Shown here: positions 1 through 15,175 of the stretch, in pieces | Layout of the letters: every line of letters starts with the position of its first letter | How positions within the stretch are numbered: position 1 is the stretch's first letter | Assembly: GCA_046597055.1 (NCBI GenBank) | Contig: JBKJLC010000208.1 | Location: forward strand, 1-15,175 | Reading direction: 5' to 3' | Source: Kofleriaceae bacterium | GTDB taxonomy: Bacteria; Myxococcota_A; Polyangia; Haliangiales; Haliangiaceae | Length of the DNA stretch: 15,175 nt | Position numbers and translations under genes: made by a program | Notes under the pieces: model-generated | Databases searched by the model: none | What the model saw: the letters and a program-made list of their open reading frames with translations, nothing else | Told to the model about the DNA's origin: nothing

Positions 1-107
1 CGCGCGGCTGGGCCCGATGTGAGGCCCGGGCGCGACCGCCAGCAAGACGAGCGTCGGGACTCCGGCCGGCGACCGGGTCAGCACGTGGCAGCGGGCAGGC
101 GGCAGGC

Positions 108-223
108 CTCATGATCCTGCCCATCGGCACCGCTGAAAGTGCAGCGCCACGCGGCCGGCGTTTCGCGAGCCCGGCTTGCCTTCCGAGGTCCCGAGACCGA
201 GTGCGGAGTGCCGAGCGCCGAGC
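108..223. repeat. Left arm of long inverted repeat (pairs with 1718-1836)
   Basis: 108-223 (CTCATGATCCTGCCCATCGGCACCGCTGAAAGTGCAGCGCCAC...CCGAGC) aligns by hand to the reverse complement of 1718-1836 with ~11 substitutions and 3 gap positions (~105/119). The shadow ORFs 78..314(-) and 1522..1827(+) share the peptide SGPRK.SRARET.A.WRCTFSG.DG for this reason. Confidence 0.93.
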
Positions 224-275
224 TGGGTCTGAACCAGGACATAGGTAACACTTCACAGAGGGGACATGGGTGACA
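224..275. repeat. IS end downstream of the transposase, with two 12-bp boxes
   Basis: ACATAGGTAACA (239-250) and ACATGGGTGACA (264-275), 25 nt apart, are inverted relative to the TGTCACCCATGT boxes at the other end. Confidence 0.85.
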
Positions 276-306
276 TTTCGGGGTCTGGTTTTCGGAGCGG
301 TCGTGA

Positions 307-1554
307 CTACGCACGGCGCGCGGCGGCCTTCAATTGCCGCCCGCGCCGAGGTGGATGAACCTTGACCAGTGGTCGCAGGCGCTGGGCCCATTCGAAGCGG
401 AGCTCGCGGCTGGCGGACGTCGTGACCACCCTTAGCCAGCCGATGAGGAGGTGACCAAACCAGACGCGGTACGTCGCCATGTCCAGCGGCTCGAGTGCGA
501 CCGTCTGGAAGGCCAGCGCACCGCTGATGAACGTGGACTCGCCACGAAAGAACACCTGACCGCGATTGCCGAGACGCCGTTCCGCGGCATTGCGAGGTTT
601 CGGCGGCTTGTAGTGCGGGCTCCAGCGTCGCGCGCTGCGCTTGTAGAACGCGGCGGGCGGACGTTGGCCGAGGGCCTCGTGGGGGCGGTGGTGGTTGAAC
701 TCGTGCCGCCAGCGGTCGAGGACCGCTTGCTGCGCGCGGATGTTGAGCATGCGTGAGGTCTCCACCTCGTTCGCGATGTCGGCATGCATGCGTTCGTGGC
801 CGCCGTTGTCCTGCGGCTTTGCCGGCCGCGTGTGGTGGACCTGGATGCCCAGCGACCACCACCAAGCCGACAACGCCGTGAGCCCAAGCGGGTTCTGCGT
901 GGTGCCGAACGGCGGCCCGTTGTCGACGAGGATTGCCTTCGGTGACCCATGTGCCTTGAACAGGCGGATGAACCTTGCCCGCACCGATTCGGTGCGCGTG
1001 TCGGGCAACGCGCGCAACTCCAGCACGAAGCGACTGAAGGCGTCGCGGACGCTGAGTGGCTCGCAGCGCGCCTGGTCGCCGGTCCGCCACCAGCCCTTGA
1101 AGTCGACCGTCCATAGGTCGTTGGCGGCGCGGACGTGGACAGGCAGACGGCCGCCGTCCGGCTCCGCGAATGCTCGCCGCGTCCGCTTCACCGCATGACT
1201 GAGGCCCGTCCGCGTCAGCACGCGCGCGATGGTGTTGAGGGACGGCGCCTTCCCATGAATCGCTTCCAACAAGGGCTTCAACTTCTTCGGGCCCCACGTC
1301 GGATGCGCCACTCGGAGCCGGACAATCTCCTCGACCACCGTCCCCGCGGTGGCATGCGGTGAGTCGCGCGGGCGACGCGACTCGTCCTCCAGGCCCGCTA
1401 CTCCCAGCTTCTTGAAGCGGCCTATCCATTTGTAGCCGGTCTTCCGGCTCACCGCGTACTCGCGGCATAGGTCTGCGATGTTCGCGTTGGGCTCGAGCGC
1501 CCTGAGTACGAACTCTTCCCGATGCTTCATGGTGCAACACGTTTTCCAAGTCAT
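307..1554 (-). CDS. IS481-family DDE transposase (HTH + rve integrase core), 415 aa
   Basis: N-terminal HTH (IADLCREYAVSRKTGYKWIGRF...GLEDESRRP), HPTWGPKKL, catalytic motifs LWTVDFKG, ILVDNGPPF and PQDNGGHERMH, and C-terminal FNHHRPHEALG. GAGG lies just upstream of the ATG. Reading frame is intact. Confidence 0.96.
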   Translation of the reverse strand: MTWKTCCTMKHREEFVLRALEPNANIADLCREYAVSRKTGYKWIGRFKKLGVAGLEDESRRPRDSPHATAGTVVEEIVRLRVAHPTWGPKKLKPLLEAIHGKAPSLNTIARVLTRTGLSHAVKRTRRAFAEPDGGRLPVHVRAANDLWTVDFKGWWRTGDQARCEPLSVRDAFSRFVLELRALPDTRTESVRARFIRLFKAHGSPKAILVDNGPPFGTTQNPLGLTALSAWWWSLGIQVHHTRPAKPQDNGGHERMHADIANEVETSRMLNIRAQQAVLDRWRHEFNHHRPHEALGQRPPAAFYKRSARRWSPHYKPPKPRNAAERRLGNRGQVFFRGESTFISGALAFQTVALEPLDMATYRVWFGHLLIGWLRVVTTSASRELRFEWAQRLRPLVKVHPPRRGRQLKAAARRA

Positions 1555-1579
1555 CCGCCTCGCGGCGGCGCCCCGGGAG

Positions 1580-1634
1580 TGTCACCCATGTCCTGGTATG
1601 TTTGGTGTCACCCATGTGTTGGGTTCGGACCCCA
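1580..1634. repeat. IS end upstream of the transposase, with two identical 12-bp boxes
   Basis: TGTCACCCATGT at 1580-1591 and 1606-1617 (26-nt period), followed by GTTGGGTTCGGACCCCA. Confidence 0.85.
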
Positions 1635-1717
1635 CCGAGGAGACGCGGTGGACACCCACGTCGCACCCCCGGGCTCGTCCGCGGCGACGCGGCGGCGAGA
1701 CGCGCTGCGCGCCGCCA

Positions 1718-1836
1718 CCTCGGTGGTCGGCGACTCCGCCCTCGGTCGCTCGGGACCTCGGAAGCCAAGCCGGGCTCGCGAGACAGCGGCCGGGTGGCGC
1801 TGCACTTTCAGCGGTCCCGATGGGTAGGATCATGAG
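1718..1836. repeat. Right arm of long inverted repeat (pairs with 108-223)
   Basis: The reverse complement reads CTCATGATCCTACCCATCGGGACCGCTGAAAGTGCAGCGCCACCCGGCC...CCGAGG, matching 108-223. Confidence 0.93.
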
Positions 1837-1943
1837 AGCCCTCGCTCGCCGGCGGAGGGGCCCGCGCCGGCGCCGATCGCGCCCCCGAAACGCCCGACGC
1901 GCGGTCGATGAGGACCGCGCGTCGAGGGCCGGACGTCCCGGGC

Positions 1944-3146
1944 TCAGTTGCAGAGCGCGTGGGTCGCGTGCGAGCTGGGCACGTCGGCGATCCAGGTACA
2001 GATGTCGTTCCACATCGAGGTGCGGAAGCGCGCGCCGGCGTTCAGGCCGTTGGCCGGACCGTAGTGGACGGCGAGGACCGCAGGCGCGCCGTTCAGGTAC
2101 GTGTACAGCGCGCTGCCGCTGTGACCGTCGGAGGTGTCGATGTCGTACTCGAGCCGGCCGTCGCTGGTGAAGGCCGCCGAACCCAGCGAGCCGGTGTCGC
2201 CGTACATCCAGCCGTCGCAGCGGTCGTCGCTGCGCGGCGACGCCTTGCACTGCTGGTTCGAGACGAGCCCGCAGTTCATGTTCGGGCCGCACGGATAGCC
2301 GCGGTTGTAGGCGAACTTGCCGCTGTACGACGCGGCGCTGTCCCACCACGCGATGCCCATCCAGCCCAGCGCGGCGTTGTCGGCCCGGTTCTCGAGGTAG
2401 AGCAGCGCGTAGTCGAACCGGCGCGCGACCCGCCAGTCGCGCAGCATCACGCCGCTCCACTTGCGCGAGGCCCCCCCGTTGGTGATCGCCAGGTTGGTCT
2501 GGCCCGGGTTGAAGAAGCCGCTGGTGGCGATGGTGCCGTCCGAGCCCATCACGCAGTGCGCGGCCGTGAGCACGTGGCGGGGGCCGACCATCGTGCCGGT
2601 GCAGCCACCCGACTGGGTGTTGCCGCTGCCGCTGAGCGAGCCGATCGTGCGCAGCGGGTAGGCCTCCAGCTCCGAGACCGTGCTGAACCGCACCCGGCGA
2701 TCGCTCGCCAGGGTGCCGCCGATGATCACGTTTGACCCGAGGGTGTCGAGCCGGTCGGTGCCGTCCGGATCGAACGCGCCGTGGTCGGTCGCGGTCGGGG
2801 TCGCCATCGGGCGCGCCTCGGCGAAGCGACCGTACGCGGTGCCGTCGCCGGCCACGAACAGCGCCGCGTAGCGGCGACCGTCGCGCGCATGCCAGGCCGG
2901 GTCGGCCGCGGCGCGGCTCGCGAGGGCCTCGCCCTCGAGGGTGCGATCGGCGGCCGCGGCGTCATCGGCGGCCACCTGTGCGCGGGCGGCGCGGGCCGGG
3001 GCGCGCTCCCAGCCCAGCTCGAGCAGGCCGGCGCCGTCGGTGAAAGGCTCGGCGGGCTCGCTGGTCGGCGCCTCCGTGCATGCGGCGAGCGCAGCAAACA
3101 GGGTGGCGGGCAGCACAGCAGAGCGCAGCGAGATCGAGAGCTTCAT
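1944..3146 (-). CDS. Trypsin-like (S1B/V8 glutamyl-endopeptidase-type) serine protease, predicted lipoprotein, 400 aa
   Basis: Signal peptide with lipobox LAAC (Cys23); a low-complexity Ala-rich pro-region; catalytic-triad motifs GCTGTMVGPRHVLTAAHCV, FDYALL and DTSDGHSGSAL; AGGAGA RBS upstream of the ATG. Confidence 0.92.
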   Translation of the reverse strand: MKLSISLRSAVLPATLFAALAACTEAPTSEPAEPFTDGAGLLELGWERAPARAARAQVAADDAAAADRTLEGEALASRAAADPAWHARDGRRYAALFVAGDGTAYGRFAEARPMATPTATDHGAFDPDGTDRLDTLGSNVIIGGTLASDRRVRFSTVSELEAYPLRTIGSLSGSGNTQSGGCTGTMVGPRHVLTAAHCVMGSDGTIATSGFFNPGQTNLAITNGGASRKWSGVMLRDWRVARRFDYALLYLENRADNAALGWMGIAWWDSAASYSGKFAYNRGYPCGPNMNCGLVSNQQCKASPRSDDRCDGWMYGDTGSLGSAAFTSDGRLEYDIDTSDGHSGSALYTYLNGAPAVLAVHYGPANGLNAGARFRTSMWNDICTWIADVPSSHATHALCN

Positions 3147-3391
3147 GGCGACGTTTCTCCTGCCACGGGTGCGGCCGTCGTGGCCGCGGCATCCATGGCG
3201 TCTTCGGGGAGGAAAGACGCGCGCCAGCCGGGTTGTGACGGCCGCCCGTCGATTTATTTTCGTCGCGCGGGGGCGGCCGACAACTGCCTGGGCAGTCAGG
3301 CTTGAAGCCCAGGCAACGCCGGGATGCGCGCCCGAGCCTGCGGACTTGCGTGCGCTCGCGCCTGGTCCGGGAGTTGCGTAGAGCGCGCGCC
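3147..3391. promoter_or_regulatory. Divergent intergenic/promoter region between the protease and the large-gene operon
   Basis: Head-to-head gene arrangement. The only AT-rich patch nearby is GATTTATTTTCG (~3251-3262), next to a small dyad GACGG-ccgc-CCGTC. No specific promoter consensus was identified. Confidence 0.4.
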
Positions 3392-6300
3392 ATGACGAAT
3401 CGAAGGTGGACGAGAGCGGCCGGTGGCGCCGTCGGTTGGCTCGGCGTCGATCGAGTGGCAGGCGCGCTCGCGCGGGTGCCTCGACGGGCGATGCCCTGGT
3501 TGCTGGCGCTGCTGGTCGCCTCGTGTGCGGCCCCGTCGAACGACGACGTGGTCGCCACCAGCGCGCAGGCGGTGATGTTCGAGCAGCCCACGCAGTGCAG
3601 CGCCGCGACCCTGAGCGGCACCTGCCGCGGGCCGTGGGCGTATCAGCTGTACACGACGCCGTGCTGGGCCTACGCGAAGAACGCCGCGTGTGGCCAGCGC
3701 TGGAGCAATGGGTGCCAGCGCGACGCCAGCTGCTTGCACACCGAGACCGGTCTCAGCGCGCAGCGTGAGCGCGCGGTCACCATGACGTGCCGCCAGACCT
3801 CGAGTGGCACCACCTGCAGCCGATCGCTCGCGCTGCGCTGCCTGGACGTCGGCAACGGCTTCCTGGCCAGCGCCCTGACCACCAACCCACCGGTCACCGC
3901 CACCATGACGCGCGCGCTGGTGGGCAGCGTGACCCGGAGCACGGAGGACATCTCGTTCGGGGTCTTCCTGCACGAGTACACGCAGACGTGCCGGGCCACG
4001 CTGACCAACGCCGGCGTCGGCCCGCATCCCGTCTGCGGCCAGGAGACGTACCGCTGCCGCGTCAACAACACCTGCCGGACCGAGGCGAACGGCGAGGCGC
4101 CGCTTGGCGAGTGCGGGACCGACCCGACCTGGCACAGCCGCGATCCCGGTCGCAGCTACCCTCAGCTGCAGGCCGAGCTGCCCTACCTGGACCCGACCCG
4201 CGCGGACTGCTCGACGCTCGAGCCCCAGCCGGTCGACGCGACCCGCCTGGCCACCACGATGGCCCGCTTGAACCCGCAGGATCCGTTCTGGACGACCCTG
4301 CCAGCGCCGCCCGCGCAGGAGGCCGAGGCCCGGCAGCACCTGGCGCGGAACGCCAAGCTCATGTTCGAGCTCGGCCACGCCACGACCGGTATCAGCAGCG
4401 ACGCCGTGCGCGCGCTCTACGCGACCCCGGCTGACCAGCACACCTGCGGGGTCTCGGCGGTGGTGCCGGTGACCGACAGCTGCCGCGCGTGGGGCGCCAG
4501 CGCCGGCCTCGCCGGACCGATCGGCCTCTGCCAGCGCATGCTGTCCGATCACGTCGCGCCGGCGCGGTTCGACAGCGAGCTCGATCGCTGCCTGGATCTG
4601 CTCGCGGTTCCCGCGCTGGCCGGGTCCGACCCGTGCGCCGTCGAGCACCGCGACGTGGTCGAGGCGCTGGCCGAGCGACTGCTCGCCAAGGCCGACCCGT
4701 TCACGAAGCCGCCGGGGACCACGGCGGTCCTGGGCCTGACCGCGGCGCTGCGCCACATCGACCGCTGGTATGCCGGCGCGGCGGCGGCGCACGTTCGCGA
4801 CCCGGCCGTGCTCGCCGATGCGACCGGCCGGGTGTTGTCGCAGTTCTGGACGCGCGTCTACCAGGCCGGCGCGGCCGCGCCGGTGGCCTTCCCCAGCGCC
4901 GCCGACGGCAGCGAGGCGACCCGTGCGCAGCTGGCGCAGCTGTTCGCGCTTCGCCTCGAGGTCGAGCGCCAGGTCCTGAACGCGGCCTTCGCGGACCCCG
5001 CGCCGCTCGACGAAGCGCCGCTGCTCCTCGTCACCGCCGACGCGCTCACCAGCCTGAACGAGCACCTGCGCACCGCCGCGCCGCTGTACGACTTCGCCTG
5101 CCGCGTCCGCGGCCGCTGCGACGTCGGCGAGGCCAACGAGGCCACGCGGCTCATCCGCCTGATCGGCGCGCTGGGCAACGACGCGACCCTCGCCGCCGCG
5201 CTCGCCGGCGCCGAGACCGTGCGGGCCGACTGGCGCAGCACGTTCACCGCCCTGCGCGCCCGGCGCGGCGCGCTCGAGACCGCCTACCGCAAGGCCAGCG
5301 ACCGCCCGGCCGCGACGCTCGACGAGCTGCACAGCGCGAGCGTGGTCCCCGCCGCGGCCGGCCTGGCCGAGCTGGTCGTGGCCGGCTCGACCATGTGGCA
5401 GAGCTACGCGAAGACCGGCGAGCTGTTGCCGCGCGACGGCAACCTGATCCGCGCCAGCCTGTCCGATGCCAAGCGCGCCGCCACCGCGACCCAGTTCCGG
5501 CAGCGCGGCGAGGGCCTGCACCAGGCCCGCCAGGAGTACCAGCTCACGCGCGGCACCTTCGCCAACACGGTGCTGGAGCTGCTCGCCGCCGCGCAGTACC
5601 AGGGCCGCCTCGATGCCGAGACGCGCGCCCTGCGTCGGGACTACGACAACGTGGTCAGTGACCTCGAAGGCCTCATGGCGTCCCAGGGCCACGCCGACCG
5701 CACGCTCGGCTCGTTCATGGCGCGGTATCTCGAGCGCGCCAGTGCGCCCGGCTGGCTGCCCAGCTATCCGATCGCAGGCGAGTCGCACCTCATGCAGGTC
5801 GGCGCGATCGCGGCGCGGTCGGCCGGCGCGATCGCCACCGTGGCGGCCGTGCCCGCCGTGGCGGTGCTGGCGCCCGACGGGGCCGCGCCGTGGCAACTGG
5901 CGATGGGCAAGGGCGACCTGCTGAGCTTCAACGTCAGCGGCTCGTGGGCACCCTCGTGCGCGCTGCGCAGCACGACCCTGGCCGGCCCCACCGGCACCAC
6001 CACCGGCTTTGTCGATCCCACCGGCGCGCTCACCGGACCCGAGGGCTACACGGTGTCCTGGGAGAACGGCCGCTTCCGCGCCTCGGAGCACTCGAGCAGC
6101 GACTTCGCGTCGCAGAGTGACAGCACCAGCGTCTGCGGCAGCGTGAGCGCGGACCTGCTCACGGTGCTGAACGGCGCGGTGCCGGTGGGCTCGCTGTCCG
6201 TGACCGCGTCGAAGTGTCGCCAGTGGCAGACCGGCCACACCGAGAACGACAGCACCAGCAACGGCGCCCGGTTCGCGTACGGTGCCAACTTCGCCGGCGG

Positions 6301-7831
6301 TCTGCGCATCCCCGGCACGCCGTTTCCGCAGCTGCCCGGGGCCAGCCTCCTGCTGGTCCAGGTCATCGAGCGTGCCGATGGCCCTCACATCCGCGACGTG
6401 CAGGTGGTCGGTCGCGACGCCACCTTCCTGTTTCCCGAGGCGGTCACCGTCTACCTGGTCGTCAACGACCGCGCCGGGTGCACGCCCCTCGACGGCAGCC
6501 AGCTCACCGTCAACTACGTCAAGGGTCAGTCGGTCGCTGCCGCCTCGCTCACCTTGGCCACCGCGATGGCCGACGTGCTCGCCCGGCTGACCGTCGAGGC
6601 GTCGCTGTACGTGGCGCAGGGCTCGGTGACCGGTGCCGAGCTGGCCGCGCTCCAGGTGGCGGCCTACGACCAGCTCCGCGTCGGTTGTCCCGACTGCAAC
6701 CTGGCCGCGAACGAGGAGGTGCGCGCCATGTTCGACGCCTGGCTGTCTGCCCAGCTGGCCTCGATCGAGCGCAAGACCCGCATCGCCAGCGCCCAGCGCG
6801 AACTCGACCGCCTGGTCCTGCGCCTCGCCGCGCTGGCCTCCGACGCCGCCGGCAGCGCCGACTCGCAGCGGCTGCTCACGCTGCTCACCACCTGGCAGCT
6901 CCAGCACCTGGGCTACCACCAGCTCCACGAGCAAGCCGCGCTGGTGCTCGACTACGGCAACAGCTACGTGCTGCCGATGCTGACGCTGCGCTACCCGCAG
7001 GCGCTCGCCATGCTGCGCGGCTCGTCGACGGCCGCCATCAACGGGTTGCGCACGGCCGACTGGACCTTGCCGTACGACGAGCTGGCGGTGCGGCTCGAGG
7101 TCCTCGCCGGCGCGGTGGCGGTGCGCCTCGACGAGGCGGTCCTGGTCGGCGAGGACTCGATGGCGCCGATCATGGTTCGCTTTCCCAAGCCTGACCACGT
7201 GGCCGCGCCCGGCGACATCGACTTCAACGTCGCCGACCCGGCCCGGCTGGCCGACGTGTGGGAGTCGTGCGCGCCGGTGAAGCTCGTGCGCGACCGCGAC
7301 GGCGTCGAGATCCCCGGCAGCAACGACTACTGCCTCAAGCCGCAGCCGGTGTTCACCGTCTCGCCCGAGGACCTGTACGCGGACCACGAGGCCGGCCAGC
7401 TGTTCTGCAGCGAGGCCGCGCCGATCGTGCGCGCGATGGCGTTCTTCGCGGCCAACCAGGGCCACAGCGGCAACGACAACTGGAACCGGGTGCCGCGTCG
7501 TCGCTTCGTGAAGCCGTCGCAGGACGTGATGTTCACCACCGAGCAGGGCGTGTTCGGCTACCGCGTGGAACGGCCCACCGGCATCGGCGTGCGCGTGCTC
7601 GCCGGCCGCGCCGAGGACGTCTGGACCGCGTTCCAGGACCACGCGCTGGCCGACCGCGACGTCGACGGCAGGTCGCCGTTCGGGACCTTCTCGGTCGACC
7701 TCGGCAGCTACGCCACCGACCACCGCGGCCCGGTCGGCGACGCCGATGCCATCATCGTCGTCTTCGACGTCGAGACCCGGGCCGCGCTCGGCCCCCTCGC
7801 CGGCGTGCGCGCCTGTGTAGCCGCGCCATGA
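3392..7831 (+). CDS. Large Cys-rich putative lipoprotein with coiled coils; candidate divergent Tc toxin A-like (pore/translocation) subunit, ~1,450-1,480 aa
   Basis: Long ORF with strong GC3 codon bias. Hydrophobic stretch and lipobox WLLALLVAS-C (Cys codon 3524-3526). About 20 further Cys in the N-terminal ~370 aa of the mature protein, a helical Ala/Leu-rich middle, two heptad-like segments, and C-terminal GRSPFGTFSVDL...DAIIVVFDVET. The start is uncertain (ATG 3392, GTG 3455, GTG 3476 or ATG 3491); the TTG at 3302 is unlikely. The CDS is solid; the function is inferred. Confidence 0.8.
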   Translation: MTNRRWTRAAGGAVGWLGVDRVAGALARVPRRAMPWLLALLVASCAAPSNDDVVATSAQAVMFEQPTQCSAATLSGTCRGPWAYQLYTTPCWAYAKNAACGQRWSNGCQRDASCLHTETGLSAQRERAVTMTCRQTSSGTTCSRSLALRCLDVGNGFLASALTTNPPVTATMTRALVGSVTRSTEDISFGVFLHEYTQTCRATLTNAGVGPHPVCGQETYRCRVNNTCRTEANGEAPLGECGTDPTWHSRDPGRSYPQLQAELPYLDPTRADCSTLEPQPVDATRLATTMARLNPQDPFWTTLPAPPAQEAEARQHLARNAKLMFELGHATTGISSDAVRALYATPADQHTCGVSAVVPVTDSCRAWGASAGLAGPIGLCQRMLSDHVAPARFDSELDRCLDLLAVPALAGSDPCAVEHRDVVEALAERLLAKADPFTKPPGTTAVLGLTAALRHIDRWYAGAAAAHVRDPAVLADATGRVLSQFWTRVYQAGAAAPVAFPSAADGSEATRAQLAQLFALRLEVERQVLNAAFADPAPLDEAPLLLVTADALTSLNEHLRTAAPLYDFACRVRGRCDVGEANEATRLIRLIGALGNDATLAAALAGAETVRADWRSTFTALRARRGALETAYRKASDRPAATLDELHSASVVPAAAGLAELVVAGSTMWQSYAKTGELLPRDGNLIRASLSDAKRAATATQFRQRGEGLHQARQEYQLTRGTFANTVLELLAAAQYQGRLDAETRALRRDYDNVVSDLEGLMASQGHADRTLGSFMARYLERASAPGWLPSYPIAGESHLMQVGAIAARSAGAIATVAAVPAVAVLAPDGAAPWQLAMGKGDLLSFNVSGSWAPSCALRSTTLAGPTGTTTGFVDPTGALTGPEGYTVSWENGRFRASEHSSSDFASQSDSTSVCGSVSADLLTVLNGAVPVGSLSVTASKCRQWQTGHTENDSTSNGARFAYGANFAGGLRIPGTPFPQLPGASLLLVQVIERADGPHIRDVQVVGRDATFLFPEAVTVYLVVNDRAGCTPLDGSQLTVNYVKGQSVAAASLTLATAMADVLARLTVEASLYVAQGSVTGAELAALQVAAYDQLRVGCPDCNLAANEEVRAMFDAWLSAQLASIERKTRIASAQRELDRLVLRLAALASDAAGSADSQRLLTLLTTWQLQHLGYHQLHEQAALVLDYGNSYVLPMLTLRYPQALAMLRGSSTAAINGLRTADWTLPYDELAVRLEVLAGAVAVRLDEAVLVGEDSMAPIMVRFPKPDHVAAPGDIDFNVADPARLADVWESCAPVKLVRDRDGVEIPGSNDYCLKPQPVFTVSPEDLYADHEAGQLFCSEAAPIVRAMAFFAANQGHSGNDNWNRVPRRRFVKPSQDVMFTTEQGVFGYRVERPTGIGVRVLAGRAEDVWTAFQDHALADRDVDGRSPFGTFSVDLGSYATDHRGPVGDADAIIVVFDVETRAALGPLAGVRACVAAP

Positions 7832-10800
7832 TCACGCGCCCGGCTCGATCCATCGCCGCGCTGGTCGCGGCGCTCGTGGCCACGTCGCTCGGTGCGCCGG
7901 TCGCCCTGGCCCAGTTCAAGGATCGCCTGGTCCAGCCACCCCAGCTGGCGGGGCCCGAGCGCGGCTCGGTCAAGGGCGCGCTGGCCGGGCTCGGCTTCGC
8001 GCCCGCCGAGCTCGCGCGCGGCGGGTTTCGCCTGCCGCTACCGGTGGTGGTGCCCGACGAACGCGGGCCGCTGCAGGCTGGCGTGGTGCCGGCGTACTCG
8101 CCCGACGGCGGCCACTCCGAGTGGGGCATGGGCTGGTCGTCGGAGAGCTCCATCCGGCGGTTCCGGATCCTGGGCGAGGTCGACTTCGCGACCGACGAGC
8201 TCACCAGCCCGTGGGGCCGGCTGCGCAAGGGCACCGACGGCGCCTACTACCCGACCGGCCTGGGCGCGCCGATCCGGCTCGCGCAGGTCGATGGCGACTG
8301 GGTCGCGACCAGCTTCGATGGCACCCGGTCCCGGTTCCGCGCCGCCGACGGCGTGACCACGGCGCGCGGCACGTTCGCGTGGCAGCTCACCGAGGTCACC
8401 AGCCTGACCGGCGAGCAGACCGTGCTCGCGTGGAGCAAGAATGCGTCGGGCCGTCCGTTCCTCGATCGCGTCACCTGGGGTGGCCGCGATGGCCACGCCC
8501 AGTACGAGCTGGCCCTGGGCTACGAGCGCATGCCCGGCGTGTTCGTCGACCATGCCTCGGGCCGCGAGCTGGTCCTCGACCGGCGAGTGACGTCGATCAA
8601 GATCTCGGCGCGGGACCGCACCAGCGGTGGGTTCGTCGAGCGCTGGCGCTACCGGCTCGACTATGCGGCCGCGCCGTTCGGACCGGCGTTCTATCTGAAG
8701 ACCATCCAGCGCGTGTTCGCCGGCGGCGAGACCCAGCCGGCGATGGTCTACGAGTACGACCTCGACGCCACCCGGCTGCCGGCGGCGCGCCTCGAGCGCT
8801 ACCCGGGCCTCGACGCCGCGCTGGCCAGTCTCGGCGACGACGCCTTCCAGCCCGACCGCGCGGCCATCCACGACCTCGACGCCGACGGCCGCCCGGATCT
8901 CGAGCACGCCGCCAGCTTCACGCAGCTTCGCCACACCGATGCCGGCTGGGTGCAGTCCGCGCTGCCGCCGGCAACCGGCACCAGCAGCAAGTGCCGCCCG
9001 CCCGTCAACGTCGGCAACAAGCCGCGACTCCTGGCCCGGCTCACCGCCGATCTCGGCGAGCCCCACGTGCTGTACACCGAGCTGCGCGGCGACGGGAAGT
9101 CGCAGGTGCTGGTGTGCGATCGCCTGGGCCGCCCCCTCGTCGACCAGCTCGTGGTCGGCGACTGGCGGCTCGGCCCCAACCTGCGCCTCACCGACGTCGA
9201 CCGCGACCGCCGGCCCGACCTGGTCCGGATCACGCCCGAGGGCGTCTACATCCTGCGCAACGAGCGCGACGGGCTGGGCGTGCGCTTCGCGCCGGTGCCG
9301 CGCTTCACGTGGAGCCTGGGCTTCACGCCCGACGCGAGCTGGCTGCACGACTTCGATGGCGACGGCAACGTCGACATCGTGGCCCGCACCAGCGGTGGCC
9401 TGCGCATCTACTACGGCCTCGGCAACCGGACCTGGGCCCCGACCGGCAAGCTGTTCGCGTTCGTCACCACCTCCGGCGCCACGCTGGGCAGCCTGAACCT
9501 GTACCAGCTGACGTTCGTCGACGCGAACAAGGACGGCCTGACCGACCTGCTGCTCAGCAAGGGCCTCGACACCTGGCTGTACACCAACCGCGGCAATCGC
9601 CTGGTCGAGGTGCCCGTCGCCGGCTTCCGCCAGGTGACCTGGAGCTTCGGGCTGCCGGTGGTGGCCGACCTGACCGGCCGCGGCAACGTCGAGGTCGCGT
9701 TCGCCGCGCGGGGGACCGCGCACGTCGTGCCGCTGTCCACCCCGGGGACCGGCCTCATGGCCAGCGCCGACGACGGCATGGGCTCGGTCGCGCGCTTCGC
9801 GTACACGCGCAGCCACGCGCACCCGGGCCTCGAGCAGCGGGTGACGCTGCTCGAGACGCTCACCGTTGAGTCGTCGGGCCACGACCCCGTCGGGTATGGG
9901 TACGAATACGGCCAGCCGGTCGCGCACAGCGTGAGCCAGCAGCTCATTGGCTTCACGACCACGCGGCGCAGCTCACCGCAGCTGGTGGAGGAGGTCGAGT
10001 TCCGCAACGACGACGACGCCGGCGCGGTGGTCACCGACACCCGCAGCATCGCCAGCGACGCGGCGCTGATGCGCTTCTCCGCCACGACCTACCAGGCCGC
10101 CGACTGGGCCGGCGTGCGCTTCCTGCGCACGGTCGGCGTCACCACCGGCGTCCGCGGGCTCGACGGCACCGGTGAGGTCGCCACCCAGGTCACCTACGCC
10201 GACTTCCAGCCGTCGCCGTGCCCCACCCGCGTGGTCACCACGACCGCGACCGGGACGCTCGAGAGTCAGACCGTGCTCGCCACCGTGCCCGCGTTGGCCG
10301 GCCTGCCGCACTGCACGCCGCACGCGGTCCAGCTATGGGGTCAGCACGCCCGTCCCGAGCTCGACTTCGCGTACGGCATCGTCATCGCGCGCAACGCGCT
10401 CGGCCAGCCGATCGCGATCCGTCAGCAGGGCGCGACCGCGCAGCAGCTGCTGCAGTCGGTCGACTACGACACCGCGCACCGCCCGGTGGCGATCATCCAG
10501 CCCGGCCTGGGCACCGCGAGCCTGCGCTGGGACCCGGACACCGGCCTGCTCGCCGAGGTGGTCGCCCCGGACGGCGTGATCACCAGCACCCGCGATCGCG
10601 ATCCGGTCACCGACGGCATGCGCGAGCTGGGCATCGACCGCGGCGGCCCGCCGTGGCTCCGGTTCTTCCGGCACGACGGCCAGGAGCGGCTTTGGCGATC
10701 GTGGGACGACGTCGGGGTGGCCAGCGAGGCGCAGCCTGACGTGGAGCTGACCTACGCGTTCGCGCGCCGCGAGGGTCCCGGCCGGATCGCGGTCCGGTCG

Positions 10801-13440
10801 CTGATCGCGCCCGGCCAGTACCACGAGACCGTGGACCTCACGTCGGCCAACGGCGAGACGCTGGCCACCCTGACGCGCCGGCCGGGCGCCTGGGCGGTCG
10901 ACGGGCTCACGACGATCGACCGCAACCGGCACGAGACCCGCGGCTACTGGCGAGCCCCGCTGCCCGGCCCGACCGACCTGGCGACCCTGGACTGGGACAC
11001 GCTGCGCGGCGGCGCCACGCCGCTGGCGCTGGCGCGGACCGACGCCGACGGCCAACCGCGCTACCGCGAGGAGACCGTCGCAGACGGCGTGAGCCACCGG
11101 GTCGAGACCCGCGAGTGGCTCGACGGCGCCACCCTCGTGAGTGGCGCGGTGGAGAACGACGAGCACCTGGTCGAGGTCGGACGTGATGCCAGCGGCCAGG
11201 TGCGCTGGTCGCGCGACCAGCTCGGCGAGCTCTCGCAGTTCGAGTACGACGCGCTCGGCCGCCTGGTCGACGTCACGCTCCCCGATGGCGCCCGGCTCGC
11301 GGTGCGCTACGACGACTTCGGCCGGGTCGCCGAGGTCGCGCGGGTGGGCCTGGCCACCCTTCGCTATCAGCACGACCCGGTCACCGGCCTGGTCGTGCGC
11401 CGGAGTGTCCACGACGGCGACGGGGTCCTCGAGCGCACGGTCGACTGGTCGCGCGACGAGCTCGGGCGGATCCGCGGCGAGACCCACGCGCAGCCGCGGA
11501 CCGGTCAGAGCCGCCAGCTCACGCTGCGCTACGACGGCCAGATCGACGGCGCGCTGGTCGCCGGGCAGCGGGGCCACCTGAGCCAGGTCACCGGCGCCGA
11601 GTTCGACCGCACGATGGTCTACCAGCGCGACGGCCGTCCCCTGCGGACGCAGCTCGCGATCGCCGGCTTTCGGCGACTCGAGCAGGGGTGGACGCGCTGG
11701 GACGACGGCGCGGTCAAGGACGAGACCTGGGTGGTCCGCGACGACGACGGCCAGGAACTGTACCGGCTGGTCGAGACCCGCGTCCACGACGCCTCCGGGC
11801 GCCTGGCCGAGGTGCGCGTCGACGGCGAGACCTTCGCGACGCTGGGGTACGACGGCGAGGGTCGCGTCGCCCGGGTCGACCTGGCGACCGGCGGCGGCGT
11901 GGTCTACCACCACGACCCGGTCACCCACGCGCGGAGCGGCTACGCGATCGACGGGGGCAGCTGGCACGCCGGCGTCGACTGGCTGGTCGATGCCCGGCGC
12001 AACGTGGCCAGCGAGACCATCGGGTTCGGCGATCAGAGCTGGCTGCGCCAGCACGAGTACGACCCGCGCAACGCCCTCACGCGCTCGCACGACCGCGACG
12101 GCGAGTCGCGCTACGAGTATGGGGCGACCGGCCTGCCGACGCGGACCCACGATCTGGCGGGCGACCGGGCGATCCTCCGCGAGGCGCGGTCGATCACCGC
12201 GGGCAGCGTGCGCTACGACCTCGACGCCTCCGGGCGCGTGATCCAGCGGGGCGACCTCGAGCTGACCTGGGGCCCGACCGGCGAGATCGACCAGGCGTCA
12301 CGGGGCGGTCGCACCTGGGGCTACCTCTACGACGAGCACGGTGCGCGCATCGCCAAGCGCGAGGGCGGCGCGGTCACCGCGGCCTTCCTCGGTGGTGCGC
12401 ACCTCACCGCCGAGCGGCTGATCGTGCCGGTCACGATCGAGGGCCAGCTGGTCGGCGCATGGGTGGTGAGCGCCGACGACAAGCGGTTCGAGCTGCTGGC
12501 CACCGACCCGCGCGGCACGCTGCTCGGCGAGCACGGCGCGCCCAACCTGCCGACCGCCTACGGCGCACGATCCCAGCGACCGGAGCTGGCGCCTGCCCTC
12601 GACTACGCGGCGAGGGGATACGACGCCGACCTCGGCACCGTGCGCATGGGCGTCCGCGATTACGACCCGTCGCTGGGGCAGTTCTGGTCACCGGACCCGC
12701 TCTTCCTCGAGGCCATCGACCGCTGCGCCGCGAGCCCGATGGAGTGCAACCTGTACGGCTATGCGGCCGGAAATCCGCTGCGCTACGTGGATCCAGATGG
12801 ACGCGAAAAGGCGGCCGTCGAAGTGGCGGTCAATATCTCCCTCGTCGATGACGCCGTGTACGAGAGCGCGGATGGCACCCTGACCGCGGGCACCTACGGG
12901 GCCGGGACCTCGAACGGAAACCTGGTCGCCCATCTCGGACTCCTCTCGAAGACGTGGAAGCTGGGCAACGGGTTCGAGGCGGGCGTGCAAGTCGCCGATG
13001 CCCAGGCTTCGCTGGGCGCCGATGGCGCGCACCTGAGCCTCACCGTCGTGAACGTCCAGGTCAGCCGCGAGGTCACCCAGGGCGTCAAGGCCGGCCTCAA
13101 CCTGGGGTGGACGGCCGGCGTGGGGGTGAGCCCGGACGGCGTGGTCAGTGCCAAGGCGGCGCTGGGCCTGGGCATCAACGTCGAGGTCGATACCGCCGAG
13201 CTGTGGGCGAACATGAACGGACATGGCCACCTGATGCCGCGGGAGTACCTCGATCCCCCCGTCGAGAACCACGACGAGCCGGAGCAGGCGCGCTGGGAGG
13301 GGGGCCGCGAGGTCGACGTTCCCGAGCGCGCGTCGCCGGCCCGCCGCGCGACCTCGCGCCCGCAGGAGCCAGCGCGGAGCCGCCAGGAGCTGCGCCACCG
13401 AGCGGAGGCCCGAGACTCCGCCCGCAGCGGGACGCGGTAG
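7828..13440 (+). CDS. SpvB/FG-GAP/YD-repeat RHS protein (TcB-TcC-like fusion) with Sec signal peptide and C-terminal cargo domain, 1,870 aa
   Basis: ATG at 7828 overlaps the upstream stop (ATGA). Signal peptide MITRPARSIAALVAALVATSLGAPVALA|Q. SpvB-like GFRLPLPVVVPDERGPLQ...YSPDGGHSEWGMGW. Five FG-GAP/VCBS-type motifs (DLDADGRPDL 8872, DVDRDRRPDL 9193, DFDGDGNVDI 9349, DANKDGLTDL 9520, DLTGRGNVEV 9667). YD repeats (FEYDALGRL, RYDDFGRV, GYDGEGRV). RHS core RDYDPSLGQFWSPDP...NLYGYAAGNPLRYVDPDG ending at 12801. Confidence 0.93.
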   Translation: MITRPARSIAALVAALVATSLGAPVALAQFKDRLVQPPQLAGPERGSVKGALAGLGFAPAELARGGFRLPLPVVVPDERGPLQAGVVPAYSPDGGHSEWGMGWSSESSIRRFRILGEVDFATDELTSPWGRLRKGTDGAYYPTGLGAPIRLAQVDGDWVATSFDGTRSRFRAADGVTTARGTFAWQLTEVTSLTGEQTVLAWSKNASGRPFLDRVTWGGRDGHAQYELALGYERMPGVFVDHASGRELVLDRRVTSIKISARDRTSGGFVERWRYRLDYAAAPFGPAFYLKTIQRVFAGGETQPAMVYEYDLDATRLPAARLERYPGLDAALASLGDDAFQPDRAAIHDLDADGRPDLEHAASFTQLRHTDAGWVQSALPPATGTSSKCRPPVNVGNKPRLLARLTADLGEPHVLYTELRGDGKSQVLVCDRLGRPLVDQLVVGDWRLGPNLRLTDVDRDRRPDLVRITPEGVYILRNERDGLGVRFAPVPRFTWSLGFTPDASWLHDFDGDGNVDIVARTSGGLRIYYGLGNRTWAPTGKLFAFVTTSGATLGSLNLYQLTFVDANKDGLTDLLLSKGLDTWLYTNRGNRLVEVPVAGFRQVTWSFGLPVVADLTGRGNVEVAFAARGTAHVVPLSTPGTGLMASADDGMGSVARFAYTRSHAHPGLEQRVTLLETLTVESSGHDPVGYGYEYGQPVAHSVSQQLIGFTTTRRSSPQLVEEVEFRNDDDAGAVVTDTRSIASDAALMRFSATTYQAADWAGVRFLRTVGVTTGVRGLDGTGEVATQVTYADFQPSPCPTRVVTTTATGTLESQTVLATVPALAGLPHCTPHAVQLWGQHARPELDFAYGIVIARNALGQPIAIRQQGATAQQLLQSVDYDTAHRPVAIIQPGLGTASLRWDPDTGLLAEVVAPDGVITSTRDRDPVTDGMRELGIDRGGPPWLRFFRHDGQERLWRSWDDVGVASEAQPDVELTYAFARREGPGRIAVRSLIAPGQYHETVDLTSANGETLATLTRRPGAWAVDGLTTIDRNRHETRGYWRAPLPGPTDLATLDWDTLRGGATPLALARTDADGQPRYREETVADGVSHRVETREWLDGATLVSGAVENDEHLVEVGRDASGQVRWSRDQLGELSQFEYDALGRLVDVTLPDGARLAVRYDDFGRVAEVARVGLATLRYQHDPVTGLVVRRSVHDGDGVLERTVDWSRDELGRIRGETHAQPRTGQSRQLTLRYDGQIDGALVAGQRGHLSQVTGAEFDRTMVYQRDGRPLRTQLAIAGFRRLEQGWTRWDDGAVKDETWVVRDDDGQELYRLVETRVHDASGRLAEVRVDGETFATLGYDGEGRVARVDLATGGGVVYHHDPVTHARSGYAIDGGSWHAGVDWLVDARRNVASETIGFGDQSWLRQHEYDPRNALTRSHDRDGESRYEYGATGLPTRTHDLAGDRAILREARSITAGSVRYDLDASGRVIQRGDLELTWGPTGEIDQASRGGRTWGYLYDEHGARIAKREGGAVTAAFLGGAHLTAERLIVPVTIEGQLVGAWVVSADDKRFELLATDPRGTLLGEHGAPNLPTAYGARSQRPELAPALDYAARGYDADLGTVRMGVRDYDPSLGQFWSPDPLFLEAIDRCAASPMECNLYGYAAGNPLRYVDPDGREKAAVEVAVNISLVDDAVYESADGTLTAGTYGAGTSNGNLVAHLGLLSKTWKLGNGFEAGVQVADAQASLGADGAHLSLTVVNVQVSREVTQGVKAGLNLGWTAGVGVSPDGVVSAKAALGLGINVEVDTAELWANMNGHGHLMPREYLDPPVENHDEPEQARWEGGREVDVPERASPARRATSRPQEPARSRQELRHRAEARDSARSGTR
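12802..13440 (+). other. RHS C-terminal (hypervariable) cargo domain, ~212 aa, unrecognised
   Basis: Follows the PxxxxDPDG autocleavage motif. Gly/Ala/Val-rich alternating beta-strand pattern followed by a charged, low-complexity tail. Confidence 0.8.
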
Positions 13441-13450
13441 CCGCGGCTTG

Positions 13451-13473
13451 GGCACCGGCGGCTCGCCGGCGCC
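13451..13473. terminator. Possible GC hairpin between convergent genes
   Basis: GGC-A-CCGGCG-gct-CGCCGG-C-GCC fills most of the 33-nt gap between two stop codons. There is no U-tract, so intrinsic termination is unproven. Confidence 0.3.
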
Positions 13474-14385
13474 TCAGCGGCTGTTCAGGCGCCAGTCGTA
13501 GCGGTGGTGGCGGATGGCGTGGCCGGCCGCGAAGGCCTGGCGCAGCGCGGTCGCCTGCTCGGGCGGGTTGTGCGCGATCAGGAACCCGCGGACCCCGACG
13601 TCGCCCCCGAAGTCGCCCGCGTACCAGCGGAACAGGCGCGGGATGGTGACGGTGCGCGCCGCGTCATCGAGCTCGACCCCGGCGGTGACGAAGCCGTCGC
13701 TGACCAGGTCGAGCTGGGCGTCGAGCCGGTCGGCCTCGTACATCGCGATCGGCGGACAGCTGCGGGCGGCGCAGACCAGCGCGGCGTGGATGCGTGGATC
13801 GAGCTGCGCGACCTGGAGCGCGAGGCGGGGATCGCCAGGCGCGAACGGGCGCCGACCGGTGATCGGATGAGGTGCGTTGCGGCGCAAGATCCCGTTCTCG
13901 AGGTCGTCGAGCGTCAGCACGTGGTCGCCGACCCGGTAGGCGACCCGATCGAAGAACGCCGGCATCTCCATGACCGAGCGGCGCACCCCGAGCGCGATCA
14001 CGCCGTGGAGCGTGAGGAGGTTGTAGAGGTTGATCCAGAACGCGCTGCGCTCGGCCTCGCTCGCGAAGTCCAGCGCCGCGTTCCGGAGCGTCGCGCTCGT
14101 CGTTTGCAGGGCTGCGTAAGGCGCGCCCTCGCGCAAGCGCGCGTAGTCGACGCGGCCGTCATCGGCGAGCACCTCCGCCTGCAGGCGGCGGCGCAGCTCG
14201 CTCAGCCGCACCGTCACCGCGTCTGGGTCGCCGACCGGCGCCGCGGCGTCGTTGAGCACGCGGGGGGCGCGCAGCGCGCGCGGGCCGAACCCGCGGACCA
14301 GCTCGACCGGGCTGCGGGTGTGCACGAGGACATCGCGTGCGTCGCGGAGCGTGTCCCACAGCTTGCTGGCCATGGTCGCGAGCAT
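13474..14385 (-). CDS. DUF547 domain-containing protein, ~300 aa
   Basis: Family-typical motifs GRVDYARL, AFWINLYN, TLDDLENGILR, DPRIHAALVCAARSCPP, LFRWYAGDFG and terminal YDWRLN. The start may be ATG 14385 or 14373. Confidence 0.9.
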   Translation of the reverse strand: MLATMASKLWDTLRDARDVLVHTRSPVELVRGFGPRALRAPRVLNDAAAPVGDPDAVTVRLSELRRRLQAEVLADDGRVDYARLREGAPYAALQTTSATLRNAALDFASEAERSAFWINLYNLLTLHGVIALGVRRSVMEMPAFFDRVAYRVGDHVLTLDDLENGILRRNAPHPITGRRPFAPGDPRLALQVAQLDPRIHAALVCAARSCPPIAMYEADRLDAQLDLVSDGFVTAGVELDDAARTVTIPRLFRWYAGDFGGDVGVRGFLIAHNPPEQATALRQAFAAGHAIRHHRYDWRLNSR

Positions 14386-14404
14386 GCCCGGTCCCGGGCC
14401 GCGA

Positions 14405-14881
14405 TCACGGCAGGCTGGACAGGATCGCGTGCAGCACGTGCAGCGCGAGGTCGATCACGCCGACCACATCGGCCACGCCGTCCGCGTCACTCGTGGTCGC
14501 GGCGGCAGCCGTGGTCGCGAGCGCGGGCGCGAGCGCGGGCCCGGCCACCGGTCGGGTCGCGAACAGCACCTCCGAGAGCTCGTCGCGATCGAACCAGATG
14601 CCGTGGGTGCCGCACCGGTCGACCGGCTGACCGAGCAGGCTGCGTGCGGTCATCGGCCGGGTGCAACGCGGGCAGCCCCGGCCCGGGCCGGTGGCGACCC
14701 GGGCGTGCAGCAGCCCCTCGGGCCGGGTCCCGCCCTGGGGGATCATCGCGAGCATCATGTCGTCGAGATCCGCCATGGTGACCAGGCAGCTCCGGCACAC
14801 CGGGCACGCCAGCCGCCGGCCGGTGTCGTCGAGGGCCGCCGAGCAGCTCAGGCACGCGCGCCCAGCATCACGGTAGGCCAT
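14405..14881 (-). CDS. Tandem zinc-ribbon (zf-TFIIB-like) protein, 158 aa
   Basis: CLSC...CPVC and CPRC...VDRCGTHGIWFDRDEL, the latter typical of bacterial zf-TFIIB domains. Hydrophobic C-terminal tail. AGGAAAGG directly precedes the ATG. The 19-nt gap to the DUF547 gene suggests co-transcription. Confidence 0.82.
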   Translation of the reverse strand: MAYRDAGRACLSCSAALDDTGRRLACPVCRSCLVTMADLDDMMLAMIPQGGTRPEGLLHARVATGPGRGCPRCTRPMTARSLLGQPVDRCGTHGIWFDRDELSEVLFATRPVAGPALAPALATTAAAATTSDADGVADVVGVIDLALHVLHAILSSLP

Positions 14882-15026
14882 CCTTTCCTGGTAGGTCGTG
14901 GTTGCGACCCCGCCAGCAGGCGTGAACGGATTGCCGGCGATTGCCGAGCGCCGCGCCCGGTGGCGGCCCGCACCGGCGACGGGCTGTCGGCTCGAGGATC
15001 ACATCGCTCGCTGCGAGCAAGCGCTG

Positions 15027-15175
15027 CCGTTTCGCCGGTGGCCCTGCGCCGTCGCGGAGCGCCGTGTCGAAGGGCAGCGCTCGGGATTGATCACAAGTCT
15101 CCATGTGATCGAAAGCGCTCACCCTTTCCCGGTGGCCCTGAGCCGGCGCCGAAGGCGCCGTGTCGAAGGGCAGAG
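15027..15175. repeat. Two direct copies of a ~53-bp REP-like element
   Basis: CCGTTTCGCCGGTGGCCCTGCGCCGTCGCGGAGCGCCGTGTCGAAGGGCAGCG (15027-15079) vs CCCTTTCCCGGTGGCCCTGAGCCGGCGCCGAAGGCGCCGTGTCGAAGGGCAGAG (15122-15175). The 19-mer GCGCCGTGTCGAAGGGCAG is identical in both. Copy 2 has the internal hairpin CGGCGCC-GAA-GGCGCCG. Confidence 0.8.

Follow-up and report, generated by a model that had tools for sequence, protein, structure and literature searches.

How is a SpvB-propeller-RHS toxin with a signal peptide delivered, and what does the unannotated lipoprotein gene coupled to it contribute? These questions are raised by two genes in a 15,175-nucleotide stretch of DNA from a Kofleriaceae bacterium (the window, by which we mean the whole stretch that was analysed):

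3392..7831, + strand: gene 1, unannotated lipoprotein and proposed TcA-derived translocator (1479 aa, start uncertain)
7828..13440, + strand: gene 2, fused TcB-TcC-type cocoon with cargo (1870 aa)

A coupled gene pair with a Tc-type cocoon

An earlier sequence-only reading had described an unrecognised gene coupled to a cocoon gene, and we confirm this unit, including the ATGA overlap at 7828-7831. GC3 is 0.945 in both genes, as is typical of real genes in this DNA. The length of gene 1 is counted from ATG 3392, but its start is not settled between this codon, GTG 3476 (from which the signal would be short and its start basic) and ATG 3491 (the database call, 1446 aa). Gene 1 has no match in Pfam, NCBIfam, PHROG or PDB sequences. 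No plasmid match was found, and no RNA holder is listed. A family scan of the six main open reading frames of the window returned no holin, endolysin, VgrG or PAAR, bearing out the earlier statement that the window has none.

Gene 2 can be divided as follows:

7828..7911, + strand: Sec-type signal peptide ending ALA-Q, from the N-terminal sequence
7912..8778, + strand: SpvB-like N-terminal region, weak by Pfam and clearer by family profile
8779..9747, + strand: FG-GAP beta-propeller related to the YenB/TcdB propeller (domain match and family profile)
9748..12804, + strand: YD/RHS shell and Rhs core ending in the autoprotease motif PxxxxDxxG-R
12805..13437, + strand: cargo tip of 211 aa, a Gly-rich amphipathic beta region of about 140 aa and a low-complexity tail, with no family match

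The protein matches the FG-GAP, RHS and Rhs-core families. Pfam SpvB falls under its cut-off on the window protein (E 0.22), whereas the gene-2 family profile matches the N-termini of YenB, SpvB and TcdB1 (E 6e-8 to 4e-3), with E 6e-8 for the YenB/TcdB N-terminus and E 2e-8 for the YenB/TcdB propeller. The TcdB_toxin_midN and midC families, by which dbTC screens, have no match in the window protein, and midN appears under its cut-off in four of seven homologues. As in TcB-TcC cocoons, the RHS core ends in PxxxxDxxG, the autoprotease motif described in PMC7861908, and is followed by a hypervariable tip. These profiles and motifs identify gene 2 as a TcB-TcC-type cocoon that has a signal peptide and an exchangeable tip. 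The earlier reading set the Sec signals apart from canonical Photorhabdus/Yersinia Tc subunits, which lack them. However, the combination of signal peptide, SpvB, propeller and RHS was already listed in 2012, in the “TcdB/TcaC” class of Zhang et al. (PMC3482391), which has an integrin-like propeller, carries a toxin, occurs in delta-proteobacteria and includes gene 2. In the accessible portion of that paper the associated gene of the class is TcdB only, with no mention of TcdA and no partner like gene 1.

Delivery of gene 2 by a contractile system (T6SS or eCIS), with gene 1 a mere neighbor, is largely disfavoured and in our estimate extremely unlikely. Other contigs of the genome do encode PAAR and gp5/VgrG OB-fold proteins, but gene 2 carries a signal peptide in place of the PAAR match or linked VgrG of contractile Rhs effectors, a VipB sheath gene was not found in this 94%-complete genome, and the linkage to gene 1 is tight.

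Gene 1 accompanies gene 2 across myxobacteria

The gene-1 family comprises 403 unannotated clusters at 50% identity. When loci were collected by gene 2 alone, gene 1 lay directly upstream (within 500 nt) in 44 of 57 and within the locus in 46 of 57, nearly all in named myxobacteria. Conversely, gene 2 adjoins gene 1 in 10 of 12 regions found via gene 1, a set that overlaps in part with the 57 loci. The linkage of gene-1 homologues to SpvB-RHS genes, proposed earlier as a check, is thus observed. Among 61 related genomes, eight have gene 1, seven of these eight also have gene 2, and 53 have neither. Seven gene-2 loci with upstream DNA do not have gene 1. In three divergent loci (L080, L082, L083) the upstream genes are Cys-rich and lipoprotein-like; we compared them with gene 1 and found them unrelated. 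We found no third gene conserved across genera beside the pair, and a profile search of the genome contigs with the close gene-1 alignment returned no relative. Based on this linkage, gene 1 is almost certainly a dedicated partner of the SpvB-propeller-RHS gene. The system is present in cultured strains of Myxococcus, Corallococcus, Sorangium, Archangium, Cystobacter, Hyalangium and Pyxidicoccus; there, homologues of gene 1 carry the names hypothetical, lipoprotein or PA14-domain protein. Judged from search listings, with subscription papers outside their coverage, no publication on the pair was found.

A lipoprotein with a TcA-like C-terminal half

Gene 1 was modelled as a monomer over 1199 residues (281-1479), confidently overall, and we divide it as follows:

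3392..3526, + strand: lipoprotein signal ending at Cys45, by motif rule
3527..4231, + strand: Cys-rich N-terminal region, residues 46-280, 15 Cys, outside the folded model
4232..5416, + strand: alpha-helical shell-like region, residues 281-675, from the model
5417..5464, + strand: short linker, residues 676-691, 15-17 aa across the family
5465..5740, + strand: long descending helix of the channel-like hairpin, residues 692-783, from the model
5771..6532, + strand: LecA/PA-IL-like beta-sandwich at the TcA tip position, residues 794-1047 (3zyb, Z 10.3, rmsd 2.8, 117/121 residues)
6050..6286, + strand: inserted beta-hairpin, residues 887-965, proposed beta-pore stem, with Ser/Thr-rich flanks, an amphipathic tip and Cys915 and Cys942
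6539..7147, + strand: returning long helices of the channel-like hairpin, residues 1050-1252, from the model
7151..7828, + strand: C-terminal domain resembling a TcB-binding domain, residues 1254-1479, by structure comparison

The signal ends in LLALLVAS-C45. By a crude rule, a lipobox is found in 84 of 133 long homologues (strict; 5 of 133 internal control windows) or 97 of 133 (relaxed; 1 of 133); the strict rule overlooked the window's own 1446-aa call because the Cys is too close to that start. Together with a hydrophobic N-terminal stretch in 43 of the 46 gene-2 homologues examined, this supports the earlier view that both proteins carry export signals, which are conserved in their families. 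We also considered a release site after the lipid Cys, marked by the motif [QE][AEP][LVI], and rejected it because the signal is too weak (39 of 97 homologues against a shuffle mean of 18). Gene 1 has 33 Cys, and for 30 of these at most one of the close homologues that span the position lacks the residue. The shell varies among relatives by inserted lectin or propeller domains: of 13 mapped long homologues, eight have the extra domain near residue 348 and one near 460, and the insert types include ricin-B, PA14, NPCBM and fucose-lectin-like domains. A neuraminidase-like domain is absent from the modelled residues 281-1479 (residues 46-280 lie outside the model).

The C-terminal half suggests where gene 1 comes from. 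Residues 681-1464 match TcdA1 2011-2516 in the same order (whole model Z 8.3, rmsd 17), a score exceeded by a designed helical protein at Z 9.2. The best eight rows of a Foldseek search with the model are all TcA, none of them reaching E 0.001, and TcA is absent from the best 50 of a wide structural search with the whole model. The last domain was compared with 48,161 chains, and the best four all come from TcB-binding domains of TcA; it aligns with TcdA1 2327-2516 over 127 residues at Z 5.4 and rmsd 3.6, compared with Z 4.2 for generic jelly rolls. By Foldseek E-value picornavirus and phage chains rank above TcA for this domain, again with no row at E 0.001. Comparison of gene 1 with TcA profiles (Pfam, PDB chains) gave no sequence match, a viral fold library gave nothing at E 0.001, and the ESM Atlas gave no usable match. 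A complex prediction with three copies of residues 1254-1476 and the gene-2 propeller scored 0.00, without folded controls, and counts neither way. In the model, each protomer has two long helices before the last domain, as in TcA, and this domain weakly matches a TcB-binding domain. The C-terminal half therefore appears to resemble a TcA channel and TcB-binding domain, with modest scores, and we think it probable that gene 1 is a TcA-derived conduit.

Tc/ABC toxins (Photorhabdus TcdA1-TcdB2-TccC3, Yersinia YenTc and TcaA-TcaB, Xenorhabdus XptA) share with this pair the BC cocoon of SpvB-like region, propeller, RHS, PxxxxDxxG and variable tip, and the partner layout of helical shell with variable binding domains, long helical hairpin and TcB-binding-like end. 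They differ in that here both parts have export signals and gene 1 is lipid-anchored, 1479 aa long and rich in Cys. According to the available text of PMC10317148 and PMC6795518, Tc toxins are mostly insecticidal and conserve the linker, helical channel and TcB-binding domain, the linker being long and unstructured between shell and channel. In TcdA1, the shell ends at 1972 and the aligned channel begins near 2011. In contrast, the linker is about 16 aa here, with 15-17 residues in 126 gene-1 sequences, and a LecA-like domain with a beta-hairpin takes the place of the alpha-helical pore-forming tip. The earlier proposal that gene 1 is a shorter, divergent TcA is supported by the C-terminal order of channel and TcB-binding domain, at modest scores, but the long linker is missing and the tip is of another kind.

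A LecA-like tip with a candidate beta-pore hairpin

Between its two long helices gene 1 carries a domain of about 255 residues that shares the fold of LecA/PA-IL, PllA and EclA lectins (residues 798-1047; Z 10.3, 9.3 and 8.8 by fold comparison), at 16-18% identity and with large inserts. LecA ranked first when this domain was searched within the 1199-residue model, a scope that also applies to the fold comparison with aerolysin and protective-antigen cores. One insert is a hairpin of about 80 residues with 26% Ser+Thr (15% overall), whose Cys pair is kept in 98% and 99% of sequences. Both of its strands show alternation in 107 of 121 sequences (shuffle mean 29, maximum 41).

In aerolysin/ETX-MTX2 toxins and anthrax protective antigen, the flanks of a long hairpin are rich in Ser/Thr and its tip is amphipathic by alternation. 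The gene-1 hairpin shows the same pattern and is disordered in the monomer model, but unlike the hairpins of these toxins and translocases it forms an insert within a LecA-like fold that ends a helical hairpin of TcA type, and a conserved pair of Cys clamps it. As its pLDDT is below 50, a pore role rests on the sequence pattern; given a TcA-derived conduit, the hairpin is quite probably the pore.

The hairpin might instead open the producer's own outer membrane, gene 1 being an export pore with a TolC-like helical barrel through which cargo is pushed out of a periplasmic cocoon. CsgG is a lipoprotein whose hairpins insert into the producer's own membrane. A lipid anchor, a helical barrel and an amphipathic hairpin of one bilayer length would fit, as would the lack of a recurring third export gene across genera. 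However, the variable shell lectins would then face the producer's own periplasm and exported nucleases would have no route into a target, and we regard this as very unlikely.

Gene 1 could also be both a tether and itself a pore-former, displaying the cocoon and damaging the target membrane. The cargo would then not be threaded through gene 1 but freed next to it, or passed on by exchange of vesicles or outer membrane. Some gene-2 homologues have no gene 1 nearby, nuclease tips have hydrophobic segments of their own, and the TcA scores are modest. Furthermore, the available part of PMC13018210 describes bacterial teneurin-like proteins, common in Myxococcota, as likewise Sec-exported YD-shell toxins with lipoprotein anchors; these differ in being single chains with FN-plug/NHL, described with neither an SpvB region nor a TcA-like partner. 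For a tether, a TcB-binding-like end together with a channel-length helical hairpin in TcA order would be superfluous, and gene 2 retains a TcB-type propeller. We consider this reading unlikely.

Cargo points to bacterial targets

Cargo tips and downstream genes indicate what the family attacks. A Pfam cut-off was passed by 18 of 52 tips and not by 34. Five tips are amidases, which belong to one syntenic Corallococcus locus and count as roughly one event, and five are PT-HINT; the others are colicin D, REase-7, NucA/B, Ntox10, Ntox30, papain-fold deamidase, M6 peptidase and DUF1308. No ADP-ribosyltransferase family matched among the 52. Of 39 small downstream open reading frames, five pass the cut-off (Imm35, Imm26, Imm27, ComJ and HEAT); a pairing of Ntox10 with Imm27 is reported in the consulted section of PMC3482391. 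Those 3' of amidase tips have signal-like N-termini, judged by eye. The hydropathy of a 19-residue segment is 1.59-2.16 in five nuclease-labelled and five HINT tips versus 0.61-1.34 in the five amidase tips.

Peptidoglycan amidase and nuclease cargoes, several of them with an immunity gene behind them, make bacteria likely targets, and bacteria are very probably among the targets of this family, although some members may also target eukaryotes. Unlike the Tc/ABC toxins, the family combines antibacterial-type cargo and immunity genes with a partner that has no sequence match to TcA profiles.

The window's own tip gave no match when searched as a single region, nor did its profile against the PDB; against longer proteins the profile found two RHS proteins, at least one of them probably an input sequence. 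Its first three ESM Atlas matches (0.90-0.92) are unnamed clusters, mostly Bacillota. No immunity-like gene lies 3' of it or after the similar tips in loci L027, L029 and L072. Most likely, this tip acts as a beta-sheet membrane-damaging protein.

Lectins of the LecA, ricin and PA14 types are best known for binding eukaryotic glycans. The LecA-like tip fold and the ricin-B, PA14, NPCBM and fucose-lectin-like inserts would suit a compact classical Tc injector against grazing protists or fungi, with the hairpin a spike or closure and not a pore; the lack of immunity-like genes after the window's and similar tips and the 34 unassigned tips are consistent with this. On the other hand, amidase, colicin D and REase tips together with Imm26/27/35 and ComJ are hallmarks of interbacterial toxins, none of the 52 tips matches an ADP-ribosyltransferase family, and gene 1 combines a short linker with a strongly amphipathic hairpin. 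Such an injector is distinctly unlikely, and the anti-eukaryote role suggested earlier gives way to cargoes and immunity genes that point more to bacteria.

A proposed mechanism and its implications

Our best explanation, towards which we lean slightly, is that the pair forms a Tc-derived injector that perforates the target membrane by a beta-barrel. It would be a two-gene polymorphic toxin system, often with an immunity gene, descended from Tc toxins. Both proteins would cross the inner membrane via Sec and fold in the periplasm, where disulfides would form, and gene 1 would assemble into a ring whose funnel holds the cocoon by its propeller. The complex may meet its target on the producer surface, on vesicles or once freed from the lipid, and shell lectins may bind surface glycans. 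The hairpins would then refold so that a beta-barrel spans one membrane, and the tip, once cleaved, would be threaded along the helical channel and on through the barrel. If the target is Gram-negative, cargo would arrive in its periplasm, where amidases could act, and nuclease tips would cross the inner membrane by their own hydrophobic segment. We infer the gene-1 oligomer, docking, surface display and killing as steps of this reading; the likelihoods given for partner, conduit, hairpin pore and bacterial target are rough and mutually dependent.

More tentatively, the system may be a hybrid protein translocase whose alpha-helical channel, of Tc type, leads into a beta-barrel stem. It would inject Rhs cargo across the outer membranes of other bacteria with neither contractile tail nor entropic spring, and would be Sec-only and lipid-anchored, with exchangeable lectins and cargo. 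The new part is gene 1, as the architecture of gene 2 was previously known, and its presence in cultured myxobacterial strains makes the system directly testable. The family retains two of three Tc features (linker, channel and TcB-binding domain) and exchanges the perforation device, and its targets appear bacterial. If true, our proposal would account for the delivery of one group of SpvB-RHS toxins with signal peptides and would make the pair a Tc relative directed against bacteria. It would also bear on TcA evolution and add a weapon for myxobacterial predation or kin conflict.

Organization of the gene pair and its export signals

The window is one complete contig of 15,175 bases from a host genome of 8.4 Mb and 72% GC. 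It carries these features:

91-195 and 1749-1853, outer 105-nt inverted arms (86%) enclosing the IS481 element
233-283 and 1572-1597, inverted repeats (20-22 nt) of the IS481 transposase
307-1554, minus strand, IS481-family transposase
1944-3146, minus strand, trypsin-like protease with a lipoprotein-like signal, divergent from gene 1
3392-7831, plus strand, gene 1, 1479 aa
7828-13440, plus strand, gene 2, 1870 aa
13474-14385, minus strand, DUF547 protein, converging on gene 2
14405-14881, minus strand, TFIIB zinc-ribbon protein, converging on gene 2

The sequence-only reading had described an unrecognized gene 1, coupled to gene 2, with export signals on both products, and these points hold. 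An ATGA overlap joins the two genes, and gene 1, single-copy in the host genome, has no match in Pfam, NCBIfam, PHROGs or PDB sequences as a single sequence or as a 126-sequence profile. By motif rules rather than SignalP, both products begin with an export signal. Of 133 long gene-1 homologues, 97 have a lipobox under such a rule (84 under a stricter one), versus 5 and 1 among internal controls; by eye, many of the negatives seem to be cut short at the N-terminus, and a few carry a cleavable-type signal in place of a lipobox. For gene 2, 43 of 46 homologues have a hydrophobic stretch ahead of the conserved start, again by motif rule rather than SignalP. A gene-1 subgroup of about 1285 aa (P0034, P0036, P0051 and P0118) has a cleavable-type signal, no lipobox and just 18-21 Cys, and is possibly a freely secreted form. 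The DUF547 and zinc-ribbon genes lie outside the two-gene system, and the protease has no homologue among the neighbors of other loci.

Gene 2 belongs to a known class of cocoon proteins

Gene 2 matches FG-GAP, RHS and Rhs-core models. A seven-sequence family profile matches the N-termini of YenB (E 6e-8), SpvB and TcdB1, with teneurin-like and Rhs proteins ranking first overall via YD repeats; for a 50-sequence propeller profile, fungal propeller lectins rank first, followed by YenB, TcdB1 and TcdB2 (E 2e-8 to 2e-7). The core terminates in PLRYVDPDG-R, of the same Asp-x-Asp-Gly-Arg type as the TcC cleavage site in the available text of PMC7861908. Because the “TcdB/TcaC” class, as outlined in the accessible part of PMC3482391, has the same series of signal peptide, SpvB, propeller and RHS, this architecture was already known. 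In the literature listings we found nothing on the gene 1-gene 2 pair; some of the loci could already be listed in dbTC or in the additional file of PMC3482391.

Linkage and distribution of the pair

The C-terminal 843 residues of gene 1 retrieve 403 clusters at 50% identity (E up to 0.001). A scan with gene 2 only, from whose 222 confirmed stretches the 80 best were kept, gave 57 loci, mostly named Myxococcus, Corallococcus, Sorangium, Pyxidicoccus, Archangium, Cystobacter, Hyalangium, Kofleriaceae, Haliangium or other myxobacteria, plus two Oligoflexus and one labelled Comamonas. Gene 1 lies at most 500 nt upstream in 44 of these 57, within 3 kb upstream in one and downstream in one; four have less than 1.5 kb of upstream DNA, and in seven gene 1 was not found in the locus. 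Among these seven, L034 belongs to a tandem array that follows gene 1 of L052, L028 is on the same contig as L037, and L080, L082 and L083 are divergent, with upstream genes unrelated to gene 1. In the reverse direction, gene 2 adjoins gene 1 in 10 of 12 gene-1 regions (8 downstream, 2 upstream) and the other two stop at a contig edge, which bears out the expected linkage to SpvB-RHS genes. No third gene recurs across genera beside the pair. The system is patchy, not core: among 61 related genomes gene 1 occurs in 8, gene 2 in 7 of the same 8 and neither in 53, and among 151 genomes sampled across the phylum both occur in the same 2.

Several loci vary this arrangement. The L052/L034 contig has a single gene 1 and, behind it, at least four gene-2 copies in tandem that differ in their tips and are separated by small ORFs, and therefore one translocator may serve several cocoons. 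Upstream of the L080, L082 and L083 cocoons lie a beta-helix gene and a gene for a Cys-repeat, lipoprotein-like protein of 1087-1333 aa that is not related to gene 1, and here the cocoon may have a different delivery partner. In the Oligoflexus loci (L079:605-6856, L075:6443-9889) gene 1 is reduced to about 1150 aa, and in L079 the match to its Cys-rich N-terminal part falls in a distinct gene further upstream, much as TcaA and TcaB are split. A close homologue, L017:3124-11999, has the two genes divergently arranged, with no single operon, and in L076 and L081 (also L023, L037 and L057) the genes are broken into several frameshifted pieces, by decay or assembly error.

Gene 1 resembles the C-terminal half of TcA

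An AlphaFold2 model of residues 281-1479, built from 58 sequences (pLDDT 87, pTM 0.71), is predicted to contain:

281-675, helical region
between 675 and 692, 16-residue linker
692-783, helix of about 92 residues
794-1047, beta domain
1050-1252, long helices
1254-1479, C-terminal beta domain

In Foldseek all top eight rows are TcA chains (best E 0.011, TM about 0.1), with no row under E 0.001. On realignment, residues 681-1464 follow TcdA1 2011-2516 in order (Z 8.3, rmsd 17); a designed helical protein reached Z 9.2, on the shell part. For the last domain, folded separately (pLDDT 92), four TcA representatives lead 48,161 chains (Z 5.4, 5.3, 5.0 and 4.8), followed by jelly rolls (Z 4.2 or less); Foldseek places virus and phage chains ahead by E-value and TcA highest in probability (0.35-0.57) and query TM (0.24-0.33). 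The single scores are middling, and it is jointly with domain order and linkage that they support remote descent of gene 1 from the C-terminal half of TcA.

The claim that gene 1 is a divergent TcA stands in part. The TcA-ordered channel and last domain argue for it, but gene 1 departs from TcA in linker, helical tip and sequence, so we do not file it as a TcA even though it probably acts like one. Its shell-to-channel linker has 15-17 residues in 126 sequences, whereas that of TcA is long and drives insertion, according to the portions available of PMC10317148 and PMC6795518. Between the long helices the model places a LecA/PA-IL-like sandwich (Z 10.3, rmsd 2.8, 117 of 121 residues; PllA Z 9.3, EclA Z 8.8). 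Inserted in this domain is a low-confidence hairpin of about 80 residues with 26% Ser+Thr (15% overall), in which Cys915 and Cys942 are conserved at 98% and 99%. Both strands alternate hydrophobic and polar residues in 107 of the 121 sequences (from 126) that have both Cys; 200 shuffles gave 29 on average and at most 41, with the caveat that the sequences are related and not independent. Stems of beta-pores are Ser/Thr-rich hairpins that alternate in this way; we take the gene-1 hairpin to follow that pattern, its amphipathic strands of ~10 residues presumably matching one bilayer.

Among 27 homologues picked mostly for length, 13 show PA14, ricin-B, NPCBM, CBM6, DUF346/fucose-lectin-like or FG-GAP matches, some below cut-off: eight near residue 348 of the window protein, one near 460 and four N-terminal, placed like the binding domains of the TcA shell. 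The window's own protein is without such a domain. One homologue (L021:10221-15281) has a proprotein-convertase P-domain insert.

Proposed mechanism and cargo

We lean toward a mechanism in which gene 1 would oligomerize, carry the cocoon on its funnel, bind glycans, insert a beta-barrel and conduct the cleaved tip. This presumes that so large a lipoprotein complex can reach the surface. That gene 1 is instead a tether plus an independent pore appears unlikely, and that its pore serves export across the producer's own outer membrane doubtful enough to rank lower still. Contractile delivery of gene 2 we consider very improbable: PAAR and gp5-like genes are present elsewhere in the host genome, but VipB was not found there.

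Gene-2 tips are 159-377 aa long, and 18 of 52 scanned pass the Pfam cut-off: Amidase_2 in five (all one syntenic Corallococcus locus), PT-HINT in five, and colicin D, REase-7, NucA/B, Ntox10, Ntox30, papain-fold deamidase, M6 peptidase and DUF1308 in one each; Fic and PIN matches fall below it. Most tips have, by eye, a small same-strand ORF behind them, and 5 of 39 scanned pass cut-off (Imm35, Imm26, Imm27, ComJ and HEAT). The Imm27 gene follows the Ntox10 tip, a pairing given in the accessible part of PMC3482391. A classical anti-eukaryote Tc toxin is, in our estimate, a rather improbable account of the system. A hydrophobic segment (26 of 51 tips reach a hydropathy of 1.5) is present in tips labelled nuclease or HINT and absent from amidase tips, a split that would fit one-membrane delivery into the periplasm.

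The tip encoded in the window matches no family. Over its first 140 residues it is rich in Gly and shows strong alternation (z 4.7; 0 of 500 shuffles), as do the similar tips of L027, L029 and L072, chosen by eye (z 3.8-4.9), compared with z 0.6 or less in five enzyme tips; none of these four has an immunity-like gene behind it. From this pattern we read the window tip as a putative beta-sheet, membrane-damaging cargo, whose target may be bacterial or eukaryotic.
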